The notes below the pieces were generated by a model. The model did no database searches. It saw only the letters and a program-made list of their open reading frames with translations, and was not told the origin of the DNA. A DNA stretch of 64,000 bases from Candidatus Omnitrophota bacterium (lineage in GTDB: Bacteria; Omnitrophota; Gorgyraeia; Gygaellales; Profunditerraquicolaceae). Within the stretch, counting starts at the first letter, position 1. Every line of letters starts with the position of its first letter. The position numbers were made by a program, and so were the translations under genes. This document shows positions 1 through 64,000 of the stretch, piece by piece. Location of the stretch: the NCBI GenBank assembly GCA_026387355.1, contig JAPLLW010000007.1:170198-234197 (forward strand), in the 5' to 3' direction.

Positions 1-26
1 TACGGCGGCAATCTTAGCGTACATAT

Positions 27-1076
27 TTATTTTATCGATTCATGATCTAGAATATATTTCTTAATTGCAAAAGCTGCTGCCTTATGCCCGCATTCATCTA
101 AATGTTCTCTGCTACATCTTCCTTGCAAAGATCTAAAATTTCCACCAGATTCCTCCTTAAAAATAGGGTATAAATCCAAGCAGTAAAAATTATTATTTTT
201 TGCTTCTAACTGTACTTTTTCGTGTATTTTTATTCTTGAATAATTATTCCAGTCTTCAAATAAAGGAAATATAACTACGAGTGTTTTGAATTTGTATTTA
301 TCTGATAAACTCCTTAGTTCTTTAAACCCAACATAAGTCCTATCTCTACCTATTTTTTCTCCGAAACGCCTAATAATTTTATCCTTCAATAGTTTAAGTC
401 TATAATACACTACTCTTGTCAAAGAGCTTTTGAGATAAATATTTTTAGCATAATTCCATATCCACTTCTCATTTTTTCGAAAAGCACCGAGTTCGGCAGA
501 AGCATCAAGACTATCATTTAAACAGTATGCAATAATTACAATATCCGGTTGCATAATTAACCCTTTTTCTTTCAAAAACTCGACTTCCTGAATAGTATCA
601 TATCCACTAACGGAAAGATTAATCACTTCGACACTCTTGAAGTTACTGAAGCTAACTTGATTAAGTTCCCTTTCAAGTACTTTTGCGAATGTGTCTTCCA
701 CTCGTAGGATTTCCTTATCCGTACAAAGGCCAAAACCAATAGAATCTCCCAAAACGAGAATTCGGAAAACATCATTAGGCTTGTCAATGGAATAGAACCG
801 GTCTCTTATTCCATACTTATTGATATCGCCGCAATTGGGCTTTGGGACATATTTTAAACGGGGATTATCGCTTGATATAAAAATTCCGTACGGCTTGTTA
901 ATTTCAATACTCGTGACTTCAGGCGCTAAACGGAAGATCCTTACAAATACATCAAGCAGAACAAAAGATGCAATCAGACTAATAATTAAAATAACAATAT
1001 TTAGCCTCACATTTACTTTCTTTTTTAGATTTCCACTTACGTACGGTTTACTCATTACCAATTCCCCTATCCTCAA
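27..1076 (-). CDS. SGNH/GDSL-family hydrolase with N-terminal membrane anchor
   Basis: 349-aa ORF with an N-terminal hydrophobic helix, then 'ILVLGDSIGFG' (GDS block I) and later SGNH-like blocks. Sits at the edge of the glycan cluster, where an O-acyl/deacylase role is plausible. Confidence 0.55.
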   Translation of the reverse strand: MRIGELVMSKPYVSGNLKKKVNVRLNIVILIISLIASFVLLDVFVRIFRLAPEVTSIEINKPYGIFISSDNPRLKYVPKPNCGDINKYGIRDRFYSIDKPNDVFRILVLGDSIGFGLCTDKEILRVEDTFAKVLERELNQVSFSNFKSVEVINLSVSGYDTIQEVEFLKEKGLIMQPDIVIIAYCLNDSLDASAELGAFRKNEKWIWNYAKNIYLKSSLTRVVYYRLKLLKDKIIRRFGEKIGRDRTYVGFKELRSLSDKYKFKTLVVIFPLFEDWNNYSRIKIHEKVQLEAKNNNFYCLDLYPIFKEESGGNFRSLQGRCSREHLDECGHKAAAFAIKKYILDHESIK

Positions 1077-1153
1077 TAACCATTATTTTATTTAATTGAA
1101 CTTGATCAAATGAATATTTTTGTTAACAAATGAAACGGGCATCTGTCCAATCG

Positions 1154-2812
1154 TTATTTTACTCGGCCATCGATTGAACCTTCTACTTCAATGCCAATTA
1201 TGGGAATACTTAATTTCAAATTTGGTAATAATTTATCTGTGTATTTTGTATTGTGATAAATAACTACTTCTTTATCCAAAACATTATAGTTAGAAAATAG
1301 CGTCACATGCGCTATCTTCTTAAACTGCGGGTAATGTAGGATTTTTTGAAATCGTTGCATGGACTTAAGATCTAACCAAAAATCAGGCTGGTTTACGATA
1401 TATGAAACATTATATTTATCAACAACATCTAAAATCTTAAGTTCTGTCAGCCCATAATCTTCAATACCTAATTCTCTGTGTGCAGCATATTTAAAAAGAA
1501 TTTTTTCCAATCGCAATACCGATAGGTCCCTTCGTTCTTCATGACAACGTAGATTAAAAATAAATGATCCGCTACGAGAACCTGAAAAAAGAATTACGCT
1601 ATTCTTTGGTGCCTTAGCAGCAATAAAATCGCTGATTTGACGATATCCTTCAACAAACGGCACGCGGTCATAAAAAATTGTATAAATAAAGGCTGTTAAG
1701 GCAAACAAGGATGCCAATAAAGATGCGGCCCTTCTCGGAAGAGATATGCTGAACAACATAACAGTAATTAATGCTAAAGGAAATAAAATAAATATATCAT
1801 ACCTGGAGTCTTTTAGAGATAAAAAAGAGGAAAATACATAGCCCCAAATAAACCAAATTAACAATACTTCCAAAATAAAAATATTTGGCCATCTCTTTTT
1901 TTTAAAAATATTAATAATTAAAAATAAAGCTGTTGATAAAAACACTGGCCATCCGACTTGATGCGGAAGCAAACGCGCATAAAATAGCCAACTTTTTAAA
2001 GAGAAACGAGGCATCTGTTTTTCAAATAATATACCAATACTTTGCCCTAAATTAAAAATACCAAATTTAAACGTAACAAAAACCAGGGGTGCGATTATTA
2101 TGGTAAATAACAATATGGAAATGAAAAAATGGTAGTTTTTAAATAGGGCGAGTCTTTCTCTTCTCAATAATACCCAGAGCATTACAGGTATAATAAAAAC
2201 AATAGTTTGTTTAGTATAAAGACCCATAGTAAAAACTACCATTGATATATATATAAAACAGATTTTATTGGTTTTTAAGTAATAAAATAAAAAGTATATA
2301 CTCCAAAGTAAAAAGGCATAGACTGGAATTTCCAACATAACTTGACGGCCCCAAAATGCTACTTCATGAAAAGAAATGAACCATAAACTTACAGCAAAAG
2401 CCTGCCAAGCAGGGAGCCAAAGTCTTGCCAAAAAAAATGCAGCCCAAGCAGTTAGTAAATAAAAAATCGCAACTGTCAATAGTGCCGCAAAATTAGATAT
2501 TCCCAAAAATGTAAAAACTATTGCTTCGGTCAAAGCAAATAACGGAGGATAAAATACAATCGAAAGACATGGGTATCTAAGATAATAGTTTATCGCGTAG
2601 CCTCTAATATTACCAAAAGGAAAATCTTTAAAAAAATCTCTCCAAAAGACACCATCCATAGCATGCCGGCTCGCATCGGTCCACCAAAAACCTCCTTCCT
2701 TGGGAGCCGACTGAAAAAGAATAAGTACAGCGACAAACAAAAAGAAAAGTGGTAAAGAATTTAAAAAAATATTTTTGTTTATAAATTTTATAAAAAAATT
2801 ATCTTTTACCAT
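1154..2812 (-). CDS. GT-C fold integral-membrane glycosyltransferase (ArnT/PMT-like, GT39/GT83-type)
   Basis: 552 aa with more than 10 predicted TM helices in the N-terminal two-thirds and a soluble C-terminal domain. This architecture is typical of polyprenyl-phosphate-sugar dependent GT-C transferases. Confidence 0.55.
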   Translation of the reverse strand: MVKDNFFIKFINKNIFLNSLPLFFLFVAVLILFQSAPKEGGFWWTDASRHAMDGVFWRDFFKDFPFGNIRGYAINYYLRYPCLSIVFYPPLFALTEAIVFTFLGISNFAALLTVAIFYLLTAWAAFFLARLWLPAWQAFAVSLWFISFHEVAFWGRQVMLEIPVYAFLLWSIYFLFYYLKTNKICFIYISMVVFTMGLYTKQTIVFIIPVMLWVLLRRERLALFKNYHFFISILLFTIIIAPLVFVTFKFGIFNLGQSIGILFEKQMPRFSLKSWLFYARLLPHQVGWPVFLSTALFLIINIFKKKRWPNIFILEVLLIWFIWGYVFSSFLSLKDSRYDIFILFPLALITVMLFSISLPRRAASLLASLFALTAFIYTIFYDRVPFVEGYRQISDFIAAKAPKNSVILFSGSRSGSFIFNLRCHEERRDLSVLRLEKILFKYAAHRELGIEDYGLTELKILDVVDKYNVSYIVNQPDFWLDLKSMQRFQKILHYPQFKKIAHVTLFSNYNVLDKEVVIYHNTKYTDKLLPNLKLSIPIIGIEVEGSIDGRVK

Positions 2813-2858
2813 AAAGGATTCCCTGAAAACCAGAACCGTTTGTAATTATAAATTAATT

Positions 2859-3740
2859 TTACGCTCCAAAATAAATTACGGCAATGCAAACAAGAAACCA
2901 GATTGCCAGATTCAACTGCATCACCTTATCAGCAATCAAAATGCGTGTCGGATCGCCTTCTTTTTTAAGCTTATGAATTAGATAAAGATAACGAAAAATA
3001 CCATAATAAACAAAGGGGATACTATACATAAGATGGGAGGTTCCAAATCTCGCTATTGTTGCAGGATCTACTGTATAAAGCATATAACACACCACTATCG
3101 ATGAGGTAATTACAAAAACCATCTGGTCTATAAAATAACTATTGTACTGCATAAGTGTATGGCGATGGTAAGTTGCCTTTTTTCCCAGCATACTTAACTC
3201 CTGCCGCCTTTTGTTAAAACCTAAAAATAGTGCCAATAATACCGTCGTGAAAATGATCCAATGCGACATTTGAACATTTGCCACGATACTACCCGCTATA
3301 ATGCGTAACAAGAAAAATACGCCTATACAAAAGACGTCTATTATAACCACATCTTTTAGTAACTTTGAGTATAAAACATTGAGGGCAAGATATGTTATAA
3401 TGATCATTCCAAAATATATGTTCAGTTGAAAAGAAAATGCTATGGACATGGCTCCCAAGATGGCTGCAACTGCCCATGCCTCCCGCGTCATTAATTTCCC
3501 GGATGCAATGGGTCTAAGACGTTTTGTAGGGTGAAACTTGTCTTTTTCAATATCGATGATATCGTTTATTAGATAGACAACGCTCGACGTGATTGAAAAC
3601 AGAAAAAAAGCAATTATTGTTTTTAAATTGGTTGGGTAGACAAAAAGTTTTTTCCCAAAGATTAATGGAAGGAAAATAAAGAAGTTCTTGATCCATTGTT
3701 TTGGTCTCAATGCAAAAAATAGATATTTTATCTTCTTCAT
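2859..3740 (-). CDS. UbiA-family polyprenyl-phosphate phosphoribosyltransferase-like (DPPR-synthase-like)
   Basis: N-terminal 'LRPKQWIKNFFIFLPLIFG' and the UbiA motif 'NDIIDIEKDKFHPTKRLRPIASG' (NDxxDxxxD). Has 8-9 TM helices and is adjacent to a GT-C transferase. Confidence 0.6.
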   Translation of the reverse strand: MKKIKYLFFALRPKQWIKNFFIFLPLIFGKKLFVYPTNLKTIIAFFLFSITSSVVYLINDIIDIEKDKFHPTKRLRPIASGKLMTREAWAVAAILGAMSIAFSFQLNIYFGMIIITYLALNVLYSKLLKDVVIIDVFCIGVFFLLRIIAGSIVANVQMSHWIIFTTVLLALFLGFNKRRQELSMLGKKATYHRHTLMQYNSYFIDQMVFVITSSIVVCYMLYTVDPATIARFGTSHLMYSIPFVYYGIFRYLYLIHKLKKEGDPTRILIADKVMQLNLAIWFLVCIAVIYFGA

Positions 3741-3994
3741 TTTGGTTTAGTAATTATACCTGATTTTAGCACCTTTGTCTTTACATCATACAATAATAGT
3801 ATATCTTTCATTTTATCTGGCTGTTAATTGTAATAATTCCTCATACGACCATCCTAACGTCCGAAGGGACGCAGCTTTATTCATAACTTATAAAATTCAG
3901 GGATTGAATAATTTTTTAATCCTTTAACTTATTTACTTGACCACACGTTTGTGTATTTGTAAACTACGGTTTATCAGTTCCAATAAAATAGTCG

Positions 3995-5038
3995 CTACCC
4001 CTTGGTCTTTTTGATTACACCATGTTCTTCTAGCGCTTTTTCAAAAAGATAATTATCATGATCTTTGAATGGGCAACCGCAGAATTCAAAAGGGCATTTA
4101 ATTAACTCATTTCTGAAGCTAATCTCACCATATATATTCCCCATCGCTTCTTTTATCAAAAAACATGGTTGAATATCCCCATACAAGTCAACTACACCTA
4201 CGTTATACCCCACATTACAAAATTTTCCTTTTTGATAAAAATGCCTTATATCTGAATCTGATGTTTTGTTTAAGCCGAAAATCTCAATTTCTTTTTCAGT
4301 ATAGGCTTGAGGATACTGTTTCCCTTGATATTCTCCGCAAAAAGGTCCAAAGGTTAGCTCAATCCCTGCTTCTTTAAAAAATCTTTTGTATTTATCCACC
4401 TCTCCTAAAAGTGGTGGAAATGCTACTTCTCTAGAAAAAATATTAAACCCACATTCTTTGCATATTAGAAAATTACATATATATCTATCCATTAAATTAA
4501 GCCTTTCCAATTCCTTAATATGCGTAGAGGCATTAAAATGAACTACTCTTAACGGATCTATCTTCTCACAAAATTCCTTAATTTTATTTGAAGTTAAGTT
4601 AGTATTAAGAGCAATAAAGTGTTTTTTAGTTATTTCCTGACATGCTTCTATAAAATTTGAGATTAGAAAAGGTTCTCCTCCAGTAAATCCAATTCTGAAA
4701 ATCTTTTTTGTTTTATCAAGAGTTCTTATTAAGGATGGGATGTTTATCTCGTCTGCTGTTACCCCAAAAATTATCCGTTTAAGTTTGCGCTTAAGTATTG
4801 CGAATAACCCAAAAGTACCAGCTTCTCTAATTATTCTTAGTAATTTCTCTAAAATTGGCTTTTCTTGAATTTGAGTTTTTTGTTGATATACTTTACCGCA
4901 ACAAAAAATACAACTTAAATTACATCTCGTTGTAACATTCCAATGCAGCCAAGCATCATATTTTTGATTACCTCTATTTGTGTTATTCCAGGCCGATGCC
5001 ATATCGTAATTTGGTTTTTCATCAACCATTATCTTCAA
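3995..5038 (-). CDS. radical SAM protein (possible SPASM/twitch C-terminal Cys cluster)
   Basis: 'CNLSCIFCCG' CxxxCxxC motif near the N-terminus, 'GGEPFL' glycine-rich SAM motif, and C-terminal 'CPFEFCGCPF'. Confidence 0.7.
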   Translation of the reverse strand: MKIMVDEKPNYDMASAWNNTNRGNQKYDAWLHWNVTTRCNLSCIFCCGKVYQQKTQIQEKPILEKLLRIIREAGTFGLFAILKRKLKRIIFGVTADEINIPSLIRTLDKTKKIFRIGFTGGEPFLISNFIEACQEITKKHFIALNTNLTSNKIKEFCEKIDPLRVVHFNASTHIKELERLNLMDRYICNFLICKECGFNIFSREVAFPPLLGEVDKYKRFFKEAGIELTFGPFCGEYQGKQYPQAYTEKEIEIFGLNKTSDSDIRHFYQKGKFCNVGYNVGVVDLYGDIQPCFLIKEAMGNIYGEISFRNELIKCPFEFCGCPFKDHDNYLFEKALEEHGVIKKTKG

Positions 5039-5216
5039 CTCCCTTCGATATTTCTGTTCAAAATATTTTTTTAATATAACTACTATAAATCTTATTGACT
5101 TTCGATTTTCTCTTCACATATTTCATGCTTTTTATTTTACTGAATGTTAGTTCTTGTCATACAACTTCCTCAAAAAATGTTGAATCCGGATGTTACCTAA
5201 GATGGGCATGATTATA

Positions 5217-5870
5217 TTAATTCTCGTATATCTCATTAGCTATTCTTTCCTTAAAATTCTTCGTTAAAAACGATAGCTTATCTAAACGAGTTTCCCATTT
5301 TCCTTGGAAAGTTACAAGAAACGAAATAAAAATAAGATAGGCGTCCAACCATAAACTTTGATTCTTTATATACCAAATATCATACTTAAATTTTACTTTA
5401 CGCGGGGCATCCCTCGGAAGCAAAACTTGAGCCACTCCCGTTAAGCCTGGACTAACACTGCATCTTTCTTTAAAATCAGGGTAATCAAATACACTAACAA
5501 CCTTACTGCCGCCAACTTCTTTTTCTTCTAGGCGCAAGGCCCGAGGCCCTACAAAGCTCATCTCTCCTTTAAAAATATTTAATAATTGCGGTAGTTCATC
5601 AATCGCAGTAATTCTTATTAACCTTCCGATCCCTGTCACTCTAGGGTCATTTTCTGTCGCCTGAAAAGGGCCTGTATCGTTATCGGCATCTGGAACCATG
5701 GAACGGAATTGGTATCCTTTAAAAACCCTACCGTACTTTCCGACCCTTTCTTGACGATAAAAAACCGATTTTCTATCGTTTAAGTAAATTACTAGGCATA
5801 TAATAATCCCTAGTGGTAAACCAAAGATGATTCCTACTACCGATAAAACAAGATCTAATAGTCTCTTCAT
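5217..5870 (-). CDS. undecaprenyl-phosphate sugar phosphotransferase (small PglC/WbaP-C-terminal type initiating transferase)
   Basis: One N-terminal TM helix, then 'FRSMVPDAD...DPRVTGIGRLIRITAIDELPQLLNIFKGEMSFVGPRA', the bacterial sugar transferase signature. Confidence 0.8.
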   Translation of the reverse strand: MKRLLDLVLSVVGIIFGLPLGIIICLVIYLNDRKSVFYRQERVGKYGRVFKGYQFRSMVPDADNDTGPFQATENDPRVTGIGRLIRITAIDELPQLLNIFKGEMSFVGPRALRLEEKEVGGSKVVSVFDYPDFKERCSVSPGLTGVAQVLLPRDAPRKVKFKYDIWYIKNQSLWLDAYLIFISFLVTFQGKWETRLDKLSFLTKNFKERIANEIYEN

Positions 5871-6652
5871 TTTCTGTAAAAAAACTGTAGCGCCTTACTC
5901 ATATTTTTCAAAAAAACAGCCCTTAATGGATTTTTTATTCCGCTTAATTTGCATATTTTAAAATCTTCAATATTCTTTATTATTAAGTTCGCCAGGTTTT
6001 TATTACTATTACCGCCAAAACGCATTTTTACCAATACTTCCGGTATATAACAAGATTTTATCTTATGTTTATATAAAGTCCTTAAAATAAATTCGTAGTC
6101 AGCTGCAATCCTTAAATCTTCCCTGAACAAACCATATTGATCATAAACTGTTCTTTTCACGAAAAATGTGGGGTGGGGTGGCATCCATCCATCTTCAAAA
6201 GCAGACATCCGCAGCTCAGATGATTTCCAATATCTAATTATCCAATTGAGATTATGCTCGTTAACATAGACTAGGTCCCCCCAACAAGCTTCATAATTAC
6301 TTGTACCTAGCCTTTGGACGACTTTTGCAATCACATTATTCTCGGCATATACGTCATCTGCATTTAGTATTCCAATAATTTCTCCTCTACACTCAATAAT
6401 ACCTCTGTTAAAAGCACCAAAAATCCCTTTTTTTAACTCAACTACGACTTTTCTCCCCCCAGCACATCTGATTATGTCAAGCGTTCCGTCAGTTGATCCT
6501 CCATCAACTAGAATATGTTCAATATTCTTATAAGTCTGCGAGCGAATACTATCAAGCGTGTCTCTGATTGTCTCCATGTTATTAAGGGTAGGGGTTACGA
6601 TCGAGACAAGTGGCATTTCAGATTTTTCGTTCATTTTCTTACTTAATTTCAT
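5867..6652 (-). CDS. glycosyltransferase family 2
   Basis: 'VSIVTPTLNN...ILVDGGSTDGT' GT-A N-terminal motifs. Start overlaps the downstream gene by 4 nt. Confidence 0.75.
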   Translation of the reverse strand: MKLSKKMNEKSEMPLVSIVTPTLNNMETIRDTLDSIRSQTYKNIEHILVDGGSTDGTLDIIRCAGGRKVVVELKKGIFGAFNRGIIECRGEIIGILNADDVYAENNVIAKVVQRLGTSNYEACWGDLVYVNEHNLNWIIRYWKSSELRMSAFEDGWMPPHPTFFVKRTVYDQYGLFREDLRIAADYEFILRTLYKHKIKSCYIPEVLVKMRFGGNSNKNLANLIIKNIEDFKICKLSGIKNPLRAVFLKNMSKALQFFYRK

Positions 6653-7236
6653 TAATAAACTATTTCGAGTTTTATTTTGTAAACGATAGCTTTACATTAA
6701 ACATATAAACTTGGAAAATACAGAATTCTGCCTTTTATGAATAGCAGAGTCTTACTCTGGATCTTTCTAGTAATATAATCAAGCAGACCTTCTTTTTTTA
6801 TCCGTAAGATACACTCCGTCAAGAAAACTGTTTTTTATTATTATCAATGATATCCAATGCTAAATATAATAAATATTACCGAAAAATTATAATGTGCTAA
6901 ACTTTCAACAAGTTTTTTAAAAGCTGACTTCGTGAAATCTTTTCGATAAAAATACGATTTTACTAGACGACTTTCGGTTTATGTAACATTTTACTGTAAA
7001 ATACAGATCGAATCGTACAACGCATATATATTATGGCTCACGTTCTTTTGAAATCTTACCAATAAAATTCACGGATAAATACTATAAACTAATATCTGTT
7101 GAAAGAACCCTTTTTGTGAAAATACCTTTCTTATGTGCTACCTAAATTTATTATAACCGATGCTAGCTGTCATTTACCAAATAAAGAAGCAAATGCATTC
7201 AAGAATGGTTGTTCAATAGCTCTTCTCATATATAAA

Positions 7237-8481
7237 TCATGGTAATGAATGCCTGATTGCATTTTCTTTACTAATATTAGAGGATATTATTTTAGCCTCT
7301 ATGCTCTTTGCTATATCCCTCCACGTATAATACTTCTCAACTAAAGACCTAGCCCTCTGCCCCATAGTCTTAGCCTTTTCAGGCTCAGCTAATAACGACA
7401 TAACTCTATCCGCAAAATAACCCGGATCATTAGCAATGTAAAGATGATCATCAGCAACCACATTAAGCCCCTCTACTCCAATATCAGTACTTACAATAGG
7501 TAACGCCATAGCCATAGCTTCTAAAGTTTTCAATTTTGTCCCTGCTCCAGATCGTAACGGTATAACAAAAATATCCGCCTGGGAATAGAATATCCTCAAA
7601 TCACTCGGATTTGAGAATATTCTTATGCGATCGCTTGCCTTTCTACAAATTAAACGAGTAGGATTACTTCCAGCAACCAAAAACTGTGTGTTACTAAACT
7701 CTTTTAATATTCTGGGAAAAATATCTTTTAAAAACCAAAGTATACCGTCTTCATTCGGTAACGCATCTAATCTCCCGGCAAAAACTAGTTTGGGAGATGT
7801 GTTTAAAGTTATTTTTGGTGCAGGTCTAAAGTAATCAACATCAACTCCATTAGGAACTACGATGACTCTTTCAGGAGCAGAGACATAATTCTCAGTGATT
7901 CTCTTTTCTTCATCAGAAACAGACATGATAGTATCAAAATACCTAAGGTACCTTTTCTCTAATTCAATATTTTTTCTTAACTCCCTGCTGAAATAAAATT
8001 TCTGGACAAGAGATTTACTATTAGTCAAAAAACTTTCCCACATAGATTTATTCAGACTATGTTGATCCAATAATAGCAACGGTCTACGTTTGTTAGGATA
8101 ACTATTAATAATTTTAATTTCATCAAATATACTAGCAAATAGATTGAGAAAATTAATCCAAATAATATCGAAATCATTTGTTCGCAAAAGATTGTTTATG
8201 GTTTTCCTAAATAATTCGTCTGTTACTTTTACCTCTAAATACGTTTTTGATGTACAAAATGCCTTTACTGCAGGTGTAAATTTTTTGAATTTATGTGGTA
8301 TGATTTCCTTGATCCACAGATCATCATGATTAGAATAAAATTCTGAGAATTTGGGATCCCCTAATGCAACAACCGTAATTTGATGATTTCTTGATAGTTC
8401 ATGAAGAAAAGCTGCGATACGACGCTTTTCGCCACTTAAAACGGGAAAGGGATATTCCGGCATTATCATTAAGATTTTCAT
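7237..8481 (-). CDS. glycosyltransferase family 4 (GT-B, retaining)
   Basis: C-terminal 'FVIPLRSGAGTKLKTLEAMAMALPIVSTDIGVEGL' (EX7E-type motif region) in a 414-aa GT-B-sized protein. Confidence 0.65.
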   Translation of the reverse strand: MKILMIMPEYPFPVLSGEKRRIAAFLHELSRNHQITVVALGDPKFSEFYSNHDDLWIKEIIPHKFKKFTPAVKAFCTSKTYLEVKVTDELFRKTINNLLRTNDFDIIWINFLNLFASIFDEIKIINSYPNKRRPLLLLDQHSLNKSMWESFLTNSKSLVQKFYFSRELRKNIELEKRYLRYFDTIMSVSDEEKRITENYVSAPERVIVVPNGVDVDYFRPAPKITLNTSPKLVFAGRLDALPNEDGILWFLKDIFPRILKEFSNTQFLVAGSNPTRLICRKASDRIRIFSNPSDLRIFYSQADIFVIPLRSGAGTKLKTLEAMAMALPIVSTDIGVEGLNVVADDHLYIANDPGYFADRVMSLLAEPEKAKTMGQRARSLVEKYYTWRDIAKSIEAKIISSNISKENAIRHSLP

Positions 8482-8559
8482 ATTAAAGAAAAAATTTGAA
8501 TAAACAATTCAACTCTATTTAACCATAAGAAGGTTATTAATAGTGAGAAATTTATCTAT

Positions 8560-9291
8560 CTACGAAGTATAATTTTTTACCCAAATCGCGTTACTTCCTA
8601 TCACTTCTTTTAGAATATAGCCATTATCTTTTAAGAGCCGATATTTATCATCATGCTTCTGCTTATTCCAAAGATACTCCTCAGTTAGAATAATTTTTGG
8701 TTGAAATAAAGTAAAATTCAAGCTAAGCAAAACTTCATAGTCCATTCCCTCCGCATCTATAAGCAAAATAGAAAAATCTTTCATGTATTTATTGTCTACA
8801 AGAATATTTGTTAAAGTATCTAATTGAACAACGATTGATTTATCCATCCTGTTTTCCTTAAACCAATCATTTTCATCTCGGCATAATGTACCAGTAGAAA
8901 TTGTCTTGCCCAAAAATAACTCCATACAGCCGGTTTTATTTGAACAGGCCTTATTTACGCAAATAACCCTTTTATTATGTTTATACCTTTGTAATAATAA
9001 CCTAAACAGATAGGGATTAGGTTCTATTACAATTGCGTTCCATCCAGATTTTATAAAATTATATGAGTTCGAGCCAACTATCCCATCACCAGCACCAACA
9101 TCAACAATAAATTTAGGAAATTCAGCGCTTACTAATTTATTTAAAAATGTAAATTCTCCCTTCTCAGATACATCAGACTTATTTGATAATAATCCCATCC
9201 TCAATTGATGAAAGATTGTGCGGGCAGTAGCATAAAAAGGGGCGCCCCTAATCATATCTTTAATTTTCTTAGGCTTTTTACTCTCTCCCAT
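8560..9291 (-). CDS. FkbM-family SAM-dependent methyltransferase
   Basis: 'FIVDVGAGDGIVGSNS' motif I and a length of 243 aa, typical of FkbM O-methyltransferases in glycan clusters. Confidence 0.6.
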   Translation of the reverse strand: MGESKKPKKIKDMIRGAPFYATARTIFHQLRMGLLSNKSDVSEKGEFTFLNKLVSAEFPKFIVDVGAGDGIVGSNSYNFIKSGWNAIVIEPNPYLFRLLLQRYKHNKRVICVNKACSNKTGCMELFLGKTISTGTLCRDENDWFKENRMDKSIVVQLDTLTNILVDNKYMKDFSILLIDAEGMDYEVLLSLNFTLFQPKIILTEEYLWNKQKHDDKYRLLKDNGYILKEVIGSNAIWVKNYTS

Positions 9292-9350
9292 TTAAATATC
9301 CCCCTAACCTTTAAAAAATTAGAATCAATATTACTTAGTATTTCGTCTCA

Positions 9351-10238
9351 CTAAAAACTGAGAAATATTTTACGATACGGCAGTAGCCAAAAAATAAACC
9401 AAAACGGCCCACCATATCTTTTAGCAAAAATCTTAAACCCTTCTATCGGCTTACCTCTCGTTAAACTTGGAACTAAGCTAACTCGCTCACGCAATGATAT
9501 CCTCTTATCTGCCCATGATTCAGTTGCGGGATTGGCAGAACACTTTCCCGCATACCATGGGGAAAGCCATGTAATATAACCTTTCTTTCTTGCGCGCAAG
9601 CCATAGTCCATATCGCCAAGCTTTTGAGGAAAAGCCTTATCAATATTCCCTACCTCCTTTGCAATGATATCAGGGATTAACACACAATTACCACTAATAG
9701 TATTGCAAATAACCGGTTCTTTCCTTGGCTCAATATTCTTAAAACTCAAAGGCAAAAATACCGATTTATTTTTCTTTCCGCTATAAGATAACTTACCTGA
9801 AAAGGGATCTTTACAAGCACCTACAATTAAACTATCTTTGTTTGTTTTATTTTTTACTAAAAAATACGTTTTTATTAAATTCGTCACAGCGTCTTGGTAA
9901 AGGATGACATCATCGTTTAGCCAGAGGTAAAAATCATAACCCTTTTCCATTGCCTTAGCAAAAACAAGCCGCATACCTCCACCCCAAAATAAATTTCCGG
10001 AACCAAATAGAATTATTACTTCAGGGTACTTTTCCTTAATAACATCTGAGGTTCCATCTGTGCTTCCATCATCGACAAGGTAAATTTGCAAATTAATATT
10101 TTGATCTCGTTTCTGATTATATAGACTCTCCAAACAAACAAGAGTCTTCTCTTTACGATTATGACAAGTAATCAAAACTGCAATTTTATAATATTCCATA
10201 GCACCAATCAATATATTAACACTATGATCTTTATTCAT
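9351..10238 (-). CDS. glycosyltransferase family 2
   Basis: 'IAVLITCHNRKEKTLVCLESLYNQ...YLVDDGSTDGT' GT-A motifs. Confidence 0.7.
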   Translation of the reverse strand: MNKDHSVNILIGAMEYYKIAVLITCHNRKEKTLVCLESLYNQKRDQNINLQIYLVDDGSTDGTSDVIKEKYPEVIILFGSGNLFWGGGMRLVFAKAMEKGYDFYLWLNDDVILYQDAVTNLIKTYFLVKNKTNKDSLIVGACKDPFSGKLSYSGKKNKSVFLPLSFKNIEPRKEPVICNTISGNCVLIPDIIAKEVGNIDKAFPQKLGDMDYGLRARKKGYITWLSPWYAGKCSANPATESWADKRISLRERVSLVPSLTRGKPIEGFKIFAKRYGGPFWFIFWLLPYRKIFLSF

Positions 10239-10365
10239 AAGTAGGATTTACTAACATAATTTTATACGAACAGTTCATCCCTGCTTACCGATAGTCAAAT
10301 TGACCATTTCTCTTTTTATTGGTCAGATCTTGATTATATGCCGTTACTTATTTAGTGCTCCACTA

Positions 10366-11232
10366 TTATCGATTCCAATAGCTTCCGAATTCTTTATCCC
10401 AAAAAGAAGGGTCAAACTTTCCTAAACCAGCTTCTGGATAATTAGTCAATTCCCCAAAAATAATCCGACCATTGATATTATATAAATCGACTCTTATAAA
10501 ATCTGTACCTTTTGATAATCTTTTAGCTATCTCTATCATTTTGTCAAAATTCTTAGGAACACTAACTTTGTCTTGGAAGTTCTCGTAACAAAACCTTACA
10601 GGAAGTAAAGACAAACTTAAATCATAGATATTACGTTGATGTTTAATAAATCTACCTCTGTCAATCTGAATAAATTGTGGGTTACCGTTAAAACAAAAGA
10701 ATTTATAATCATCGGGAAGATTGCCTTCAAAATCAAGCAATTCTTCGAAAATAATGCATGGTTTTATATTTTTGTAACACCATTCCTGATGAGAGCGGTG
10801 CCAATTTTCATTTAGATGGACTTCTGCAAATCTCTCTAATTCACCGCATTCGAGACCTTTAAAATCACGTACTATTTTCACGCCACCGGATAAATGGTTA
10901 ACTTTCATTACAAATTGATTAGGTAAATTAAGACTGTGTATTTTATCTAGAGTATCAACAACCGCATATAATTTTGTCAGGTGCTGTTCCGTATCCTCTA
11001 GTCTTGATTTAACAAAATCCCTGACGAGGAATTTATCTGCAAATAATGTAAGCTTAGGATTTCTATCAAAAAGCATTTTGAGTAATATTTTTTCATTAAG
11101 AGTTTGTGGGTTTATTAGATTTGGCATTCGTCCAAATATGCGTCTATATTTAATTATACACTTTAATTCTGGAAAGACCTTATAAGAAACCGATAGGAAT
11201 GGTTTTCCAATAAACTTTAGTATTTTATTCAA
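10366..11232 (-). CDS. TupA-like ATP-grasp protein (polysaccharide-associated)
   Basis: 'LINPQTLNEKILLKML' N-terminal signature recalled for the TupA-like ATP-grasp family (PF14305-like). Lies in a polysaccharide cluster. Confidence 0.45.
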   Translation of the reverse strand: MNKILKFIGKPFLSVSYKVFPELKCIIKYRRIFGRMPNLINPQTLNEKILLKMLFDRNPKLTLFADKFLVRDFVKSRLEDTEQHLTKLYAVVDTLDKIHSLNLPNQFVMKVNHLSGGVKIVRDFKGLECGELERFAEVHLNENWHRSHQEWCYKNIKPCIIFEELLDFEGNLPDDYKFFCFNGNPQFIQIDRGRFIKHQRNIYDLSLSLLPVRFCYENFQDKVSVPKNFDKMIEIAKRLSKGTDFIRVDLYNINGRIIFGELTNYPEAGLGKFDPSFWDKEFGSYWNR

Positions 11233-11406
11233 ACTATATTACCCTTCTTTAGTGACCTTATTGTTAATAGAAAAACCTCTGTTTTTAATACTCGAAAGGG
11301 CTTAAGCAACCGATTACTGAATGTGTTTTCTTGCGTTTATAAAAATTCCAATAAGCACAAAAATGGTCTAACTTATTGAACCAACAAACCATTAAAGTTA
11401 ACCATT

Positions 11407-12165
11407 CTAGCGTTCTTCTACCTTCCCGTTATCCTCATCGTACATTCTTACATATTCTCTTTCAATCGTGATGTATTTATTATAGAGCTCTCTCTTATTC
11501 ATCCATTTTAACATTCCTAAACGATAAGCGGCAACGCTAGGTACAATTTGGTTACGATGCCCTTTTACTCTCGGGTCTGCCGAAACGCTAATCGGATACC
11601 CATGAATACCGCTCCATTTCGCGCCATAAAAAGTTATTCCATCAGTAGCTTTTTCTTTCCAAAAATAAACTAAATCTAGACTCTTCTTCTTACGAAAATC
11701 TAAACCCAAAACCGCACCCCAACAGCTCTTTAAAGAAAACGACTTTTTGCGAGTTAACCCAAGTGCTTCTAATGCGACATCGGAACAGTACTTCCCCACA
11801 TCACAATCCGCATTTATAATTAGATACCCGCGTTTCTCAATGATCCGGAATAATGGTTCGGGCGAAATTTTAAAATTTGCCGCAGAATCTACCCATAAAA
11901 CTAAATCGTACCCACGCTTATAAGCATCCAGAAAGCAAAATGGCTTCACCCAGTCGTTAACCTCTTTAAATACGGGTGCGCCCTCAGGATAATCATTATC
12001 CCAACCTATAAAATCGCCTTTAAAACCTAGTTCCTTTAATCTTTCTCGAATTCGTCTAATCCCCCGGGGGAAGTCTTGCCAAATCTTAGGAGGACAGCCT
12101 GGACGAGACTTACTATTTATGCCAAGGCTTATAACGCATTTCTTTAAGGCTTTTTTTAAAAACAT
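11407..12165 (-). CDS. hypothetical protein, possibly a nucleotide-diphospho-sugar transferase fold
   Basis: 252-aa ORF with good coding periodicity. No motif I can name with confidence ('LVLWVDSAANF' could be a DxD-like region). Confidence 0.35.
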   Translation of the reverse strand: MFLKKALKKCVISLGINSKSRPGCPPKIWQDFPRGIRRIRERLKELGFKGDFIGWDNDYPEGAPVFKEVNDWVKPFCFLDAYKRGYDLVLWVDSAANFKISPEPLFRIIEKRGYLIINADCDVGKYCSDVALEALGLTRKKSFSLKSCWGAVLGLDFRKKKSLDLVYFWKEKATDGITFYGAKWSGIHGYPISVSADPRVKGHRNQIVPSVAAYRLGMLKWMNKRELYNKYITIEREYVRMYDEDNGKVEER

Positions 12166-12614
12166 GAATATCCTCGCTTAAATCCCAAAAATAATGTATC
12201 TCTCACAAAACAAAATCAACCTAGATATATCACAATTTGTTTAAAACCGGCCTACCTTAACTATGCAATCCTAATATAGATATTATCATGCCCACCAAAA
12301 AGAAATTTAAAGTAAAATACATGTAAATTTAATAACTTTTTTCGTATAATCTTGTTTAGGATTTTCAAGGCAAATGCAATATCTGGCTTCTTTCCCAAGG
12401 GATTAACCTGCCGTAAGAACTATTAAAATCAAAATTATACTGCTCCATATTAACAAAAAATAATCTAACTTAAAAACTTCTGACTAACGGAATCTTACGC
12501 TTTTACCCATAACTTCAAAAATTGTCTCTTAAATCACATTTCATGAAATCTTCAATCACCTTCTATTTATAGTTAATAAGCCAGGCTTTTTAGTTAAATA
12601 AAAGCTATTCTGTT

Positions 12615-13352
12615 TCAGTTTTTGTCATATTTCATTCTTGCGGCAGGTACAAGAAACGTGAATACTAAACTATGCAATGCTATCCATACACACACAATTG
12701 GAATAATTTTATCAACAATATAAAATAGAGGCGAAATAAAAAATATAAGAACAAGCATTTCGTTCATATCGACAGGGGGGAAGTACAAACCAATACTTTT
12801 TAACTTTGTTTTAAACTTATCTATAATACCTAAAAAGAAACTGTTATTACAAAACAAAAGAACATTGTTAGAATTTTTTTTCTCTCTATATAAAAAAATA
12901 ACCGGTACTAAATTAAGTAGAAAAATTGAAATAAAGATAAACATAAATATGAAAATACTACTTTGACCCATATCTCTATGCCATGAAAAAGACAAAGCAA
13001 ACCCAAGAATAATCATTAATGTTCTATCCAACGTCAGATCTAACCAGGCCCCAAAAAGAGTTAAACAATTTCTTACCCGAGCCAATTGCCCATCAATACA
13101 GTCTAATATGTATGAAACCAGATAAAATATCGCGCCTACAACATAATAAAGGTGGCCTCCCAGATAGAAAAATAAAGCTGCACACAAGCCTGTTCCAAAA
13201 GATAACCATGTCACTGTATTAGCTGATACATTTGTGTAGCAATAAAGAAGGTAACTTACTCTCGTGGCCAAAAGATTACCAACATATTTGCCCCAAATTG
13301 ATGTTGGTGTTTTCTGACACTTTTTTTTGAATTCCTCAAATTCCATCATCAT
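12615..13352 (-). CDS. CDP-alcohol phosphatidyltransferase family membrane protein
   Basis: 'DCIDGQLARVRNCLTLFGAWLDLTLDR' matches D-G-x2-A-R-x8-G-x3-D-x3-D. Multi-TM. Confidence 0.65.
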   Translation of the reverse strand: MMMEFEEFKKKCQKTPTSIWGKYVGNLLATRVSYLLYCYTNVSANTVTWLSFGTGLCAALFFYLGGHLYYVVGAIFYLVSYILDCIDGQLARVRNCLTLFGAWLDLTLDRTLMIILGFALSFSWHRDMGQSSIFIFMFIFISIFLLNLVPVIFLYREKKNSNNVLLFCNNSFFLGIIDKFKTKLKSIGLYFPPVDMNEMLVLIFFISPLFYIVDKIIPIVCVWIALHSLVFTFLVPAARMKYDKN

Positions 13353-13495
13353 TTTTTATGTAACTCCATATATTAAGCTAAGTCTCTACGCATTCTAACT
13401 GCTATTGTATTAAAAACATGGCTTCCTAAATAACCCATATAGCCGGTTCAAACCTTAAAAACCATTCAACTAATAAGAAACATTACAAAAATGTC

Positions 13496-14377
13496 TTAAT
13501 AGTGCTTAAATAATACTTCCCAAAGTTTTGTTTCTTTTTTTACAGTAAATTTTTGCGCTTTAACAAGCCAATTTTCACCTATTAATAACTCTAGGCCCAA
13601 AAAGTAACATACCTTCCTTACAATTGAGGGAAAAACATACGTGTTGTATGGTGGATATTCAAAGAATTCTCCTAATCTCTTTTTTTTGACCTCTAGATAT
13701 TTAAAATTATTGAAAAGTTCTCTAACTTGTTTATTACTATAGATATCTGTCTTGGGTGAATTGCCATGTACTTCTGAAATTTCGTTATATACTTTTTTCC
13801 AATCAAAACTATTAGCCAACCACCGTCCGCGAAATAATCCTTGGAATAAACATCTTTTTATATAATGCTTCCACCCCCTAGCGTAAACCATTACTATGGC
13901 TTTGCCATCTTTTTTTAAAACACGGTAGATTTCATTTACGGCCTTTTTTGTATCAGGTGTATGATGCAGCACGCCAAAAGAATAAACTAGGTCAAAAGAT
14001 TCGTCATCAAATGGAAGGGACTCTGCGTTACCCTCTTGAATTGTTTCATATGGTAACCCTCTCAATTTAAAGTTTATTTTTGTTAACATAACTTGGTCTG
14101 GACCAAGGTCAACTCCACTGACATTAGCTCCGTATTTAGCATATTCGATTAAATCGGTACCGATTCCACATCCTACTTCTAACACCTTCTCGTTTCCATG
14201 ATAAGCGAATTCGGCCCCTTCTACTAGATATGTATAATAAAGTTTATAGCGCTTGTAAGATATTTCATTAAACCATTGAAGAGTATAAGGCTCTCTTTCA
14301 GAATACCATTGCTGAGGTACGTTTTTGCCCTTCCAGTAATCTTTAACCTCTTCTAGCTGCGTTTTTTCTTTATTCAT
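13496..14377 (-). CDS. class I SAM-dependent methyltransferase
   Basis: 'VLEVGCGIGTDLIEYAKYGANVSGVDL' motif I and post-I. Confidence 0.7.
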   Translation of the reverse strand: MNKEKTQLEEVKDYWKGKNVPQQWYSEREPYTLQWFNEISYKRYKLYYTYLVEGAEFAYHGNEKVLEVGCGIGTDLIEYAKYGANVSGVDLGPDQVMLTKINFKLRGLPYETIQEGNAESLPFDDESFDLVYSFGVLHHTPDTKKAVNEIYRVLKKDGKAIVMVYARGWKHYIKRCLFQGLFRGRWLANSFDWKKVYNEISEVHGNSPKTDIYSNKQVRELFNNFKYLEVKKKRLGEFFEYPPYNTYVFPSIVRKVCYFLGLELLIGENWLVKAQKFTVKKETKLWEVLFKHY

Positions 14378-14446
14378 TTTTATGGCCTTCCTCCTCGCAT
14401 AACCCCAAAAATAATAAACTTTAATAAACTTCCAACTGGACTTTAA

Positions 14447-16360
14447 TTAGAAATATCTTCTCATCCATATCTCTAGGTTCATAAGCATCCAGATTTTTTT
14501 ACCATCGTAATCATATTTGGACGTATAGTTATCCTTGTAAAGAAATTTCTTAAGATTATCTTTATTAATAAAATCACCGGTTTTGGAGTCAGGATCAATT
14601 AACAATTCGATAGCTGCTACCTTAAATTCTTTATTAAACCAGCTATTTAACGGAACAGGAAAGCCCATTTTTTTTCGCCTAATAATCTCTTTAGGAATTT
14701 TTCCTTCTGCCAATCGCTTCAAGATATATTTTGGCGTATCATATTTTTCACTTATCTGCTCGCTATCCGAGAATAATGCTTTAATAAAAGGTAACACCCC
14801 ATTCCATCTTAACTTATACTGTAACGGCATTCTCGATACCATCTCAACCAACTCAAAGTCCAGAAAAGGAACCCTGGCCTCCACTGAAGCTGCCATAGTC
14901 ATCCTGTCCAAACGGTTAAGGAGATTCACTAGATGAATTTTACCTAGGATATAATACATCGCGCGATAGTAATTATTATTTCCGGTTTTGTTAAATAACT
15001 CTTTTATATATGAAATAGAGTACTCATCGAAATAGCGATTTTCAAAAAAATCTAAGTTTAGTAAATTATTCTTATCGTCCTCTGTGAACCATGAATAGCG
15101 CCATAAAAAATGCTCCATAGGAGAAAAGAATTGTTTGGAAGCTTGCGCTTTGAAGATAGGGCTTAGCATACAAGATAACCCCGGAACTGAATTTATTTTT
15201 CTTTGCTTATAATAATCAAACGGGCTCCGAAATATACGTCCATATCCTGCGAATAATTCATCAGCCCCTTCACCCGAAAGAACCACCGTTATATTCTTTT
15301 TCATTAAGCGTGACATCTTCAAAAAAGCCAGCTCATGTGGCACAGAAAGAGGTTCTCCACGGTAAGAAATGGCATCCTCCATACCTGCCTTATACTCTTG
15401 CTCATCTAACAATAACTTAATAGGATTAATACCTAAAGACGAAGTCATTAATTCGGCGTATGAAAACTCGTTATAATCTTCATCTCTAAAACCCGTGATA
15501 TATGTTTTAATATCTTCCTTTTTCTTCGCTAAATAATATAAAAGCATGCTTGAGTCTAATCCTCCACTAATAAATGCGCCCAAAGGAACGTCGCTCATCA
15601 GCTGTCTTTCAATAACCGAAGATAGCTTCTTATCTAATTTATCAAGATAATAACTTTCTCCCCGGTCTTTCTCTTCATCAACCGGAATATCCCAATAACA
15701 TTCTCGACTCTCCCCTTCAACAGAAAATACGTTACTCTGCCCAGGCAGAACATCCTTGATATGCTTATAAAAGGTCTGCTCACCTATTACACAACGAAAT
15801 GAAAGATAACTCAAAATAGCATTTGGATTTTGTTCCAACTTTACCCTGCTTTGCTTATGGAATGCATTATAGTCAGAACCGAAATATATCCTATCTTTAA
15901 CTACCATATAATGCATAGGCTTAACGCCCAAATGATCCCTGACTAAAAACAACTTCTTTTTTCTCTCATCCCAAAGAGCAATTGAAAATATCCCGTTTAA
16001 TTTACCCCATAGCGCACTTCCAAATTCTTCATAGCCGTGAAGTATAACTTCGGAATCAGTCTTAGTTTTAAAGACATGCTTTTTTGCCAAAAGAAATGAG
16101 CGTAGTTCCAAATAATTGTATATTTCACCGTTGCATACCATAATAACATTATCATTTTCATTAACATAGGGTTGGCTAGGAGCGGATAAATCAATTATAC
16201 TCAAACGATCAAAAGCCAAACATAAGTGTGGTCGTGCTAAAAAAGAGGAGTCATCTGGCCCGCGATAGTTAATTGCAAGCGCACCCTCACAAACTTCTTT
16301 ATAATCAATCTGGGTAATGTTACCCGAAAAATCCACAAAACCAAAAAATCCACACATCAT
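14447..16360 (-). CDS. asparagine synthase (glutamine-hydrolysing)-family amidotransferase (AsnB/WbpS-like)
   Basis: N-terminal 'MCGFFGF' Ntn-Cys amidotransferase start and 'SGGLDSS' PP-loop. 637 aa. Its position in the glycan cluster suggests sugar-acid amidation rather than Asn synthesis. Confidence 0.85.
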   Translation of the reverse strand: MMCGFFGFVDFSGNITQIDYKEVCEGALAINYRGPDDSSFLARPHLCLAFDRLSIIDLSAPSQPYVNENDNVIMVCNGEIYNYLELRSFLLAKKHVFKTKTDSEVILHGYEEFGSALWGKLNGIFSIALWDERKKKLFLVRDHLGVKPMHYMVVKDRIYFGSDYNAFHKQSRVKLEQNPNAILSYLSFRCVIGEQTFYKHIKDVLPGQSNVFSVEGESRECYWDIPVDEEKDRGESYYLDKLDKKLSSVIERQLMSDVPLGAFISGGLDSSMLLYYLAKKKEDIKTYITGFRDEDYNEFSYAELMTSSLGINPIKLLLDEQEYKAGMEDAISYRGEPLSVPHELAFLKMSRLMKKNITVVLSGEGADELFAGYGRIFRSPFDYYKQRKINSVPGLSCMLSPIFKAQASKQFFSPMEHFLWRYSWFTEDDKNNLLNLDFFENRYFDEYSISYIKELFNKTGNNNYYRAMYYILGKIHLVNLLNRLDRMTMAASVEARVPFLDFELVEMVSRMPLQYKLRWNGVLPFIKALFSDSEQISEKYDTPKYILKRLAEGKIPKEIIRRKKMGFPVPLNSWFNKEFKVAAIELLIDPDSKTGDFINKDNLKKFLYKDNYTSKYDYDGKKIWMLMNLEIWMRRYF

Positions 16361-17109
16361 TCACGCTCAATTCGCTGTAAGATCTTATTTGCCATTTTTA
16401 AATCAACTAGGTTGTCAACATCAACCCAGCTATGGGCATAGTTATACTTGGCTTTAATTCTGACTCTCTTCCCAAGAATGTTGATTGCTTCGGAAACCCA
16501 GTTTTTCTTTACTCCTTTTTTAACAAGCTTATCGATTATACCAAATAATCTATTAGCACCTATTGCATTAAACTTATATATACCAATCGCTGTGCCATCC
16601 GATTCACTCATAGTAATGGATTTGCTCATATATTCGATTTCCCCGCGATGGCAAATCACTTTCATTGCATCATCCCAATCCTTCGGAAAGTTTTTGTCTA
16701 CAATCGCGCAATTGCCGTGCTGAAACAACAAGAAATCTTCCAGCATCTTTGGGCTAAATATAAGATCACCATGAAGATAAACAAACTTGCAATTTAATAG
16801 CCTTCTCGCAAGCCACAGTGAAAATAACGTATTTGTTTCTCTGTATAGCTTATTTTCAATAAAAGTAATTTTTGCCACTTTCTTGCTACATATGCTTAGT
16901 ATTAAAGATTTAAGCTGCTTTCTTTTGTACCCCACAATGAAGATAATATCCCTTATCCCTGCCGCGATAAGCACATCCACCATCATCTCAAAGATATATT
17001 TCCCGTCAATTTTAATCATTGACTTAGGAATATCCATAACTTCCCGTATTCGAGAACCTATGCCGGCAGCCAAGATCACTGCTTTATAGTTTTCATTTTT
17101 GTTCTTCAA
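16357..17109 (-). CDS. sugar-phosphate or phospho-alcohol nucleotidyltransferase (LicC/GlmU-N-like)
   Basis: 'KAVILAAGIGSRIR' G-x-G-x-R nucleotidyltransferase motif. Its stop overlaps the asnB-like start (ATGA). Confidence 0.7.
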   Translation of the reverse strand: MKNKNENYKAVILAAGIGSRIREVMDIPKSMIKIDGKYIFEMMVDVLIAAGIRDIIFIVGYKRKQLKSLILSICSKKVAKITFIENKLYRETNTLFSLWLARRLLNCKFVYLHGDLIFSPKMLEDFLLFQHGNCAIVDKNFPKDWDDAMKVICHRGEIEYMSKSITMSESDGTAIGIYKFNAIGANRLFGIIDKLVKKGVKKNWVSEAINILGKRVRIKAKYNYAHSWVDVDNLVDLKMANKILQRIERE

Positions 17110-17728
17110 TTTTCACCCTTTTTCTTTCTTTATAATAAAAAGGCAGATTTTTCATAGATATTCTTGTTTTGTTATTCGTAGTTATATAGTCATCAATTCC
17201 GCAATACAAAAGTGGTGCTACTTTAGCGGTATTTATTAAACCGGCATTATCAAATACCCCCGCATCAAAATCAATAAGCGCCACCTTTCCGATAAAAAAC
17301 GTATGATCTCCAAACATGTATTTCCCAGTTTTAATGCATTCGAACGTACAATACGACAAGTTCAGAATCGGAGAGTCGACCTTTTGAGCGTTTGAATATT
17401 TTATACGAAACTTCTTTACCTTATCAATTTCCGCACCGGTACTTCTACCCAATGAACGCACAAGATGTACATGACTATAACTTACAAAATTAACAGTAAA
17501 AGACTTAGACCGGCTTATCATTTTATGAGAGTGCCTGTCGTTCCCGATAGCAACACCATATATAAATGGCGCGTAGGATAAAGCCGTACTCCATGCTACT
17601 GGCATAAAATTAACTTTCCCTTTATGTTTTAGCCCAATTACAACCAGGAGTTGTGGATAATAAAAAAAATATTTCGACCACAATTTTGGGGTAATTACTA
17701 TCCTGCTACTCCTTCTATACAAAGTCAT
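17093..17728 (-). CDS. flavin reductase-like domain protein
   Basis: 'VNFMPVAWSTALSYAPFIYGVAIG' resembles the flavin reductase-like FMN-binding domain (PF01613-type). Confidence 0.5.
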   Translation of the reverse strand: MTLYRRSSRIVITPKLWSKYFFYYPQLLVVIGLKHKGKVNFMPVAWSTALSYAPFIYGVAIGNDRHSHKMISRSKSFTVNFVSYSHVHLVRSLGRSTGAEIDKVKKFRIKYSNAQKVDSPILNLSYCTFECIKTGKYMFGDHTFFIGKVALIDFDAGVFDNAGLINTAKVAPLLYCGIDDYITTNNKTRISMKNLPFYYKERKRVKIEEQK

Positions 17729-17938
17729 TTTTGATTTTCCATGTTTATCTTATTATAATCTTCAATCATTGTCATCTCCACTCAAATCTTTATTATTGGC
17801 GTTTTACCAACTAACTTTAAAACTTTAGAAATTAGCTTATTTAGCTTTGTTACTTTTTTTAAAACTCACTAGGATGTACTATTTAAATTTGGTTTAATAT
17901 TTTTAAATACCCAAAGGCTTTTATATCATTCGAACTTA

Positions 17939-18859
17939 CTAATTATACCATTTTCTGATAAATCTATTTAATCCCACCAATAACCTGTTTCTCAATGAAA
18001 AGGTACCTGAATATCTTATTAACTCAGTATATTTATCAGCTTTATAGTTTTGAATAACAGACGGCGGATGAGAAAGAGGAAATACCATCGGCTGAATTTT
18101 CACATTAGCAAACCTACTACTTGAATCCTTCGTATGCGTTGCATCTTCAGTAAAACCTATATTCGAAACCAAATTAACATTAGGTAAAATTGCTAAACTA
18201 TTCTGTAGCCAACAAGCAAATGTCCACTGAGCGTCCCAGCCGTCAATTTTATTTTGATAAACTTGGTCAAAAACGTTAATCCAGTATTTCTCCGCTTTTG
18301 CATCTTTTAATATTTCCGATAACCACTTTCTATTCTTCATTTCTGGCCATAGAGACATATTCACGTCAAAGAATTGCCATGCTCGTCTCCAAGTTGCCCA
18401 TCCCCAGGTATGTCTGTAACGCGAAAAGTAGTAGCTATATTTTATCCTTAACCTACCAAACTGATGATTACAGCCACTGATTGACATAATGCGTTTATCC
18501 TGCCTGTAAAACTCCAACAGTTCTTCACAAAAACGAAAAAAAGTCTGCTGACAAAAACAATCGTCCTCTAAAATTATACCCTCTTCCACATTATCGAAAA
18601 ACCAGTTAATAGCATGGCTCGGGCCAAGTTTGCATCCTAAATGATCATTACTGATTAATGTTGATATTTCGCAATCCCAATCCACCTGGTTAATTACATC
18701 TCGGGCATCGTTACACTTTCTATAATCATCGGCCTTAACCTCATTTGGACCATCAGCAGCAATAAATAATTTTTCGGGCCTTGCCTTACGTATCGCATCA
18801 AAAACAAATCGAGTAAGTTGCGGACGATTATAAATTAAAAATAAAACAGGAATTTTCAT
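17939..18859 (-). CDS. HlpA-like nucleotide-diphospho-sugar transferase
   Basis: N-terminal 'MKIPVLFLIYNRPQLTRFVFDAIRKARPEKLFIAADGP' matches the start pattern of hemolytic protein HlpA-like glycosyltransferases, recalled from memory. Confidence 0.45.
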   Translation of the reverse strand: MKIPVLFLIYNRPQLTRFVFDAIRKARPEKLFIAADGPNEVKADDYRKCNDARDVINQVDWDCEISTLISNDHLGCKLGPSHAINWFFDNVEEGIILEDDCFCQQTFFRFCEELLEFYRQDKRIMSISGCNHQFGRLRIKYSYYFSRYRHTWGWATWRRAWQFFDVNMSLWPEMKNRKWLSEILKDAKAEKYWINVFDQVYQNKIDGWDAQWTFACWLQNSLAILPNVNLVSNIGFTEDATHTKDSSSRFANVKIQPMVFPLSHPPSVIQNYKADKYTELIRYSGTFSLRNRLLVGLNRFIRKWYN

Positions 18860-18920
18860 ATTATAACAACCCCTATAGCACTGATTTAATCGTAAATAGT
18901 ATTTTTCTAATTATACTTGA

Positions 18921-19865
18921 CTAAAACAACCTCTTGAAAAAGATAAGTATCTTCACGATATTAGTTAGTATGTTCTCTTTTACATAACGCTGCCACAAAG
19001 TTCTATGCGGCCTAAAGGTATCAAGAACAATAACTAACAATAATCCCGGTATTTTAATAAACAAGAAAAATAATGACCGCACTAAGCTCAATGAAGATCT
19101 CAACCTGGAATTCTTAGAAGGATTCCATAATCTAGTGCTTATTTCTTTAGTGTAAGCTGACTTAAACTGCCAGGAGATAGTCATCTTTTCCGGCCTTACG
19201 CTATGCAAAACCGCAGCATCCGGCAAATACTGAACTTTCAAATCAGGCATGACTTCCCGGGCGCGTTGTAATAATTCAGAATCATCTCCCCACCTAAGCC
19301 TATAGGCAGTCATAGCTAAATCTTCACGGAAACCACCTAAGAACTTAATTAAATATCGGCGAACAATAAAATTCATCCCGCCTAAGTATTCCCCGGCAGA
19401 GAGAACCCTCGGCTTATCGCCATACATGTATACGGAACCATAGCTCTCCCTGAACCAATATGGTCTTTCTGTTTTAAATAACGCCAGACTTGGCCCACCG
19501 CAGAAATCCGGGTTATATTCTCTGCATCCGTTTATTACTGCACTTAACCATGAGGTTGTTAATTCCACATCGTCATCAAGATAGGCGAGGTATTCTCCAC
19601 GCGCAACCTCAGCGCCTAGATTACGCGCACGGCTTAAGTTAGGGATTGGCAGAAAGAAATACCTTAATGGTAATTTTGCGGCGTACTCCTTTAAAATAAC
19701 AGCTACTCCGGGAAATGCAACGTTGTCATTCTCCACAACAACTACTTCCCATCCTTCTTTACAATTCCAATCCTGTTGAGTTAAGCTCTTAAGCGCCTGA
19801 CTAAGGTATCCTGGCCTGCGAAAAGTACAGATAACTACACTAAGAAAGATTCCGTTTGTTTCCAT
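18921..19865 (-). CDS. glycosyltransferase family 2
   Basis: 'LSVVICTFRRPGYLSQALKSL' and a 'DDD' region. C-terminal hydrophobic segment. Confidence 0.7.
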   Translation of the reverse strand: METNGIFLSVVICTFRRPGYLSQALKSLTQQDWNCKEGWEVVVVENDNVAFPGVAVILKEYAAKLPLRYFFLPIPNLSRARNLGAEVARGEYLAYLDDDVELTTSWLSAVINGCREYNPDFCGGPSLALFKTERPYWFRESYGSVYMYGDKPRVLSAGEYLGGMNFIVRRYLIKFLGGFREDLAMTAYRLRWGDDSELLQRAREVMPDLKVQYLPDAAVLHSVRPEKMTISWQFKSAYTKEISTRLWNPSKNSRLRSSLSLVRSLFFLFIKIPGLLLVIVLDTFRPHRTLWQRYVKENILTNIVKILIFFKRLF

Positions 19866-19998
19866 TAATTTATATTACTCCTAACAATAAATGAGTGACA
19901 ATATATCTATCCATTTAAAATAACGAAAAACAGCTATTGAACCCTTCTTTAACAAATCTTCGCTTAATCAACTAACCAAATACATAAAACACTAATTT

Positions 19999-21333
19999 TT
20001 AACCTTCCGCCCAATAGTAGATAGCTACAGCCAACGTTACCCATGGCAAAACAAACCCACCCGTACCATTTGTCATATTTAAGAAAATCGTAATAACTCC
20101 GAAAAATAAACCTAGGTTACGTCTATGAAATTCCAATAAGGTATCCGGTACTTCAAGTTTCTTAGTTTCACCTTGACGTATTTTTTTAGATTTAAAAACT
20201 GGAATAATGCCCAAAATAAGAAGTAGCGTTACGCAGATGCCTGCAGGAATACCATAAATCGCAGCAATATACAACATTAGCTGATGCGGCAAAGATCCTG
20301 GATAAGCCTGCACAGTTAGCTCATAATCGCCATACCCTAATATCGGCCTGACAAATATATCCTGATTAAACTTTTCAATAGCTACGACTCTACTTTCTAT
20401 ACTTTTATCACCAGTAGCTATTTCACTAAAACGGTCAATAATTGGCCCGAGGGGCTCGTAGGAAATTTTTGACAATATGCTTGAAGTTATAATTAGATAA
20501 ATTACGACAAGTGTAATTAATGATATTCCGATCTTTATCCACGCCTTTAAACGGAAAAAAATCGCAAAATAACCAAAGATAATCCCCATTAAAACGCCGC
20601 GTGTTGCAGAAATAAGTTGCAGCCAGATACAAATAACAAGGAATATAGCGCCAGCAATTCGCCAAGCTATTTGTTTGCCAACTTTAATAATATATATACA
20701 TAAAGCTAATCCTATTGCACTATAAAAACTCAATATAATAGTATTGTAAAATTGAGCAGATACTCTAGATCCATAAAGCATGTAACTATCCTGGCCAAAA
20801 AAATAATCCGATTTAAAACTTGCAGTATAATTTACCCCTTGCAAGACACTTAAAAAACTGTCTGGAATAATAATAATCAAAGCTCCTAGAGTGATTTGTA
20901 AAAATAAATAGAAGACAAACAATCGACGAGCAAAATTTTCTCTATAATAAGCAAGTGCTATTATCATTGCGTAAGGACCAAAAAACTGTATAGTGTTAAG
21001 TAAAATTAAGTATGAAGAAAAATTGAAATAGATGGAAGATATATAAATCCACATCATATAAAATACTGCAATTAAACCGGCAATAAATAACCTATGATTC
21101 ATCTTAGATAAATTCCGTTCTTTCCATAATCGAGAAAATGAAGTCAGGGCGCTAACGATAAAAAAAGAAGCGGCTATCCTATACGTTAAAGAAAAATTAA
21201 GCGCTCCTGCAATTCCAGTTGATTCTACGGGATCAACAAGCAAATACAAAAATAAGAACAACGGAGGGTAGATTTTCTGGCGAAACACCGACAATAAAAT
21301 AACTAGCCCTAAGACTAAATAATCTCCAGACAT
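19999..21333 (-). CDS. O-antigen polymerase/ligase-like polytopic membrane protein (Wzy-like)
   Basis: 444 aa with about 10-12 TM helices and a large periplasmic-loop candidate. Positioned next to the ABC exporter and glycosyltransferases. Confidence 0.5.
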   Translation of the reverse strand: MSGDYLVLGLVILLSVFRQKIYPPLFLFLYLLVDPVESTGIAGALNFSLTYRIAASFFIVSALTSFSRLWKERNLSKMNHRLFIAGLIAVFYMMWIYISSIYFNFSSYLILLNTIQFFGPYAMIIALAYYRENFARRLFVFYLFLQITLGALIIIIPDSFLSVLQGVNYTASFKSDYFFGQDSYMLYGSRVSAQFYNTIILSFYSAIGLALCIYIIKVGKQIAWRIAGAIFLVICIWLQLISATRGVLMGIIFGYFAIFFRLKAWIKIGISLITLVVIYLIITSSILSKISYEPLGPIIDRFSEIATGDKSIESRVVAIEKFNQDIFVRPILGYGDYELTVQAYPGSLPHQLMLYIAAIYGIPAGICVTLLLILGIIPVFKSKKIRQGETKKLEVPDTLLEFHRRNLGLFFGVITIFLNMTNGTGGFVLPWVTLAVAIYYWAEG

Positions 21334-21371
21334 ACTAACCTTTCTTAAAACCTAGCTCAGATAAAAACATA

Positions 21372-23216
21372 TCAATAAAACTTCTGCTCTTGCCAATATG
21401 TGTAAAACTTGCCCTTTCTCTCAAGCAATTCATTCAACGAACCCTGCTCTATTAGCTTCCCATCTTCTATTACAATGATCTTTTCAGAATTTTTTATTGT
21501 AAAAAATCTATGCGCAATAACAATGGTAGTCCTATTCTTCATCACCTCATCGATGGCCTCTTGGATTAGTTTCTCAGTCCTAATATCAAGAGAGCTTGTC
21601 GCTTCATCCAGAATTAAAAGTTCCGCATTATTAAGCATAGCCCTAGCTATAGAAAGCCTTTGTTTTTCACCTCCAGAGAGTTTAATCCCCCTGTCTCCAA
21701 TTGCAGTATTAAAACTATCCGGCAAATTTACAACAAAATTATATAGACGAGCCCTTTTTAAAACATCCACAAGCTCTTCGTCAGGAATACTTCGATCTAA
21801 ACCATATAAAATATTGTTTTTAATCGTATCATTAAACAGTAAAGTATCTTGGCTTACAAGAGATATATGATTCCTTAAAGATTTAAGCGTGTAATCTCTT
21901 ATATCAATCCCATCTATTTCAATAGCATCGGGAGAACAATCATAGAAACGCAAGAGTAGGTTTATTAATGTAGTTTTTCCAGTCCCAGTTGGTCCAACAA
22001 AAGCTACTTTACTTCCCCTCGCAATGGAAAAAGTAATGCCCTTCAACACAATTACCTCATTTATATAAGAAAAGGTTAGGTTTTTAAATTCTATACTCTT
22101 TTTTAAACCAGTAAATTCTACGTTTCCATCAGGCACGATAAATTTATCATCATCGTTAATGATTTTAACCAATGCTAAAATATGTCCACTTATTGTAGCA
22201 AGCCCGGCTTTAATATCATTTAAATTACCAAATGAAGCCGCGGATCTTTTAAGAATAAATAAAAATACCAAGAAACTTGCTACATCTCCTACTCTTTCCC
22301 TTACCACTATAAAAGTTATTGCGGAGACTAAAAGTAATGTGGAGGTAAGTAAAATAATTTCGTGCATTGGCGTAACCAAGTTCTGCTTTTTATCAAGACT
22401 AAATTCAATCTTTTCAATTTCATTGCTTAGGTTATAAAAACGTTTCTTTTCAAATTCCTCATTGCTATATAACTTAACCAAAGGAATACACGTTAATACA
22501 TTAGCGATATTATTACTTAATATTGCGTAAGATTTAGTATAATATTCCGAAGATTTTCTGATTTTACTGATAAGCCATTTAAATGCGTAGTTTAACACAG
22601 GAAAAATCAAAATAACAAAAATCGTAATTCTCCAAGATATAATAACCATTAACAGCAAATAAACAAAAAATAAAAGAAACGAACTTAAAAAACCAACGAG
22701 TCCCTTCAGTTGATTTGATACCTGCTGAGTAAAGCTGATTAAAATTGTTTGGAGATAGCCTGTGTTATTGCGGTCAAAAAACATTTTCCCAAAACTAATA
22801 TACCGATCGAAAATTGCCTGCCTTAATATATTCGAAAATCTTCTAATTAGAAAACTAACATTTAACACAGCAACATATTGACATATATTTTTAAGCACTG
22901 TTGCTATAAAGATCACGCCTACTAGCAATATAAATATGTTGGTATTAGTAGCTGAAAAATTGAAGTACCTAGGAAAGAATGCCTTAAAAACTGATGAATT
23001 TCTAATAAAACCAAAATCCATCGCTATAACTCCCTTGATCAAGGGAATCAAAAGACCTAAAGATAATCCTTCCAAAAAAGACGATGCTAAGAATAAAAAT
23101 GAAGGTATAAACCAGGGGTAAAATTTAAGTTTTATTTTTTTATAATCTAGGAACTTTTTTAATTCAAGCAAATTTTTTAATATACCTGTCGACTTTGAAC
23201 TTTTACGCTGGGTCAT
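21372..23216 (-). CDS. ABC transporter, fused permease/ATPase (MsbA-like exporter)
   Basis: N-terminal 6-TM domain. Walker A 'GPTGTGKTT', signature 'LSGGEKQRLSIARA' and Walker B 'ILDEATS'. Confidence 0.85.
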   Translation of the reverse strand: MTQRKSSKSTGILKNLLELKKFLDYKKIKLKFYPWFIPSFLFLASSFLEGLSLGLLIPLIKGVIAMDFGFIRNSSVFKAFFPRYFNFSATNTNIFILLVGVIFIATVLKNICQYVAVLNVSFLIRRFSNILRQAIFDRYISFGKMFFDRNNTGYLQTILISFTQQVSNQLKGLVGFLSSFLLFFVYLLLMVIISWRITIFVILIFPVLNYAFKWLISKIRKSSEYYTKSYAILSNNIANVLTCIPLVKLYSNEEFEKKRFYNLSNEIEKIEFSLDKKQNLVTPMHEIILLTSTLLLVSAITFIVVRERVGDVASFLVFLFILKRSAASFGNLNDIKAGLATISGHILALVKIINDDDKFIVPDGNVEFTGLKKSIEFKNLTFSYINEVIVLKGITFSIARGSKVAFVGPTGTGKTTLINLLLRFYDCSPDAIEIDGIDIRDYTLKSLRNHISLVSQDTLLFNDTIKNNILYGLDRSIPDEELVDVLKRARLYNFVVNLPDSFNTAIGDRGIKLSGGEKQRLSIARAMLNNAELLILDEATSSLDIRTEKLIQEAIDEVMKNRTTIVIAHRFFTIKNSEKIIVIEDGKLIEQGSLNELLERKGKFYTYWQEQKFY

Positions 23217-24136
23217 TTAGCATTACTCCTGGAATACAAAATTTTAAAACATTTTTTAAGGATAGAGTGGGGTAAAATAATAACAGTTTTTATAAACTTT
23301 AAAAACGTTCTTGTTTTAGTAACGAAACGATGGTCTTCGAAAACACTATTTAATGCCTTAATTTTAATCCAATTATCCGGCCAGAAATCATTATTAACAA
23401 ACTGCGAACATGGTCTTACAGGACCTTCTCTTGGAACAACAACTGTTTTATCTTTAGCGGGAATTAACCAAGCACCCCACCAGCTCAAGGTAGATATAGA
23501 ACAAACAAAGTCGTGACAAAGGCTCATCGAGTAAAGATCTTCATAAGGTTTATTTCCTTCTATATAAATAATATTTCCCTTAACTTTTTTCAAAAATCCT
23601 TTTGCAATCTTAATCTCATCAGAAAAAACTAGTATATACTCTTCGTTTTTTACTCTACTGAGGGCTTCCAAATAATATCTTGGAGGTACCGTATAGTATA
23701 ATGAGCGCAGGTTTAAAATTCTAATTTTATCTCCAAATCTAAAATGCAAACCCACGCTTTTAGAATAATTTATATGTTGATATTTAATCTTCACAGCTAA
23801 TACAGCTGCTTCCTTAAAAACATACCACTTCTTAACTTTTTCTTTATCTAAATATTTTTCCGTCTGAAACCAACCTGAAATATCTGTACCGTCTTCGATT
23901 TTTAACGTGCTTTCATTAAAACCAAAATAATTCGGTGGCTCAATATAAACCTTATCAATACCCTCAGGCTCTTCTGCTCTTTCGTTAGAATCGTTGAGCA
24001 GAAAAATCTCATCGCCAATCCACTTAGGACAATAAAACTTTACCCCCAAGCGTTGAGCCGTAAGCCGTAGGAATGCATATTGAAAGAGCTGGTTACCTAA
24101 CCTTCCTTGGGAACCCAGCCTTTTGAAAGATATCAA
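23213..24136 (-). CDS. glycosyltransferase family 11 (alpha-1,2-fucosyltransferase-like)
   Basis: N-terminal 'GRLGNQLFQYAF', the GT11 motif I. Confidence 0.75.
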   Translation of the reverse strand: MISFKRLGSQGRLGNQLFQYAFLRLTAQRLGVKFYCPKWIGDEIFLLNDSNERAEEPEGIDKVYIEPPNYFGFNESTLKIEDGTDISGWFQTEKYLDKEKVKKWYVFKEAAVLAVKIKYQHINYSKSVGLHFRFGDKIRILNLRSLYYTVPPRYYLEALSRVKNEEYILVFSDEIKIAKGFLKKVKGNIIYIEGNKPYEDLYSMSLCHDFVCSISTLSWWGAWLIPAKDKTVVVPREGPVRPCSQFVNNDFWPDNWIKIKALNSVFEDHRFVTKTRTFLKFIKTVIILPHSILKKCFKILYSRSNAK

Positions 24137-24169
24137 ATTAAATTTCCTGTAATGACTGTTAACCTTGCT

Positions 24170-24772
24170 TTAACTAACCTTAGTCCCGCACTTTGGGCAA
24201 AATACTACATCTTTCCCTAGCACATTTCCGCAGCCCTTGCATTTAAACTCTTCCGTTTTCACCTCAGGCTCTTCGACCTCTAACTCTGGCTCTTTAAAAA
24301 TAGCCTTTAATCTTCCGGTGAATAAATCCGTAATCTTCTCCATATTAGAAAAAATCAAGACCATGAGCCTTGTTAAAAGTAATAAACTTACACACAGAAA
24401 CGTTACATTGTAAACTTCAATATCATGTCTTCTGAATAGGTGCTTGGCAATATGATAAAAGGTTTGATACGCAATAATAGACGCGATAAGCATTACTATC
24501 CATTTAGCAATGACCATCGCCTTAGGGAAATTTATCATCTCATAATGCTTAGTCAGATAAAACCCAAATTTAATAAGAAACGTTAATATGACCGCATTAG
24601 CTGCTCCAATAACAACATCTAAAACAGTAAGCCCTGTGTTAAAAAACTCCATCTCATCAAAAACCTCAATCATGGAGATTAAGTACCTAAAAAGAAACAT
24701 AATCCCCAAGACTATGCACAGCTTTACCACGCGCATACCCATGTCATTTACTAATGCTTCGCTTTTGTTCAT
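24170..24772 (-). CDS. membrane protein with C-terminal zinc-ribbon
   Basis: 4-5 TM helices and C-terminal 'CKGCGNVLGKDVVFCPKCGTKVS' (CxxC...CxxC). Confidence 0.45.
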   Translation of the reverse strand: MNKSEALVNDMGMRVVKLCIVLGIMFLFRYLISMIEVFDEMEFFNTGLTVLDVVIGAANAVILTFLIKFGFYLTKHYEMINFPKAMVIAKWIVMLIASIIAYQTFYHIAKHLFRRHDIEVYNVTFLCVSLLLLTRLMVLIFSNMEKITDLFTGRLKAIFKEPELEVEEPEVKTEEFKCKGCGNVLGKDVVFCPKCGTKVS

Positions 24773-24863
24773 TGCCTTCCTCCTTTAATGAATACCGCTA
24801 TCGGCGGGACGAGCTCGCGACCTGTTTTATTCTATATTATAAACTGCCTAAAGTAAACTAAAA

Positions 24864-25328
24864 TTAAAAGAAGGGGTTTTCTCGCTTTATCCTGATGATT
24901 TTCAAGCCTTCCGGTCGCCTTACAAGCACAAGCTGAGTTAAGCCCCTCATTCTAATCTCAACCCCCGAAGTTGTTGTTGCATTTTTATACCAATGCACCG
25001 TAACACTTAGCCTATCTTTATCGCTAACTACCATATCGATAACAAAATGTATGTGGGGATAACTTACGGATTTAAGATATTCATCAAGGACTAACTTAAA
25101 CCGGTTCCTTTCATCAAAATTATTATCCAAAAGAAACATCAGCCCACCAAGGTCCTCAAATGCATAGGCAGACTCGATTCTTTGAAAAAACTCCTCAACT
25201 ATTGATCTAATTAAGATCTCTTGTGTTTGAAGATTATCTATGGCCCTTGGCCGCGGGCTCAAACCCAGAGTGAAAAACATAACTAAAATTAGAAAAGGAA
25301 GCACTCTTTTTACTCTTATATTCATCAC
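24864..25328 (-). CDS. secreted hypothetical protein
   Basis: N-terminal signal-peptide-like hydrophobic stretch ('LPFLILVMFFTLGLSPRPRA'). 154 aa. Confidence 0.4.
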   Translation of the reverse strand: MMNIRVKRVLPFLILVMFFTLGLSPRPRAIDNLQTQEILIRSIVEEFFQRIESAYAFEDLGGLMFLLDNNFDERNRFKLVLDEYLKSVSYPHIHFVIDMVVSDKDRLSVTVHWYKNATTTSGVEIRMRGLTQLVLVRRPEGLKIIRIKRENPFF

Positions 25329-25337
25329 TTCTTCCTA

Positions 25338-25378
25338 TAAAAAAACCCCGCACTCATAATTAAGTGCGGGGTTTTTCA
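25338..25378. terminator. bidirectional rho-independent terminator hairpin
   Basis: 'AAAAAAACCCCGCACTcataattaAGTGCGGGGTTTTT' is a 10-bp GC-rich stem flanked by an A-run and a T-run. It lies directly downstream of the minus-strand gene ending at 25393. Confidence 0.6.
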
Positions 25379-25392
25379 TCTGCCAATAGATT

Positions 25393-26094
25393 TTATTTCT
25401 TTTTTAATTTCTCAATAAACTCGTTCGTCATCTTTCCCGCAATATCTTTACAGCCCAGCCCAAAAGCCAGAGCCAAACCTAAACCTACGCTACCTAAAAT
25501 AATGCTTAGCGTTAGGGTGGTCAGACGAATACCAATCTTTAGCTGTTCTAATGAGATAAAAATTGCGAAAGCAATAATAATTATTTCAACTGCTTTAGCA
25601 AGAACTTTACCTTGAGAAAGACCAGCGTTATTGGCTGCAGTAATTACAATATTTCTTAAAACAGTAGCAGCAAACATACCTAATATTAAAATGAATATAG
25701 CTGAAATAACATTAGGTACATAAAGTACAATTTTATTTAATAAATCTGCGGCTATAGTTAAACCAACGGCATTAATTGCAACCATAAAAGTAACTAAAAG
25801 ACCTAACCAATAGCAGACTACCCCGATCAACTCAGAGAGCGATAAACCAATGCCGCCTTTTTCTAAAACATCTTCCAATTCAATGCGGTCAGAGAGCTCA
25901 TCAAGCTTAACTGCCCTAAGTCCTCTTGTTACTACAGTTTTAATCACCTTGGAAATAATCCAACCGATGATTAGGATGATAAGCACTAATAAAATACTTA
26001 CCATAAACTGTCCTATTTGAGCTAAGACAGTTCTAGCTGGTTCTAACAAAACTACTTGCCAACTACTCATCCTGCACCTCCTTTTTGTATGCAC
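25393..26094 (-). CDS. membrane protein with repeated conserved-TM-helix units (MscS-N-terminal-like)
   Basis: 233 aa made of repeated hydrophobic helix units. Function not assignable. Confidence 0.45.
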   Translation of the reverse strand: MHTKRRCRMSSWQVVLLEPARTVLAQIGQFMVSILLVLIILIIGWIISKVIKTVVTRGLRAVKLDELSDRIELEDVLEKGGIGLSLSELIGVVCYWLGLLVTFMVAINAVGLTIAADLLNKIVLYVPNVISAIFILILGMFAATVLRNIVITAANNAGLSQGKVLAKAVEIIIIAFAIFISLEQLKIGIRLTTLTLSIILGSVGLGLALAFGLGCKDIAGKMTNEFIEKLKKK

Positions 26095-26147
26095 TACTAA
26101 ATTGTTATAACTTTATCATAAAACGAGGGTTATGTCAAGAAATAATC

Positions 26148-26903
26148 CTAGAATGGGATCATCATTCCATCGTATGCAGCTACTACTTCAATACCTAAGC
26201 GTTTAGTCAAAATCTTTGCCTGTAATTGAGGTTTGGCTAAAAGCATACTCTTTCCAAAATGAGTAAGTATGGCCTTTTTGGGCCTACAGGCTGCTATAAT
26301 CTTTTCGGCATCCATTAGGCTTAAATGATCAACATTGGACCTTGGCTCAAGAAATACAACAGAAATTATTAATACATCGGTTTTATAAAAATCATTTAGC
26401 TTGCTAAAATACTTTGTATCTGTAAGTAAGCCAATACTGGTTTTATGCAATCTAAACTTAATTCCATAAGTTTCAGACGGATGGATATGGCGCATTGAAC
26501 TTCTAAACTTAAAATCCTTAACGCAGTAATCCTTATTAGGCTTTAAGATCTCAATCTTTTCCGGCAGATTAATCGCATACTTTAGAATTACCGGATCTTT
26601 GCGCAATGCATCCTTAGGACAAAATACAACCCCTTTCTTTTTAAAACCGCCTTCAGTCATAGCCTCAATCATTACATTAATATCATTAGCGTGATCTAAA
26701 TGGCGATGGGAGAGAATTATACCATCAAGCTTGGTTGGATTTAACTTTGGCCTGCTTGTAGCGCAACGCACAATACTTCCCGGCCCCGGATCTATCAAAA
26801 TATTAGTATCTTTGTAAGAAACCCAGATTCCCCCTGAAGCCCGGAGCTGTTCAATCATCACAAAGCGCGCACCCGCTGTACCTAAAAACTTTAGGAGAGC
26901 CAT
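26148..26903 (-). CDS. MBL-fold metallo-hydrolase
   Basis: 'ILSHRHLDHANDI' HxHxDH metal-binding motif. Confidence 0.75.
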   Translation of the reverse strand: MALLKFLGTAGARFVMIEQLRASGGIWVSYKDTNILIDPGPGSIVRCATSRPKLNPTKLDGIILSHRHLDHANDINVMIEAMTEGGFKKKGVVFCPKDALRKDPVILKYAINLPEKIEILKPNKDYCVKDFKFRSSMRHIHPSETYGIKFRLHKTSIGLLTDTKYFSKLNDFYKTDVLIISVVFLEPRSNVDHLSLMDAEKIIAACRPKKAILTHFGKSMLLAKPQLQAKILTKRLGIEVVAAYDGMMIPF

Positions 26904-27370
26904 AATTTCTTCAGCTCCTCGTTAATCTTGTGCATCTGAGAATAAGTTAGCTCCTCTTCGGATAATACCGAAAGTTTCCCTGCCTTATCCTTAGACCCAA
27001 GAAACTCTTCCACAGATATAGACTTAGCCCCACAAGATTTGATAAAAAAACTAATTTCTTTATCATCCGAAACAACAATTAGGTTCTTTGGGTTAGCTAC
27101 AAGCTCAGCAATCTTTTTTATACGCAAATCAGCGCTCTCATTCCTGGAAAATATGACTTTTATATTGCCATCATCCAATGGCCCCATGGATGCATCCGGA
27201 TGGCCATCAAAAATTACCCAAACTTGATTATTAAGACTGCCGCAAAGTCTCTTTCTTTTAATTAGCTGTACAAGGAGAAGGCGGGAATCAGGAGTTTTTC
27301 GGGGAAGTTGTTTTGCAAATTTGGGATGATTGGTTACATTGTAACCGTCGATTATGTAATGTATAGACAT
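26891..27370 (-). CDS. NYN/YacP-like PIN-domain ribonuclease
   Basis: N-terminal 'HYIIDGYNV' is characteristic of YacP-like NYN domains. 159 aa. Confidence 0.6.
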   Translation of the reverse strand: MSIHYIIDGYNVTNHPKFAKQLPRKTPDSRLLLVQLIKRKRLCGSLNNQVWVIFDGHPDASMGPLDDGNIKVIFSRNESADLRIKKIAELVANPKNLIVVSDDKEISFFIKSCGAKSISVEEFLGSKDKAGKLSVLSEEELTYSQMHKINEELKKLWLS

Positions 27371-28295
27371 AGATTAGGCCTCCCAATACCCCATAGAATA
27401 AACCAAAGGAAAAACTAAGTAAAGACATAGCAAAAGCGGGATCTTTACTTACCCCTGCCTTAGCGAAAAAGAATACTACAGAAACATCCCTCAACCCTAA
27501 CCCACCGATGGAGATAGGTAATAAGGTTATTGCGCTGATAATGGGCAAGAAAACAAAAAAGTAGACCAAGCTTATTTTTATTCCCAGAGATAAAGCAATT
27601 ATATAAAAGGTTATAGGAGTGGCCGCTTGCGCAAATGTAGAAATAAGCACACTACTTATAGCTACCCTCGGCTTTTCTCTAAATAAATGGATTTCTTCGT
27701 GTAAACCTGTAATTATGTCTCTAATTCTCCCGGCGCCAAAAGATTTAAGTAGCCCGCTTATCTTTATATAGATGAACTTATTAAACAAAACTAACAATAA
27801 AAGAGCCAGGATACCGATAATTATCCATAATGACAATAACACGCTCTTGTCCTCAAGTATATTCCAGCCCATAAAAACAGCCACTGAAGAAATGATCACT
27901 AAACCAACATAGCCGCTTAACCGGTCCAGGATTGTAGAAGCAATGATCTCTTTAGGCTTTTTAGTATAAGTAACTAAATCAATGCTGCGCAAAAAATCTC
28001 CTCCTATTGTGGAAGGAAGAAATAGGCTAAAGAATGCCCCTCCCGCGAATGCAGTAGCTACCCGCTTTAATGGAAGCTTAATTTTAACGGCCTTAATCAA
28101 AAGTTTCCAACGGAAAAGGCATAATCCGTAAGGCACAAAAGAAACCAGAAAAGCGATAAACAAAAGCGGTTTATTTGAATGCTGAATAATCTCAAATAAA
28201 ATCTTTTCGTCAACTTGTTTGAACAGGTAAACCAGCAAGATAATACTTAATACTATTCTTAATAAAATGGATAATATTTTCTTAAAGATAGTCAT
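27288..28295 (-). CDS. UPF0104 / lysylphosphatidylglycerol-synthase-TM-region-like flippase-type membrane protein
   Basis: 335 aa with 8 TM helices and a glycine-rich C-terminal helix region. Its 3' end overlaps the NYN gene start by about 83 nt. Confidence 0.5.
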   Translation of the reverse strand: MTIFKKILSILLRIVLSIILLVYLFKQVDEKILFEIIQHSNKPLLFIAFLVSFVPYGLCLFRWKLLIKAVKIKLPLKRVATAFAGGAFFSLFLPSTIGGDFLRSIDLVTYTKKPKEIIASTILDRLSGYVGLVIISSVAVFMGWNILEDKSVLLSLWIIIGILALLLLVLFNKFIYIKISGLLKSFGAGRIRDIITGLHEEIHLFREKPRVAISSVLISTFAQAATPITFYIIALSLGIKISLVYFFVFLPIISAITLLPISIGGLGLRDVSVVFFFAKAGVSKDPAFAMSLLSFSFGLFYGVLGGLIYVYTLHNRRLQCNQSSQICKTTSPKNS

Positions 28296-29189
28296 TTATA
28301 CGAGTGTTTTACCGGTTAACTTCTGATATGCCTCTAGGTATTTAGCCCTGGTTTTAGAGATGATCTCAAGCGGTAGCTGCGGCGCCGGAGGAGCTTTATC
28401 CCAATCAAGGGTTTCAAGATAATCGCGTACAAATTGCTTGTCAAAACTCGGCACTGACCCGCCTGGCGCATACTCATCAAGCGGCCAGAAGCGCGAAGAA
28501 TCCGGGGTAAGCACTTCGTCAATCAAAATTATTTTATTATCATAAGTTCCGAACTCAAATTTAGTATCTGCTATAATTATACCCTTGCCTCTTGCATAGT
28601 CACTTGCTTTCTTATAAATAGCAATACTCGCCTGGGAGATCTTGTCAGCAGTATCTTTACCAATAAGCTTTTCAATATATCCCTGCTCAACATTTTGATC
28701 ATGCCCGACATCAGCCTTAGTGGATGGAGTAAAAATAATTACCGGTAACTTATCGGATTCCTTAAGAGAATCTGGCAATCTTATCCCACAAACTGATTGC
28801 TTCTTTTGATACTCTTTCCATCCTGAGCCTGAGAGATAGCCCCTGACAATGCACTCAACAGGTAATGGCTTACTCTTTACCACGAGCATAGAGCGACCGA
28901 CTAATTGCTTTTTGTACTTCTTCAATTCAACAGGATATTTATCTACATCAGCAGTGATAAAATGATTGGGGATAATATCTTTTAGGAAATCAAACCAGAA
29001 ACAAGAAAGCGCAGTTAAAATTTCGCCCTTATTAGGAACTCCGTTGGGTAAAACCACATCAAAACAAGATATCCTATCGCTTGAGACAATCAAAAGCTTA
29101 TCGCCCAAATCATAAACATCCCTGACCTTGCCCCGGCGAAAAAGTTTTAAATCCTTAAAATCCGTAGTTAACAAGACCTCTTTATTCAC
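28296..29189 (-). CDS. purC: phosphoribosylaminoimidazole-succinocarboxamide synthase
   Basis: '[29 protein letters not shown]' and the overall SAICAR synthetase pattern. 297 aa. Confidence 0.9.
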
Positions 29190-30975
29190 TTGTTTTCAAC
29201 CTCTGACTAAGGCTCTCGTATTCATCCCATAATTCTAAAGGAAGATCCTTTTTAAACTCACTAAAAAACTTCTTTATACCCTTTAATTCCCCAACCCAGT
29301 CATCTTTACGCACTTCAAGTAATTTCTCTAACGCTCCATCACTTAAGCTAATACCTGTCAAATCTATGTCAGCAGGATAAGGCACATATCCAATAGGAGT
29401 TTTATATGCCTCCACTCTATTATTGCAACGGTCAAGAATCCACTCAAGGACTCTTAGATTCTCCGTAAAACCTGGCCACATGAATTTACCGGACTCATCC
29501 ATCCTAAACCAGTTCACGTGAAATATCTTCGGTGCCTTCTTCATCTTTTTACCCATATCTAACCAGTGCCTAAAATAATGCGCCATATTATAACCGCAAA
29601 AAGGAAGCATCGCCATTGGGTCACGGCGAACCTCTCCCACTTGTCCAACCTGGGCTGCTGTGCGCTCTGAGGCCATAGTTGAACCTACAAATACACCATG
29701 CTGCCAATTAAAAGACTCATAAACCAAAGGTGCCAGATGTTCTCTGCGTCCACCAAAAATTACTGCGGATACGGGAACTCCATGATGCTGTTCCAACCTA
29801 AATGATGCTGAAGGACAATTCATAATCGGCACAGTAAAACGGCTATTCGGATGAGCCCCTAGTACAGGTTTACCATTAACATCTTTTAATCCAGATTTCC
29901 AAGGACGGCCCTGCCAATCAATACCATTCGCAGGCACTTCTCCATCAGCACCTTCCCACCAAACTGTCTTATCGGATTTCAATAGGACATTAGTAAATAT
30001 GGTATCCTTTTTAACCGTCTCGACCATATTAGGATTGGTCTTTGAATTTGTCCCCGGTGCAACACCGAAAAATCCGGATTCAGGATTTATCGCCCAAAGA
30101 GTGCCATCAGAATCAACGCGCATCCACGCAATATCATCACCCACCGTCCAAATGCGATAACCCTTTACTTTAAGCCCTTCGGGAGGAACAAGCATCGCCA
30201 GATTTGTTTTACCGCAAGCGCTCGGGAAAGCTGCAACAACGTATTCAATGTGCCCATTAGGCTCTTCAATACCCATAATCAACATGTGTTCGGCTAACCA
30301 ATGCTCTTTTCTGGCGATATGGCTAGCAATACGCAAAGATAAACATTTCTTACCTAAAAGTACATTCCCGCCATAACCAGAACCCACACTCCAAATAGTA
30401 TTGTCTTCAGGAAAATGCAGGATTAATCTCTTATTAATATCAAGCTCTGCTTTAGAATGCAGGCACTTGGTAAAGTTATCTTCTTTTTCTATCTGTTTTA
30501 AAACTAATTCTCCAACGCGGGTCATAATAAGCATATTTAAGACTACATAACGCGAATCTGTAAGCTCTACTCCGATTTTACTGAATTCAGAACCCACCGG
30601 CCCCATAGAAAAAGGAATAACATACATGGTGCGACCACGCATCGCCCCCTTAAATATAGCCCTGGCTTTCTTGTACGCAGCCTTTGGGGACATCCAGTTA
30701 TTGTTCGGACCAGCATCGTGCTTTTTCTTAGTGCAGATAAAGGTGAGGTGCTCTGTGCGCGCAACATCATCAATTGCTGTGCGGTGCAAGAAACACCCCG
30801 GCAGCTTTTCTTTGTTCAGTTGAATTATCTCTTCATTTGCGAGCGCTTCTTTTTCTAGGATAATCTTTTGCGCTTCAGACCCATCAATCCAGACGACTTC
30901 ATCCGGTTGACAGAGTTTAGCCATTTTAGTTACCCAATCTTTTAACTTTTTATTATGCGTAGGAAATTTTATCAT
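29182..30975 (-). CDS. pckG: phosphoenolpyruvate carboxykinase (GTP)
   Basis: 597 aa with GTP-PEPCK kinase-1a '[13 protein letters not shown]' and strong similarity to GTP-dependent PEPCKs throughout. Confidence 0.9.
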
Positions 30976-31883
30976 TGTTTTAACAAATATTTATGCGCTG
31001 AGTCTGCTGCAGTGGCACCATCGCTACAAGCGCTTACAACCTGATACAAGCTTTTGCGTATGCAATCTCCGCAGGCAAAAATACCTCTCCTTGATGTAGC
31101 CATTTCTGGACGAGTAATTATAAAGCCGAATTCATCTATTTCCAATATATTTTTTACAAATTCTGTATTCGGAATAATCCCAACAAAAATAAAGACACCC
31201 TGGCAAGAGATCTCTGAAGTCTTCTTGCTCAACACATTCTGAATCTTAATCCCTTCAACTTTACTATCGCCGATAATTTCAGTAACTACGCTATTAAGAA
31301 CAAGTTTAATCTTATTGTTTTTTCTTACTTTTTCAACCAGAATTTCCGAGGCACGAAACTCGCTTCTCCTATGCACAAGGCTTATTGATTTAGCATAATT
31401 GACCAAAAAGATTGCATCTTCAACTGCGCGATCCCCTCCTCCAATCACAACAATATCTTTATTCTTAAAAAGCGGACCGTCACAAGTACCGCAATACGAT
31501 ACCCCTTTGCCGATAAGTTTTTCTTCGCCAACTACCCCAATCCTTTTAGACTTTGCACCGCTTGAGACGATTACACACTTTGCCTTGAAATCGCCTTCGC
31601 TTGTTTTTACTAGATACGAATTTCCTTCAGGGATTATCTCTAAAACTTCCTTGTTTTCAATTGCAACTCCTAAATCTTCAACTTGTTTCTTAAATTTATC
31701 AATTAAATCAAAAGTAGATACTCCCTCGGGAAATCCCGGGTAGTTCTCTATCAAAGGAGAAAGTAGGATCTGGCCTCCCGGAGATAATTTCTCAAATACT
31801 AGAGTGGATAATTTAAACCTTCCAGCATAAATTGCTGCGGCTAAGCCTGCGGGGCCAGCTCCAATAATTACCAAATCATACAT
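30972..31883 (-). CDS. trxB: thioredoxin-disulfide reductase
   Basis: FAD motif '[21 protein letters not shown]', redox-active 'CGTCDG' and NADPH motif '[13 protein letters not shown]'. Confidence 0.85.
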
Positions 31884-31894
31884 ATAATCAACCC

Positions 31895-32812
31895 CTAATT
31901 TGCAGTAGAAATTAACCTACTTGTTTCTTCAGCCTTATAAGAGCTTCTTACCTTAGGCCCGGATAAAACCTTCTTAAACCCTAACTTAATTGCAATTTCT
32001 TGATATTTACTAAACTGCTCTGGATGGATAAAGTCTTTTACTGAGTAATGTTGAACTGATGGAGCTAAATACTGCCCTAGTGTTAAAATATCGCAATTAG
32101 ACCTGCGCAAATCGTGCATAACTTCAAACACTTCCTCTTCAGTCTCACCCATGCCTAACATTAGCGATGATTTAGTAATCAGCGAGGAATTAAATTCCTT
32201 GGCAATTTTCAACAAATTTAGTGAACGGCTATAATCTGCCTGCGGCCTGACTACGGCATATAATCTTTTAACTGTTTCGATATTGTGCGCCAAAACAAAA
32301 GGATCTGCATCAATAACAACCTTTAAGCTCATAACCCTACCCTGAAAATCCGGGACCAAAACCTCAACCTTGATATCATTACTTATCTCATGTATTAATT
32401 CTAAAATACTAGCAAACTGAAAAGATCCACCGTCATCTAAATCATCTCGGGTAACAGAAGTGACTACTACATACCTTAACCCCATTAGCCTTACCACTTC
32501 GATGATTCGCTCAGCTTCCCTATAATCTACATCCGGTTTTGTTACGCCAGCTTTTTCAATATTACAAAATGAACAGTTACGGGTGCAAATTTTTCCGAGA
32601 ATTAAAAAAGTAGCCTGATTGCCCTTGAAACATTCACTCACATTGGGACATTTTGCCTCAAGGCAGACAGTATTCACCCCGGCATTAGCAATATCCCGTG
32701 CGATTTTTATTACCTGGGCATTAGGAATATCCTGATTCAACCAATTGGGTAAGCGCTTATCGAGGCTACAGTTGCAATTTACAGGATTTTGTATGTTTAA
32801 TTGATTCTTCAT
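31895..32812 (-). CDS. lipA: lipoyl synthase
   Basis: Auxiliary cluster '[12 protein letters not shown]' and radical SAM 'CTRNCSFC'. Confidence 0.9.
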
Positions 32813-33314
32813 CTTTAACTTGATCTTTTAATCTCTTTAAAGCTCTGGCAATCTCAATCTTTTTAATAAGAGAGGCATAATCTACAATAAGCTTACCCTT
32901 CAAATGATCAATTTCATGCTGAAATACACAGGCCAATAAACCTTCGGCCTTAATATCTAAAGACTTACCTTCATCATCAAGGGCCTTAAGCGTAATTTTA
33001 TTTGCCCGCTTAACTTTAATACATAAACCCGGTACGCTTAAACAACCTTCCTGATTCACCTGTGACCCAGTAGCTTTTACAATTCTGGGATTAACTAATT
33101 TATAAAGGCCTTCCCCTATATCAACGACAATCATATTTTCGTTGATACCTGCCTGAGGAGCAGCTAAACCCACCCCTTCGCCTTCATACATAAGCTGGGC
33201 CATCTTACTTAAGGCCTCTCTATGCCTTGCAGTTACCTTTTTAACTGCAGATGACTTTTTTCTTAATACCGGATCACCGAATATTCTAATTCTTAATGCG
33301 ATTTCTTCCATCAA
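32766..33314 (-). CDS. def: peptide deformylase
   Basis: Motifs 'GVGLAAPQ', 'EGCLS' and 'HEIDHL'. Its 3' end overlaps the lipA start by about 47 nt. Confidence 0.9.
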
Positions 33315-33636
33315 CCTTAATTATTTTTGGTTTTATACTCTTAGCTTCTTTTTCGTCAGCAGAGACATAGGTTAAAATAACAACTATATCTCCAGGACAA
33401 GCCCCGCGCGCAGCCGGGCCATTAAGACAGATAACTCCGCTATCAGGTTTTCCACAAATAGCATAAGTTTCGATACGCGCCCCATTATTTAAATTCAAAA
33501 CTTCAACCTTCTCGTGCTCTAAAATATCGGCTGCCCGCATTAACTTTTCATCAATAGTAATGCTTCCTTCATAATTAAGATTTGCTTCGGTTACTGTGGC
33601 TCTGTGAACTTTAGATTTTAAAATTGTTCTTAACAT
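33286..33636 (-). CDS. panD: aspartate 1-decarboxylase
   Basis: '[29 protein letters not shown]' with the pyruvoyl-forming 'GS' site. 116 aa. Confidence 0.85.
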
Positions 33637-33646
33637 TTTATCTCCC

Positions 33647-34231
33647 TTACTCTTTTAATGCCTTAGCAAGCTCTTCACCAAATGCTCTTGCTGAAGCCGG
33701 ACCATTAGCGGTAATAATAAAACCGTCCCTTTCAACATCTTTAGCCGTATAATTTACCTGATTATCAATAAGTTCCTGGGAATCCCCTGGAAAAACAGTT
33801 GCTCTTTTATTTTTTAATATCCCTGACTTAGCTAGAGTTACGCTGGCACTACAAATTCCACCGATTATCTTTCCGGATGAATCCGCTTCTTTTAATAGCT
33901 TATGCGCCAAGGGATCATCCCAATAGCTAACGCCCCCCGGGCCACCCACAAAGATTATCGCATCAAAATCCGCCATATTTATGTTGCTAAATAAAATATC
34001 TGGCTTTATCCTAGCGCCTAGGGAACCTTCAGCCTCGCTTAAGTCAGTTGAAGCAACCTTAACATTAATAGCATTTCTTTCCAGGGCTTGTTTTGTATGC
34101 AACAACTCTTCATCCCGAAAACCTTCATGAGAAATAACCATAACCGCTTTTTTCATCGTACCTGACTCCTGCGCAAAACTAAAATTTACCAGACCGAGAA
34201 TTACCAAAAACAAAATCAATAATCGCTTCAT
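33647..34231 (-). CDS. DJ-1/PfpI family protein with signal peptide
   Basis: N-terminal signal peptide. '[15 protein letters not shown]' nucleophile-elbow Cys of DJ-1/PfpI. Confidence 0.7.
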
Positions 34232-34235
34232 ACAC

Positions 34236-35315
34236 TTAGCCCTTGATTAACTTAAATGTTTGTTTTGCGATCATCAATTCTTCGTTAGTCGGAATAACCA
34301 GTATCTTGGGTGATTTCCTGAAATGATTAAAAAGATTCTTAGTAATTTTTTTACGGATTGTCGCCTGATTTTCTCCGATACCACCGGTAAATACAAGACA
34401 GTCGCAACCAGACATAACCGTAATATATGCCCCGATATACTTACGAATGCGATATGCAAAAATATCCCGTGCTAGTCGTGCGCGCATATCCCCGCTATTT
34501 GCCTTAGTCTCTAAAATACGCATATCATTACTTATGCCTGATATACCCTTAAGTCCGCTGGCTTTATTTAACAAATTATCCATCTCATGCATATCTAATC
34601 TCTTTTTACGCATGATATGAGTAATTAAAGCCGGGTCAACATCGCCGCAACGCGTGCCCATAACTAATCCTTCTAAAGGCGTAAATCCCATACTTGTATC
34701 TACAGATTTTCCTTTATCCACAGCGCAAATACTACATCCGTTACCTAAATGACAGGTAATAACTTTAAGCTTATCTATTGGCTTCTTTAATATATGCGCT
34801 GCTTCATGAGCTACATATTCATGACTGGTTCCGTGAAAACCGTATTTTCGGATATTAAATTTTGTATAGAATTCATACGGAAGTCCATAAATATAGGCGT
34901 AATCCGGGATAGTTTGATGAAAGGCGGTGTCAAAAACCGCCACCTGCTTTACTCCTGCCAACAATTTATTGCAGGCAAGAATACCTGCTAAGTTTGCGGG
35001 ATTATGCAGTGGCGCAATACTACAACATTGTTTAATCTTTTTAATTACCGAATCATCTACAATCACCGGCTTCTTAAATGTCTCTGCACCATGCACCACT
35101 CTATGGCCAACCGCATCCACAGAATCAATCTTGCCTAATATCAATTTAAGGCCGGTATAATGGTTAATGATATCCGAACCTTCTTCTCCTATATGCTCAA
35201 TCTTTCCGCAAGTTAAGAGCTTATTCCTTGGCATATCAAAGAACTTATATTTTATGGATGAGCTTCCGCTATTTATAACCAGTATTTTCATATTTTTACT
35301 GCGCCCTAATCGCAC
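34236..35315 (-). CDS. ackA: acetate/propionate/butyrate-family kinase (acetate kinase-like)
   Basis: N-terminal 'ILVINSGSSSIKYKFF' and 'VGHRVVHG'. At 359 aa it is shorter than typical AckA, so an ASKHA acyl-kinase with other specificity is possible. Confidence 0.7.
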   Translation of the reverse strand: MRLGRSKNMKILVINSGSSSIKYKFFDMPRNKLLTCGKIEHIGEEGSDIINHYTGLKLILGKIDSVDAVGHRVVHGAETFKKPVIVDDSVIKKIKQCCSIAPLHNPANLAGILACNKLLAGVKQVAVFDTAFHQTIPDYAYIYGLPYEFYTKFNIRKYGFHGTSHEYVAHEAAHILKKPIDKLKVITCHLGNGCSICAVDKGKSVDTSMGFTPLEGLVMGTRCGDVDPALITHIMRKKRLDMHEMDNLLNKASGLKGISGISNDMRILETKANSGDMRARLARDIFAYRIRKYIGAYITVMSGCDCLVFTGGIGENQATIRKKITKNLFNHFRKSPKILVIPTNEELMIAKQTFKLIKG

Positions 35316-36225
35316 TTACCGCAACACAATCCACAACATCTTCTACAGTACATCCCCGGGAAAGATCGCTCGCAGGTTTATTTAAGCCTAATAATAATGG
35401 TCCCACTGCTCGCGCCCCGGACAAGCGTTGGGTTAATTTATAGCCGATATTACCCGCTTCTAAATTTGGAAAAATTAAAACATTCGCTCTGCCGGCAATT
35501 TGGCTATCCGGAGATTTAATTGCGGCTACCTCAGGATCAATTGCCGCATCTACCTGCATCTCACCATCAGCGAGCATATCTGGGGCTAACTTTTTAAGCA
35601 TAGCTAAGGCCTCAACAATTTTATCAGCGGATTTAGTCTTAGCTGAACCGTGCGTAGAATAACTTAAAAAAGCGACCCTCGGCGTAAGATCTAAAACTTT
35701 TTTTGCTAATTCTGCGGCCGAAAGAGCAATACATGATAGCTGACGCGAATTAGGATCTGGAATCACTCCGCAATCAGCAAATACAAATGTCCCATCTTCA
35801 CCATAAGGGCAGTTAGGGACCTGCATGATAAAACAACTCGAAATTAAGGTGAGTCTTTCGTCTATACCAATACAGCGCATCGTAGACCTGACCATATCCG
35901 CCGTAGTATGCGCGGCCCCTGCAACTAAACCATCAAACTTACCTTCCTTAGTCATCATCGCAGTATAATAAAGAGTATCCTCGAATAACTTTCTAACGGT
36001 ATCAAGATCTATATCTTTAGCCTTATACGTTTCAAAGAATTCCTGGATATAGCGCTCCTTCTCTGAAGCAATAACCATATCTTTACTAAATAGGGTAACT
36101 TTTGCTAACCCTTCACCCTCAATAATCTTAGCTGCTTGTGCAACGCGCTTATCATTATACTCCGGTAAAACTATCGACTTAATCTTTTCTCTCGCCTTCT
36201 CATGAATCTTTTTAATCGTATCCAT
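35296..36225 (-). CDS. pta: phosphate acetyl/butyryltransferase (catalytic PTA_PTB domain only)
   Basis: 309 aa. 'GLVAGAAHTTADMVR' and 'SRGCTVEDVV' align with the E. coli Pta C-terminal catalytic domain. Confidence 0.85.
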   Translation of the reverse strand: MDTIKKIHEKAREKIKSIVLPEYNDKRVAQAAKIIEGEGLAKVTLFSKDMVIASEKERYIQEFFETYKAKDIDLDTVRKLFEDTLYYTAMMTKEGKFDGLVAGAAHTTADMVRSTMRCIGIDERLTLISSCFIMQVPNCPYGEDGTFVFADCGVIPDPNSRQLSCIALSAAELAKKVLDLTPRVAFLSYSTHGSAKTKSADKIVEALAMLKKLAPDMLADGEMQVDAAIDPEVAAIKSPDSQIAGRANVLIFPNLEAGNIGYKLTQRLSGARAVGPLLLGLNKPASDLSRGCTVEDVVDCVAVSAIRAQ

Positions 36226-36227
36226 TT

Positions 36228-37316
36228 TTACATCCCTCTTAATATTCTCTCTAAATCAACATTACGCCTAATTAATTTTACTACCGTTTCAATCTTTTCC
36301 AGGTCATTTGGACGAATCTTAACTGTTAAATCATGTAAAATTGTAGCAACATGGTAAGTATCTAGTTTGGAGAGTAAAACAGGTATCCCTGCTTTACTCA
36401 ATAAATTCATAATTGGCTGCTCAGGCGTAATCCCGCCGGTTAAAACCAAACCGCAAATCTTCAGCTTTTTTTTGTCAATTTCGCTAAAACAACTTAAGAC
36501 AGTCATGATCATATCCTCTCTGTCCCCGGGAGTAATCATAAGACTATCTTCTGTAATAAATTTAACTGCGTCGCGCGGCTCCATCGCACCGATAATAATC
36601 CGAGAAATCGATTGCTCAAGATATTCTTTGCCGCATAAAACATCAAAATCAGTCTCTTCTAAGATCTGCTCAAAGGTTGGCTTGGCAAGCATAGGGTCAT
36701 AAGGAATAACCCCTAATACATTAACCCCTTTTCTCTCAAGCCCTTTCCTAACCAACCGGTTAATCTTGTCATACTTATCAGGAAGAACCTTATTTATGAT
36801 TACCCCTAAAAGCTTTACCCCTTCCCGCTCAAGCAACGCCTTATTCAGAATAATTTCATCTATTGGGCGTCCAACTCCACCCGAAGAAATTAATATTGCT
36901 TTTGAACCTAATAATCTTGCAACAGTGGCATTAGAATGATCGAATACCGAACCTACTCCGGCATGACCTGTGCCTTCGATAATCACCAGGTTCTGACCAC
37001 GGGAGACCCTCTTAAACGAATCTTTTATCTGTTTAGTTATTGAATCCTTGTTCGGCTTAGAGATATACCTTTCTGTAAACCCCTTCTCAACGGCAATCGG
37101 GTTCATATCCTTAAGCCCGCATTTAATCCCACAGACCTCTTCAATTAAAACCGAATCTTCATCAATCTTCAGACCTTCTTCTTCAAGGTAGCGCTGGCCA
37201 ATAGGTTTAATAAATCCGACTTTCTTAAATATTCTTTGGAAGTTACGAATCAAGCCTAAAGATACTGTAGTCTTCCCGTCATTTTGCTTTGTTGCGGCGA
37301 TAAATATCTTCTTCAC
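36228..37316 (-). CDS. stand-alone Pta N-terminal-domain homologue (BioD-like P-loop + DRTGG domain)
   Basis: 'IFIAATKQNDGKTTVSLGLI' P-loop, then a DRTGG-type region. Collinear with the first ~350 aa of E. coli Pta but encoded as a separate ORF immediately upstream of pta. Confidence 0.7.
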   Translation of the reverse strand: MKKIFIAATKQNDGKTTVSLGLIRNFQRIFKKVGFIKPIGQRYLEEEGLKIDEDSVLIEEVCGIKCGLKDMNPIAVEKGFTERYISKPNKDSITKQIKDSFKRVSRGQNLVIIEGTGHAGVGSVFDHSNATVARLLGSKAILISSGGVGRPIDEIILNKALLEREGVKLLGVIINKVLPDKYDKINRLVRKGLERKGVNVLGVIPYDPMLAKPTFEQILEETDFDVLCGKEYLEQSISRIIIGAMEPRDAVKFITEDSLMITPGDREDMIMTVLSCFSEIDKKKLKICGLVLTGGITPEQPIMNLLSKAGIPVLLSKLDTYHVATILHDLTVKIRPNDLEKIETVVKLIRRNVDLERILRGM

Positions 37317-37325
37317 TTAGAATAC

Positions 37326-37646
37326 CTACAGATTTTCTTCTATCTTCTGTTTAAGGCTAGCTTTACTAAGCGCTCCGCTAACCTGGCCCATAATCTTTCC
37401 CTTTTTAAAAAATATCAATGTCGGAATCGACATTACCCCATAATGCGTTGCGCTCTTGGAATTACTATCCACATCCAGCTTACCAATCTTCATCTTCGTT
37501 GAATATTCCTTAGCTAATTCCTCAACCGCTGGAGCGATCATTTTGCAGGGCGCGCACCACTGCGCCCAGAAATCAACCAAAACCGGCAACTCAGACTCTA
37601 AAACTTCTTTCTTAAAATTACCATCGGTGAAATGTTTTATACTCAT
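37326..37646 (-). CDS. trxA: thioredoxin
   Basis: 'VDFWAQWCAPCKMIAP' thioredoxin fold with a CAPC rather than the canonical CGPC active site. 106 aa. Confidence 0.85.
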   Translation of the reverse strand: MSIKHFTDGNFKKEVLESELPVLVDFWAQWCAPCKMIAPAVEELAKEYSTKMKIGKLDVDSNSKSATHYGVMSIPTLIFFKKGKIMGQVSGALSKASLKQKIEENL

Positions 37647-37785
37647 TGCTTAGTCCTTATTTATTAAAGGGTTATTAATACGAAATGCTTAGATAAATTA
37701 TCACAATTGATTGAAAAATGCAAGCGGTTTTAATGATCGGACAACTTACGGAGCGCAAGCGTTCGCAAATCGTTTGCCTCGGGGT

Positions 37786-38181
37786 TTAATGGAGTGAAAA
37801 GCTTTGTGATGGATGACTAAAATCTGAGGAAGGCTTGCTGAAATCATCCGAAGGCCGGCTAAATTCACCCGAGGTTTTATTAAAATCATTTGAGGGTTGG
37901 CTAAAATCATCTGATGGCGAGGAAAAGTTATCTGAAGGTTTATCGAAATCACCTGAAATAGGCGAAAAGTCTATAGAAGAGTCGGAGAAATCTTCTGATG
38001 GCCTTCTAAAATCTCCTGAGGATATATTAAAGTCTTCTGAGGGCATATCAAAATCATCGGAAGGCTCGCTAAAATCCTCCGATGGCTTCTTAAATACAGC
38101 CTCATTAGTATCATTCACAGAAGCTAAAACAAACTGTACAGATAATAATACAAATAAGATTGCATACACTAACCTTTTCAT
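37786..38181 (-). CDS. secreted acidic tandem-repeat protein (PSxDF heptad/octad repeats)
   Basis: Signal peptide 'MKRLVYAILFVLLSVQFVLASV', then about 14 tandem units of 'PS[ED]DF[SND]x'. The plus-strand ORF 37835..38185 is the antisense mirror of the repeats. Confidence 0.5.
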   Translation of the reverse strand: MKRLVYAILFVLLSVQFVLASVNDTNEAVFKKPSEDFSEPSDDFDMPSEDFNISSGDFRRPSEDFSDSSIDFSPISGDFDKPSDNFSSPSDDFSQPSNDFNKTSGEFSRPSDDFSKPSSDFSHPSQSFSLH

Positions 38182-38223
38182 TTAAGCCTTTCTATACATA
38201 TTATAACCGAAAACGTATTTTTT

Positions 38224-39786
38224 TCAAACAGATTTGCCATTGGCGTTAATTTGTTTTGAAAAATAGCCTCCAGTTAGAGAATCTATAGAAGCGGTTAACT
38301 CTTTAACCCGCAGCTCTTTTTCAAAACGTTTTCTGCGATCTTCAATTTGAAGGCTATCCATCTCCATCTTTACGCGAATTCGTTCAAAATAGAGCTTAAC
38401 AACTTCATCTAATATATCGTTGCGCAACTGTACCGTAAGACGGGAACGCGTATCAATAGAAGTTTGATCGTCATTCCAAATCAACTTGCCTAAATCCCAA
38501 CTTAAAACTACCCCCCAATCCAAGCTATCGCGGCCGCGCCTCAATGTATCGTCGTCAGCTTTAGTCGTAGAGCCGCCTTCCCAATGCCATAGATCAGTAG
38601 TATTCCTATCTAATCCAAAATTAACTTCTGGTAGGAGTGCCTTTGCGCAAGCCTGCTTTCGCCAAAGCGCTATCTTCTCAGGGTTAACCTCAGCATAGTT
38701 AATCGCAGCCTGCTGCACACTTTCAATACCGGGTTCTCCTTTAGTATATTCCATAACGATGTCATCTGACATACTCATAAGCTTAAAATTAAGTGCTGCG
38801 CGAAATAATCCCTTATCTGTACAAACGTAAAGATTCGCTTCTTTATCAAATCCCATGAAATTAATTATACTTGCGGGAAGCCCCAAAGATACCTCTTCCC
38901 AGCGATCTCCCTGATATACAAATAAACCTGACTTAGCAATTGCATAAACCTTGGATTTCTCAGAGAGCGCTAAAAACTGTGTGTCTCGGCTAAGTAAACC
39001 ATTATCAGAAAACAGCTCCCAATCAAGCCCCTGGGAACTACTCTTATAAATTCCGCGGTTGGTAGCAAGATATACAGTATTAATATGCTTCGGATCTAAA
39101 GCAATATACTTTACCCCTGAATAGAAATCTTCTTCTTGAGCTCCCTCAACCTCATCTTCAAAATCGCTGCCCTGACCTGAAGTCTTCGTAAAGTAAATCC
39201 TTTGCCAGCTTGACCCTGAATCTAAACTCCTGTATGCACCTGAAGTCGAGGCTATATAAACCTGGCTTAGTTCAATAGATGAACAGGTAATGTTAAATAT
39301 CTGACTTTCCCCAAGCTTACCAGGCTCTTTATGCCACGACCGGCCACCATCATTACTCTTAAACAAACCAGAGTTTGTTCCTAATAGGATTCCGTTTGAC
39401 ACTAAAGCAACCGAAGTACAACTGCCCTCAGAATAATTCTTCCCCTGAAATATCCTCTCCCACCTTTTGCCTGCATCCGAACTAGCATACAAACCTGCAG
39501 CAGTTGCAGCAAATATTCTGTTTTTGACTTGTTTATCAAAAACAAGATAGTTTACACTTCTGTTACTTCCTCTCACCTGTAAGAGATTATTCCAGGTTTC
39601 CCCTCCATCAGCACTCTTAAACAGGCCCTTATCCGAACCTAAATAAACCACTTTTTGATTTCCCGGGTCAACTACTACAAATTTTACATTGACAATACCC
39701 CGACTTACCTCCTGCCAGCTTACTTCGGCACACCAACAAATACTACAGATACTAAATAGTCCCCAAAATACTATCCCCATCTTCAT
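38224..39786 (-). CDS. secreted BNR/Asp-box repeat protein (Ycf48/sortilin-like beta-propeller)
   Basis: Signal peptide. Repeated S-x-D-x-G-x-T/S-W units ('SADGGETWN', 'SSDAGKRWERI', 'SNDGGRSWH', 'SLDSGSSWQRI'). Confidence 0.65.
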   Translation of the reverse strand: MKMGIVFWGLFSICSICWCAEVSWQEVSRGIVNVKFVVVDPGNQKVVYLGSDKGLFKSADGGETWNNLLQVRGSNRSVNYLVFDKQVKNRIFAATAAGLYASSDAGKRWERIFQGKNYSEGSCTSVALVSNGILLGTNSGLFKSNDGGRSWHKEPGKLGESQIFNITCSSIELSQVYIASTSGAYRSLDSGSSWQRIYFTKTSGQGSDFEDEVEGAQEEDFYSGVKYIALDPKHINTVYLATNRGIYKSSSQGLDWELFSDNGLLSRDTQFLALSEKSKVYAIAKSGLFVYQGDRWEEVSLGLPASIINFMGFDKEANLYVCTDKGLFRAALNFKLMSMSDDIVMEYTKGEPGIESVQQAAINYAEVNPEKIALWRKQACAKALLPEVNFGLDRNTTDLWHWEGGSTTKADDDTLRRGRDSLDWGVVLSWDLGKLIWNDDQTSIDTRSRLTVQLRNDILDEVVKLYFERIRVKMEMDSLQIEDRRKRFEKELRVKELTASIDSLTGGYFSKQINANGKSV

Positions 39787-39835
39787 CTTGCCACCTCCTG
39801 CCTTAATAGACGAAGCTAGGAGGATAATCTAACTC

Positions 39836-39866
39836 AAAAAAAATCCCCAAATCTTTCGATTAGGGG
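39836..39866 (-). terminator. rho-independent terminator (minus strand) just upstream of the BNR gene RBS
   Basis: On the minus strand: 'CCCCTAATCGAAAGATTTGGGG' hairpin followed by 'ATTTTTTTT'. Confidence 0.5.
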
Positions 39867-39992
39867 AATTAAAAGCGGCAAGGGGAAATTTAGTTTTTGT
39901 TTGTTTTTTTCCGGGCATTGCCTGCCCGCTGGTAGTTTACCCCTTGCCTCATTGATAAATATAACACATTCTACCCATAATTTCAAGTAGGC

Positions 39993-40064
39993 ACAAAAAA
40001 AAGGGGTCAGAATTATTTATTCTAGCACATAAACTGTTGAATAAATAATTCTGACCCCTTTTTT
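39993..40064. repeat. palindromic mini-repeat element, long-loop form (copy A)
   Basis: Arms 'AAGGGGTCAGAATTATTTATTC' / 'GAATAAATAATTCTGACCCCTT' form a perfect ~24-bp inverted repeat around a 16-nt loop, with A- and T-runs outside. Lies immediately 3' of the gene ending at 40079. Confidence 0.7.
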
Positions 40065-40078
40065 ACCCTTTACTCAAC

Positions 40079-40504
40079 TTACCAAAGGTAATCTTTTATC
40101 TTCTGATCAGCCCTTAAATAAGCATATTCAGGAACCATTACCGGCTTATTATAAGGCGGAACCATGAAAGTCAATGTATCAAATACCCCCGCTCCTGCGC
40201 GAATCACGCTAGTAACTGCTCCCTGAACCAGACCAAATGTTATGCCTGTTAACGGATCAGTTTCATCAGATACTTTACATACCTGAGCTGGAATTTCTGT
40301 CCAGAAACCCACGCTATTCATTACCCCGCGATTCAGCTTGTTTATCGGCCTATCGCCATACGGGATCTTATCCGCATCGATTACAGGAATCGTGTTTATG
40401 CTACCATATTCAATATAATCATCCCCCATTTCATGCGCATACACAAATGAGGTTGCAGCCATTAAAACTACCAAAGCAAAAAGTACTAAAATCAAATTTT
40501 TCAT
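40079..40504 (-). CDS. exosortase-system-associated small secreted protein (TIGR04073-like)
   Basis: Signal peptide plus 'KLNRGVMNSVGFWTEIP...RAGAGVFDTLTFMVP', matching my recollection of the TIGR04073 family pattern (RGxxN...G(W/F)xEIP ... R(T/A)GAG..(E/D)..TF..P). Confidence 0.5.
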   Translation of the reverse strand: MKNLILVLFALVVLMAATSFVYAHEMGDDYIEYGSINTIPVIDADKIPYGDRPINKLNRGVMNSVGFWTEIPAQVCKVSDETDPLTGITFGLVQGAVTSVIRAGAGVFDTLTFMVPPYNKPVMVPEYAYLRADQKIKDYLW

Positions 40505-40535
40505 TTTTCCTCCTCCTTTAATCTACCTGACCCTT

Positions 40536-40778
40536 TTAGGATTTATGAATTTCTTCTATCAGCCTTGCTTTCAAGGTTTTAGCTGAATCTATCTTATCTC
40601 CCGAAATACCCGCCTCCATGGCAAAATCAATCAATCCACGAAGTATTTCGTTATAGGAGAGTTTATGTCCTGTTGAGAAAAGAGCATCTTTGCCTAGTTT
40701 ATCCAGGAAATCTATCTCCTGTCGGCCTAGCATGGTGATAACTCTGTGCACCATGATCTGTTTATCTAGCTTGTTCAT
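40536..40778 (-). CDS. small hypothetical protein (~80 aa)
   Basis: The ORF track starts at 40811, but an ATG at 40778 ('MNKLDKQ...') is preceded by 'AAAAGGGGGTGG' at SD distance. No recognisable domain. Confidence 0.45.
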   Translation of the reverse strand: MNKLDKQIMVHRVITMLGRQEIDFLDKLGKDALFSTGHKLSYNEILRGLIDFAMEAGISGDKIDSAKTLKARLIEEIHKS

Positions 40779-40814
40779 ATTGTACCACCCCCTTTTCAAA
40801 ATGTCCAGCATTAT

Positions 40815-40919
40815 TTATGCCGGCATCCCTAGATATAACCTTATGGCCTGTATGAAATTAAGGTGTCTTTTCTGCGTCCTTCTTCCTCTTTTAACCATCT
40901 TCCTGTGCATGCGTCTCAT
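40815..40919 (-). CDS. candidate 34-aa highly basic micro-ORF (MRRMHRKMVKRGRRTQKRH...)
   Basis: Strong SD 'GAAAAGGAGGGG' 5 nt upstream of the ATG, immediately downstream of the intrinsic terminator of the structured RNA. Not in the ORF track because it is under 60 aa. Confidence 0.2.
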   Translation of the reverse strand: MRRMHRKMVKRGRRTQKRHLNFIQAIRLYLGMPA

Positions 40920-40959
40920 TTTCCCCTCCTTTTCTAGTTCTTACGCTGGGGCTCATAAA

Positions 40960-40988
40960 CAAAAAACCCTAAAAGGCTTATTTAGGGT
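40960..40988 (-). terminator. rho-independent terminator (minus strand)
   Basis: Minus strand: 'CCCTAAAtaagcctTTTAGGG' followed by 'TTTTTTGTTT'. Confidence 0.55.
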
Positions 40989-41260
40989 TCATCCTTTTGG
41001 TAACCCCGCTATCCGCCACACTTCATGACGGACCGGAAGCTTTGCCTCTGCTTCGCTCTTTAATTAATGACTTATTAACTTTCGAGCTTCGCAGAGCCCT
41101 ACGAAGTCCGTCATAGCTTTTTCAAGCCTATTAAAGGACGAAGTAGGGGCCCCAACATTACTGTTAGTTTGCCTCCGCCACACTTCGTGGCGGACCCGCC
41201 ATCTTTGTGGCGGGTTTATCACTAGGTCAAATGCACCAAATTGTCAAAGTGTCAAATTAC
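40960..41260 (-). ncRNA. candidate ~300-nt highly structured small RNA or long leader (unclassified)
   Basis: Bounded by a near-consensus sigma70 promoter (41261-41296) and an intrinsic terminator (40960-40988). Contains several perfect GC-rich hairpins ('CCCGCCAcaaagaTGGCGGG', 'CCGCCACgaagtGTGGCGG', 'GGGGCCCC') and nested long-range pairings ('TGACGGAC'...'GTCCGTCA'). No match recognised to RNase P, SRP, tmRNA, 6S or common riboswitch cores. Confidence 0.3.
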
Positions 41261-41296
41261 ACTTGAAGTATAACATATTTTTTTGGCATTTGTCAA
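41261..41296 (-). promoter_or_regulatory. sigma70-type promoter (minus strand): TTGACA, 18-nt spacer, TATACT
   Basis: Minus-strand reading 'caccTTGACAaatgccaaaaaaatatgtTATACTtcaagtg'. Two further TTGACA hexamers follow within 40 nt downstream. Confidence 0.5.
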
Positions 41297-41302
41297 GGTG
41301 CC

Positions 41303-43495
41303 CTAATTTTGAGTTTCCAGGCTCAAAATCTCTGCTTTTACCTCTTTATAGCTTATAAGATCCAAACTACTATAAATTTCCTGCGCCTGGCGCAGATGTT
41401 CCCTGGCTTTGCTCTTTTTACCCAGCTTCTTAAACAGCAATCCCAGATTTCGCTCTGCTGCGGCCAATTCTAGCCTTGAATGGACCTGGGTAGCAAATAT
41501 AACTGCCTGTTTTAAGGCCTCTTCTGCCTCTAGGGACCTATCCATTTCCATATAGAGCTCGCCAATCATGTTATAATCAGAAGCTAAATTTACCTTATTG
41601 CCCTGCAACTGATCAATTCTTAGGCCGGAAAGATAGGAATCTAGCGCCTTTTGATACTGTTTTTCATATAAATAGAGCTCTCCTAAGTTAAAATAGTAAT
41701 CGCTTAGCTCATGCTTAAGCGCTAATTTCTCAAAAAGCGCCTGGCTTTTACGGTAAAATTGTTGGGCAGTGCCATAATCGTCCTTATTAGCAAAAACCAG
41801 GCCAATATCAAAATAATCGCAAGCCAGATTATAACGATGCGCATAAAGATGCTGATGCTCTAAGTTAATAGCTGTGCTTTTAGTTAACAAAACAAGTGCG
41901 GTGTCGTAATCCTTCTTATCTGTATGCCAGACCGCAAGCTTACGCAGCGCTATAGCCTCATTTAACTTATCACCATGCTTGACTGCAAGATTAAGCGCCT
42001 TATTGTAGAAATCAAGGGCTTTTGCATATTCACCTTCTAATTGATAAAACCAACCGATTTCAATATACGCTGATAAAAGGCTCTTAGTATCCTGTTTTTT
42101 CTCAACCAGTAGCGCATAAGTAAAATAGAAATTAAGCGCTTTTTCTTTATCACCGGTCCGGTAATATGTATCTGCCAATAGGTGATAAATCTCGGCAAAA
42201 GACTTATCTTTACTAATTATTTGCTCACCTAGCCTAAACACCTCTTCATTCTTACCTTTAGCAAATAATTTATTTGCCTTTAAATAAAGATAATACGCTC
42301 CCGGGTTAGTGGTTGGCAACCACAAATAAAAGAATGTGCTTAGCAAGAAAATGCTCACTAAAAGAATAATTCCGGGTATCCATTTCTTACTTAATTTTAA
42401 TTTGTGCCTTGGCTTAATTGACTTTTGTTTTGGCTTAAATATAACAAAACCAGGATCTCCGTAAAGTAAGTAATTAGCCCAATGTAATGAAATTATCCCA
42501 TATTCGTTAACTAGTTTAACTCTGGCTAAACGCACGCTCTCTCCCACTGATCTTCCATGGATCAGACAATGATAAAATTCTTTGGCAAAGGTTAGGCTTG
42601 CGCAATCTTCAATTCTACGTATCGATCCTATATAATGCCTTACTCCGGAAAATAGAAATGCCGCAGCTAGAGAATAATTCTTTCTCTGATAATCATGTTC
42701 AATTATAACCTCAACTCCTGCTTGGGCTGAATGACATGCATTTGAGAATACCAGCGTCGGTAAAGAGGCAGCCTGGCCCATACTTAAAATATCCTGAATG
42801 GAAAATTTACCATCGCTTAAGACCCAGCCGCTATTCTTTGGGTTCTGCGCTACATATTCGCAATGACCGGCAAAATGAACTATATCGTAATCGCAAAAGT
42901 TCTTTTTAACATACAGTTTATCAATATTGGTTGATTTGAAATCCACATGCATGGATGAGATGCTACGAGAAAACTGATTCTTGATATTTAAACCCTCCGC
43001 ATATGCCGCTTTTAAATCATCGGTAGGATTAGCTAGAATTAGCATCTTATAGATGTGCGTAGGATTGCGGTACTGAAGTACGCCTGCCTGGCTTTTAGTT
43101 CTTACTTGCCTGCCAATATTAAAACTCAAACAGAGAAAGTTCTGCCCGTCATACAAAACCTCCCAGGGGATATTGATTAATTCTTCGTCGATAACCAGCG
43201 CTAGATTTAAGACTTCACTTGCCTTTAATCTCTCCTTAACTGAGCGGCTAAGTAGATGATCCCAAAGCGCCTGGCCTGTCTTTTGAAGGTTTTTGATTAT
43301 TGCAGAATCTTTTGCTTGGGCCTTGTTCCAAACTGAGGTAATCTCATGACAAAGCTTATCGATCTCGCTAAAATCTATCTTGTGCTGGCTATAACGCTTA
43401 AGCGTTGAAGCAGTCTCTTCTGAATCAAAGATACTCATCTTCAGAAGATCATCCTGCCGGCTTATTTCTAAAACTAATCCTTTTTCACTCTGCAT
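41303..43495 (-). CDS. CHAT-domain (caspase-like) protease, single TM helix, C-terminal TPR-repeat domain
   Basis: N-terminal ~350 aa show CHAT hallmarks: 'INIPWEVLYDG', catalytic His in 'IVHFAGHCEY' and catalytic Cys in 'LVFSNACHSAQAG'. TM helix 'IPGIILLVSIFLLSTFFYLWL' lies at about residue 372-392. About 330 aa of TPR-like repeats follow (repeated 'A..YY..G..Y...G.Y..AL..Y..AL'). Confidence 0.8.
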   Translation of the reverse strand: MQSEKGLVLEISRQDDLLKMSIFDSEETASTLKRYSQHKIDFSEIDKLCHEITSVWNKAQAKDSAIIKNLQKTGQALWDHLLSRSVKERLKASEVLNLALVIDEELINIPWEVLYDGQNFLCLSFNIGRQVRTKSQAGVLQYRNPTHIYKMLILANPTDDLKAAYAEGLNIKNQFSRSISSMHVDFKSTNIDKLYVKKNFCDYDIVHFAGHCEYVAQNPKNSGWVLSDGKFSIQDILSMGQAASLPTLVFSNACHSAQAGVEVIIEHDYQRKNYSLAAAFLFSGVRHYIGSIRRIEDCASLTFAKEFYHCLIHGRSVGESVRLARVKLVNEYGIISLHWANYLLYGDPGFVIFKPKQKSIKPRHKLKLSKKWIPGIILLVSIFLLSTFFYLWLPTTNPGAYYLYLKANKLFAKGKNEEVFRLGEQIISKDKSFAEIYHLLADTYYRTGDKEKALNFYFTYALLVEKKQDTKSLLSAYIEIGWFYQLEGEYAKALDFYNKALNLAVKHGDKLNEAIALRKLAVWHTDKKDYDTALVLLTKSTAINLEHQHLYAHRYNLACDYFDIGLVFANKDDYGTAQQFYRKSQALFEKLALKHELSDYYFNLGELYLYEKQYQKALDSYLSGLRIDQLQGNKVNLASDYNMIGELYMEMDRSLEAEEALKQAVIFATQVHSRLELAAAERNLGLLFKKLGKKSKAREHLRQAQEIYSSLDLISYKEVKAEILSLETQN

Positions 43496-43500
43496 TCTGC

Positions 43501-44202
43501 TTAACCTTTTATATCTAATATAATTGAAGCAAGTTTGCCTTTGTCGCTAAGCACCTCTAAACTATACCTACCCAATAAAATATGCTCAAAAACAACCGGG
43601 CCAACGGCGCCAGAATATGATTCCAACTCCAAATTATCCTTAAACAGAGAGACTCTTAAATCCTTAATTGCATCCTGGCTGCGCTTATCTGCCACCTTAA
43701 TTATGACATTAAAATACTTATCACCTTTATTCTCAATTCTTACTTCTATTTTTTTATCGCCGATGTTTTTTAAAATCACTACCTCACCCTTAAAATCTTT
43801 TATGTTACGGCTGCGTAAAACCGGAGCCGGAATCAACTCCTGGCCCATAAGAATATCTCCGGTTGTATTAATTACCTCGAAAACATTTTCCTTAAGCCTT
43901 AACAATATCTCAAATACATTGAGCTTATTGCCTGCATCTAACAGCGCTCTTACGCGACAAAGCAGTTCCTCGGGGACATCTAAAGCTTCTGACTTCTCGC
44001 TATTTAGGCTAAGCGCTAAAATCTCTGCGCAACTTTCACATGTTAATAGATGTGTTTTAATACGCTCGCTTTCTTCGGACGGCAAGACCCCATCTAAGAA
44101 ACAGGCAAAAGTCTCATCATCCGGATGCTCTCCTTCAATACGGGAGCGCTTCTTCGCTCTTCTATAAAGCAGCTTAACTAACTCTTCAAACTTCTCAGAC
44201 AT
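43501..44202 (-). CDS. anti-sigma factor with N-terminal zf-HC2 (ZAS) domain
   Basis: 'FACFLDGVLPSEESERIKTHLLTCESCAEIL' matches the zf-HC2 consensus (..YLDGEL...E...VE.HL..C..C...L). Lies directly downstream of the ECF sigma gene. No TM helix evident. Confidence 0.65.
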   Translation of the reverse strand: MSEKFEELVKLLYRRAKKRSRIEGEHPDDETFACFLDGVLPSEESERIKTHLLTCESCAEILALSLNSEKSEALDVPEELLCRVRALLDAGNKLNVFEILLRLKENVFEVINTTGDILMGQELIPAPVLRSRNIKDFKGEVVILKNIGDKKIEVRIENKGDKYFNVIIKVADKRSQDAIKDLRVSLFKDNLELESYSGAVGPVVFEHILLGRYSLEVLSDKGKLASIILDIKG

Positions 44203-44234
44203 AGTCCTCTCCTACAATAATAGACGCGCTCACA

Positions 44235-44840
44235 CTATAAATCTAACTTAAATCCTTTTCCCTTAAAACACTCCTGCAGCTTCTCAATGAACCTGGCTTT
44301 CTGCATATCTATAGCGCCACGCGAAAGCTTTAAAAAATCCTTTAATACCTCCAGCTTTATCCCCTGGTTAATATTTAACTCAATAAGATACTTCTCCTGC
44401 TTACTTAACTTTTCAATGCAATCATTTAGACTATTAAGCATCTCTTCGTAATTTAAAAGGTCCGGAATAGAGATTGAGTTATCGGTTAATAAGTCTTTGA
44501 GGGCGACACCTTCCCCAACTTCCGCATCAAGGGAAACAGTTGATTTAAGCCTGCGTAAATAATCAAGCGTCAGATTTATGGTAACCTTCCTTAGCCATGA
44601 AGCCAGACTGCAACCGTTTATAGCCTTAAAACTGCGTAGTTTCTTGTAGTCGTCTTGGATTAAAGCAGAAAATAGCTCTTGGAAAATATCTTCGATGAAA
44701 TCCTGGTTAGCAGAAAAACCCTTTGAATTTAAGACACTGTGGATGTACTTGTAGATTAACAGGCGATAACGCTTCAAGAATTCATCCCAGGATTGCTTAT
44801 TACCACTACAGCATCCCTGGACAAAATCCAGATCGTTCAT
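44235..44840 (-). CDS. ECF-type RNA polymerase sigma-70 family factor
   Basis: Region 2 ('LIYKYIHSVL...DIFQELFSALI...WLRKVTINLTLDYLRR') and region 4 HTH ('LSKQEKYLIELNINQGIKLEVLKDFLKLSRGAIDMQKARFIEKLQ'). 201 aa. Confidence 0.75.
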   Translation of the reverse strand: MNDLDFVQGCCSGNKQSWDEFLKRYRLLIYKYIHSVLNSKGFSANQDFIEDIFQELFSALIQDDYKKLRSFKAINGCSLASWLRKVTINLTLDYLRRLKSTVSLDAEVGEGVALKDLLTDNSISIPDLLNYEEMLNSLNDCIEKLSKQEKYLIELNINQGIKLEVLKDFLKLSRGAIDMQKARFIEKLQECFKGKGFKLDL

Positions 44841-44877
44841 AGGTGCATTATAGCATTTTCGACCCTAAAAACAACAA

Positions 44878-44969
44878 TAAATGGGGTCAGAATTAATTCA
44901 AATAAAGGGGTCAGAATTATTTATTCAAACCTTAATAGCCGGAATAAATAATTCTGACCCCTTTATTTC
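44878..44969. repeat. palindromic mini-repeat element, composite (half short-form + full long-loop form; copy B)
   Basis: 'AATAAATGGGGTCAGAATTAATTC' is the left half of the short palindrome. Then come the arms 'AAGGGGTCAGAATTATTTATTC' / 'GAATAAATAATTCTGACCCCTT' around a 15-nt loop. The element abuts the stop codon of the gene ending at 44969. Confidence 0.7.
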
Positions 44970-47191
44970 TACTTTGGGTCAAAAAGTGTCCCCAAGAGCA
45001 ATAGGCTGCTCAACTTAAAAGCGACAATAAGTAAACAAGCGTTAAAAAAGCCTAGGATTGGTAAAAATACAACTCCTGCGAATATACCAGCTAACCAACC
45101 ACCTATAAGATCGCAGGCATAAAGTACACCTGAAGTACTACCTACCTTATCTTCTTTACTAGAGTATAACTTTCCAGCTAAAGGAAATTCCAACCCCATC
45201 AACATCCCTGATATGAAAAACAACAAGTAAAAAACTGTTGAATTTACGAATCCTGCAAAATTAACGATAAAATACCCAACACTAAAAGAAAATACAGCAA
45301 TTAATATCTCTAGCTTAATTAAGGTACGCAAAGCATTCTTTAATTTAGCAAGTTTAGCAGAAATTAAAATACTACCAGCTGCAATTCCAGCCATAAATAT
45401 AGCGGTTAGCATGCTTATATTCTGATATAAAGACCCATAAAAAGCCTGGTATGCAAATATCAACAGCAGATTAACCAACATCCCAAAGAATCCGGTTGTA
45501 AAAATTGCGTAGGCAACTGGAATCTTCTGGCTACGTCTCAATTTTGCTACTAAACATACTCCTAGTACAATCAATAAAACCATAATTAAACTAATCTTTA
45601 GATTTACATATTCAAAATAATCAAAAACCCTGCTAAATTGCGCTGAAAACTTTTTATTTATAATCATTAGCGTCTGGAAAACTGCTAACGGACGCAAATC
45701 CCGATTCTGCTCTTTTGTTGCTCCGGACATTTGCCGATTAAACCAATCTACCCAATCGTTGCTTAATCTATATTCAAGATATTTTGGAATTAAAATATCT
45801 TGCGGTATATTATTCCTAAATATTCTTTCGGATAATACTTTCGAACTAACTTGCATAATTTCACTAGAATCAGAGGCAATAAATATATTGCAATCTCCGG
45901 GTATCACTCGCACATACTTATTAACAAACCTCAACGAATTTAACACACTAGCATTTAAGTCTTTTAATTCTTGGCTCATATACGCCAATGAACCCGGCAT
46001 CCATAATGCTAGCAAACCGCCAGGATTTAAATGCTGCTTAGCTAATGCAAAAAACTCTGTAGTAAAATATCGATTACTTGATAAATCGGATTGATTTGAA
46101 AACCCAAACATTATTACATCGTAATGCGATTTATTATCTCTTAAGAATAACTTGGGGTCTGTATTAACTATTTTTATTCTCCCGTCGCTGAATTCCTTGA
46201 CCGTTAAAGCTGTGGAATACTTTTTAAGCTTTTCTATGATTATCGGGTCAATTTCAACATAATCTAACCTTTTAATTGGATACTGTAAAATCTCAGCAAT
46301 CAAACCACCCGCTCCTGAGCCTGCCAATAAAACCTTTTGTGGGCTAGGACTAAATAATAACGGAAGATTACCAAATTCCTTTACAAATTGCTTATCAGGA
46401 TACGGCGAGATTATAATCGGAATACCATTATAAAAGAATGTATACTGCTCAAGCTTTTTCGTAACAACGATATTGGCATAACTGGAATTTTGATAGTTCA
46501 AGACCTGCTGATTACTCCACTGTTTTTTCACTGACTCGCTCTGAAAATTATCTATTATGCTGCGCGAAAATAGAACAAAAATCAAAATAACAACAGCGGT
46601 AGCCAGATGTTTTATATTTCTTTTCGGGATTAATTGTACAGAAACCACTAAATTCAAGAATGAAATAATAAAAACGGTTTGAAAAGAATTAAAATTAGGG
46701 ATAAGCGCATATGTCAAAAGGGCTCCACCGATAATTGTCCCTAAAGTTTCCCAGGTATATATTTTACCCAGCGAATTCTCAGGCTTTTTGAGCGAATACA
46801 CCTTACAACCACAACTAAACAGACCGCCGTGTAAAAAAGCTAACGGCAAAATTATTAGAAACGACACGCTAAATATTACGGGTAAAGAAATACCTTCGGC
46901 AAAAGGTATTCCTAGAATTGTCTTAAATATCCTTGAGTAATAAATAGCAACAGGCAAAATCAAAGAAAATATGGTATTCATAACGATAAAGAAACTTAAT
47001 CTAGCCTTGATCTTATCTACAAGCTTTCCAATTACGTAGACGCCCAATGCCTCTAGAATCACCCAATTAGCCAGTATGATGCCAATGGTAAGTTCATTCC
47101 CCTGAAAACTCACCAATAGCTCGCGCAAGATAAGCACCTGCGCAACTATTCCGCTTAACCCGACTAGTAATATGGCAACTAATATATTCAT
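44969..47191 (-). CDS. polytopic membrane protein with embedded spermidine-synthase-like (aminopropyltransferase-fold) domain
   Basis: About 8 N-terminal TM helices. Central 'KVLLAGSGAGGLIAEILQYPIKRLDYVEIDPIIIEKLKKY' resembles the spermidine synthase SAM-binding signature. More TM helices at the C-terminus. The ORF track begins at a TTG at 47203; the ATG at 47191 (MNILVA...) is the more likely start. Confidence 0.65.
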   Translation of the reverse strand: MNILVAILLVGLSGIVAQVLILRELLVSFQGNELTIGIILANWVILEALGVYVIGKLVDKIKARLSFFIVMNTIFSLILPVAIYYSRIFKTILGIPFAEGISLPVIFSVSFLIILPLAFLHGGLFSCGCKVYSLKKPENSLGKIYTWETLGTIIGGALLTYALIPNFNSFQTVFIISFLNLVVSVQLIPKRNIKHLATAVVILIFVLFSRSIIDNFQSESVKKQWSNQQVLNYQNSSYANIVVTKKLEQYTFFYNGIPIIISPYPDKQFVKEFGNLPLLFSPSPQKVLLAGSGAGGLIAEILQYPIKRLDYVEIDPIIIEKLKKYSTALTVKEFSDGRIKIVNTDPKLFLRDNKSHYDVIMFGFSNQSDLSSNRYFTTEFFALAKQHLNPGGLLALWMPGSLAYMSQELKDLNASVLNSLRFVNKYVRVIPGDCNIFIASDSSEIMQVSSKVLSERIFRNNIPQDILIPKYLEYRLSNDWVDWFNRQMSGATKEQNRDLRPLAVFQTLMIINKKFSAQFSRVFDYFEYVNLKISLIMVLLIVLGVCLVAKLRRSQKIPVAYAIFTTGFFGMLVNLLLIFAYQAFYGSLYQNISMLTAIFMAGIAAGSILISAKLAKLKNALRTLIKLEILIAVFSFSVGYFIVNFAGFVNSTVFYLLFFISGMLMGLEFPLAGKLYSSKEDKVGSTSGVLYACDLIGGWLAGIFAGVVFLPILGFFNACLLIVAFKLSSLLLLGTLFDPK

Positions 47192-47200
47192 ATCAGTAAA

Positions 47201-47236
47201 CAAAAAGGGGTCAGAATTAATTCTGACCCCTTTTTG
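47201..47236. repeat. palindromic mini-repeat element, short form (copy C), acting as gap terminator
   Basis: 'CAAAAAGGGGTCAGAATTAATTCTGACCCCTTTTTG' is a perfect 36-bp palindrome between gap (end 47273) and the downstream gene start. Confidence 0.75.
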
Positions 47237-47272
47237 TTAGGAATAACTAGATGAACCGCATAAATTCAGCTA

Positions 47273-48325
47273 TTATAGCCCTTTCTTGATTATATACTCG
47301 CACAGATCAACCACTCTGTTTGAATAACCCCATTCATTATCATACCAAGAGAGCACCTTTATAAAATCATCCTGAATAACCTTAGTACACCCTGCATCAA
47401 CTATAGAACTTAAAATACAGTGATTGAAATCAACTGAGACAACCGGATCCTCAGTATACCCAAGGATTCCTTTCATCCTACCCTCAGAAGCCTCTTTCAT
47501 CGCTGCATTTATCTCCTGAACTGTAGCTTTCTTAGCTAGTAAGCAGGTTAAATCAACAACCGAAACATTCGGCGTAGGTACACGGATAGCAAAACCATCA
47601 AGCTTTCCCTTTAAATCAGGGATAACTAACGAGATTGCTTTTGCTGCGCCAGTTGAAGTAGGGATCATGGAAATAGCTGCTGCGCGTGCGCGACGCATAT
47701 CAGAATGAGCCATATCCTGTATCCTTTGGTCATTAGTGTAAGAGTGGATTGTAGTCATTAAGCCTTTTGTTATACCCCACTTGTCATTTAAAACTTTTGA
47801 GATAGGAGCGAGGCAATTCGTAGTACAGGATGCATTCGAAAGTACATTATGAATTTTAGGATCATACTTATCCTCATTAACACCCATAACTATGGTAATA
47901 TCTTCGCCTTCAGCAGGTGCAGAGATAACCACCTTCTTTGCTCCACCCATAGTAATATGACTTTCAGCACCCCTTACCTCTTTACCCTTCTTATTTATTC
48001 CGTCTTTCTTAATCGTAAATAAGCCTGTGGATTCAACTACTATTTCAACCCCTAAATCTTTCCAGGGTAACTCAACAGGATCCTTCTTACTTAAAACTTT
48101 GATCTCTTTACCATTTACTGAAATGACATCTTCACCCACAACTTTGATTTCACCGTTGAAGCGTCCATGCACTGAATCATACTTTAAAAGCAGCGCATTT
48201 GATTTTGCATCAGTTAAATCATTCACAGCGACGAGCTCTAAATCCTTAGAGTTCTTTTCTAAAATAGCGCGGGCAACTAACCGGCCGATCCTTCCAAAAC
48301 CATTGATACCAATCTTTACAGCCAT
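47273..48325 (-). CDS. gap: glyceraldehyde-3-phosphate dehydrogenase (type I)
   Basis: '[12 protein letters not shown]' NAD motif and '[12 protein letters not shown]' active-site Cys. 350 aa. Confidence 0.9.
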
Positions 48326-48365
48326 TTTGTTTCCTCCTTTTAAGCAATATGTTGGTTAATTATAC

Positions 48366-49350
48366 CTATTTCGAATTTAAATATTTAGCGGCTAACTCCG
48401 GAGGCGTAGAATTGACGTAGAAACCCGTACCCCATTCAAAACCTGCGACCTGTGTCAGCTTAGGCATAAACTCAATATGCCAATGATAAAACTCTCCGTC
48501 CCCTTCACCATTAATCGGAGCAGAGTGAACAATATAATTATATGAAAGATTCGGGAAAACCCTCTTCATCTTTACAATTGTCTCTTTTAGGATCTCTCCA
48601 AGGGCAGAGAGTTCTCCGGATAAATCCTGACAAAAATGACCGCTATGCTTCTTAGGAATTATCCAGGTTTCAAAAGGAAAACGCGAAACAAAAGGGCAAA
48701 AAGATAAAAAGAACTTATTCTCCGCAACTATGCGCTCTTTTTCCTCAATCTCTTGTCTGATAATATCGCAAAATATGCATCGCTCCCGGAAATCAAAATA
48801 TGCCTTTGCCCCATGTATCTCCTCTAGCGCATTCTTGGGAACCATAGGAAGCGCAACAATCTGTGTGTGTGGATGCTCTAAGGACGCCCCTGCTGCAGGA
48901 CCAAAATTCCTAAAATACATCAAATATTTAAAACGTTTATCTTTTGCTAAATCCGTTCCTCGACGGCAACACATCCTTAAATAATTTTCAACTTCAATCT
49001 GAAATATCTTTTGCATGATACGGTGTTTCAATTAAAACCTCATGCGCACCAACGCCATTTGACATATCATAAAGACCAAGTGGCCTACGATCAAGATCAC
49101 CTTCAATCTGTAAGGCAGGATATTTATTTGCCACTACGCGCACCTGCCACCCTGAACTGTTCGGCCAGGTCTGAGGATCACGAATTGACTCAATTTCGGG
49201 AGGAGTCATAGACTCATTGCCGTAACAAAATGGACAGACTCCGCCTTTCGGGACATACTGATCGTATTGAAAATCATCCGGTCTCGAAGGATGATCTGTA
49301 TCTACAATCACCCACCTACCTACAATAGGATCTTTTCTTAATTCAGCCAT
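48366..49350 (-). pseudogene. GalT-like HIT-family hexose-1-phosphate nucleotidyltransferase, frameshifted (two overlapping ORFs 48994..49350 and 48366..49031)
   Basis: The N-terminal ORF ('ELRKDPIVGRWVIV...CPFCYG...') and C-terminal ORF (canonical 'HPHTQIVALP' HxHxQ) together are collinear with the intact paralogue upstream. A +1/-1 shift occurs near 48994-49031, in an A/T homopolymer context. Confidence 0.6.
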
Positions 49351-50375
49351 TAAGCTTCTACTCCCCTTAAAAATTTAGCTCCCTCTTCAGGAGACAAAGG
49401 ACAGATATAAAAACCCGTTCCCCACTCAAAACCAGCTACGCGCGTTAAACGCGGCATAATTTCAATATGCCAATGAAAATCCTGATCCAGCGTCTTCCAG
49501 TAGCCTATTTTTTCCCTACGAAAAGGCGCGGTGTGGATAACATAATTATACGGCGGGTCATTTAGCCCCTTCTTAAGCTTCGAAAGCACAATCTTCATTA
49601 CCTTGCCAAGATTCTTTAAAGATTCGCTATCCTGACAGGTAAAATCGCAGCAATGTTTTTTAGGTAATATCCATATCTCAAAAGGAAAACGCGCCGCAAA
49701 AGGACTAATTGCTACAAATCCATCTAGGTCCAGAACAACTCGATCCTTAGTCGCTATCTCCTGTCTAATTACATCGCAGAATACACATCTCTCGTGATAA
49801 TCATAATATTGTTTACTACCGGTAAGTTCTTCTTTTATGCGCTTAGGAGTAACTGGTGTTGCGATAAGCTGGCTTCTTGAATGCTTTATCTGGCTGCCGC
49901 CGGCATCCTTACCATAATTCTTAAAAATACAGGCATATTTAAATCGCTGGTCTTTTTCGAGGTCTATAATCCTATCAGAATAGCACTTTAATACTTTGGC
50001 TATCTGATCGCTACTTAAATCCGCCATATTGGCAATATGCTGATTAGTTTCAACGATCATTTCGTGGGCACCTACGCCATTCATCATATCATATAGCCCT
50101 TTTCCTCGACGATCTAACTCGCCTTCGACCCTTAAGAATGGCGCAATACTAGGCACAACCCTTAAGTCCCAACCAGGAGCATTCGCAGGCGTATTGCGCG
50201 GCCTTACAGCATAAACCTCAGGAGGAGTCTGTGATTCCGCCCCTTCGCAAAAAGGACATGGTTTTTCAGGACTGGTATCTTCAGATTTTACATTAAACTG
50301 ATCCGGCCGCCTGGCCCTCTCAGTTGAGATAATTACCCATCTTCCTATAACTGGATCTTTTCTTAATTCTGGCAT
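49350..50375 (-). CDS. GalT-like HIT-family hexose-1-phosphate nucleotidyltransferase / ADP-glucose-phosphorylase-like (variant active site)
   Basis: 'ELRKDPVIGRWVII', Zn site 'CPFCEG', and 'GSQIKHSRSQLIATP' where the canonical H-x-H-x-Q appears as H-S-R-S-Q. 341 aa. Confidence 0.65.
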   Translation of the reverse strand: MPELRKDPVIGRWVIISTERARRPDQFNVKSEDTSPEKPCPFCEGAESQTPPEVYAVRPRNTPANAPGWDLRVVPSIAPFLRVEGELDRRGKGLYDMMNGVGAHEMIVETNQHIANMADLSSDQIAKVLKCYSDRIIDLEKDQRFKYACIFKNYGKDAGGSQIKHSRSQLIATPVTPKRIKEELTGSKQYYDYHERCVFCDVIRQEIATKDRVVLDLDGFVAISPFAARFPFEIWILPKKHCCDFTCQDSESLKNLGKVMKIVLSKLKKGLNDPPYNYVIHTAPFRREKIGYWKTLDQDFHWHIEIMPRLTRVAGFEWGTGFYICPLSPEEGAKFLRGVEA

Positions 50376-50403
50376 AGTAAAAAATTATAGCACAACGAAC
50401 CTT

Positions 50404-51366
50404 TTATTCAACTGCTTTTTTATAGTAGCTCCCAAAACAATCGCCTATTTTAACCTTGTGCCCATGAACAAAATCTTTAGCATTCATCCTCTTCCCGCCC
50501 TCAAGCTGTAATTCTTCAATAACTAAAACGCCCTTGCCGCATACCACAAGTATCCCATCCTGGTTAACAGCCAATACGTGTGAGCAAGAAACCGAGTCCT
50601 GCTGGCTCAAACCTTCCATGCATTTGGCTTTAAATATCTTTAGCGTCTTATTCTTAAAATATGTAAAAGCCCCCGGCCAAGGCAAGCTCCCTCTTATAAG
50701 GTTATAGATCTCGACTGAGTTTTTACACCAATCAATATACCCATCTGTTTTTTTAAGCTTAGGAGCATAGCTTACCTTCTCCTCGTCTTGCGCAACTAGC
50801 TTATATTTCTTATTCTTAATCTCGTCCAGCGCCTCAATTAATAATTCTGACCCCAATTTACGTAACTTTTCCTCAATAATCACAGAATCATCATTATCTG
50901 CAATCGATATAGCTTCCTGGAGTATTATCGGACCGGAATCCATCTTCCTTGTCACCTGCATAATAGTTATGCCTGTAGTCCTATCTCCCTGCATAATTGC
51001 CCAATTTACAGGAGCTGCTCCGCGATATTTCGGTAGCAATGAAGCGTGAATATTTATGGGTAAGATTTTCGGTATATCCAAAACTTTTTGAGACAATATT
51101 TGGCCATAAGCTACGACTACAAATAAATCTGCCCCAAATTTAATAATCTGCTTAACCGATTCAGCCGAATTCACATCCTTAGGCTGGAAAATTTCAAGGT
51201 CTGCCTTCTGCGCAACAAACTTGACGTCTGTACCAGCTAAATGCAGATGGCGGCCCTTTTTCTGATCCGGTTGCGTCACCACGCAACAAATATCTTGTTT
51301 GCTTTTGATCAAAGCCTCAAGCGCAGGAACTGCAAAATGTGAGCTACCAAAAAATATGATTTTCAT
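50404..51366 (-). CDS. fmt: methionyl-tRNA formyltransferase
   Basis: 'KIIFFGSSHFAVPALEAL', 'NIHASLLPKYRGAAPVNWAIMQGDRTTGITIMQ' and the C-terminal Fmt domain. Confidence 0.9.
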   Translation of the reverse strand: MKIIFFGSSHFAVPALEALIKSKQDICCVVTQPDQKKGRHLHLAGTDVKFVAQKADLEIFQPKDVNSAESVKQIIKFGADLFVVVAYGQILSQKVLDIPKILPINIHASLLPKYRGAAPVNWAIMQGDRTTGITIMQVTRKMDSGPIILQEAISIADNDDSVIIEEKLRKLGSELLIEALDEIKNKKYKLVAQDEEKVSYAPKLKKTDGYIDWCKNSVEIYNLIRGSLPWPGAFTYFKNKTLKIFKAKCMEGLSQQDSVSCSHVLAVNQDGILVVCGKGVLVIEELQLEGGKRMNAKDFVHGHKVKIGDCFGSYYKKAVE

Positions 51367-51396
51367 AAAATAGTAGTAGATAATAGTTAGGTGACA

Positions 51397-53256
51397 CTAT
51401 ACCGGATCCACATCAATCGTCACTATTATACCTGAATGACGAAAGCCTTTTAAGCCTTTTCTTATAAATTCTCCTGCCAAGGCGACCTTACCCGTACGCA
51501 ACAATACCTGCCAATAAAAATTACCCCGCAGCTTCGGAGGGTTAGTTGGAGTAACCGCAACTATTCCCAACTCCTTACTCTTATTTTCTTTTGTCAATTT
51601 ATTAAACAAAGCTTCAGCCGCAACTTTTACCTTCTCTTCACTTTTACCACGCAGTTTGACTAAAATCAAATGACTAAAGGGCGGAAAATTAAGTTGTTTT
51701 CTCTGCTTTAACTCTGCTTCATAGAAATAACTTTCATCTTTTTTAAAAAGCGCCTGAAAACAATGATGGGTAGGAGAACTTGTCTGAATTAAAATATTCT
51801 TATCCGTAAGCACTAATAGCCCGGCGAGCAATTCAAAGACTTTTTCAGTTGCGCGAAAATCAACGCGATTAAGAGTATTGTCTATGCCCAATACTCCGAT
51901 AAGATCAAAATTTAGATCAGCCCTTCTAATTACGCTGCTCGTAGCTATAAATATATCTGCATCGGATATATCCTGGCAGGCTTCATCCCAAATCTTAATT
52001 CGCGCTTGAGGAAAAATTCTAGATAGCTCACTCTCCATTTTTTCAGTCCCCCCTCCGGAAAATTTAATATATCCGGCGTTACACTCAGGACATATTTTGG
52101 GAGGCTCGATCTTATAATTACAATAATGACAACTCAGCAAATTGCCTTTGTAGTGATAAACCAAGTTTATATTGCAACGTGGGCACTTTAACACTTTACC
52201 ACAGGCATGACATGCTGCCTGAGTAGCAAAACCTTTTCGATTCAAAAATAAGAGTACCTTGCCCTTTGTATTCAAAACAACATAGATTGCATCTTCAAGT
52301 ATCCTAGCAACAACCTGCTTTTTCTTTCTATCTACAAATGCCAGATGTCTGGTATCGATAAGCTTAACATCGGGAAATCTACTTTTTCTTGGTACAAGCG
52401 TGTACTTGGCTTTATCTTTCTTGCTTGAATAATAGCTTTCTAGCGAAGGAACCCTGCTTCCCAAAATTAGCTTTGCACCTTCAATTTTAGCGCGCAGAAA
52501 ACCAGCTTCTCTTGCGTGATAATGCGGCACCTGATCTTGTTTATATACGCTGCTTGCTTCATCATCAATAATAATTAAACCTAAATTATTTAAAGGAGCA
52601 AAAATAGCTGAGCGCGTCCCTGCTATTACCTGAGCCCCTCCTGATTTAACCTTTAACCATGCATCTAACTCCTTAGGTTGCTTTCTATATAAAGGTTGAA
52701 CTTCAATACCAAGTTCTTTATTAATCATTGAGCTTACCTTAGCAATATCATGAACATCCGGTAACAAAACTATCGCCGACTGATTGTTCTTTAATATCTG
52801 CTTTATTTCATTAATATACACACCCCATCTTGCCCTACCATCCAAATCATGAATTAGGGAGACCTTTTTGTCCAAATAAATGGGGTCAGAATTAATTCTG
52901 ACCCCATTTATAGAAGAATCCCCTGAGATAATCTTCTTCCCTTTTCTCAAATCATCCGGTATCGCTACCTCAATCGCTTCACCCCATGAACAGCAATAAT
53001 ATTCCGAAAGCTCTTTTGTAATCAGCAACATCTCTTTACTCAACAAAGGAACCTTATCAATTAATTCTAAAATCGGCTTTAATCTTTTAATTTCGCTTTT
53101 TTTAACTAAATCCGTAACATAACCAACTATGCGTCTAGTCCCAAAACTAACCCAAACTCTTGAACCAATCTTTATTTGCTCTGCGCAATTATCCGGGACA
53201 ATATAATCAAACGGCCCGCTTACCGGTAGCCCCACTACTACCTTAGCGAATAGCAT
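51397..53256 (-). CDS. priA: primosomal protein N' (PriA) homologue lacking canonical helicase ATPase motifs
   Basis: Collinear with E. coli PriA. Has the 3'-DNA-binding N-terminus, 'IIIDDEASSVYKQDQVPHYHAR' (versus E. coli IVIDEEHDSSYKQ) and the Cys-rich Zn region 'CHACGKVLKCPRCNINLVYHYKGNLLSCHYCNYKIEPPKICPEC'. The Walker A position reads 'DLDGRARWGVY' instead of GVTGSGKTEVY. Confidence 0.85.
   Translation of the reverse strand: MLFAKVVVGLPVSGPFDYIVPDNCAEQIKIGSRVWVSFGTRRIVGYVTDLVKKSEIKRLKPILELIDKVPLLSKEMLLITKELSEYYCCSWGEAIEVAIPDDLRKGKKIISGDSSINGVRINSDPIYLDKKVSLIHDLDGRARWGVYINEIKQILKNNQSAIVLLPDVHDIAKVSSMINKELGIEVQPLYRKQPKELDAWLKVKSGGAQVIAGTRSAIFAPLNNLGLIIIDDEASSVYKQDQVPHYHAREAGFLRAKIEGAKLILGSRVPSLESYYSSKKDKAKYTLVPRKSRFPDVKLIDTRHLAFVDRKKKQVVARILEDAIYVVLNTKGKVLLFLNRKGFATQAACHACGKVLKCPRCNINLVYHYKGNLLSCHYCNYKIEPPKICPECNAGYIKFSGGGTEKMESELSRIFPQARIKIWDEACQDISDADIFIATSSVIRRADLNFDLIGVLGIDNTLNRVDFRATEKVFELLAGLLVLTDKNILIQTSSPTHHCFQALFKKDESYFYEAELKQRKQLNFPPFSHLILVKLRGKSEEKVKVAAEALFNKLTKENKSKELGIVAVTPTNPPKLRGNFYWQVLLRTGKVALAGEFIRKGLKGFRHSGIIVTIDVDPV
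52877..52912. repeat. palindromic mini-repeat element, short form (copy D), inserted in-frame inside priA
   Basis: 'ATAAATGGGGTCAGAATTAATTCTGACCCCATTTAT' is a perfect 36-bp palindrome identical in core to copies B and C. It translates in the priA frame as ...SINGVRINSDPIYL... Confidence 0.75.
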
Positions 53257-54334
53257 CAGCTATCTCCTGGCAGGCAAATGGCTTTTTTATATTTTCAATC
53301 CTAGCCTTCATTTGCTTCAGCTTATGGGGATTATTCTTAAAATCAATTACTATATCTCTAAGCTCTGTTAAATTCTTTGGTGTTAAACCTACACCAAACT
53401 CCTTTAGCGCTTGAATATTCCCGGCTTCTTGCCCGGGAATTACAGCTATGAAAATTGGAACTAAATCCATATTAACAACTTCGGCAATAGTTGAGCCCCC
53501 TGCCTTAGAGACTATCAAATCAGAAACAGCCATCAGCTCTTCAGTATTATCTATATACCCGTATACCTCTACGTTCGGAAGATTCTTTTTTAATAAACGC
53601 TTATACAATTTCTTATTTGATGCGCAAATAACCAAAACTTGAACATCGACAGATAATAATTCAGCTGCCTTCTCAAGAGGACCTATGCCAAATGACCCGG
53701 TCATTAATAATACAGTAAATTTATCTGGAGAGATATCTAACTTCGTAGCTAAAGCTCTCCTATCAAACTGCTGCGTAAATTTAGGGTGAAATGGTAACCC
53801 AAAAACTTTGATTAATTCCGGCTTAACCCCCTCAGCTAACAGCCTCTTTTTTGTAAACTCTGAGGCTACAACATATAAATCAGTATACTTGTTTATCCAA
53901 TAAGGATGCACGCCAAAATCTGTAATTACCGTGACTAATTTTGACTTAATCTTACGGTGCCTCTTAAGCAATCCCGCGATATTAGAAGGGAGAAAATGAG
54001 TCGAAATAATCACATCCGGGTTTTTACGAATAAGATACCGTATAAAACTTACAGAATTAATATTATTGATAAAGGTGGCAAGCGGAGAACTTATAAAGCG
54101 GAATAATTTATACTGCGTAAGCCAGAATGCAAAATTCCATCCGCCTACGGCGTATTTTACCAAAACAGAATACCCGACTGTGTTATTAAATCTAAACAAC
54201 GCATTCGTCTTATCCAGTACATCAATTAATTTAAGGCCATAATCTGGATGAGCGCTTTTTAAATAATCATACACTGCTTCGGCTGCCCTGCGATGCCCAG
54301 CCCCGGCAGATGCATGGGCAATTAATACTCTCAT
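53243..54334 (-). CDS. MGDG-synthase-like / GT28-family diacylglycerol glycosyltransferase
   Basis: N-terminal 'MRVLIAHASAGAGHRRAAEAVYDYL' (MGDG_synth-type N-domain) and a C-terminal GT-B domain. Confidence 0.7.
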   Translation of the reverse strand: MRVLIAHASAGAGHRRAAEAVYDYLKSAHPDYGLKLIDVLDKTNALFRFNNTVGYSVLVKYAVGGWNFAFWLTQYKLFRFISSPLATFINNINSVSFIRYLIRKNPDVIISTHFLPSNIAGLLKRHRKIKSKLVTVITDFGVHPYWINKYTDLYVVASEFTKKRLLAEGVKPELIKVFGLPFHPKFTQQFDRRALATKLDISPDKFTVLLMTGSFGIGPLEKAAELLSVDVQVLVICASNKKLYKRLLKKNLPNVEVYGYIDNTEELMAVSDLIVSKAGGSTIAEVVNMDLVPIFIAVIPGQEAGNIQALKEFGVGLTPKNLTELRDIVIDFKNNPHKLKQMKARIENIKKPFACQEIADAIR

Positions 54335-54338
54335 ATTT

Positions 54339-54878
54339 TTACTTTATGATAAATTTTGCTGCTTCTTTGAGGTTTTTAAATACAAAATCTGGAGTTGCTT
54401 CCCAGTTTTTTTTGTTTGGAAGCTTTTCTCTTCCGGAAAGAACCAGAATAGATTTACATCCGGCATTCTCTGCAGTAATTACATCCCTAATAGTATCACC
54501 AACAAAATAGGCTTTTTTTAGATCGAACCCGTATTCTTTCGCTGCCTTCTTGAGTATGCCTGGTTTTGGCTTTCTGCACGCACAACCCGCATCTTTACGA
54601 TGCGTGCAATAATAGACTTTGTCAATCTTACCACCAACTTTATCAATATCAGTGAGCATCTTACGCGTTATAATATCCAAAGTCTTTTGAGAATACGTCC
54701 CCTTGCCTACGCCAGCCTGATTCGATGCCACAAATATCTTACACCCATGCTTACTCAGCAAAGCAATCGCTTCTTTAGCTTGCGGCAAAAACCTAAACTT
54801 CGCCAAAGAGGTTACATAAAGCTTATCCCCCGGATACTTATTTATTACCCCGTCTCTATCTAGAAATATAATCTTCAT
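54339..54878 (-). CDS. gmhB: D,D-heptose 1,7-bisphosphate phosphatase-like HAD-IIIA phosphatase
   Basis: 'KIIFLDRDGVIN' HAD motif I and the 'DAGCACRKPKPG' Zn/Cys motif typical of GmhB/HisB-N. Confidence 0.75.
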   Translation of the reverse strand: MKIIFLDRDGVINKYPGDKLYVTSLAKFRFLPQAKEAIALLSKHGCKIFVASNQAGVGKGTYSQKTLDIITRKMLTDIDKVGGKIDKVYYCTHRKDAGCACRKPKPGILKKAAKEYGFDLKKAYFVGDTIRDVITAENAGCKSILVLSGREKLPNKKNWEATPDFVFKNLKEAAKFIIK

Positions 54879-54920
54879 ATAATTCTTGTAACGGGACAGG
54901 ACCCGTTACACTAATAATGC

Positions 54921-55691
54921 CTATTTCTTATTCATTATTATTTCGCGATATTTTAAATAACTAAACACCTGATACAATCCAGCGTTATAAGCAACCACAA
55001 ACCCTATAAACCCATCCTTATACCCATGCCTACCAAAGTATGCGCGCATGAATCTATCATAAGTCCGCCACATAAATCTACCCAGAGTCATTGGCTTACC
55101 CTGAGAATACCATTTCTTTGCTTCCCAAGTAGTCTGCTTATTCAATTTAGCCCAAAAATCCTCAAGATCCTTATAGGAATAATGCAACATATCCCCGCGT
55201 AAATGCCCGCAAGCTCCATCCATAAACGCCCGCGGGTGCACCTCAACTTCTTCATACCGAAACTTATCTTTTCTAAAGAGCCTCAATTGTGGGCTTGGAT
55301 ACCAACCTCCATGTTTTACCCAATAATCACCGATATAATTCCTGCGCGGAATAGTAAACCCGGCCTCTGTGGGATTACTGCCTAAAACCTTAATAATTTC
55401 ATCTCTTAACTCAGGAGTAACTCTTTCATCGGAATCAAGGCTCAAAACCCAATCATTCTTAGCCTGCGCATACGCCCAATTCCTATGAGTTCCCTCAACA
55501 ACCATCTTCCTAGTAAAAATTCTATCTGTGTATTTCTTAAGTATCTCCGGAGTCTTATCAGTGCTCATATCATCAATAACAATAATCTCATCAGCCCACG
55601 AATAAACACTCTTTAAGCATTCATCTATAATTAGCTCATTATTCTTAGTTAACACTACAACCGTTAGCTTTACTTTTTCCATTGGATTCAA
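54921..55691 (-). CDS. glycosyltransferase family 2
   Basis: 'LTVVVLTKNNELIIDECLKSV...IVIDDMSTD' GT-A motifs. Confidence 0.7.
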   Translation of the reverse strand: MNPMEKVKLTVVVLTKNNELIIDECLKSVYSWADEIIVIDDMSTDKTPEILKKYTDRIFTRKMVVEGTHRNWAYAQAKNDWVLSLDSDERVTPELRDEIIKVLGSNPTEAGFTIPRRNYIGDYWVKHGGWYPSPQLRLFRKDKFRYEEVEVHPRAFMDGACGHLRGDMLHYSYKDLEDFWAKLNKQTTWEAKKWYSQGKPMTLGRFMWRTYDRFMRAYFGRHGYKDGFIGFVVAYNAGLYQVFSYLKYREIIMNKK

Positions 55692-56884
55692 TTCTCCTTA
55701 TCCATAGAAAGCATACTACGAAACTTTATCTTAACTATAGCCGCAAAAAGAAACAAAGAACCAAAAATAACTATAGAAAAACGCTCAAGAATAGTCTGCA
55801 CAGCCTCACCCACAAAAGAAGGACTCCCAAAAGTTGTAAGCACAAAATATACTACAACTAAAGATAAAACTAATTTGTCTTTAAAATTACATACCATTAA
55901 ATAATAAATTACCAACATGGTAGGGAATATTAACGTTACAAAATTATGAATCCAACCATGGGGATTAAACAAAGGGATTAAGATAAAAACCAAACCATAA
56001 TCTAAGCAATTAGTAAATAGTTCTTTTTCTTTCTTAATTTGTTTTTTATTCGAGATAATAATGAATACAGTTAAGATCGCAAAAATACACAAAGTAAATA
56101 AGGTAGCGGAAAAACTGGAAATACCCGTAAAAGCCCTAAACGGAAAGGCCCATAATGATTGCATCTTTTCATTGAGAAAAGCCCCTTCCCCAAGAGAAGT
56201 TGAACTTATATGCGGAATCAATTCCTTTAAAAGAAAAAAGTTATATTTTAACCCAATAAATAAACCCGGTAATAAGCAATAAATAACAATCGCAACTAAA
56301 ATCAGAAAAGAAATCTTAAATTTCCTTTTTATAAAAAAATATGGAATAAACAAAGCAGGCATATATTTAATCATAACTGCAATCCCAATAAAAGAAGCCC
56401 CTATTGCATTTTTTGCCTTAGAAATAAAGAATAACCCAAAAACCACCGCTAGCATTATAAACAACCCCACCTGAGCGCTATGCAGGCAATTTAAAACAAA
56501 CCTAAAGTTAATTAACGAAACAAACACAAAAAGTAAAAACTCATTGTTGGCACTTATTTCTTTATAAAAGATAAGTTTTCGAGAGAGCTTAAAAATGAAA
56601 AAAACCGCACATAGATTCAAAAGAAAGAATAAGCTTGCAGATGTTCTTTGGTCAAAAATAGCAAGCGGTGCCATAAATAATGCAAAAATAGGTGTATATT
56701 TAAAAGTAGATATTTCTTCAGAATCCTTAATATAAGGGTTTTTCCCTTGCAGAATATCTTTTCCTGCCTTATAGAAACAACTGTAATCAGAGTAATTTCT
56801 TCTAGGCGCTCGAATCTGATACTGAATAAACAACCCAGAAAAAATGATTACGATTAAACTAAGGCCTACTATTTTTCGCGACAC
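55688..56884 (-). CDS. polytopic membrane glycosyltransferase-like protein (DUF2029/GT87-like)
   Basis: 398 aa with about 10-11 TM helices. Positioned in the LPS-core-like cluster. The assignment rests on weak resemblance. Confidence 0.4.
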   Translation of the reverse strand: MSRKIVGLSLIVIIFSGLFIQYQIRAPRRNYSDYSCFYKAGKDILQGKNPYIKDSEEISTFKYTPIFALFMAPLAIFDQRTSASLFFLLNLCAVFFIFKLSRKLIFYKEISANNEFLLFVFVSLINFRFVLNCLHSAQVGLFIMLAVVFGLFFISKAKNAIGASFIGIAVMIKYMPALFIPYFFIKRKFKISFLILVAIVIYCLLPGLFIGLKYNFFLLKELIPHISSTSLGEGAFLNEKMQSLWAFPFRAFTGISSFSATLFTLCIFAILTVFIIISNKKQIKKEKELFTNCLDYGLVFILIPLFNPHGWIHNFVTLIFPTMLVIYYLMVCNFKDKLVLSLVVVYFVLTTFGSPSFVGEAVQTILERFSIVIFGSLFLFAAIVKIKFRSMLSMDKEN

Positions 56885-56902
56885 TATAATTCTCCTAATG
56901 AA

Positions 56903-58009
56903 TTAATTCTTTACGGAGCAAATAATGTAATCTTTTTCCTCCTGAGTCATCTCAGGATAAATAGGCAGAGTAAAAAGCTGTTTAGCGGCTTTTTCTGCCT
57001 CAGGAAAATCACCTACCTTATAACCCAGATATTTAAAGCATTTCTGAAGATGCAGAGGAATCGGGTAAAATACGCGCGAATCAATTCCTTTTGACTGCAA
57101 ATGCTCTATGGATCCTTTGTTTGAAACAGGGGCTCTTAAAACATACTGGTGGTAAATATGGGTGGTATAATCAGGAACAAACGGGGTTTTAAAGTTAAGT
57201 CCGGATAAATTAAGATTATAATATTCAGCGATTGGTTGCCTCTTCTTGTTCCATTCATCCAGGTATTTCAACTTAACATCTAAAACTACTGCCTGAATAG
57301 TATCCATGCGGTTATTACGGCCTAAAACCAGGTGATGATATTTATTTTTATTCCCCTGGTTACGTAAAATCTTTAACTTTTCAGCAAGTGTTTTACTATT
57401 AGTTAAAATTAAACCCGCATCTCCGAAAGCGCCCAGATTCTTGCCAGGATAAAAACTTACCGAACCACAATCTCCAAGAGTGCCAGCCTTCTTACCCTTA
57501 TACTCTGCACCAAACGCTTGTGCAGTATCTTCAATAACTTTTAACTTATACTTACGCGCCAACTTTAAAATACCATCCATATCCGCGCACTGGCCATAAA
57601 GATGTACCGGAATGATTGCTCTAATCTTAAACTTATTCTTTTTAGTTAATATTTTTTTAACGCTCTCAACCGAAATATTATAAGTATCTCTATCTATATC
57701 CGCGAAAACAGGTCTTGCCCCAATATTCGCCACTGCTCCGGCTGTTGCATAATATGTAAATGCGGGACAAATCACCCCATCACCACGACCAATGCCCAAT
57801 GCTAATAAAGAAAGAGAAATAGCATCAGTCCCATTTGAAACACCAACTGCATATCTTGCATTGACATATTTTGCAGCATTTTCTTCAAACCTACTTACAC
57901 CGGAACCTAATATAAAACTCGAATTGTCGATTACCTCTTTTATCGCTAAATCAATCTCCTTACGTATTGGTGCAATCTGCTTTTTAAGGTCTAACGCTGA
58001 TATTTTCAT
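56903..58009 (-). CDS. DegT/DnrJ/EryC1/StrS-family PLP-dependent sugar aminotransferase
   Basis: 'AVGVSNGTDAISL', 'IPVHLYGQCADMD' and the Lys region 'SFYPGKNLGAFGDAG'. Confidence 0.85.
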   Translation of the reverse strand: MKISALDLKKQIAPIRKEIDLAIKEVIDNSSFILGSGVSRFEENAAKYVNARYAVGVSNGTDAISLSLLALGIGRGDGVICPAFTYYATAGAVANIGARPVFADIDRDTYNISVESVKKILTKKNKFKIRAIIPVHLYGQCADMDGILKLARKYKLKVIEDTAQAFGAEYKGKKAGTLGDCGSVSFYPGKNLGAFGDAGLILTNSKTLAEKLKILRNQGNKNKYHHLVLGRNNRMDTIQAVVLDVKLKYLDEWNKKRQPIAEYYNLNLSGLNFKTPFVPDYTTHIYHQYVLRAPVSNKGSIEHLQSKGIDSRVFYPIPLHLQKCFKYLGYKVGDFPEAEKAAKQLFTLPIYPEMTQEEKDYIICSVKN

Positions 58010-58016
58010 ATTTCTC

Positions 58017-59123
58017 CTAAGGATTTAATAAACTCTTTGCTGCCTCAAATACCGATTCTACGCTTATAGACTTTAAACATTCCTTATCCCTATCGCACGC
58101 CGGTAATCTAAAATTCTTGTAACACGGCCGGCAGGAAGTATCCCATTTTAAAACCACATGATTTCTATGTTCAGGATATGGTCCGTAAACTAATTCACTA
58201 ACCGGGCCAAAAACTGATACAGTCTTTACTCCTAAAGCCACAGCCATATGCATCGGTCCACCGTCATTAGTAATAAGTAGCCTGCAATTCTTAATTACAG
58301 CCGGCAAAATCCCTAAATCAGTTTTACCTACCAAATCTATAGGCTTATTGCGCATAGCATGTACCATTACATCTGCAATTTTACGCTCAGATTCATCACC
58401 TAATATAAGCACCTTTGCCTTAAACTCAGAAATTAATTTATCCGCTAATTGCGTAAACTTTAATACTGGCCAATGCTTATAACCAGCATCCTTACCCCAG
58501 CTTCCGCCAGCACCAGGTGCAATACCTAGCACTAAATCATTAACTTCAACACCAGCAGCGCTAAGTATATTCTTTGCTTTAGCTTCGCTCCCCAAGACTA
58601 CTGATAGAGATAAGCTCTTATCCCTAACCGGAATATTCAAAAACTTTAACAATTCTAAATAATACTCAACCACATGCTTGTCGTGATAACCATCAATTTC
58701 AATGCGGCTAGTAAGAAATCTGCCCCTACCTTTATAATTAAACCCGATTCGCTTACCTATCCCCATCATTTTTGCAAATAGGCTATAGCGGTGGTCTAGG
58801 GAAAAATCAAGACAAATGTTAAAACGCTCTTTTCTTATTGCCCAGGTTAATTTAATTGCGCGCCATACACCCTTAAAGAAAGATTCCTGGTATGCTTTTT
58901 TGAGGTCTCCTCTAGATAAGGCAAAAATCTTATTTATATTGGGATTGTTTTCTAAAACTGGCTTGACTCTTGCATTTGACCAGTACCCAATAAAACAATT
59001 AGGGACCTGCTCTTTAATCGCCTTGATTACAGGAGTAGTAAATAAAACATCACCTATGCCAAATGGATTTATGATTAGTATCTTTTTAAACGCTTGCCCG
59101 GCATTCTTTTTTAAAATCATCAT
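58017..59123 (-). CDS. glycosyltransferase family 9 (LPS heptosyltransferase-like)
   Basis: 'KILIINPFGIGDVLFTTPVIKAIKE' N-terminal GT9 signature and a C-terminal 'GGPMHMAVALGVKTVSVFGP' region. Confidence 0.75.
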   Translation of the reverse strand: MMILKKNAGQAFKKILIINPFGIGDVLFTTPVIKAIKEQVPNCFIGYWSNARVKPVLENNPNINKIFALSRGDLKKAYQESFFKGVWRAIKLTWAIRKERFNICLDFSLDHRYSLFAKMMGIGKRIGFNYKGRGRFLTSRIEIDGYHDKHVVEYYLELLKFLNIPVRDKSLSLSVVLGSEAKAKNILSAAGVEVNDLVLGIAPGAGGSWGKDAGYKHWPVLKFTQLADKLISEFKAKVLILGDESERKIADVMVHAMRNKPIDLVGKTDLGILPAVIKNCRLLITNDGGPMHMAVALGVKTVSVFGPVSELVYGPYPEHRNHVVLKWDTSCRPCYKNFRLPACDRDKECLKSISVESVFEAAKSLLNP

Positions 59124-60486
59124 CGAGTCTTTCTATATCGTCTTCGCCTAAGTAGCTACCGACCTGGACTTCTACGATTCTTACTGGTAAATTAGTTGGA
59201 TTCTCCAAACGATGCTTCATTCCCATTGGGATATAAACACTTCTATTTTTATCAGCAACCCAAACATGCTTTTCTGTAGTTATCTTTGCCTTTCCCGAAA
59301 CAACAACCCAATGTTCAGAACGACTCTTATGCCTTTGCAGACTAAGCCTCTTTTTAGGAGAAACTTCAATAAGTTTAATTTTGAATCCTACGCCTTCTTG
59401 CAGCACGGTAAATGAACCCCAGGGCCTCTTTTCTGTTAAATGCACCAAATGTTCTTTACGATTCAAAACCTTCATCATTTCAACTAACTTCTTAACCGAC
59501 TGAGTTTTACTTCTATCGCAAACAAGCAAAGCGTCAGGCGTATCTGCAATAACTATATCTTTAATCCCAATAGTAGAAACTAACCGATTACCTCTTGAAA
59601 ACACACATACGCCCTGACTATCCAAGTGCAGCACATCTTTATTAGAGATATTACCCTTTTTATCCTTTGGGAAAATCTCTGCAAGTGCATCCCAACTACC
59701 CAAATCCGTCCAATAAAAATTTGCTGGGATAAGCACAATTCGCCTGGAACGCTCCATAATTCCATAATCAACAGATATCGATTCTAGTTTCGGCCAAATC
59801 TTAGAGATATCATTAACTGAGTGAACCAGCTGTAAGTTGGCATACAATTTAGGCAGGTATTTTCTTGATTCCTCTAAGAAAGCCGAAGCCTTCCAGATAA
59901 ACATACCGCTGTTCCAATAAAAATGAGGATCTTTAAAATATTTTCTTGCTTTATTCAAATCCGGCTTCTCCAGAAACTTCTCAACACCTAAATGATTGTT
60001 CTTTTTTCCATTAACCTTAATATAGCCATAACCTGTAGATGGTAAAGTTGGCTTGAATCCTATCGTCACCAAGAAACCTTCCTTAGCAGAAACAATTGCT
60101 TTTTTTAGCGTTTGTTTAAAGTTATTGATATTCTTAATATAGTGATCTGAAGGTAAAACCAAAAGCACTGCGTTTTTATCAATTTGACTGATTAATTTTG
60201 CGCACAACCCAATTGCAGGCGCCGTATTTTTTCCTTCAGGCTCAAGAATAATATTCTTATCAGGAATACGGAACTTGGCAACCTGTGACTTAACCTCATA
60301 GAAGTAAATACTGTTCGTAATAATATAAGTTTGCGCAGGATTTACCAATCCTTTAACTCGCTGGATAGTTGCCTGCAGCAGACTTGTTTCTCCGAGTATC
60401 TTCATAAACTGCTTTGGCTCAAGTTCGCGGCTAAATGGCCAAAATCTGCTCCCCACGCCACCCGCTAAAATCACCGCATAATTCAT
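59086..60486 (-). CDS. manC: bifunctional mannose-1-phosphate guanylyltransferase / mannose-6-phosphate isomerase
   Basis: 'AVILAGGVGSRFWPFSRELEPKQF' nucleotidyltransferase N-terminus and a C-terminal cupin ('SLQRHKSRSEHWVVVSG'). Confidence 0.85.
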   Translation of the reverse strand: MNYAVILAGGVGSRFWPFSRELEPKQFMKILGETSLLQATIQRVKGLVNPAQTYIITNSIYFYEVKSQVAKFRIPDKNIILEPEGKNTAPAIGLCAKLISQIDKNAVLLVLPSDHYIKNINNFKQTLKKAIVSAKEGFLVTIGFKPTLPSTGYGYIKVNGKKNNHLGVEKFLEKPDLNKARKYFKDPHFYWNSGMFIWKASAFLEESRKYLPKLYANLQLVHSVNDISKIWPKLESISVDYGIMERSRRIVLIPANFYWTDLGSWDALAEIFPKDKKGNISNKDVLHLDSQGVCVFSRGNRLVSTIGIKDIVIADTPDALLVCDRSKTQSVKKLVEMMKVLNRKEHLVHLTEKRPWGSFTVLQEGVGFKIKLIEVSPKKRLSLQRHKSRSEHWVVVSGKAKITTEKHVWVADKNRSVYIPMGMKHRLENPTNLPVRIVEVQVGSYLGEDDIERLDDDFKKECRASV

Positions 60487-61448
60487 ATAATATCTCCCTC
60501 CAACTTTTCTCTTACTTTCTTAAACACCTCATCTACCGTAATATCCTCTAATTTATCCTTCTCTATAATCACATGCCCTTCTCCCCACGGCCCCCATCGC
60601 TTAGCAGTCTTTCCGAGTAAATCATTTCTAAATAACGCTATAACCGGCGTCCCTACTGCCGCAGCCAAATGCACAGGCCCGCTATCTCCTGAAACTAGTA
60701 GCTTTGCTTTCTTCAAAACTTCAGCTAGCTCAATTAAGCTAGTCTTACCGGTAAGATTTATGCAAACTTCCTGTAACCTGCTAAAGAAATCTTTATTTCT
60801 TAGCAATTCTTCCTTCCCGCCAATAACCACTATATCCAACCCAACAAGTTTTCTAATTAATTCCTCAAACCTGCCAAGCGGCCATTGTTTAACCGGATCA
60901 CTTGTCCAGGGGTGAATTACCACTATATTAGAACCTTTAACTCCTCCTAATAAATCAGTATCTGCTACCCTTAAGGTAAGGCTCCTATCTTTAGTAGTAG
61001 CTCCTATCAAATTAACCAACTCTAAATTATAATCAACCTCATGCGCTCTGGCCATCTCTTTTTCATCCTTCATCTTGTGCGTAAGCAAGAATCCCCATTT
61101 TCTACTATAGCCAACACGCACAGGTATTCTTGCCAAGAAACTAATCAAATTAAATTCTTTAGAAGGATTAAATATAACAACCAGATCAAATTCCCTACCC
61201 CTAATTAACCCGCTAAACTCGACTACCTCTTTAAACGGATGCTTTTTTTCCTCCCAGATTATTGTATCGTCAACATACTCGATAGCATCAGCCAATTCCA
61301 CAACCTTAGGATTAACAACGATTGTAATGCGGGCTTGCGGAAAACGCTCTTTAAGTGCCCGTAACGCCGGTATGATTAATAAAAACTCACCAAACCTATC
61401 ATTACGCACTACTAAAATGTTTTTTGCCATTTTTCCCTCCAAAGACAC
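60483..61448 (-). CDS. glycosyltransferase family 9 (LPS heptosyltransferase-like)
   Basis: 'ILVVRNDRFGEFLLIIPALRAL' and a C-terminal 'GDSGPVHLAAAVGTPVIALF' region. Confidence 0.7.
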   Translation of the reverse strand: MSLEGKMAKNILVVRNDRFGEFLLIIPALRALKERFPQARITIVVNPKVVELADAIEYVDDTIIWEEKKHPFKEVVEFSGLIRGREFDLVVIFNPSKEFNLISFLARIPVRVGYSRKWGFLLTHKMKDEKEMARAHEVDYNLELVNLIGATTKDRSLTLRVADTDLLGGVKGSNIVVIHPWTSDPVKQWPLGRFEELIRKLVGLDIVVIGGKEELLRNKDFFSRLQEVCINLTGKTSLIELAEVLKKAKLLVSGDSGPVHLAAAVGTPVIALFRNDLLGKTAKRWGPWGEGHVIIEKDKLEDITVDEVFKKVREKLEGDII

Positions 61449-61459
61449 ACTTTAATACT

Positions 61460-62707
61460 TTATGTTTTAGCTTTGTTACAACAAACTTTGTCTGTAAACC
61501 TACTCAAAGAAAGAATAATCCCTATCAAGTACCAGAAAACCATCACTACGCGTGGATAATAAAGGCTGGTTTCGGTCAAACCATTAACCAAAAATGAAAT
61601 TATACAAGCAATCACTGATAAAACGATTACCCTTAGATAATCATCCTTTAATTTACGGTAGGTATTTATTCCTAGCTTAAAAACTTCAAACAGAAACCAT
61701 AAAAAAGAAACCAATCCTAATAAACCAAGCTCTGCAGTTAATTGCATAAAACTATTATGCGCATATATCGAATCTCCGGTTTGTTCATAATCTTTCTCTG
61801 GAAACTTATACTTAGCATAATTCTTAATATATGTATTAACCCCAACACCTACGATAGGATGATGTTTAATCATGTTAAAAGTATTCCTGTAAATACTCAA
61901 GCGATCATAATTAAGCATAAATACGATCGGATTATAGTTAACTTCTTTTGCCCATTTCTTAATATTTTTAGGCATTACAAAAGGGAAAATTACAAGAATA
62001 GCGATTAAACCGACAATTAACCATTTCTTTCTACCCACTATACAAAGAAATAATGTAGTAACAAAAATGGCTAATCCTGTCCCTCTTGCAAATGTCAAAA
62101 ATGCACCTAATAAACCTAAAACCACCGGAAGAATCATGAATACTCTTTGTTTGCCTTTAAAATAAAGTAATGTTAATCCTACAACTAATGGAATTAACGC
62201 TGACATATATACACCAAATACATTTGGATCGGGGAATGAGGCTGATGCACGACGTAAACCTATATTATAATGAACAGCTATCCCGTGAACAAAATCCTGA
62301 CCCAAATAAAACTGCCAAAAGGCATCTATTGAAATAAATACAACGCCACAACAGATTGAAGTTACTATCCTAACAACGTGTTTTCTATCTCTAATTTCTT
62401 CGCCACAAACCAACAGAATTAAGAGATATTTTAAAAGCTTAATTATTCCTTGAAAACTCGTGCCATAGCTTACGGAGTTTATAAAAGAAGCCAGACTAGC
62501 TAAAATTATGCATAGGAAGGATAATAATACCCATTTGTTTATTTTAGGAGATTCTCTTTTTATTACTTTCTTTAAGATATAAAACACAGAAAATATACCA
62601 ATAAAAGCATTGGCCACTCCCGGAGCAATGACTACGGAAAAAGGCATTATAATAACTGACCAATAAATCATAAAATCTGCTATCTTTAGAATCTTCCTCA
62701 TAAACAT
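61460..62707 (-). CDS. O-antigen ligase (WaaL)-family polytopic membrane protein
   Basis: 415 aa with about 10 TM helices and a large periplasmic loop. Adjacent to heptosyltransferases. Confidence 0.55.
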   Translation of the reverse strand: MFMRKILKIADFMIYWSVIIMPFSVVIAPGVANAFIGIFSVFYILKKVIKRESPKINKWVLLSFLCIILASLASFINSVSYGTSFQGIIKLLKYLLILLVCGEEIRDRKHVVRIVTSICCGVVFISIDAFWQFYLGQDFVHGIAVHYNIGLRRASASFPDPNVFGVYMSALIPLVVGLTLLYFKGKQRVFMILPVVLGLLGAFLTFARGTGLAIFVTTLFLCIVGRKKWLIVGLIAILVIFPFVMPKNIKKWAKEVNYNPIVFMLNYDRLSIYRNTFNMIKHHPIVGVGVNTYIKNYAKYKFPEKDYEQTGDSIYAHNSFMQLTAELGLLGLVSFLWFLFEVFKLGINTYRKLKDDYLRVIVLSVIACIISFLVNGLTETSLYYPRVVMVFWYLIGIILSLSRFTDKVCCNKAKT

Positions 62708-63384
62708 CTCCCGAACAATCTAAATTTAAACATCGCTAAAACAGCCCAGAAAGCATCCGTTACCCTAATTTTCTTTCCCTCATGGTAAGAGCGCGGAAAG
62801 TAAGAAATGTGCACTTCTTTAATTCTAATCTTGTTAATTAAGGCCTTGCAAATAATCTCTACTTCGCTATCAAAACCAATTGTCTTAAGCTTAAAAGAAT
62901 TAAAAATATCCCTACGCGTAAGTTTATAACAAGTTGCGTAATCACTGATATTCGCACAAAAAAGAAAATTAACCATGAAGGTAAGGAATTTATTACCTGC
63001 TACGTGCATAAACAAACCCTTATAACCTTTAAAAAACCTTGCACCCAAAACCATATCCGCGCTACCATCTTTTATAGCATCAAATAAAACAAGATAATCA
63101 TTTGGGTCATACTCGAGATCAGCGTCCTGGATAATAACATATTCCCCTATAGCATTATTTAAGCCAGTTATGCAAGACGCCCCCTTACCGCGATTAGAAC
63201 TATGATAAATAATCTTAAGGTTATCGTAGCGCAATTCACTTAATATTTTTTGCGTACCGTCAGTTGAGCAATTATCTACAACGATTATCTCTTTTTCAAT
63301 ATTAACCGCATGAACTTTCTCAATTAGCTGCTTAACTGTCTTAGCTTCATTATAAACTGGAATAATTACTGATAACAAAGGCAT
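62698..63384 (-). CDS. glycosyltransferase family 2 (polyprenyl-phosphate sugar synthase-like)
   Basis: 'LSVIIPVYNEAKTV...IVVDNCSTDGT' and 'IIQDADLEYDP'. Confidence 0.75.
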   Translation of the reverse strand: MPLLSVIIPVYNEAKTVKQLIEKVHAVNIEKEIIVVDNCSTDGTQKILSELRYDNLKIIYHSSNRGKGASCITGLNNAIGEYVIIQDADLEYDPNDYLVLFDAIKDGSADMVLGARFFKGYKGLFMHVAGNKFLTFMVNFLFCANISDYATCYKLTRRDIFNSFKLKTIGFDSEVEIICKALINKIRIKEVHISYFPRSYHEGKKIRVTDAFWAVLAMFKFRLFGRCL

Positions 63385-63446
63385 AAAACCCCCATCCTAC
63401 ATCACTCCAAGAACCTTGCGTCGTTACTCTATATTTAAATCTATAA

Positions 63447-63980
63447 TTACTTACTAAAATTCGGCTCGTGCAATTTTTCTAATACGTAAAGACTGTTTAA
63501 TCCAAGTTGGAATAACTTAAAGTTATTCACTTTCAATCCACTCGACCTTGCTAAATCATAAATTTCATTTGGAATATAATAGTGCTTATGATCAGAAACA
63601 TTGTCAGCAACTAATTTGAATTTAAAAGCAATAAATTCCAAAATTGGTTTACACTGAAGTGTTGGAGTAGTTATAATTACGCGTCCATTCTTTTTTAAAA
63701 TTCTAGAAAACTCCAAAAAAAGAGCCACGACATCTTTTATTTCAATATGTTCTAGAACGGCAAGCAAAAAAACTTTATCAAAAAAATCATCTTTTAAAGG
63801 TAAATTACCTTGATATCTGTAATTTAATAAAACTAAATTCTCATTCTGCTGATTTACTATATCATAATCTAACCCATAGCCAAGTTTAAATTTATGTTTG
63901 AAATTAGTAAGTAGGTAATGCTGGACACCGCATCCAATATCAAGAATAACATCACCTTTTTCCACATACTTAGTCACCAC
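63447..63980 (-). CDS. class I SAM-dependent methyltransferase
   Basis: 'VILDIGCGVQHY' motif I. The ORF runs close to the window edge, so the start is uncertain. Confidence 0.55.
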   Translation of the reverse strand: MVTKYVEKGDVILDIGCGVQHYLLTNFKHKFKLGYGLDYDIVNQQNENLVLLNYRYQGNLPLKDDFFDKVFLLAVLEHIEIKDVVALFLEFSRILKKNGRVIITTPTLQCKPILEFIAFKFKLVADNVSDHKHYYIPNEIYDLARSSGLKVNNFKLFQLGLNSLYVLEKLHEPNFSK

Positions 63981-64000
63981 AGATAAACGATACTTTGAAA

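Follow-up and report, generated by a model that had tools for sequence, protein, structure and literature searches.

REPs are known to lie downstream of open reading frames (ORFs), their super-families are marked by an unpaired GTAG or CGTC tag at one end, and untagged REP-like families have also been described (PMC3733652). Intragenic REPs are known as well and are found above all in genes for replication and repair (Di Nocera et al. 2013, PMC3733652). Here we describe a repeat family in a 64-kb window (the whole stretch of DNA analysed) of an uncultured Omnitrophota genome that resembles the REP/REPIN systems and their REP-associated tyrosine transposases (RAYTs; TnpA_REP; E. coli REP/BIME, Pseudomonas REPINs). 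The likeness extends to multi-copy short palindromic hairpins that usually follow genes, in tandem or convergent gaps, and lack target duplication; to a RAYT gene flanked by the repeat, in three other genomes; to sequence variants that track the RAYT lineage; and to some intragenic copies. Unlike these systems, the family has no GTAG or CGTC tag, its long stems, with as many as 31 nt in each arm, pair perfectly around near-random loops, the same core goes with related RAYTs of Gammaproteobacteria and of one PVC/Omnitrophota-type MAG, and its RAYT is known from genomes other than that of the window. Literature searches by sequence and on Omnitrophota together with REP/RAYT found no prior description of the repeat, which is an unreported REP family, the kind of element being already known.

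The 12-mer GGGGTCAGAATT occurs at 10 exact sites in the 64 kb, against 0.33 expected even with one mismatch allowed. These sites fall into four perfect hairpins and a half-copy, with the last one standing alone in fmt, and are listed here with the genes next to or around them:

39997–40064, unstranded: copy A, long-loop form, with 26-nt arms at 39997–40022 and 40039–40064 (AAAAAAGGGGTCAGAATTATTTATTC) and a 16-nt loop
44877–44899, unstranded: half-copy E, the left arm of a short-form palindrome (ATAAATGGGGTCAGAATTAATTC)
44900–44968, unstranded: copy B, long-loop form, with 27-nt arms (AAATAAAGGGGTCAGAATTATTTATTC) and a 15-nt loop
44969–47191, minus strand: spermidine-synthase-like membrane gene (Pfam Spermine_synth), between copies C and B
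47199–47238, unstranded: copy C, short form, a 40-bp perfect palindrome without a loop (AACAAAAAGGGGTCAGAATT followed by AATTCTGACCCCTTTTTGTT)
47273–48325, minus strand: gap (GAPDH; Pfam Gp_dh_N and Gp_dh_C), its 3′ end next to copy C
50840–50854, minus strand: lone arm-like 15-mer (GGGGTCAGAATTATT on the minus strand), inside fmt
51397–53256, minus strand: priA, host of copy D (Pfam PriA_3primeBD, Zn_ribbon_PriA and PriA_C)
52876–52911, unstranded: copy D, short form, a 36-bp perfect palindrome inside priA

A sequence-only reading had placed the copies about correctly, with coordinates off by 1–6 nt, and had overlooked the tenth site at 50840–50854. The identical 24-bp core that it assigned to four copies is contiguous only in copies C and D: the 24-mer GGGGTCAGAATTAATTCTGACCCC is exact at 47207–47230 and 52882–52905 and nowhere else in the window (0 expected), and copies A and B have in common just the 12–13-nt arm GGGGTCAGAATTA, inverted and 31–32 nt apart. 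Half-copy E matches the left half of copy D exactly and abuts copy B. Perfect hairpins with stems of at least 13 bp in the 64 kb comprised the family copies and one ordinary terminator at 25341–25376, with no others, and no Rfam family was recognized in the window, where copy A drew just sub-threshold hairpin look-alikes. The fmt site, 15 nt identical to the long-form arm, was considered as a half insertion and rejected, as it codes for the conserved peptide KLG(A/S)ELL and orthologues, which have GGAGCGGAATTA at the same codons, match there at 9/12 positions.

By sequence and folding, copies A, B and C each combine a stable G+C-based hairpin with a U-run at a gene 3′ end; in copy D the U-run is interrupted. 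RNA folds of the window copies ranged from −25 to −42 kcal/mol (z −4 to −10), with −41.9 (minus strand) and −40.7 (plus strand) kcal/mol for copy A (z about −10), −42 kcal/mol for copy B (z −7.8), −27.9 kcal/mol on both strands for copy C and −25.2 kcal/mol for copy D. Copy A lies 14 nt past the stop codon of a 141-aa ORF (40079–40504, minus strand) and upstream of the leader of a BNR-repeat gene, and presents CCCC followed by a U-run on both strands. Copy B abuts the stop codon of the spermidine-synthase-like gene (ORF end 44969). Copy C is 34 nt past the gap stop codon and 7 nt ahead of the ATG at 47191, a more likely start for the next gene than the TTG at 47203 in the ORF list, which overlaps the palindrome; copy C probably serves the 3′ end of gap, as a predicted terminator. 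The terminator-like placement proposed earlier was borne out: copies right after stop codons have a GGGG/CCCC stem base with T-runs. As in Rho-independent terminators, a G+C-rich stem base is followed by a U-run just past the stop codon, but the stem sequence of this family is common to loci and genomes, and the hairpin is symmetrical because an A-run lies on one side and a T-run on the other. We infer from these sequence features that the copies act as intrinsic terminators readable from either strand. A consensus terminator scan of the window flagged none of the family copies, presumably because the maximal stem includes the T-run, paired with the A-run.

Copy D lies in frame within the priA ORF and encodes INGVRINSDPIY. 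The window PriA is identical to P0121, named primosomal protein N′ of a Candidatus Omnitrophica MAG, and the insert occupies a hypervariable linker between the 3′-DNA-binding domain and the helicase core, 19–41 aa long and unconserved among 88 homologues; in six close homologues this linker holds a different palindrome variant. An empty site was not obtainable, the nearest homologue being 69% identical and the linker not alignable. Like intragenic REPs and Rickettsia RPEs, copy D places a palindrome in frame where a DNA-replication protein tolerates extra residues, of which such inserts add 12–22; unlike them, its host site is a hypervariable linker holding two arm variants in related lineages. 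RPE-1 elements are about 100–150 bp long, and the window elements are much shorter.

A paired-arm scan matched at least 115 stretches. Among the matches listed, paired arms were present in at least 13 MAGs labelled Omnitrophota, in at least 3 labelled Planctomycetales, in one ‘Deltaproteobacteria’ MAG that shares the extended arms and in two MAGs from Gammaproteobacteria with at least 19–20 loci each; viral contigs gave one isolated match. Other genomes hold at least 14–20 loci apiece, the window itself has four full and two partial copies, and the overall density is about 1 per 3–16 kb. The arms occur in many gene contexts as well as many genomes, which upholds the earlier view of a dispersed family of the REP kind, as opposed to independent terminators or a conserved regulatory site. 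Nearly all 11-mers were in inverted pairs (about 3 true singles versus about 130 pairs in roughly 0.9 Mb) and most apparent ‘singles’ keep a decayed partner arm, indicating that the unit is the hairpin and not the single 12-mer. Units are hairpins of 24–83 bp, the shortest (24–40 bp) without any internal sequence, and the conserved arm reaches 20–31 nt in some genomes. Flanking direct repeats measured 0–1 nt in 134 of 139 copies, equivalent to no target-site duplication; nested copies were found at L096 and L119. GTAG lies near 7/139 copies and CGTC near 2/139, which we judged to be chance level, and the absence of a tag places the family among the ‘untagged’ REP-like families. In Omnitrophota, 57 of 64 classifiable copies were in tandem or convergent gaps, at a median of 17 nt past the stop codon, and copies lay closer to the upstream stop in 34 cases versus 13. 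Convergent gaps in the gammaproteobacterial MAGs hold 22/35 intergenic copies, compared with a background of 25%.

Within a genome, arms are 94–100% identical whereas loops are near random, and in a genome of 56% G+C the arms are A+T-rich and the loops have drifted G+C-rich. Near-identical arms around near-random loops indicate that the copies are old, with arms held constant, and not ‘recently active’ as had been supposed. This pattern is unlike whole-unit copy-and-paste, suggesting that per-site selection or arm-specific homogenization is also needed. L200, the closest long syntenic relative, has none of the family in 22 kb of synteny: sites orthologous to window copies there hold an unrelated hairpin or nothing, and the spacer orthologous to that of copy B is without such an element. 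The site orthologous to copy C is occupied by a GGGGACGGTTCT palindrome in L197, by a GGGGCGGTAT hairpin in L202 and by an unrelated hairpin in L200, and the arm variants GGGGACGGTTCT and GGGGACACTTTCC occur at the orthologous gap terminator or priA linker of window relatives. L197 also has an element between its HAD and MGDG-synthase genes, which in the window are 4 bp apart. The spermidine-synthase-like gene is present in both L200 and L197 without such a bracket, so its bracketing by two copies in the window, to which the sequence-only reading had drawn attention, looks incidental.

The proposed search for a cognate RAYT succeeded in part. Three RAYTs of one clade, in three other genomes (L017, L079 and L204), are each flanked by the window-type palindrome, which lies 63 nt upstream and 6 nt downstream of the L017 gene and 9 nt downstream of the L079 gene; at L204, a full element is 58 nt upstream and the right arm of an element overlaps the stop codon. 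The L204 RAYT (L204:14763–15449) scores 87.7 bits on NCBIfam REP_Tyr_transpos (cut-off 80), carries an HFH motif and the YIEMNP tyrosine, and is 44% identical to the L017 RAYT and 39% to the L079 RAYT (39–44% among the three); its MAG is labelled Planctomycetales and has arms of the Omnitrophota type. Flanking two further clade members, whose identities to the RAYT of L017 are 67% and 59%, are the arms GGGGACAGAT and GGGGACGGAT, which have the head GGGGAC(A/G)G in common with the Omnitrophota variants GGGGACGGTTCT, GGGGACGTTTCT and GGGGACAGTTCT. No RAYT was found in the 64-kb window or in about 400 kb of family-bearing loci from Omnitrophota-labelled MAGs, and since the sole RAYT from outside the Gammaproteobacteria comes from the Planctomycetales-labelled MAG, the link to Omnitrophota proper is indirect; a RAYT presumably acts on the copies of the source genome. 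All-against-all clustering of ORFs adjoining the elements gave no recurrent neighbour except Y1 proteins. The abundant Omnitrophota Y1 family of the L078 type was tried as mobilizer and rejected: its 80 loci (454 kb) contained one GGGTCAGAA, and its gene ends are without arms. Half-sites near L078 reflect the density of repeats on that contig. The closest subfamily of this type, in which the HUH motif no longer has its second His, adjoins FGE-sulfatase, bAvd and reverse-transcriptase genes.

The elements probably form an untagged family of repetitive extragenic palindromes (REPs) of the type on which RAYTs, HUH/Y1 nucleases of single-strand DNA, act, and they would serve as intrinsic terminators. 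The unit would be a hairpin whose stem opens with GGGGTCAGAATT, within the wider head pattern GGGG-W-C-R-G; the remainder of the stem would need only to pair, and the loop would be free. A RAYT of one particular clade would recognize the folded single strand and spread or maintain the hairpins without target duplication, the absence of which fits Y1-type and not DDE-type transposition. Since the base of the hairpin is G+C-rich and A/T runs flank it on either side, copies would survive mainly just past stop codons, as strong intrinsic terminators from either strand, and a few would persist in frame in tolerant protein linkers such as that of priA.

Constancy of the arms might instead be imposed by the host, if they were recognized by a conserved factor that binds RNA or DNA hairpins, such as a nucleoid factor or one that acts in termination or processing, selection preserved every copy where it stands, arm variants co-evolved with the factor and present-day mobility were negligible. 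Arms that stay invariant and A+T-rich around random, G+C-drifted loops, different variants at the gap terminator and priA linker of related genomes, and copies directly after stop codons all agree with this. We nevertheless consider it unlikely: no candidate factor was found, arms flanking RAYT genes of one clade in three genomes are not predicted, and nested copies and presence/absence differences among relatives point to insertion. Chance similarity of independently evolved intrinsic terminators, although consistent with every extragenic copy lying at a 3′ end in terminator-like form, is almost certainly wrong, being already contradicted by the repeat statistics (the exact 12-mer at 10 places), the 20–31-nt arms common to several genomes and the copy inside priA.

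Two known kinds of dispersed sequence were weighed against the REP reading, and our verdict is that the family is neither an uptake sequence nor a Correia/RPE-type MITE. A signal like the Neisseria DUS or Pasteurellaceae USS, a 12-mer favoured by biased uptake and recombination, would have to accumulate as inverted pairs in terminators. Like DUS/USS pairs, the family has a constant 10–12-nt core in both arms of terminator hairpins at gene ends, with variable loops and lineage-specific variants at conserved (here orthologous) positions; the copy in the genome-maintenance gene priA and the fmt site, which looks as though a near-match had been turned into a perfect 15-mer in place, would also suit this explanation. 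In DUS/USS genomes, the majority are single copies inside genes, whereas this family is nearly without singles, its density is far below about 1 per kb, its conserved arms are longer and its palindrome flanks genes of a transposase family. Given that the 11-mer is almost never unpaired, we reject the idea as highly improbable. The Correia/RPE classification suggested earlier, in which the DDE transposase of an IS would mobilize a miniature transposon bounded by terminal inverted repeats, fares slightly worse still. Dispersed units with inverted terminal arms and in-frame copies inside a gene as for Rickettsia RPEs are in its favour, and Correia elements (Neisseria MITEs) are likewise dispersed inverted repeats able to affect transcription. 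Correia elements are, however, about 100–155 bp with TA duplications, these 24–83-bp units lack duplications and, at their shortest, internal sequence, and about 1.5 Mb of loci showed no IS whose ends match.

A broader and more tentative proposal, which we hold to be rather unlikely, is that one RAYT clade and a GGGG-W-C-R-G hairpin ‘superfamily’ have co-diversified over Gammaproteobacteria and Omnitrophota/PVC, the Omnitrophota hairpins being the main strong terminators and renewed in place: arms would be homogenized or swapped for the current variant at the same site while loops drift freely. If true, this would imply RAYT-driven conversion or loop-targeted replacement and not ordinary transposition to new sites. 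The known picture of REPs is unchanged by the finding. Omnitrophota, a phylum known only from metagenomes, gains a defined repeat family, which is a marker of gene ends, interrupts assemblies and gives rise to spurious small ORFs, and the hairpin head GGGG-W-C-R-G, tied to one RAYT clade in distant phyla, is useful for understanding how these nucleases read hairpins. Together, the invariant arms, random loops and site-sharing variants bear on the question of whether REPs are selfish replicators or host-maintained structures.

All genes neighbouring the palindromes in the window lie on the minus strand, and the copies (A–D, with half-copy E) are built on the arm 12-mer GGGGTCAGAATT, which occurs at 10 sites, all exact, against 0.33 expected even with one mismatch:

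39997-40064, copy A: perfect hairpin, 26-nt arms and 16-nt loop, 14 nt 3' of a 141-aa ORF
44877-44899, half-copy E: adjoins copy B
44900-44968, copy B: perfect hairpin, 27-nt arms and 15-nt loop, directly at the stop of the spermidine-synthase-like membrane gene
47199-47238, copy C: 40-bp perfect palindrome, 34 nt 3' of gap
50840-50854: lone GGGGTCAGAATT-type site within fmt
52876-52911, copy D: 36-bp perfect palindrome, in frame within priA, encoding INGVRINSDPIY

The window's perfect hairpins with stems of at least 13 bp are only these copies and one ordinary terminator, and RNA folds of the copies have energies of -25 to -42 kcal/mol (z -4 to -10). The sequence-only reading gave all four an identical 24-bp core; the contiguous core is confined to C and D, where the 24-mer GGGGTCAGAATTAATTCTGACCCC matches exactly at 47207 and 52882 (none expected), and A and B share only the arm of 12-13 nt. 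Flanks beyond the shared core differ from copy to copy, yet pair within each copy (AACAAAAA/TTTTTGTT, ATAAAT/ATTTAT, AAATAAA/TTTATTT). Insertion was excluded for the fmt site, which encodes a conserved KLG(A/S)ELL for which orthologues have GGAGCGGAATTA at the same codons.

The window has other features as well. The window's PriA is identical to a protein assigned to Candidatus Omnitrophica, encoded on a 241-kb contig. A conserved untranslated leader 5' of a BNR/Sortilin-repeat gene (39790-39960, minus strand; L201:20080-20250 in a related genome) comprises a AGGCAAGGGG...CCCCTTGCC segment around a GGGCAGGCAATGCCC hairpin, then a terminator hairpin that differs in sequence between the two genomes yet keeps its pairing, and a U-run. 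By sequence it looks like a riboswitch, with no Rfam match; in L201, the same spacer holds a c-di-GMP-I-GGC aptamer (19738-19826). A second galactose-1-phosphate-uridylyltransferase-like gene (48366-49350, minus strand) consists of two overlapping ORFs of 118 and 221 aa, and at this position L197, L200, L201 and L202 have a single gene of 331-333 aa; the split is likely a frameshift or assembly error. A 131-aa ORF (37786-38181, minus strand) has a hydrophobic, signal-peptide-like N-terminus and about 12 tandem short PS(E/D)DF-like repeats. GC skew is strongly negative throughout positions 1-64000 (-0.11 to -0.27), the minus strand carries every large ORF examined in the 38-56 kb interval, and G+C is 33-36% in the first 24 kb versus 35-41% in the remainder.

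The sequence-only reading had proposed counting the motif in related genomes. When one genome from each species was scanned for both arms, separated by a spacer of at most 61 nt, at least 115 stretches with paired arms were recovered, in hosts of 36-67% G+C. In viral contigs, a single match was found. The sources among the matches listed were:

MAGs labelled Omnitrophota: at least 13
MAGs labelled Planctomycetales: three
'Deltaproteobacteria' MAG: one, with the same extended arms
Gammaproteobacterial MAGs: two, with 19-20 loci each, in 24-25-bp forms
Other genomes: scattered single matches, of which chance alone would give a few by our rough estimate

The arm 11-mer was nearly always paired, and most seeming singles have a decayed partner arm, leaving about 3 true singles in about 0.9 Mb. 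The unit is therefore the hairpin rather than the 12-mer, and this near-absence of unpaired 11-mers counts against reading the motif as an uptake-signal sequence.

The scan demanded 11-mers only, so it sampled arm sequence beyond them without bias. Among copies within one genome, the 7-9 nt inward of the 11-mer are 94-100% identical and the five nt outside it 65-100%, but loop identity (0.39-0.53 in the best orientation) is close to that of shuffled loops (0.37-0.47). In a genome of 56% G+C, arms are A+T-rich and loops G+C-rich. The copies are therefore old, with arms held constant, which contradicts their description as recently active. Across 139 copies, we found no target-site duplication (direct repeats at the borders were 0-1 nt in 134) and no GTAG or CGTC tag. 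Palindromes of different arm variants also occur nested or fused (L096:6814-6896, L119:1373-1453, L201:10315-10400 and 19598-19680), with nesting at L096 and L119: for example, GGGGACGGTTCT lies in the loop of a GGGGTCAGAATT element, or a GGGGACACTTTCC palindrome is joined to a GGGGACGGTTCT right arm, a fusion present twice in one genome, in priA and an intergenic spacer.

Four syntenic loci, found via PriA homologues, and one short contig (L196) permitted comparison of the same sites:

Window: copy C after gap; copy D in the priA linker; B and E in the speE-sigma spacer
L197: long-loop palindrome with GGGGACGGTTCT arms after gap; decayed copy in the priA linker; speE-sigma not comparable, for lack of a sigma gene downstream
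L202: GGGGCGGTAT hairpin after gap; nothing in the priA linker; speE-sigma not comparable because the genes are missing
L200: unrelated hairpin after gap; nothing in the priA linker; plain speE-sigma spacer
L201: nothing after gap, where the next gene is missing too; GGGGACACTTTCC combined with a GGGGACGGTTCT arm in the priA linker; gene missing at the speE-sigma site
L196: full 66-bp GGGGACGGTTCT element in frame in the priA linker; other two sites outside the contig

Where the window leaves 4 bp between its HAD and MGDG-synthase genes, L197 carries a further element. The linker of priA is hypervariable, with a length of 19-41 aa across 88 homologues. In seven of them it contains a palindrome-encoded peptide; six of these peptides are of the KIEPSP type, at an offset different from that of the window's copy. 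The spermidine-synthase-like membrane gene (44969-47191) is present in L197 and L200; L201 lacks it, and there (L201:15973-16006) the sigma-factor gene comes straight after gap.

A REP-associated transposase, which the sequence-only reading had suggested seeking, was found in other genomes. Clustering of element-adjacent ORFs and a query with an E. coli RAYT (REP-associated tyrosine transposase) sequence turned up Y1 (RAYT-like) proteins in three element-bearing loci, L017, L079 and L078; the longer contig L204, from the same organism as L078, added a second Y1 gene. Three genes are flanked by the palindrome:

L017:4727-5344, gammaproteobacterial MAG: canonical RAYT, palindrome 63 nt upstream and 6 nt downstream
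L079:24-626, gammaproteobacterial MAG: canonical RAYT, palindrome 9 nt downstream
L204:14763-15449: second Y1 gene, preceded at 58 nt by a full Omnitrophota-type element, its stop codon overlapped by a right arm

The L204 protein scores 87.7 bits against NCBIfam REP_Tyr_transpos (cut-off 80) and shares 44% identity with the L017 RAYT and 39% with the L079 RAYT. Arms GGGGACAGAT and GGGGACGGAT flank two more clade members, whose identities to the L017 protein are 67% and 59%. These arms have a GGGGAC(A/G)G head in common with the Omnitrophota variants, thus tying GGGG-W-C-R-G to one RAYT clade.

The large Omnitrophota family of the L078 Y1 protein was ruled out as repeat-linked: no palindromes flank it, and 80 loci around members held one GGGTCAGAA. 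In most members, the HUH motif and tyrosine are intact, and an extra C-terminal hydrophobic segment, TM-helix-like by eye, is followed by a coiled-coil-like tail. At 7 of 10 loci tested, the gene (Y1 start about 6001) is preceded at 100-360 nt by a c-di-GMP-I riboswitch aptamer of the same orientation:

L124:5639-5716; L136:5660-5737; L143:5660-5737; L147:5791-5882
L150:5679-5766; L160:5822-5899; L194:5812-5891

The subfamily nearest the L078 protein (L205:10001-14142, L206:1328-5469, L204:5347-7641) has its second HUH histidine replaced (NHLCLL/NHLRLL) and an FGE-sulfatase-domain gene immediately downstream, followed in L205 and L206 by bAvd and reverse transcriptase, a diversity-generating retroelement gene set. 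A hairpin, AAGCCCGAA(T/C)TTCT...AGAA(A/G)TTCGGGCTT, is conserved 40-75 nt upstream of the HUH-degenerate Y1 genes of this subfamily (L116:134-170, L118:2625-2661, L120:3711-3747, L121:5926-5962 and others).

Together, we consider it probable that these repeats constitute an untagged, RAYT-type REP family. Untagged REP-like families, REPs downstream of ORFs and enrichment of intragenic REPs in replication and repair genes have been described (PMC3733652), as have RAYT-like genes that lack flanking REPs and RAYTs that are single-copy and mostly inherited vertically (PMC3733652; PMC5581495); our literature search found no paper connecting Omnitrophota with REPs or RAYTs. Among 64 classifiable Omnitrophota-type copies, 50 lie in tandem, 7 in convergent and 4 in divergent gaps and 3 inside ORFs, at a median of 17 nt 3' of the upstream stop; in tandem gaps, 34 are closer to the stop versus 13 closer to the next start. 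In the gammaproteobacterial MAGs, convergent gaps hold 22 of 35 intergenic copies versus a 25% background. We infer from sequence that copies of this REP family may be retained at gene ends as strong, symmetrical intrinsic terminators.

Follow-up and report, generated by a model that had tools for sequence, protein, structure and literature searches.

Here we describe a leader from Candidatus Omnitrophota, located on the minus strand of a 64,000-nt stretch of DNA (hereafter the window), in which the region from 41226 to 40993 is, judged from its sequence, a c-di-GMP-I (GEMM-I) riboswitch aptamer with an intrinsic terminator downstream. The class itself is known, and the core of the finding is therefore a known element; the new part is a structural variant, in which a pair of hairpins (D-E) defines a conserved form of the aptamer that we did not find described in the literature. 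Taken as a whole, the locus is probably best explained as a variant GEMM-I riboswitch leader with inserted hairpin modules, acting as an OFF switch ahead of an operon of three genes, which encode a 34-aa micro-protein, an 80-aa protein and a TIGR04073 exosortase-associated protein.

The leader and its aptamer

The initial annotation of this DNA reported a hairpin-rich RNA of about 300 nt on the minus strand, proposed that it was a riboswitch or attenuator leader or an independent small RNA, and could match it to no known RNA family. The RNA lies where it was placed, and the 313-nt leader folds with an energy of -118.5 kcal/mol (z = -5.8), a value reached by none of 100 shuffles. The reading as a riboswitch leader with a terminator was right, given an RF01051 aptamer and an intrinsic terminator in the window and canonical aptamers in orthologous loci, while the statement that no known family applies was wrong (34.4 bits against RF01051 here, 59-67 bits in orthologous loci). 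Indeed, the Rfam scan of the minus strand that was proposed as a check has returned a c-di-GMP-I match, an outcome which the annotation itself had said would reclassify the RNA as a known element. The features of the leader are as follows.

43495..41303, minus strand: open reading frame of the upstream gene, encoding a CHAT+TPR protein
41267..41296, minus strand: sigma-70-type promoter, with -35 TTGACA at 41296..41291, an 18-nt spacer and extended -10 TGTTATACT at 41275..41267
41236..41256, minus strand: leader repeats TTTGACAC-TTTGACAATTTGG, a conserved element between the -10 box and P1
41220..41226, minus strand: 5' strand of P1 (P1a), CCUAGUG, paired with CAAAAGG (40999..40993) in the unconstrained MFE fold
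41195..41214, minus strand: hairpin A, CCCGCCA-CAAAGA-UGGCGGG, absent from canonical orthologues
41174..41194, minus strand: hairpin B, UCCGCCAC-GAAGU-GUGGCGGA, ending one base before G20 and also present in locus L097
41168..41173, minus strand: G20 (41173), G21-C22 and AAA of the core, placed by alignment to canonical orthologues
41152..41167, minus strand: P2 (P1b in Vc2 nomenclature), a 6-bp hairpin CUAACA-GUAA-UGUUGG with GUAA as GNRA tetraloop
41149..41151, minus strand: 3-nt bulge GGC, in which C41149 is C44 of Vc2
41097..41148, minus strand: hairpin D, with 6 bp, a UUC/UUC internal loop, 4 bp and a distal three-way part; stems covary
41046..41096, minus strand: hairpin E, with 6 bp, a GAA/GAA internal loop, 4 bp and a distal hairpin; stems covary
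41042..41045, minus strand: G45-C46 (paired with C22-G21), A47 (41043) and A48
41002..41041, minus strand: P3 (P2 in Vc2 nomenclature), with an AG bulge, the G83 equivalent at 41009 and AGCGGGGUU; the part matched by RF01051
40993..41001, minus strand: ACC (C92 equivalent at 41000) and the 3' strand of P1, CAAAAGG (40999..40993)
40957..40990, minus strand: intrinsic terminator, the expression platform, with a 10-bp stem (40990..40964) and then UUUUUUGUUU

The near-consensus sigma70 promoter of the initial annotation is present, placed as described right after the CHAT-TPR gene. It agrees with the consensus at 11 of 12 positions, its -10 hexamer TATACT (41272..41267) carries a TG extension, and the arrangement of TTGACA and TGTTATACT recurs in dozens of orthologous loci; the number of promoters in the 2-kb region was not above that of shuffled sequences. 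From this promoter, transcription is predicted to start near 41260 and to end near 40958. Two more TTGACA hexamers, also reported previously, occur at 41254 and 41246, and the repeats TTTGACAC-TTTGACAATTTGG are accompanied by a third TTTGAC at 41232. The motif TTGACAATT(T/A)GG precedes the aptamer in at least 43 of 88 loci, and the leader also carries TTGACAATTTGG repeats.

The RF01051 match in the window (E = 1.8e-4 over 41067..40996) falls 0.6 bits short of the Rfam gathering cut-off of 35 bits, and the whole 64-kb window holds no match at gathering level. The model aligns the 3' half of the aptamer only, with P2 collapsed, and we attribute the low score to the interruption of the aptamer by inserts, given that uninterrupted orthologues score 58-67 bits. 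Among 20 orthologous loci fetched via the 80-aa protein, matches to the c-di-GMP-I clan were obtained in 19, all upstream of the same gene: 17 of these score 58.5-66.6 bits, and two more, which bear inserts, score 36-37 bits. All three of a set of closer relatives likewise have aptamer matches (60-62 bits). One uninterrupted orthologue, L001, reads CCUAGUGAUAAA / GGCUAAC..GUAA..GGGGC / GCAAAGCUUCCGG..AGCGGGGUUGCCAAAAGG, where the slashes mark the two sites at which the window has 41 nt and 103 nt inserted between identical flanks; in nhmmer comparisons the 5' and 3' halves of the aptamer abut in relatives.

Alignment to the orthologues and to the Rfam consensus places the equivalents of the ligand-contacting nucleotides at G41173 (G20), A41043 (A47) and C41000 (C92), all of which are intact. 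The ligand role of A47 comes from the crystal structures of Vc2. Roles in ligand contact are also described for G20 and C92, as is a tertiary pair between C44 and G83 in Vc2 (PMC11705072). The window aptamer further retains P2 with its GNRA tetraloop, the AAA/GNC internal loop, the 2-bp helix of G21-C46 and C22-G45, and P3 with both the AG bulge, whose G83 pairs with C44, and the 3' strand AGC-GGGG-UU. Absent from the window is the compact three-way junction in which P2 and P3 are joined directly via C44-G45-C46-A47, as D+E and A+B intervene. The pairs G21-C46 and C22-G45 covary across the D-E insert (GC to CG), changes on both sides are seen at 5 of 6 pairs of P2 and at 5 of 10 pairs of P3, and the strands of P1 also occur in orthologues such as L001. 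The unconstrained MFE fold of the leader includes P1, A, B, P2, D, E, P3 and the terminator, and a fold constrained to the GEMM structure lies no more than 3 kcal/mol from it.

The inserted hairpins

The hairpin-rich character of the leader, which the initial annotation described as such, is that of two paired-hairpin insertions splitting the aptamer, a point which it missed. The first insert, A+B, comprises 41 nt directly 5' of G20, in the strand joining P1 and P2, between the J1/2 adenines and G20; adjoining G20 as it does, it could disturb the pocket. Hairpin A is also found in L097, with a related form in L090, and a hairpin of the type CCGCCA/UGGCGG, as in B, forms the distal P3 of other aptamers. 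Other two-hairpin modules occupy the same two sites in L053, L060, L073 and L090. Previously reported perfect hairpins are borne out here, with CCCGCCAcaaagaTGGCGGG at 41214..41195 and CCGCCACgaagtGTGGCGG at 41193..41175, as is a direct repeat of GAAGTGTGGCGG, located in hairpin B and in P3. Two further proposals stand in part. The string GGGGCCCC is real, but by homology it represents the end of P2, the bulge and the first bases of D rather than a hairpin of its own; and while the complementarity behind the proposed long-range stems of TGACGGAC and GTCCGTCA exists, these segments are used by covarying local stems (stem 2 of D, and distal P3).

The second insert, D+E, is 103 nt long and falls precisely at the step from C44 to G45, so adding helices to what is otherwise a three-way junction. 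Many GEMM-I aptamers of the Omnitrophota possess this peripheral domain, which is conserved and covaries. A scan of metagenomes with a D-E pattern drawn from inside the pair, which did not require GEMM flanks, yielded 16 loci, and in all 16 of them D-E interrupts a GEMM-I aptamer at this one site; L032 and L078 also carry the pair, bringing the total to 18 further examples, or 19 with the window. The comparison with related loci that had been suggested for the hairpins reveals covarying D-E stems with compensatory changes: in an alignment of 17 sequences, pairing holds in 98.5% of cells and both sides have changed at 18 of 38 pairs, values reached by none of 500 shuffles, and slid controls are 37-49% paired. 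Internal-loop signatures are kept while the flanking stems covary, being U-N-C/U-N-C in D and G-A-A/G-N-A in E, where invariance is uninformative at those alignment columns of D and E, including the 5' loop of E, that were fixed by the search pattern. That D-E is such a domain had escaped the initial annotation.

Two arrangements in which D and E would contact each other were considered and set aside. A cross-fold (5' strand of D with 3' strand of E, 3' strand of D with 5' strand of E, and UUC with GAA) was rejected, since most sequences have mismatches between its partners; where the stems vary, at their fifth position, it is the hairpin partners that covary, being paired in 16 of 17 sequences for D and in all 17 for E in an alignment read by eye. 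A paranemic or kissing contact of the UUC and GAA internal loops finds no support, as their middle nucleotides vary independently. Distal complementarity between D and E (UUUAAU/AUUAAA, UGAC/GUCA) reaches z = -5.1 in L081 and -2.25 in the window, and is absent in others.

The pair occurs across both low-GC and high-GC Omnitrophota, and the genes that follow D-E-type aptamers are of kinds usual in c-di-GMP regulons, encoding pilin, PilM, GAF-HD, response regulator and TIGR04073 proteins. One such aptamer, in L092, has A at position 20, a cGAMP-type signature. Only 6 of 18 D-E-type aptamers pass the Rfam cut-off, and the insert itself matches no Rfam family. Literature searches on inserted or extra stems in GEMM-I, on c-di-GMP-I in Omnitrophica and on TIGR04073 returned nothing relevant.

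Origin and role of the inserts

D-E is missing from the closest gene orthologues (88-92% protein identity), and A+B too is missing from two of their three lineages, so the inserts in the window are recent gains or swaps, which may or may not be functionally neutral. A potential explanation for the leader is decay, whereby A+B and D+E would be selfish or accidental insertions (MITE- or REP-like palindromes, or products of slippage) that broke the aptamer and left constitutive termination or read-through. Besides the absence of the inserts from the nearest orthologues, this is suggested by the look of palindromic DNA (D roughly matches the reverse complement of E, and the stems of A recur in B), by the fall in Rfam score from about 60 bits to 34, and by the lack in the window, compared with its relatives, of a second terminator and of a GCCACGG motif. 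However, D-E has been seen 19 times at an identical GEMM-I position and never elsewhere, with a pattern that did not demand this; its stems, and the 2-bp helix that spans it, covary with compensatory changes; its divergence (59-81% identity) tracks that of the core, with no near-identical copies seen; comparison of the window with L097 and L100 reveals no visible target-site duplication, and the 64-kb window contains no other copies; and every ligand-contacting position is intact. We consequently regard decay as improbable. A MITE, REP or IS200-IS605-derived palindromic element is likewise not supported as the identity of A-B and D-E, as we found neither dispersed copies within the 64-kb window, nor a target-site duplication against L097 or L100, nor occurrence outside GEMM-I aptamers among the 16 pattern hits.

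The most conservative reading is that the inserted hairpins are structural scaffolding tolerated by the junction, a tolerance that may follow from the sharp turn which the backbone already makes at C44/G45. Alternatively, D-E, and perhaps A-B, could be a functional add-on, providing a second ligand or ion site, a platform for a protein (e.g. the Arg-rich 34-aa peptide), or a means of tuning specificity or affinity. Its location at the ligand pocket, where it separates C44 from G45, its conserved internal-loop signatures amid covarying stems, and its retention across low-GC and high-GC Omnitrophota all point this way. Yet the insert is without any Rfam family match, the internal loops of D and E do not covary with each other, their distal complementarity is inconsistent between sequences, the micro-ORF occurs in many loci that have neither A-B nor D-E, and the core positions G20, A47 and C92 are those of ordinary c-di-GMP binders, leaving an add-on of this kind rather doubtful and scaffolding the simpler account.

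More speculatively, and as a possibility that we hold only tentatively, D-E may be an unrecognised functional domain grafted into the GEMM-I junction in Omnitrophota, forming a multi-helix sensor and moving as a module between paralogous riboswitches, with A-B and the modules of L053, L060, L073 and L090 maybe further examples. Such movement between paralogues would account for the patchy distribution among close relatives, and the altered behaviour conferred could be, for instance, a different specificity or affinity, sensitivity to a second input, or docking of a protein such as the co-encoded Arg-rich micro-protein.

The downstream operon

Downstream of the terminator we recognise the following features.

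40815..40933, minus strand: Shine-Dalgarno sequence AAAAGGAGGGG (40933..40923) and gene for an Arg/Lys-rich 34-aa micro-protein (40919..40815)
40536..40778, minus strand: gene for an 80-aa conserved Omnitrophota protein with 477 homologues
40079..40504, minus strand: gene for a TIGR04073 exosortase-system-associated protein (68.7 bits against a cut-off of 50), the last of the operon
39994..40062, minus strand: long hairpin and U-run, read directly from the sequence

The strong Shine-Dalgarno sequence and basic 34-codon ORF that had been reported are present at 40919..40815, with a start 38 nt past the terminator, and this is the sole short ORF there equipped with a ribosome-binding site. Matches to the micro-protein were obtained with tblastn in 30 of the fetched loci, sometimes 3' of the 80-aa gene, and each copy has its own strong Shine-Dalgarno sequence and a conserved C-terminal half, with codons that differ synonymously between the sequences of relatives. 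A conservation check of this ORF, as the initial annotation had suggested, thus finds it conserved as protein in those 30 loci; on this comparison we consider it a real conserved protein gene and not a leader peptide. Its standing as a conserved small-protein gene is a further point that the annotation missed.

The 80-aa gene is as previously described, with a start at ATG 40778 backed by its homologues, which begin there and give a length of 80 aa. Searches for this protein found nothing significant in Pfam, NCBIfam or a profile search of PDB sequences, and its AlphaFold2 model (pLDDT 70.7) had no Foldseek match in the PDB; the pattern of its sequence gives an impression, and only that, of a ribbon-helix-helix protein. 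TIGR04073 genes are often preceded by c-di-GMP riboswitches. The hairpin and U-run at 39994..40062 probably end the operon; a simple terminator scan missed them because the loop is of 16 nt.

Terminator and switching logic

The clean intrinsic terminator of the initial annotation is confirmed, with its 10-bp stem and T-run. Its folding energy is -11.7 to -13.4 kcal/mol, and it is conserved in orthologues, a terminator-like form being found in 57 distinct loci. Since some 300 nt lie between a strong promoter and a clean terminator, and a second promoter-like site (TGGACA-17-TACAAT) lies at 40807..40779, the region might be seen as an independent small RNA that stops at the terminator, the downstream genes having their own transcript, or as a leader-peptide attenuator, both of which had been proposed. 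Neither proposal is supported. The RNA is an aptamer from a riboswitch class that acts in cis, and more than 40 loci have it in synteny with the same genes; moreover, the leader has no short ORF 5' of or overlapping the terminator that could serve as a leader peptide, and the micro-ORF, the only one with a ribosome-binding site, lies 3' of it and is conserved as protein. These readings are barely credible beside that of a riboswitch.

For the riboswitch, we infer that c-di-GMP likely favours termination, making the leader an OFF switch for the micro-protein, the 80-aa protein and the TIGR04073 protein. Binding of c-di-GMP at the junction would lock P1 and P3, whose 3' strands (CAAAAGG and GGGGUU) could then not pair with the arms of the terminator, so that the terminator would form and transcription would stop 5' of the micro-ORF. 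At low c-di-GMP the same CAAAAGG and GGGGUU strands would pair transiently with the terminator, permitting read-through by the polymerase. Complementarity between the strand just 3' of the aptamer and the terminator exceeds that of shuffles (mean z = -0.98, with 61% of loci below -1), and folds of growing prefixes include transient anti-terminator hairpins. However, the candidate anti-terminators, at -2.7 and -8.3 kcal/mol (the latter being GGGGUU:AACCCU), are weak relative to the terminator, which is always the more stable, and the OFF logic is consequently not secure.

The opposite logic, in which the same riboswitch allows read-through when c-di-GMP is bound (ON), or regulation that does not operate via the first terminator, is a minority reading of appreciable probability. 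With anti-terminator candidates so much weaker than the terminator, the leader, if unaided, would seem to terminate by default, as expected of an ON switch. TIGR04073 and exosortase functions are generally associated with the sessile state of high c-di-GMP, and a gene associated with exosortase and EPS is more intuitively turned ON by c-di-GMP. Against this, the terminator stem begins at 40990 and does not overlap the aptamer, in which P1 ends at 40993, so that a bound aptamer would offer no obvious block to the terminator; and complementarity of the strand 3' of the aptamer to parts of the terminator, seen in most loci, is the design of an OFF switch, which remains our preferred reading.

Relation to known systems

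With the c-di-GMP-I family (RF01051) and Vc2 of Vibrio cholerae the window aptamer shares P1; GGCAAAC and, after it, a GNRA-tetraloop hairpin; the 3-nt bulge ending in C44; GCAAAG with A47; P3 with the AG bulge (G83) and AGCGGGGUU; and ACC with C92. Like them, it lies in a 5' leader that has an intrinsic terminator, and its downstream genes are typical of c-di-GMP regulons. It differs in its 103-nt two-hairpin domain at C44/G45 and its 41-nt two-hairpin module 5' of G20 and, relative to Vc2, in a P3 without the 11-nt tetraloop receptor, which the Omnitrophota orthologues also lack.

The c-di-GMP-I-GGC family (RF03167) and the 3'3'-cGAMP-sensing GEMM-Ib riboswitches belong to the same clan as the window aptamer. 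RF03167 is the best-scoring model for many uninterrupted Omnitrophota orthologues, probably owing to its inclusion of P1. Nonetheless, the window has the ordinary c-di-GMP signature of G20, A47 and C92 and not GGC or A20, and what sets those groups apart is point changes in the pocket rather than inserted domains.

Lineage-specific helices that leave the core nucleotides unchanged have also been added in other riboswitch classes, as peripheral or variable helices such as the P3 extensions of cobalamin or TPP riboswitches. In contrast to these, the insert in the window enters a junction strand beside the pocket and not the tip of a helix, and has conserved internal-loop signatures of its own. 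The Bc1 c-di-GMP-I riboswitch of Bacillus thuringiensis contains two terminators within a long expression platform (PMC11218506). To that extent it resembles the window's relatives L097, L100 and L102, in which two successive terminator hairpins follow the aptamer, whereas the window keeps the first terminator only and has a different aptamer architecture.

Implications

While the variant does not overturn current understanding, a sizeable group of c-di-GMP riboswitches in Omnitrophota is split by a domain of 80-110 nt, and these mostly fall below the Rfam threshold. Consequently, c-di-GMP regulons are under-called in Omnitrophota, and a dedicated covariance model would recover the D-E-type aptamers. 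An insertion at C44/G45 with internal loops of its own, beside the pocket of a well-studied fold, offers a natural test of how far a junction can be elaborated and of whether this tunes sensing. Finally, the leader ties c-di-GMP signalling in ultra-small uncultured bacteria to a conserved operon encoding the 34-aa, 80-aa and TIGR04073 proteins.

An interrupted c-di-GMP-I aptamer

The initial annotation described a hairpin-rich RNA, and on this point it was accurate: the minus strand does contain the GC hairpins, along with the repeat of GAAGTGTGGCGG, and the 313-nt leader folds at -118.5 kcal/mol (z = -5.8), far better than shuffles. The accompanying remark that the RNA could not be matched to any familiar RNA family no longer holds, given that an Rfam scan returned a match to the c-di-GMP-I riboswitch (RF01051), with the aptamer split twice. 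The scan of the window gave zero matches at gathering level, and the sole credible match under permissive settings (41067..40996, minus strand; 34.4 bits versus a gathering threshold of 35, E = 1.8e-4) aligns well for the P3 half only, because the split leaves the Rfam model able to see no more than the 3' half.

Loci with relatives of the 80-aa protein encoded downstream (80 in total) were taken from GTDB species genomes. Matches to the c-di-GMP-I clan of 58.5-66.6 bits occur in 17 of the 20 scanned, and two further, insert-bearing loci score 36-37 bits, all of these matches lying 250-350 nt upstream of the 80-aa-protein gene; scores in three relatives that are closer again are 60-62 bits. 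A search with the window leader (nhmmer) revealed that its positions ~1-114 and ~215-312 abut directly in relatives. Compared side by side, canonical relatives read CCUAGUGAUAAA / GGCUAAC-hairpin(GUAA)-GGGGC / GCAAAGCUUCCGG...AGCGGGGUUGCCAAAAGG, and the window shares these flanks, but hairpins A and B add 41 nt at the first slash and hairpins D and E add 103 nt at the second. These comparisons indicate that the window RNA is a GEMM-I aptamer interrupted twice, as laid out below.

Anatomy of the window aptamer (single residues in the numbering of Vc2, the Vibrio cholerae GEMM-I reference)
41226..41220, minus strand: P1, 5' strand
41214..41195, minus strand: hairpin A
41194..41174, minus strand: hairpin B
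41173, minus strand: G20
41167..41152, minus strand: P2 with GUAA tetraloop
41151..41149, minus strand: bulge GGC, its last base (41149) the C44 equivalent
41148..41097, minus strand: hairpin D
41096..41046, minus strand: hairpin E
41045..41042, minus strand: G45-C46-A47-A48
41041..41002, minus strand: P3
41000, minus strand: C92 equivalent
40999..40993, minus strand: P1, 3' strand

The unconstrained minimum free energy structure of the leader holds P1, A, B, P2, D, E, P3 and the terminator, and imposing the GEMM-I pairs costs <3 kcal/mol. As a consequence of the inserted domains, the aptamer misses the Rfam cut-off by 0.6 bits and lacks a contiguous three-way junction. It derives from the c-di-GMP-I riboswitches and probably works like them, and it differs from the GGC and A20 (cGAMP) variants in keeping the G20/A47/C92 signature of c-di-GMP binders. 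In GEMM-I crystal structures, A47 intercalates between the two ligand guanines. In Vc2, one of these guanines is contacted by G20 and the other is paired with C92, while C44 forms a Watson-Crick pair with G83 in the other helix (PMC11705072). From the Vc2 contacts, the D-E insert therefore enters beside the ligand pocket, on the strand leaving C44 and returning to G45.

Terminator and switching logic

The predicted intrinsic terminator was recovered as a 10-bp stem and T-run (40990..40957, minus strand). It starts three bases 3' of P1, clear of the aptamer, so a direct block of the terminator by the bound aptamer is not expected. Several strands could instead pair with parts of the terminator: CAAAAGG:CCUUUU (-2.7 kcal/mol for the window, and a 7-bp pairing in the fetched loci L001 and L008), UAGGG:CCCUA in another subgroup of loci, and GGGGUU:AACCCU (-8.3 kcal/mol). 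Furthermore, in a set of 57 distinct loci the first 12 nt 3' of the aptamer show complementarity to the terminator above that of shuffles (mean z = -0.98, 61% below -1). Ligand binding would lock strands otherwise able to pair with the terminator, an OFF design, and we lean slightly towards an OFF switch. The preference is kept slight because the terminator is clearly stronger than these candidate anti-terminators, which speaks for the alternative of an ON switch.

In the close relatives L097 (1095-1240), L100 (935-1030) and L102 (1035-1150), the riboswitch terminator is separated from the 34-codon micro-ORF by another terminator hairpin and by a GCCACGG motif that is conserved; both are lost in the window (compared at 40957..40934, minus strand).

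Promoter and upstream leader

The proposed sigma70-like promoter stands at 41296..41267 (minus strand; TTGACA, 18-nt spacer, TATACT), matching at 11 of 12 positions with a TG extension, and is located, as described, 3' of the stop codon of the CHAT+TPR gene (43495..41303, minus strand) with two additional TTGACA hexamers at 41254 and 41246 (minus strand). Promoter-like sites in the 2-kb region are no more numerous than expected by chance; the arrangement of -35 and extended -10 boxes is kept across orthologous loci.

A conserved element TTGACAATT[T/A]GG separates the extended -10 box from P1 in no fewer than 43 of 88 loci (among L001-L103; window 41236..41256, minus strand), often preceded on its 5' side by 1-4 additional TGACA repeats at ~9-10 nt spacing. 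It may act in the RNA, or as an operator to which a DNA-binding protein attaches. A pseudoknot-like element (UUGAUCCUUCGA..CUCAGGAUCAA..CCUGAGCGAAG) lies between promoter and aptamer in L052:2215-2275, L053:2070-2130 and L075:2140-2225, and a related CCCUGAGUGAGUCCGCCGAAGGCGGACGAAUCGAAGGG hairpin lies 3' of the riboswitch terminator in L053:2385-2425, L055:8-48, L041 and L044. The Rfam scan of L053 gave no gathering-level match, and both may be undescribed motifs.

The operon and its neighbours

The 34-codon ORF with a strong SD was likewise present (40919..40815, minus strand), followed by the next gene. Its Arg/Lys-rich product was found by tblastn in 30 fetched Omnitrophota loci (consensus M[KR]R..H[KR]...[KR]..[KR]..HK[KR]HLNFL.A[IL]RL[YF].GMP), always linked to the 80-aa gene, mostly between it and the riboswitch and at times 3' of it. 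Each copy has a strong SD of its own, and the sequences of close relatives, read directly, differ by synonymous codons. The ORF is a conserved gene for a small protein, and the leader-peptide reading is rejected.

The 80-aa protein (40536..40778, minus strand) matches a protein from a Candidatus Omnitrophica MAG at 100% identity and is strongly conserved in Omnitrophota, with 477 homologues of which many are ≥70% identical; Pfam, NCBIfam, PDB-sequence and Foldseek searches gave no match, and its AF2 monomer model is all-helical (pLDDT 70.7). The TIGR04073 (exosortase-associated) gene follows, and the operon appears, from its sequence, to end at a long hairpin and U-run (40062..39994, minus strand). 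The BNR/Sortilin-repeat gene beyond (39786..38224) is probably outside riboswitch control; 5' of it lies a promoter-like TTGAAA-17-TATATT with TG extension (39958..39986, minus strand). A 131-aa ORF (37786..38181, minus strand) begins like a signal peptide and contains numerous degenerate PS(D/E)DF(S/N) repeats, and a family search with it gave no match.

Conservation and origin of the inserts

D-E inserts with compensatory stem changes also occur in L032 (73% protein identity) and L078 (43%). A metagenome-collection scan with a pattern built from the junction of D with E and from the last part of E, demanding no GEMM-I sequence, gave 16 loci (15 distinct), all with D-E inside a GEMM-I aptamer and at the identical position. 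In an alignment of 17 sequences, gap-free once variable distal parts were removed, the combined structure has standard pairs in 98.5% of cells (37-49% in slid-register controls), and 18 of 38 pairs are altered on both sides, values reached by 0 of 500 shuffles, although the sequences share kinship and columns set by the search pattern cannot vary. The 2-bp helix G21-C46/C22-G45, which must form across the insert, changes from GC to CG in two sequences. Both hairpins have conserved 6-bp basal stems, conserved symmetric 3x3 internal loops (U-N-C/U-N-C in D, G-A-A/G-N-A in E) and covarying second stems; the distal parts form simple hairpins where the member is GC-rich and small three-way structures where it is AT-rich. 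The Rfam cut-off is reached by only 6 of 18 D-E-type aptamers, and the variant is systematically under-detected. In the D-E-type aptamer L092/L096, position 20 is A rather than G (AGCAAAC), a signature associated with 3'3'-cGAMP-sensing GEMM-Ib. The L087 contig (1-1245), with one D-E-type riboswitch, also carries a 5S rRNA and part of a 23S rRNA that contains a group I intron (60.6 bits).

Inserts in the closest relatives (identity of the 80-aa protein to that of the window)
L102/L103: 92%; A+B absent; D-E absent
L097-L099: 89%; A+B present in L097, the only one covered (L098 and L099 are short contigs without the upstream part); D-E absent (L097, L099)
L100/L101: 88%; A+B absent; D-E absent

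A recently active selfish element is disfavoured because D-E copies (59-81% identical to that of the window) diverge roughly in step with the core, no target-site duplication is visible between window and relatives, and the 64-kb window holds no further copies of A+B or D-E. An old variant lineage, either exchanged between riboswitch copies or easily lost, fits better. In L053, L060, L073 and L090, these two sites hold different two-hairpin modules, and in several aptamers distal P3 is a hairpin of the CCGCCA/UGGCGG type seen in A and B; both sites evidently tolerate insertion, with hairpins apparently being duplicated into them. A recurrent module in the P1-P2 joining strand, CCCCGUUAGAGAUAAYGGGG + CCGUUAGAG..AAUCUCUAACGG (L053:2135-2190, L048, L021, L073, L090), has a first-hairpin loop complementary to the 3' arm of its second hairpin.

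Named relatives of the PilM beside L095, a GC-rich D-E example, are all from Omnitrophota, to which the variant looks confined so far. Our literature search, incomplete in coverage, found no account of inserted GEMM-I domains or of Omnitrophota c-di-GMP riboswitches. It seems unlikely that D-E (and A-B) changes the ligand sensed by the aptamer or its way of sensing, or brings in a partner. Genes 3' of D-E-type aptamers, including TIGR04073, response regulator, GAF-HD, type IV pilin, PilM, FIST and GH1 hydrolase, are ordinary c-di-GMP territory. The RNA belongs to a known riboswitch class and holds a usual regulatory position, as a structural variant that appears to be undescribed.

Follow-up and report, generated by a model that had tools for sequence, protein, structure and literature searches.

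The locus lies in a MAG of an uncultured Candidatus Omnitrophota, within a 64-kb window, by which we mean the whole stretch of DNA analyzed. An open reading frame check found three adjacent genes on the minus strand, all where the original prediction had placed them (Table 1): an ECF sigma factor, a zinc-binding anti-sigma factor (ZAS), and a protein joining a CHAT domain, one transmembrane (TM) helix, and a TPR array, whose start codon falls 5 nt past the ZAS stop codon. Co-transcription of the trio, as first proposed, holds only in part: the junction between sigma and ZAS carries a conserved internal element that resembles a promoter. Upstream of the sigma gene, a membrane/spermidine-synthase-like gene ends at a hairpin terminator; 10 half-sites of the palindrome that it copies occur in the window, against 0.05 expected. 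In many genomes, the locus is set in a conserved run of core genes (thioredoxin, DRTGG-domain-like, pta-like, and ackA-like), as named by eye from their translations.

Table 1. Features of the sigma–ZAS–CHAT locus, with positions in the 64-kb window
Feature	Position	Strand	Basis or remark
Upstream-gene hairpin terminator	44900..44968	-	Copy of repeated palindrome GGGGTCAGAATTATTTATTC
Extended -10 promoter element TGCTATAAT	44847..44855	-	6 nt 5' of sigma ATG; no Shine-Dalgarno sequence
ECF (group IV) sigma factor, 201 aa	44235..44840	-	TIGR02937, Sigma70_r2
Putative ECF-type promoter motif GTTAGATTTATAGTGTGAGCGCGTCTA, GTTAGA-N15-CGTCTA	44221..44247	-	Overlaps last sigma codons and stop
Soluble zinc-binding anti-sigma (ZAS), 233 aa	43501..44202	-	zf-HC2 match
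Predicted zinc-ligand codons: H26 44125-44127, H51 44050-44052, C55 44038-44040, C58 44029-44031	44029..44127	-	
ZAS Arg130 codon	43813..43815	-	Motif G115-D..P125-x-x-x-L-R130-S-R
CHAT-TM-TPR protein, 730 aa	41303..43495	-	CHAT and TPR_12 matches
CHAT caspase-like protease domain, residues 71-347, predicted cytoplasmic	42455..43285	-	PF12770
Predicted catalytic codons: His211 42863-42865, Cys254 42734-42736	within 42455..43285	-	
Single transmembrane helix, residues 373-392, IPGIILLVSIFLLSTFFYLW	42320..42379	-	Hydropathy and AF2 helix
TPR array, residues 398-728, predicted extracytoplasmic	41312..42304	-	TPR_12, AF2
Second putative ECF-type promoter motif GTTAGATTATCCTCCTAGCTTCGTCTA	39807..39833	-	20 nt before BNR ATG
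Secreted BNR/Sortilin/Ycf48-like beta-propeller, 520 aa	38224..39786	-	Pfam; predicted regulon member

Profile searches bore out the assignment of the first protein as an ECF sigma factor, with a match to the TIGR02937 sigma70-ECF model over residues 17 to 191 (64.8 bits; cutoff, 42.9) and to Sigma70_r2 (29.9 bits; cutoff, 24); hydropathy revealed no TM segment. A leaderless transcript had been suggested from a TATAAT at 44848 to 44853, 7 nt from the ATG. The hexamer actually occupies 44847 to 44852, 6 nt from the start codon, and forms part of an extended -10 element of the form TGnTATAAT. Among 54 non-redundant orthologous loci, 51 carry a TATAAT (at least 5 of 6 positions matching) no more than 25 nt from the sigma start codon, spaced mostly by 6 to 9 nt (3 to 11 nt overall) and preceded by the TG extension in 40 of the 51, and a Shine-Dalgarno-like sequence precedes sigma in just 2 of the 54. 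These counts back the suggestion, and the sigma mRNA is predicted to be leaderless and read from a conserved housekeeping-type promoter.

The second protein matched zf-HC2 with 27.8 bits (cutoff, 22.2), in agreement with its earlier designation as an anti-sigma factor. It comprises a helical anti-sigma domain (residues ~29 to 89) and a C-terminal Ig-like beta-sandwich (96 to 232), and no TM segment was detected in it, the maximum 19-residue Kyte-Doolittle hydropathy (KD19) being 1.06. Conservation was surveyed in 123 diverse family members, 22 to 48% identical to the window ZAS. H51, C55, and C58 of the zf-HC2 motif were each kept in 121 of them and stand as predicted ligands; the first ligand is more likely H26 than C34, with position 26 occupied by H or C in 121 members (72 His versus 49 Cys) and C34 present in 68. 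Arg130 exceeded the zinc ligands as the sole residue invariant across the family (123/123), which makes it a candidate CHAT cleavage or docking site. AF2 models its region as structured (pLDDT, about 80 to 88), with Arg130 closing a short helix (residues 126 to 131), and the residue may owe its invariance to structure or docking instead of marking a scissile bond. The 150 best matches listed were uniform at about 235 aa and included no ZAS fusions.

At least 672 homologues of the CHAT-TM-TPR protein were found; those listed are about 730 aa long, and the named homologues among the matches listed are all from Omnitrophota. All three of its proposed parts were confirmed. PF12770 matched over its entire length (113 bits; E = 2.2e-32; model positions 1 to 289 of 289), and the expected His/Cys dyad, H211 (in VHFAGH) and C254 (in SNAC), was invariant in 50 orthologues and likewise in homologues 37 to 40% identical over the CHAT domain; H207, H211, N252, A253, and C254 do not vary from phylum to phylum. 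AF2 modeled the CHAT core with a pLDDT below 50 (residues 122 to 296), too low for the model to be used. The TM segment, predicted as a helix by AF2, reached a KD19 of 2.32 against 1.08 for the next best segment, and the TPR array, which matched TPR_12 with an E value of 6.5e-33, was modeled as about 9 helical hairpins with pLDDT mostly above 90. No signal peptide was found in the protein, and K/R residues number 7 in the N-terminal and 1 in the C-terminal flank of the helix, an N-terminal excess shared by 14 of 16 homologues (table read by eye). By the positive-inside rule and the absent signal peptide, the CHAT domain would share the cytoplasm with sigma and ZAS, and the TPR array would be exposed on the outer side, which supports the proposal that sensor and protease occupy opposite sides of the membrane. 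In distant homologues, the place of the TPR array is taken by domains of types usually found in the periplasm (trypsin-like, CsgG/LpoB-like, and discoidin).

The element at the sigma/ZAS junction, GTTAGA-N15-CGTCTA, was not remarked on in the original prediction. From its end to the ZAS ATG there are 18 nt, which hold the Shine-Dalgarno sequence GGAGAGG. Just two matches occur in the window, versus 0.02 expected, and 118 in 756 kb of related loci, versus 0.09 expected. Upstream of ZAS, the motif was exact in 58 of 73 loci and matched at 10 or more of its 12 positions in 63, and wherever it was present there the spacer was always 15 nt. A kindred motif, GCAAGA-N15-CGTCT, precedes ZAS in 5 of 8 distant systems. 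The other copy in the window lies before a BNR gene, near whose start 49 of 50 loci match at 10 or more positions and 39 exactly. The encoded protein (Sortilin-Vps10, 2.5e-13; PSII_BNR, 5e-12) begins with a signal-like hydrophobic segment (KD19 peak, residues 4 to 22), and 36 of 43 loci have a homologue downstream of CHAT. Judged solely by its position and ECF-like form, the motif may be used by the sigma factor of this module. The predicted wiring goes beyond simple autoregulation of a three-gene operon: the housekeeping-type promoter would serve sigma, and the putative ECF-type promoter would drive ZAS and CHAT as well as a fourth gene.

Recurrence of the triad in related genomes, on which the original prediction had staked itself, was evident. 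Among related loci, taken as Omnitrophota with 48 to 68% CHAT identity, 75 of 76 have a ZAS homologue just ahead of CHAT, and sigma is present in 63 of 64 (41 to 73% identical). The arrangement extends to all eight distant ZAS homologues examined (about 24 to 30% identical, one from Nitrospinota), each with an orthologous sigma upstream (27 to 43% identical over aligned parts) and a CHAT protein immediately downstream. On these comparisons, the sigma–ZAS–CHAT adjacency is no chance arrangement. In the distant systems, the N-terminal CHAT part (35 to 40% identical) leads into a single TM helix; this holds for the seven that could be checked, the eighth protein being truncated by its contig end. 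The outer C-terminal domain differs among them, being TPR, Trypsin_2, CsgG/LpoB-like, or two discoidin domains, and two systems carry an extra N-terminal part, annotated in one as a guanylate-cyclase domain.

Our preferred reading, to which we give an even chance, is that the membrane CHAT protease cleaves ZAS and frees sigma, forming a three-component ECF module with a linked target. Sigma, made from a leaderless mRNA read from its extended -10 promoter, would be held by the soluble class I anti-sigma ZAS with its C-terminal Ig-like beta-sandwich, in the same compartment as the CHAT domain of a protein that crosses the membrane once and exposes its TPR array outside. Binding of a signal by the outer domain would activate CHAT, for example via oligomerization, and CHAT would then cut ZAS at or beside Arg130, in the loop after the anti-sigma domain, to release sigma. 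Free sigma would transcribe from GTTAGA-N15-CGTCTA promoters; the one at the sigma/ZAS junction would replenish both ZAS and the protease, a negative feedback that resets the system, and the other would yield the secreted BNR beta-propeller protein. Both the proteolysis of ZAS and its cut site are inferences. Csx29/Csx30/CASP-sigma (PMC10028731) and CalpL/CalpT/CalpS (bioRxiv 10.1101/2024.05.08.593097) are precedents for a dedicated protease that cleaves a soluble anti-sigma factor.

The CHAT gene lies behind a putative sigma-dependent promoter and is therefore also placed as expected of a regulon output. CHAT-TM-TPR could then be an envelope-associated effector protease or scaffold, ZAS and CHAT both being predicted sigma targets because of the ECF-type promoter upstream of them, while a cytoplasmic cue would inactivate ZAS directly, either by thiol or zinc chemistry of the RsrA kind or, like ChrR, by way of its C-terminal domain. 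ChrR is a soluble ZAS protein known as a direct sensor. RsrA is another (PMC4960319), and the window ZAS has weak NCBIfam similarity to both (RsrA, E = 2e-4; ChrR, E = 0.059), with a C-terminal domain of its own that could be the sensor. We nevertheless regard this as unlikely, since one would not expect a simple target to remain 5 nt from the anti-sigma gene across phyla while all other neighbors change, nor to keep a cytoplasmic protease constant while swapping its outer domain. The alternation of His and Cys at the first zinc ligand also misfits a conserved thiol switch, and conservation in ZAS is strongest at an Arg that is not part of the zinc site. A further option, which we rate slightly lower, is a split transmembrane anti-sigma factor: sigma would be tethered at the membrane by a ZAS whose beta-sandwich is docked on the CHAT protein, and the signal would set ZAS and sigma free through conformational change or CHAT autoproteolysis, with ZAS uncut. 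DdvA, which combines ZAS, TM, and TPR-CHAT in a single chain and for which self-cleavage in trans was proposed (PMC11506125), offers a model, as does the autopeptidase activation that Kaur et al. proposed for constant-caspase/variable-C-terminus proteins of the EACC2-caspase type encoded next to ECF sigma genes (PMC8195603); conserved residues on the surface of the ZAS beta domain (R130, K145, R183, E192, and S195) would suit an interface for docking. Against it, no docking or autocleavage site was identified, the sequence of the CHAT–TM linker is not conserved, and the invariant dyad with an invariant Arg in its partner is at least equally explained by substrate cleavage.

A role in anti-phage defense or conflict, in the manner of Craspase or abortive infection and with CHAT as a toxic effector unleashed upon infection, appears very improbable. 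CHAT proteases do act in type III CRISPR-associated defense (PMC10028731; bioRxiv 10.1101/2023.06.23.546230), DdvA/DdvS governs a defense island (PMC11506125), and sigma weakly matches the type III-E sigma model (26 bits; cutoff, 100). However, a PADLOC scan of four proteins returned nothing but two weak TPR-region matches, and the window holds no CRISPR-like array and no ORF above 744 aa; as originally noted, no cas genes are evident in it. The core-gene setting of the locus in many genomes, the seemingly widespread rather than patchy occurrence of the family in one phylum, and the secreted, envelope-type nature of the predicted targets also speak against defense.

The module had been likened to a Craspase axis, and it is an analogue of that system rather than a relative: the sigma score stays below the type III-E cutoff and the domain order is reversed. 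The anti-sigma here, in the position that Csx30 takes in Craspase, is a zf-HC2 protein. In Csx29, the TPR cradles CHAT; because the order is reversed and the membrane intervenes, the TPR array of the window protein cannot do so. A constant caspase with a variable sensor domain and a neighboring ECF sigma has already been published as cyanobacterial EACC2 (PMC8195603), and a CHAT-containing anti-sigma has already been characterized in DdvA (PMC11506125). Overall, the module shares its logic with Craspase, CalpL/T/S, and DdvA but belongs to none of them, and the pattern drawn from its sequence relatives is that of a constant output domain (CHAT plus TM helix) joined to interchangeable sensor domains.

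The three open reading frames (ORFs) predicted to encode a sigma factor, an anti-sigma factor, and a protease are arranged in tandem on the minus strand (coordinates are collected in the table below), and profile searches confirmed the domains assigned to each. The sigma factor (201 amino acids [aa]) matched TIGR02937 with 64.8 bits (cutoff, 42.9; residues 17 to 191, model positions 2 to 164 of 165) and Sigma70_r2 with 29.9 bits (cutoff, 24), in agreement with its assignment to the ECF (group IV) family. All specific NCBIfam sigma models scored far under their cutoffs for this protein, and its orthologues in distant loci matched Sigma70_r4 or r4_2. The anti-sigma factor (ZAS, 233 aa) matched zf-HC2 (PF13490) with 27.8 bits (cutoff, 22.2). 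Neither protein has a transmembrane (TM) segment, with a maximum KD19 of 0.68 for sigma and 1.06 for ZAS (0.73 to 0.96 in four distant ZAS homologues). In an alignment of 123 diverse ZAS family members, 22 to 48% identical to the window protein, the H-x3-C-x2-C zinc ligands H51, C55, and C58 are each kept in 121 (98%). The zf-HC2 assignment therefore holds, but the first ligand of the motif is more likely H26 (H or C in 121/123) than the originally named C34 (68/123).

The third product (730 aa) matched the whole CHAT model PF12770 (113.1 bits; cutoff, 24; E = 2.2e-32; residues 71 to 347, model positions 1 to 289 of 289), followed by a TM segment at residues 373 to 392 and a TPR array at residues 398 to 728, to which several TPR families matched (TPR_12, E = 6.5e-33). 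The predicted His-Cys dyad, H211 and C254, is present. Together with H207, N252, and A253, these residues show no variation across sets of 16 and 50 orthologues, and they are kept in homologues from other lineages that are 37 to 40% identical. As predicted, there is one TM helix: the hydrophobic segment is the only one in the protein (KD19, 2.32; next best, 1.08) and forms a helix in the AF2 model. Because the N-terminal flank of this segment is rich in K/R (7 residues versus 1 on the other side, with the same bias in 14 of 16 homologues) and the protein has no N-terminal signal sequence, the positive-inside rule would place the CHAT domain in the cytoplasm and the TPR array outside. AF2 modeling of the full protein, based on an alignment of 50 orthologues, gave a pLDDT mostly above 90 for the TPR array, a confident TM helix, and a pLDDT below 50 for the CHAT core; the N terminus was modeled as strands 7 to 14, 17 to 24, and 36 to 39 and helices over 42 to 92. 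Among solved structures, the best 60 matches to the full-length profile were all TPR proteins, and searches with the CHAT part, as sequence and as profile, returned nothing significant (best match, 8tl0, E = 0.011; DdvA chain 8rot, E = 1.9).

Conservation of the triad was assessed in a census of related Omnitrophota loci, 12 from species-representative genomes and 80 from metagenomes. A ZAS homologue lies upstream of the CHAT gene on the same strand in 75 of the 76 loci with at least 720 nt of upstream sequence, within 100 nt in 70 of these 75 (5 nt from ZAS stop to CHAT start in the window), and a sigma homologue is present in 63 of the 64 loci with at least 1,400 nt upstream. Identities in the related loci range from 48 to 68% for CHAT, 39 to 58% for ZAS, and 41 to 73% for sigma. 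With the 8 of 8 distant loci described below, these counts bear out the expected conservation in relatives and rule out a chance adjacency of the three genes. The single locus among the 76 without ZAS and sigma upstream of CHAT, L039, has in their place 730 nt devoid of long ORFs, together with a 129-aa ORF whose C terminus resembles an excisionase/MerR HTH; this suggests a rearrangement or insertion. The gene upstream of sigma is not conserved among related loci. Downstream genes, read by eye from translations, are largely syntenic and comprise the BNR gene (encoding a secreted BNR beta-propeller protein) and thioredoxin-like, DRTGG-domain, pta-like, and ackA-like genes.

Named homologues of the window CHAT protein were all from Omnitrophota. 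A ZAS profile was searched against 1.84 billion cluster representatives and matched 1,829 proteins with E ≤ 1e-3, of which 474 reached E ≤ 1e-10; almost all of them are 225 to 250 aa long and align end to end, and none of the best 150 matches has ZAS fused to another domain. Genomic context was analyzed for 8 among the most distant members listed (~24 to 30% identical to window ZAS), one from Nitrospinota (NCBI) and the others from MAGs or metagenome contigs. In all 8, an orthologous sigma gene lies directly upstream (27 to 43% identity over the aligned parts) and a CHAT protein gene directly downstream, the first ~350 residues of its product being 35 to 40% identical to the window protein. 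In seven systems, one TM helix comes after this part and leads into a C-terminal domain that varies: Trypsin_2 (S1-C protease) for Nitrospinota, a CsgG/LpoB-like domain in three, two F5/8-type-C discoidin domains in two, and TPR in one, which has an additional N-terminal guanylate-cyclase-like domain. The eighth protein (L102), cut by the contig end, has an N-terminal extension like that of the guanylate-cyclase-like system.

A constant catalytic domain joined through a TM helix to an interchangeable outer domain is the architecture of a sensor and not of a housekeeping enzyme. Trypsin-like, CsgG/LpoB-like, and discoidin domains typically belong to proteins of the periplasm or the cell exterior, and the swapped-in domains thus give independent support to the predicted topology. 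Envelope genes were also seen 3' of distant triads (L093 to L098). One group encodes a second CsgG/LpoB/Glucodextran_B protein and a FadL/Toluene_X outer-membrane channel downstream, and the Nitrospinota system is followed by OmpA and bacterial alpha-2-macroglobulin genes. Such neighborhoods would fit a family-wide role related to the envelope.

The upstream regions point to two classes of promoter. The TATAAT reported upstream of sigma is present, though 6 nt rather than 7 nt from the ATG, and lies within an extended -10 element (TGCTATAAT). With a match of at least 5 of 6 positions, TATAAT is found no more than 25 nt from the sigma start codon in 51 of 54 non-redundant orthologous loci (spacing of 6 to 9 nt in most and 3 to 11 nt overall), and 40 of these 51 have the TG extension; a Shine-Dalgarno-like 4-mer precedes sigma in only 2 of the 54. 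The conserved hexamer near the start and the rarity of Shine-Dalgarno-like sequences support the earlier suggestion of a leaderless sigma mRNA, which would be transcribed from a housekeeping-type promoter. Between sigma and the gene upstream of it stands a hairpin terminator. TGcTATAAT at similar spacing also precedes one other gene that heads an operon in the window; as a second candidate, this gene indicates that leaderless starts are not unique to sigma.

The original prediction had the three genes co-transcribed, but a second promoter-like motif at the sigma/ZAS junction indicates that their wiring goes beyond a single autoregulated operon. There are exactly two copies of GTTAGA-N15-CGTCTA in the 64-kb window (0.02 expected), at this junction and 5' of the BNR gene, and 118 exact matches are found in 756 kb from the 92 related loci (0.09 expected). 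The spacer is 15 nt in 85 of 85 unique instances adjoining ZAS or the BNR gene. With at least 10 of 12 positions matching, the motif lies upstream of ZAS in 63 of 73 loci and near the BNR start in 49 of 50, and a related motif, GCAAGA-N15-CGTCT, is found 7 to 46 nt before ZAS in 5 of the 8 distant systems. In L099 and L100, an exact or near-exact motif also precedes neighboring secreted-protein genes. No copy was found upstream of sigma itself. Given its CGTC-containing -10 and fixed spacer, the motif looks like an ECF-type promoter, and since it is tied to the module locus, the local sigma factor is the obvious candidate reader; from these patterns we infer that it reads the motif. Further copies in the related loci were considered as regulon members and set aside, as most have no convincing downstream ORF; no third Omnitrophota target emerged.

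If so, the circuit would be unusual, with sigma expressed constitutively and its inhibitor, the protease, and the secreted beta-propeller protein depending on sigma. Sigma-dependent ZAS and CHAT under a constitutive sigma would constitute negative feedback, the usual ECF wiring being positive autoregulation. The -35 part (GTTAGA) falls within the last sigma codons (K-L-D), and the equivalent GCAAGA of the distant systems lies in or just past the sigma 3' end; the conserved C-terminal KGF-x-L-D tail of sigma may therefore be partly constrained at the DNA level.

The AF2 model of ZAS (mean pLDDT, 75) comprises an N-terminal anti-sigma domain with helices 29 to 36, 42 to 54, 56 to 68, and 78 to 89 (pLDDT roughly 50 to 77) and a beta-rich C-terminal domain (residues 96 to 232; pLDDT, 80 to 90) that in structure comparison resembles only generic Ig-like, macroglobulin, and FN3 sandwiches. 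Across the 123-member alignment the only residue with 100% invariance is Arg130, in the motif G115-D…P125-x-x-x-L-R130-S-R; K145, R183, L186, E192, S195, G201, F205, and Y213 are at least 90% conserved. R130 ends a short helix just past the first beta-meander in the model. Several clan CD peptidases, including separase, metacaspases, and gingipain R, cut after Arg, which makes R130 a reasonable candidate for the P1 or a pseudosubstrate residue of ZAS. It is also possible that its invariance reflects a structural or docking role.

The best-supported reading of these data is that signal-activated CHAT cleaves ZAS and thereby frees the sigma factor. The outer domain, TPR in Omnitrophota, would sense an envelope or extracellular signal, upon which the cytoplasmic CHAT domain would become active and cut the soluble ZAS. 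The sigma factor, set free, would transcribe the BNR gene, and it would also transcribe ZAS and CHAT and so reset the system.

One of three main rivals holds that the CHAT protein is an output of the regulon and that ZAS senses a cytoplasmic cue directly, like RsrA and ChrR. These are cytoplasmic zinc anti-sigmas that sense redox stress or singlet oxygen directly, ChrR carrying a C-terminal sensor domain, and we know of no dedicated adjacent protease for either. ZAS shares with them its solubility and the zinc-binding motif [H/C]-x24-H-x3-C-x2-C, but its scores with the NCBIfam models for RsrA and ChrR are far below the cutoffs (21.3 versus 62.5 and 13.2 versus 124.5), and the exchangeable outer domain is not what a passive regulon member would present. 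Another makes the CHAT protein a membrane tether or a self-cleaving protein, as proposed for DdvA and EACC2 systems. DdvA/DdvS of Myxococcus xanthus, for which a CHAT protease role in sigma release has been proposed (PMC11506125), likewise unites a ZAS-type domain, one TM helix, TPR, CHAT, and an ECF sigma in one signaling unit. DdvA is a single polypeptide with a periplasmic TPR-CHAT part and depends on RseP for intramembrane proteolysis, whereas the module has its ZAS as a soluble protein of its own and its CHAT domain before the TM helix, on the predicted cytoplasmic side, leaving TPR alone outside; unlike in DdvA, no intramembrane step would be needed. Similarity to DdvA chains is marginal (ZAS with 8rlz, E = 0.069; CHAT with 8rot).

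The closest published concept, a computational one, is that of the EACC2-caspase proteins, in which a constant N-terminal alpha+beta EACC2 and caspase domain is joined to a highly variable C terminus, with ECF sigma neighbors (Kaur, Iyer, Burroughs, and Aravind, 2021; PMC8195603); in some of them the C terminus is extracellular, with TM helices, and in some it is a trypsin-like peptidase. The constant N-terminal part and variable C terminus of the CHAT proteins described here would fit that outline, their first 70 to 95 residues being a putative counterpart of EACC2. The EACC2 examples tabulated there are cyanobacterial, their partners are TRADD-N or DUF1822 TPR proteins with no zf-HC2 anti-sigma listed, and autoproteolysis is proposed instead of anti-sigma cleavage (PMC8195603). 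Pfam scans, which covered a set of window genes and those called in the 8 distant loci, gave no TRADD-N or DUF1822 TPR neighbor; the partner conserved in the module is the zf-HC2 protein, the Omnitrophota loci having been checked for homologues of the window genes only. The third main rival, a defense function, is disfavored, and a defense-island reading was rejected: PADLOC on four scanned proteins gave no match beyond two weak ones in the TPR region, the window contains no large ORF (the largest is 744 aa) and no CRISPR-like tandem array, in line with the lack of cas genes noted earlier, the locus sits in a core-genome context, and the family appears widespread in one phylum.

Cleavage of ZAS by CHAT had been likened to Craspase of type III-E CRISPR systems. 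In that system a CHAT-family protease, a soluble sigma inhibitor, and an ECF-type sigma occur together, and inhibitor cleavage is modeled to relieve sigma inhibition (PMC10028731). The module encodes the same three parts and the shared functional logic is plausible, but kinship with Craspase amounts to analogy. Cas7-11, crRNA, and a CRISPR array are lacking, and the trigger would be an extracytoplasmic signal where that of Craspase is a target RNA. No cas-domain Pfam matches were found among the called genes of the 8 distant loci, to which this screen was confined. The inhibitor is a zf-HC2 ZAS, set beside Csx30 by description only, and the window sigma scored 26.2 bits with the CASP-sigma model (NF041236, CAS_III-E_sigma; cutoff, 100). 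The domain order is CHAT-TM-TPR, whereas Csx29 is soluble with N-terminal TPR and C-terminal CHAT, and no Csx29 chain is among the eight CHAT-profile matches to solved structures. CalpL/CalpT/CalpS, a type III CRISPR system, follows the same three-part logic: a dedicated protease cuts a soluble anti-sigma and frees an ECF-like sigma (bioRxiv 10.1101/2024.05.08.593097). As described there, the protease is Lon-type, activated by cyclic oligoadenylate through SAVED, cytosolic, and CRISPR-linked, with no membrane sensor. ECF54 also pairs an ECF sigma with conserved protease-domain neighbors, its context including CHAT, subtilase, and carboxypeptidase genes, and proteolytic regulation has been proposed (PMC8999054); it is actinobacterial and has no anti-sigma, whereas the module has ZAS.

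In classical regulated intramembrane proteolysis (RIP; RseA/DegS/RseP, RsiW), the anti-sigma is itself a membrane-spanning protein, which site-1 and site-2 proteases cleave one after the other. In the module, by contrast, it is the protease that crosses the membrane, and the anti-sigma lacks a TM segment. Overall, the module can provisionally be classified within protease-controlled ECF sigma/anti-sigma signaling; it is a functional analogue of Csx29/Csx30/CASP-sigma, CalpL/T/S, and DdvA/DdvS and a member of none. No description of a sigma-ZAS-CHAT triad was found in full-text literature searches.

Several other features of the window were recorded. Rfam at the gathering threshold returned nothing, but a c-di-GMP-I (GEMM-I) riboswitch candidate lies downstream of CHAT, with 34.4 bits against a gathering threshold of 35; its aptamer seems to be split by an insertion of ~100 nt between two hairpins. 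A sigma-70-like promoter of its own lies before it, and a hairpin resembling a terminator comes after it. Clear c-di-GMP-I matches (35.6 to 72.4 bits) were found in 7 of 14 related loci, with a similar insertion in L003. The downstream gene pair orf91 and orf141 was rejected as part of the module, as the two have this promoter and riboswitch of their own and occur in only 14 to 17 of the 92 loci. In three other loci, a small ORF with an RRxxxR-type PilZ-like N terminus (by eye) occupies the equivalent position between CHAT and BNR, which suggests a recurrent c-di-GMP link at this interval. A repeated palindrome, GGGGTCAGAATTATTTATTC and its complement, forms terminator-like hairpins directly 3' of genes; 10 half-sites are present in the window (0.05 expected by chance), a similar element occurs in L042, and it may represent a REP-like or MITE-like intergenic repeat family. 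The 131-aa ORF behind the BNR gene, possibly co-transcribed with it, has a signal-like N terminus and tandem degenerate 7-aa repeats (PSEDFS/PSDDFS), seen in the DNA as 21-nt tandem repeats; a long antisense ORF is also present there as an artifact. Two tandem paralogues resemble galactose-1-phosphate uridylyltransferases (HIT family; named by eye), and the division of the downstream copy into overlapping ORFs of 118 and 221 aa suggests a frameshift or pseudogene. Over the window (1-64000) strand bias is unusually strict: the minus strand carries all 41 ORFs of at least 250 aa, and each 2-kb bin has a negative GC skew.

Coordinates of features in the window and in related loci (L numbers denote loci compared with the window)
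Feature	Sequence	Coordinates	Strand	Remark
ECF sigma gene	Window	44235-44840	-	
ZAS gene	Window	43501-44202	-	
CHAT-TM-TPR gene	Window	41303-43495	-	
BNR gene	Window	38224-39786	-	3' of CHAT gene
TATAAT of sigma	Window	44847-44852	-	
Sigma C terminus	Window	44235-44260	-	
Motif copy 1	Window	44221-44247	-	Overlaps last sigma codons; ends 18 nt before ZAS ATG; GGAGAGG between
Motif copy 2	Window	39807-39833	-	20 nt before BNR ATG
c-di-GMP-I riboswitch candidate	Window	40996-41185	-	Between CHAT stop (41303) and orf91
5' half of aptamer	Window	near 41150-41175		
TTGACA-N18-TATACT	Window	41267-41296		Promoter-like, before riboswitch
Terminator-like hairpin	Window	40964-40990		After riboswitch
orf91	Window	40536-40811		
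131-aa ORF	Window	37786-38181	-	42 nt downstream of BNR gene
Uridylyltransferase-like, downstream copy	Window	48366-49350	-	ORF overlap at 48994-49031
Uridylyltransferase-like, upstream copy	Window	49350-50375	-	Intact; candidate leaderless gene; TGcTATAAT 8 nt before ATG, no Shine-Dalgarno sequence
Palindrome copy	Window	40004-40057		
Palindrome copy	Window	44884-44960		
Palindrome copy	Window	47208-47229		
Palindrome copy	Window	50840-50853		
Palindrome copy	Window	52883-52904		
Region upstream of CHAT	L039	1-1421		
c-di-GMP-I riboswitch	L002	8267-8349		
c-di-GMP-I riboswitch	L003	3483-3633		
c-di-GMP-I riboswitch	L013	2942-3023		
c-di-GMP-I riboswitch	L014	7275-7356		
c-di-GMP-I riboswitch	L020	4704-4783		
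c-di-GMP-I riboswitch	L025	7316-7401		
c-di-GMP-I riboswitch	L029	2430-2509		
PilZ-like small ORF	L005	8235-8717		
PilZ-like small ORF	L008	2969-3328		
PilZ-like small ORF	L009	8399-8758		
Envelope genes	L093 to L095			3' of distant triads
Envelope genes	L096	7825-9837		3' of distant triad
Envelope genes	L097	7641-9701		3' of distant triad
Envelope genes	L098	7955-10006		3' of distant triad

Among the modes of signal transduction in bacteria, ECF sigma factors are the third major one, and to our knowledge inactivation of an anti-sigma across the membrane is known for few schemes, namely RIP, partner switching, phosphorylation, and direct redox sensing. We consider it possible, though somewhat short of probable, that the module represents an unrecognized transmembrane signaling class of Omnitrophota, Nitrospinota, and other lineages, in which a CHAT-TM protein with a swappable sensor cuts a soluble zinc anti-sigma at an invariant Arg and frees an ECF sigma, a one-step alternative to RIP with a constitutive leaderless sigma and sigma-dependent resynthesis of inhibitor and protease. 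Its spread beyond one phylum, modular sensor architecture, conserved promoter pair, and invariant arginine are notable. If the proposal is true, it would add a modular scheme whose sensor spans the membrane and is a caspase-like protease in its own right, with the soluble anti-sigma as its substrate, give bacterial CHAT proteases a physiological role outside CRISPR, serve as a natural relative that helps to explain regulation of the Craspase and DdvA types, and offer synthetic biology a sensor-protease-sigma switch that is compact and possibly orthogonal. Omnitrophota is, as far as we know, a phylum without cultured model organisms, and the module would be its first concrete regulatory circuit, with two promoter types, a predicted target gene, and a candidate cleavage residue.
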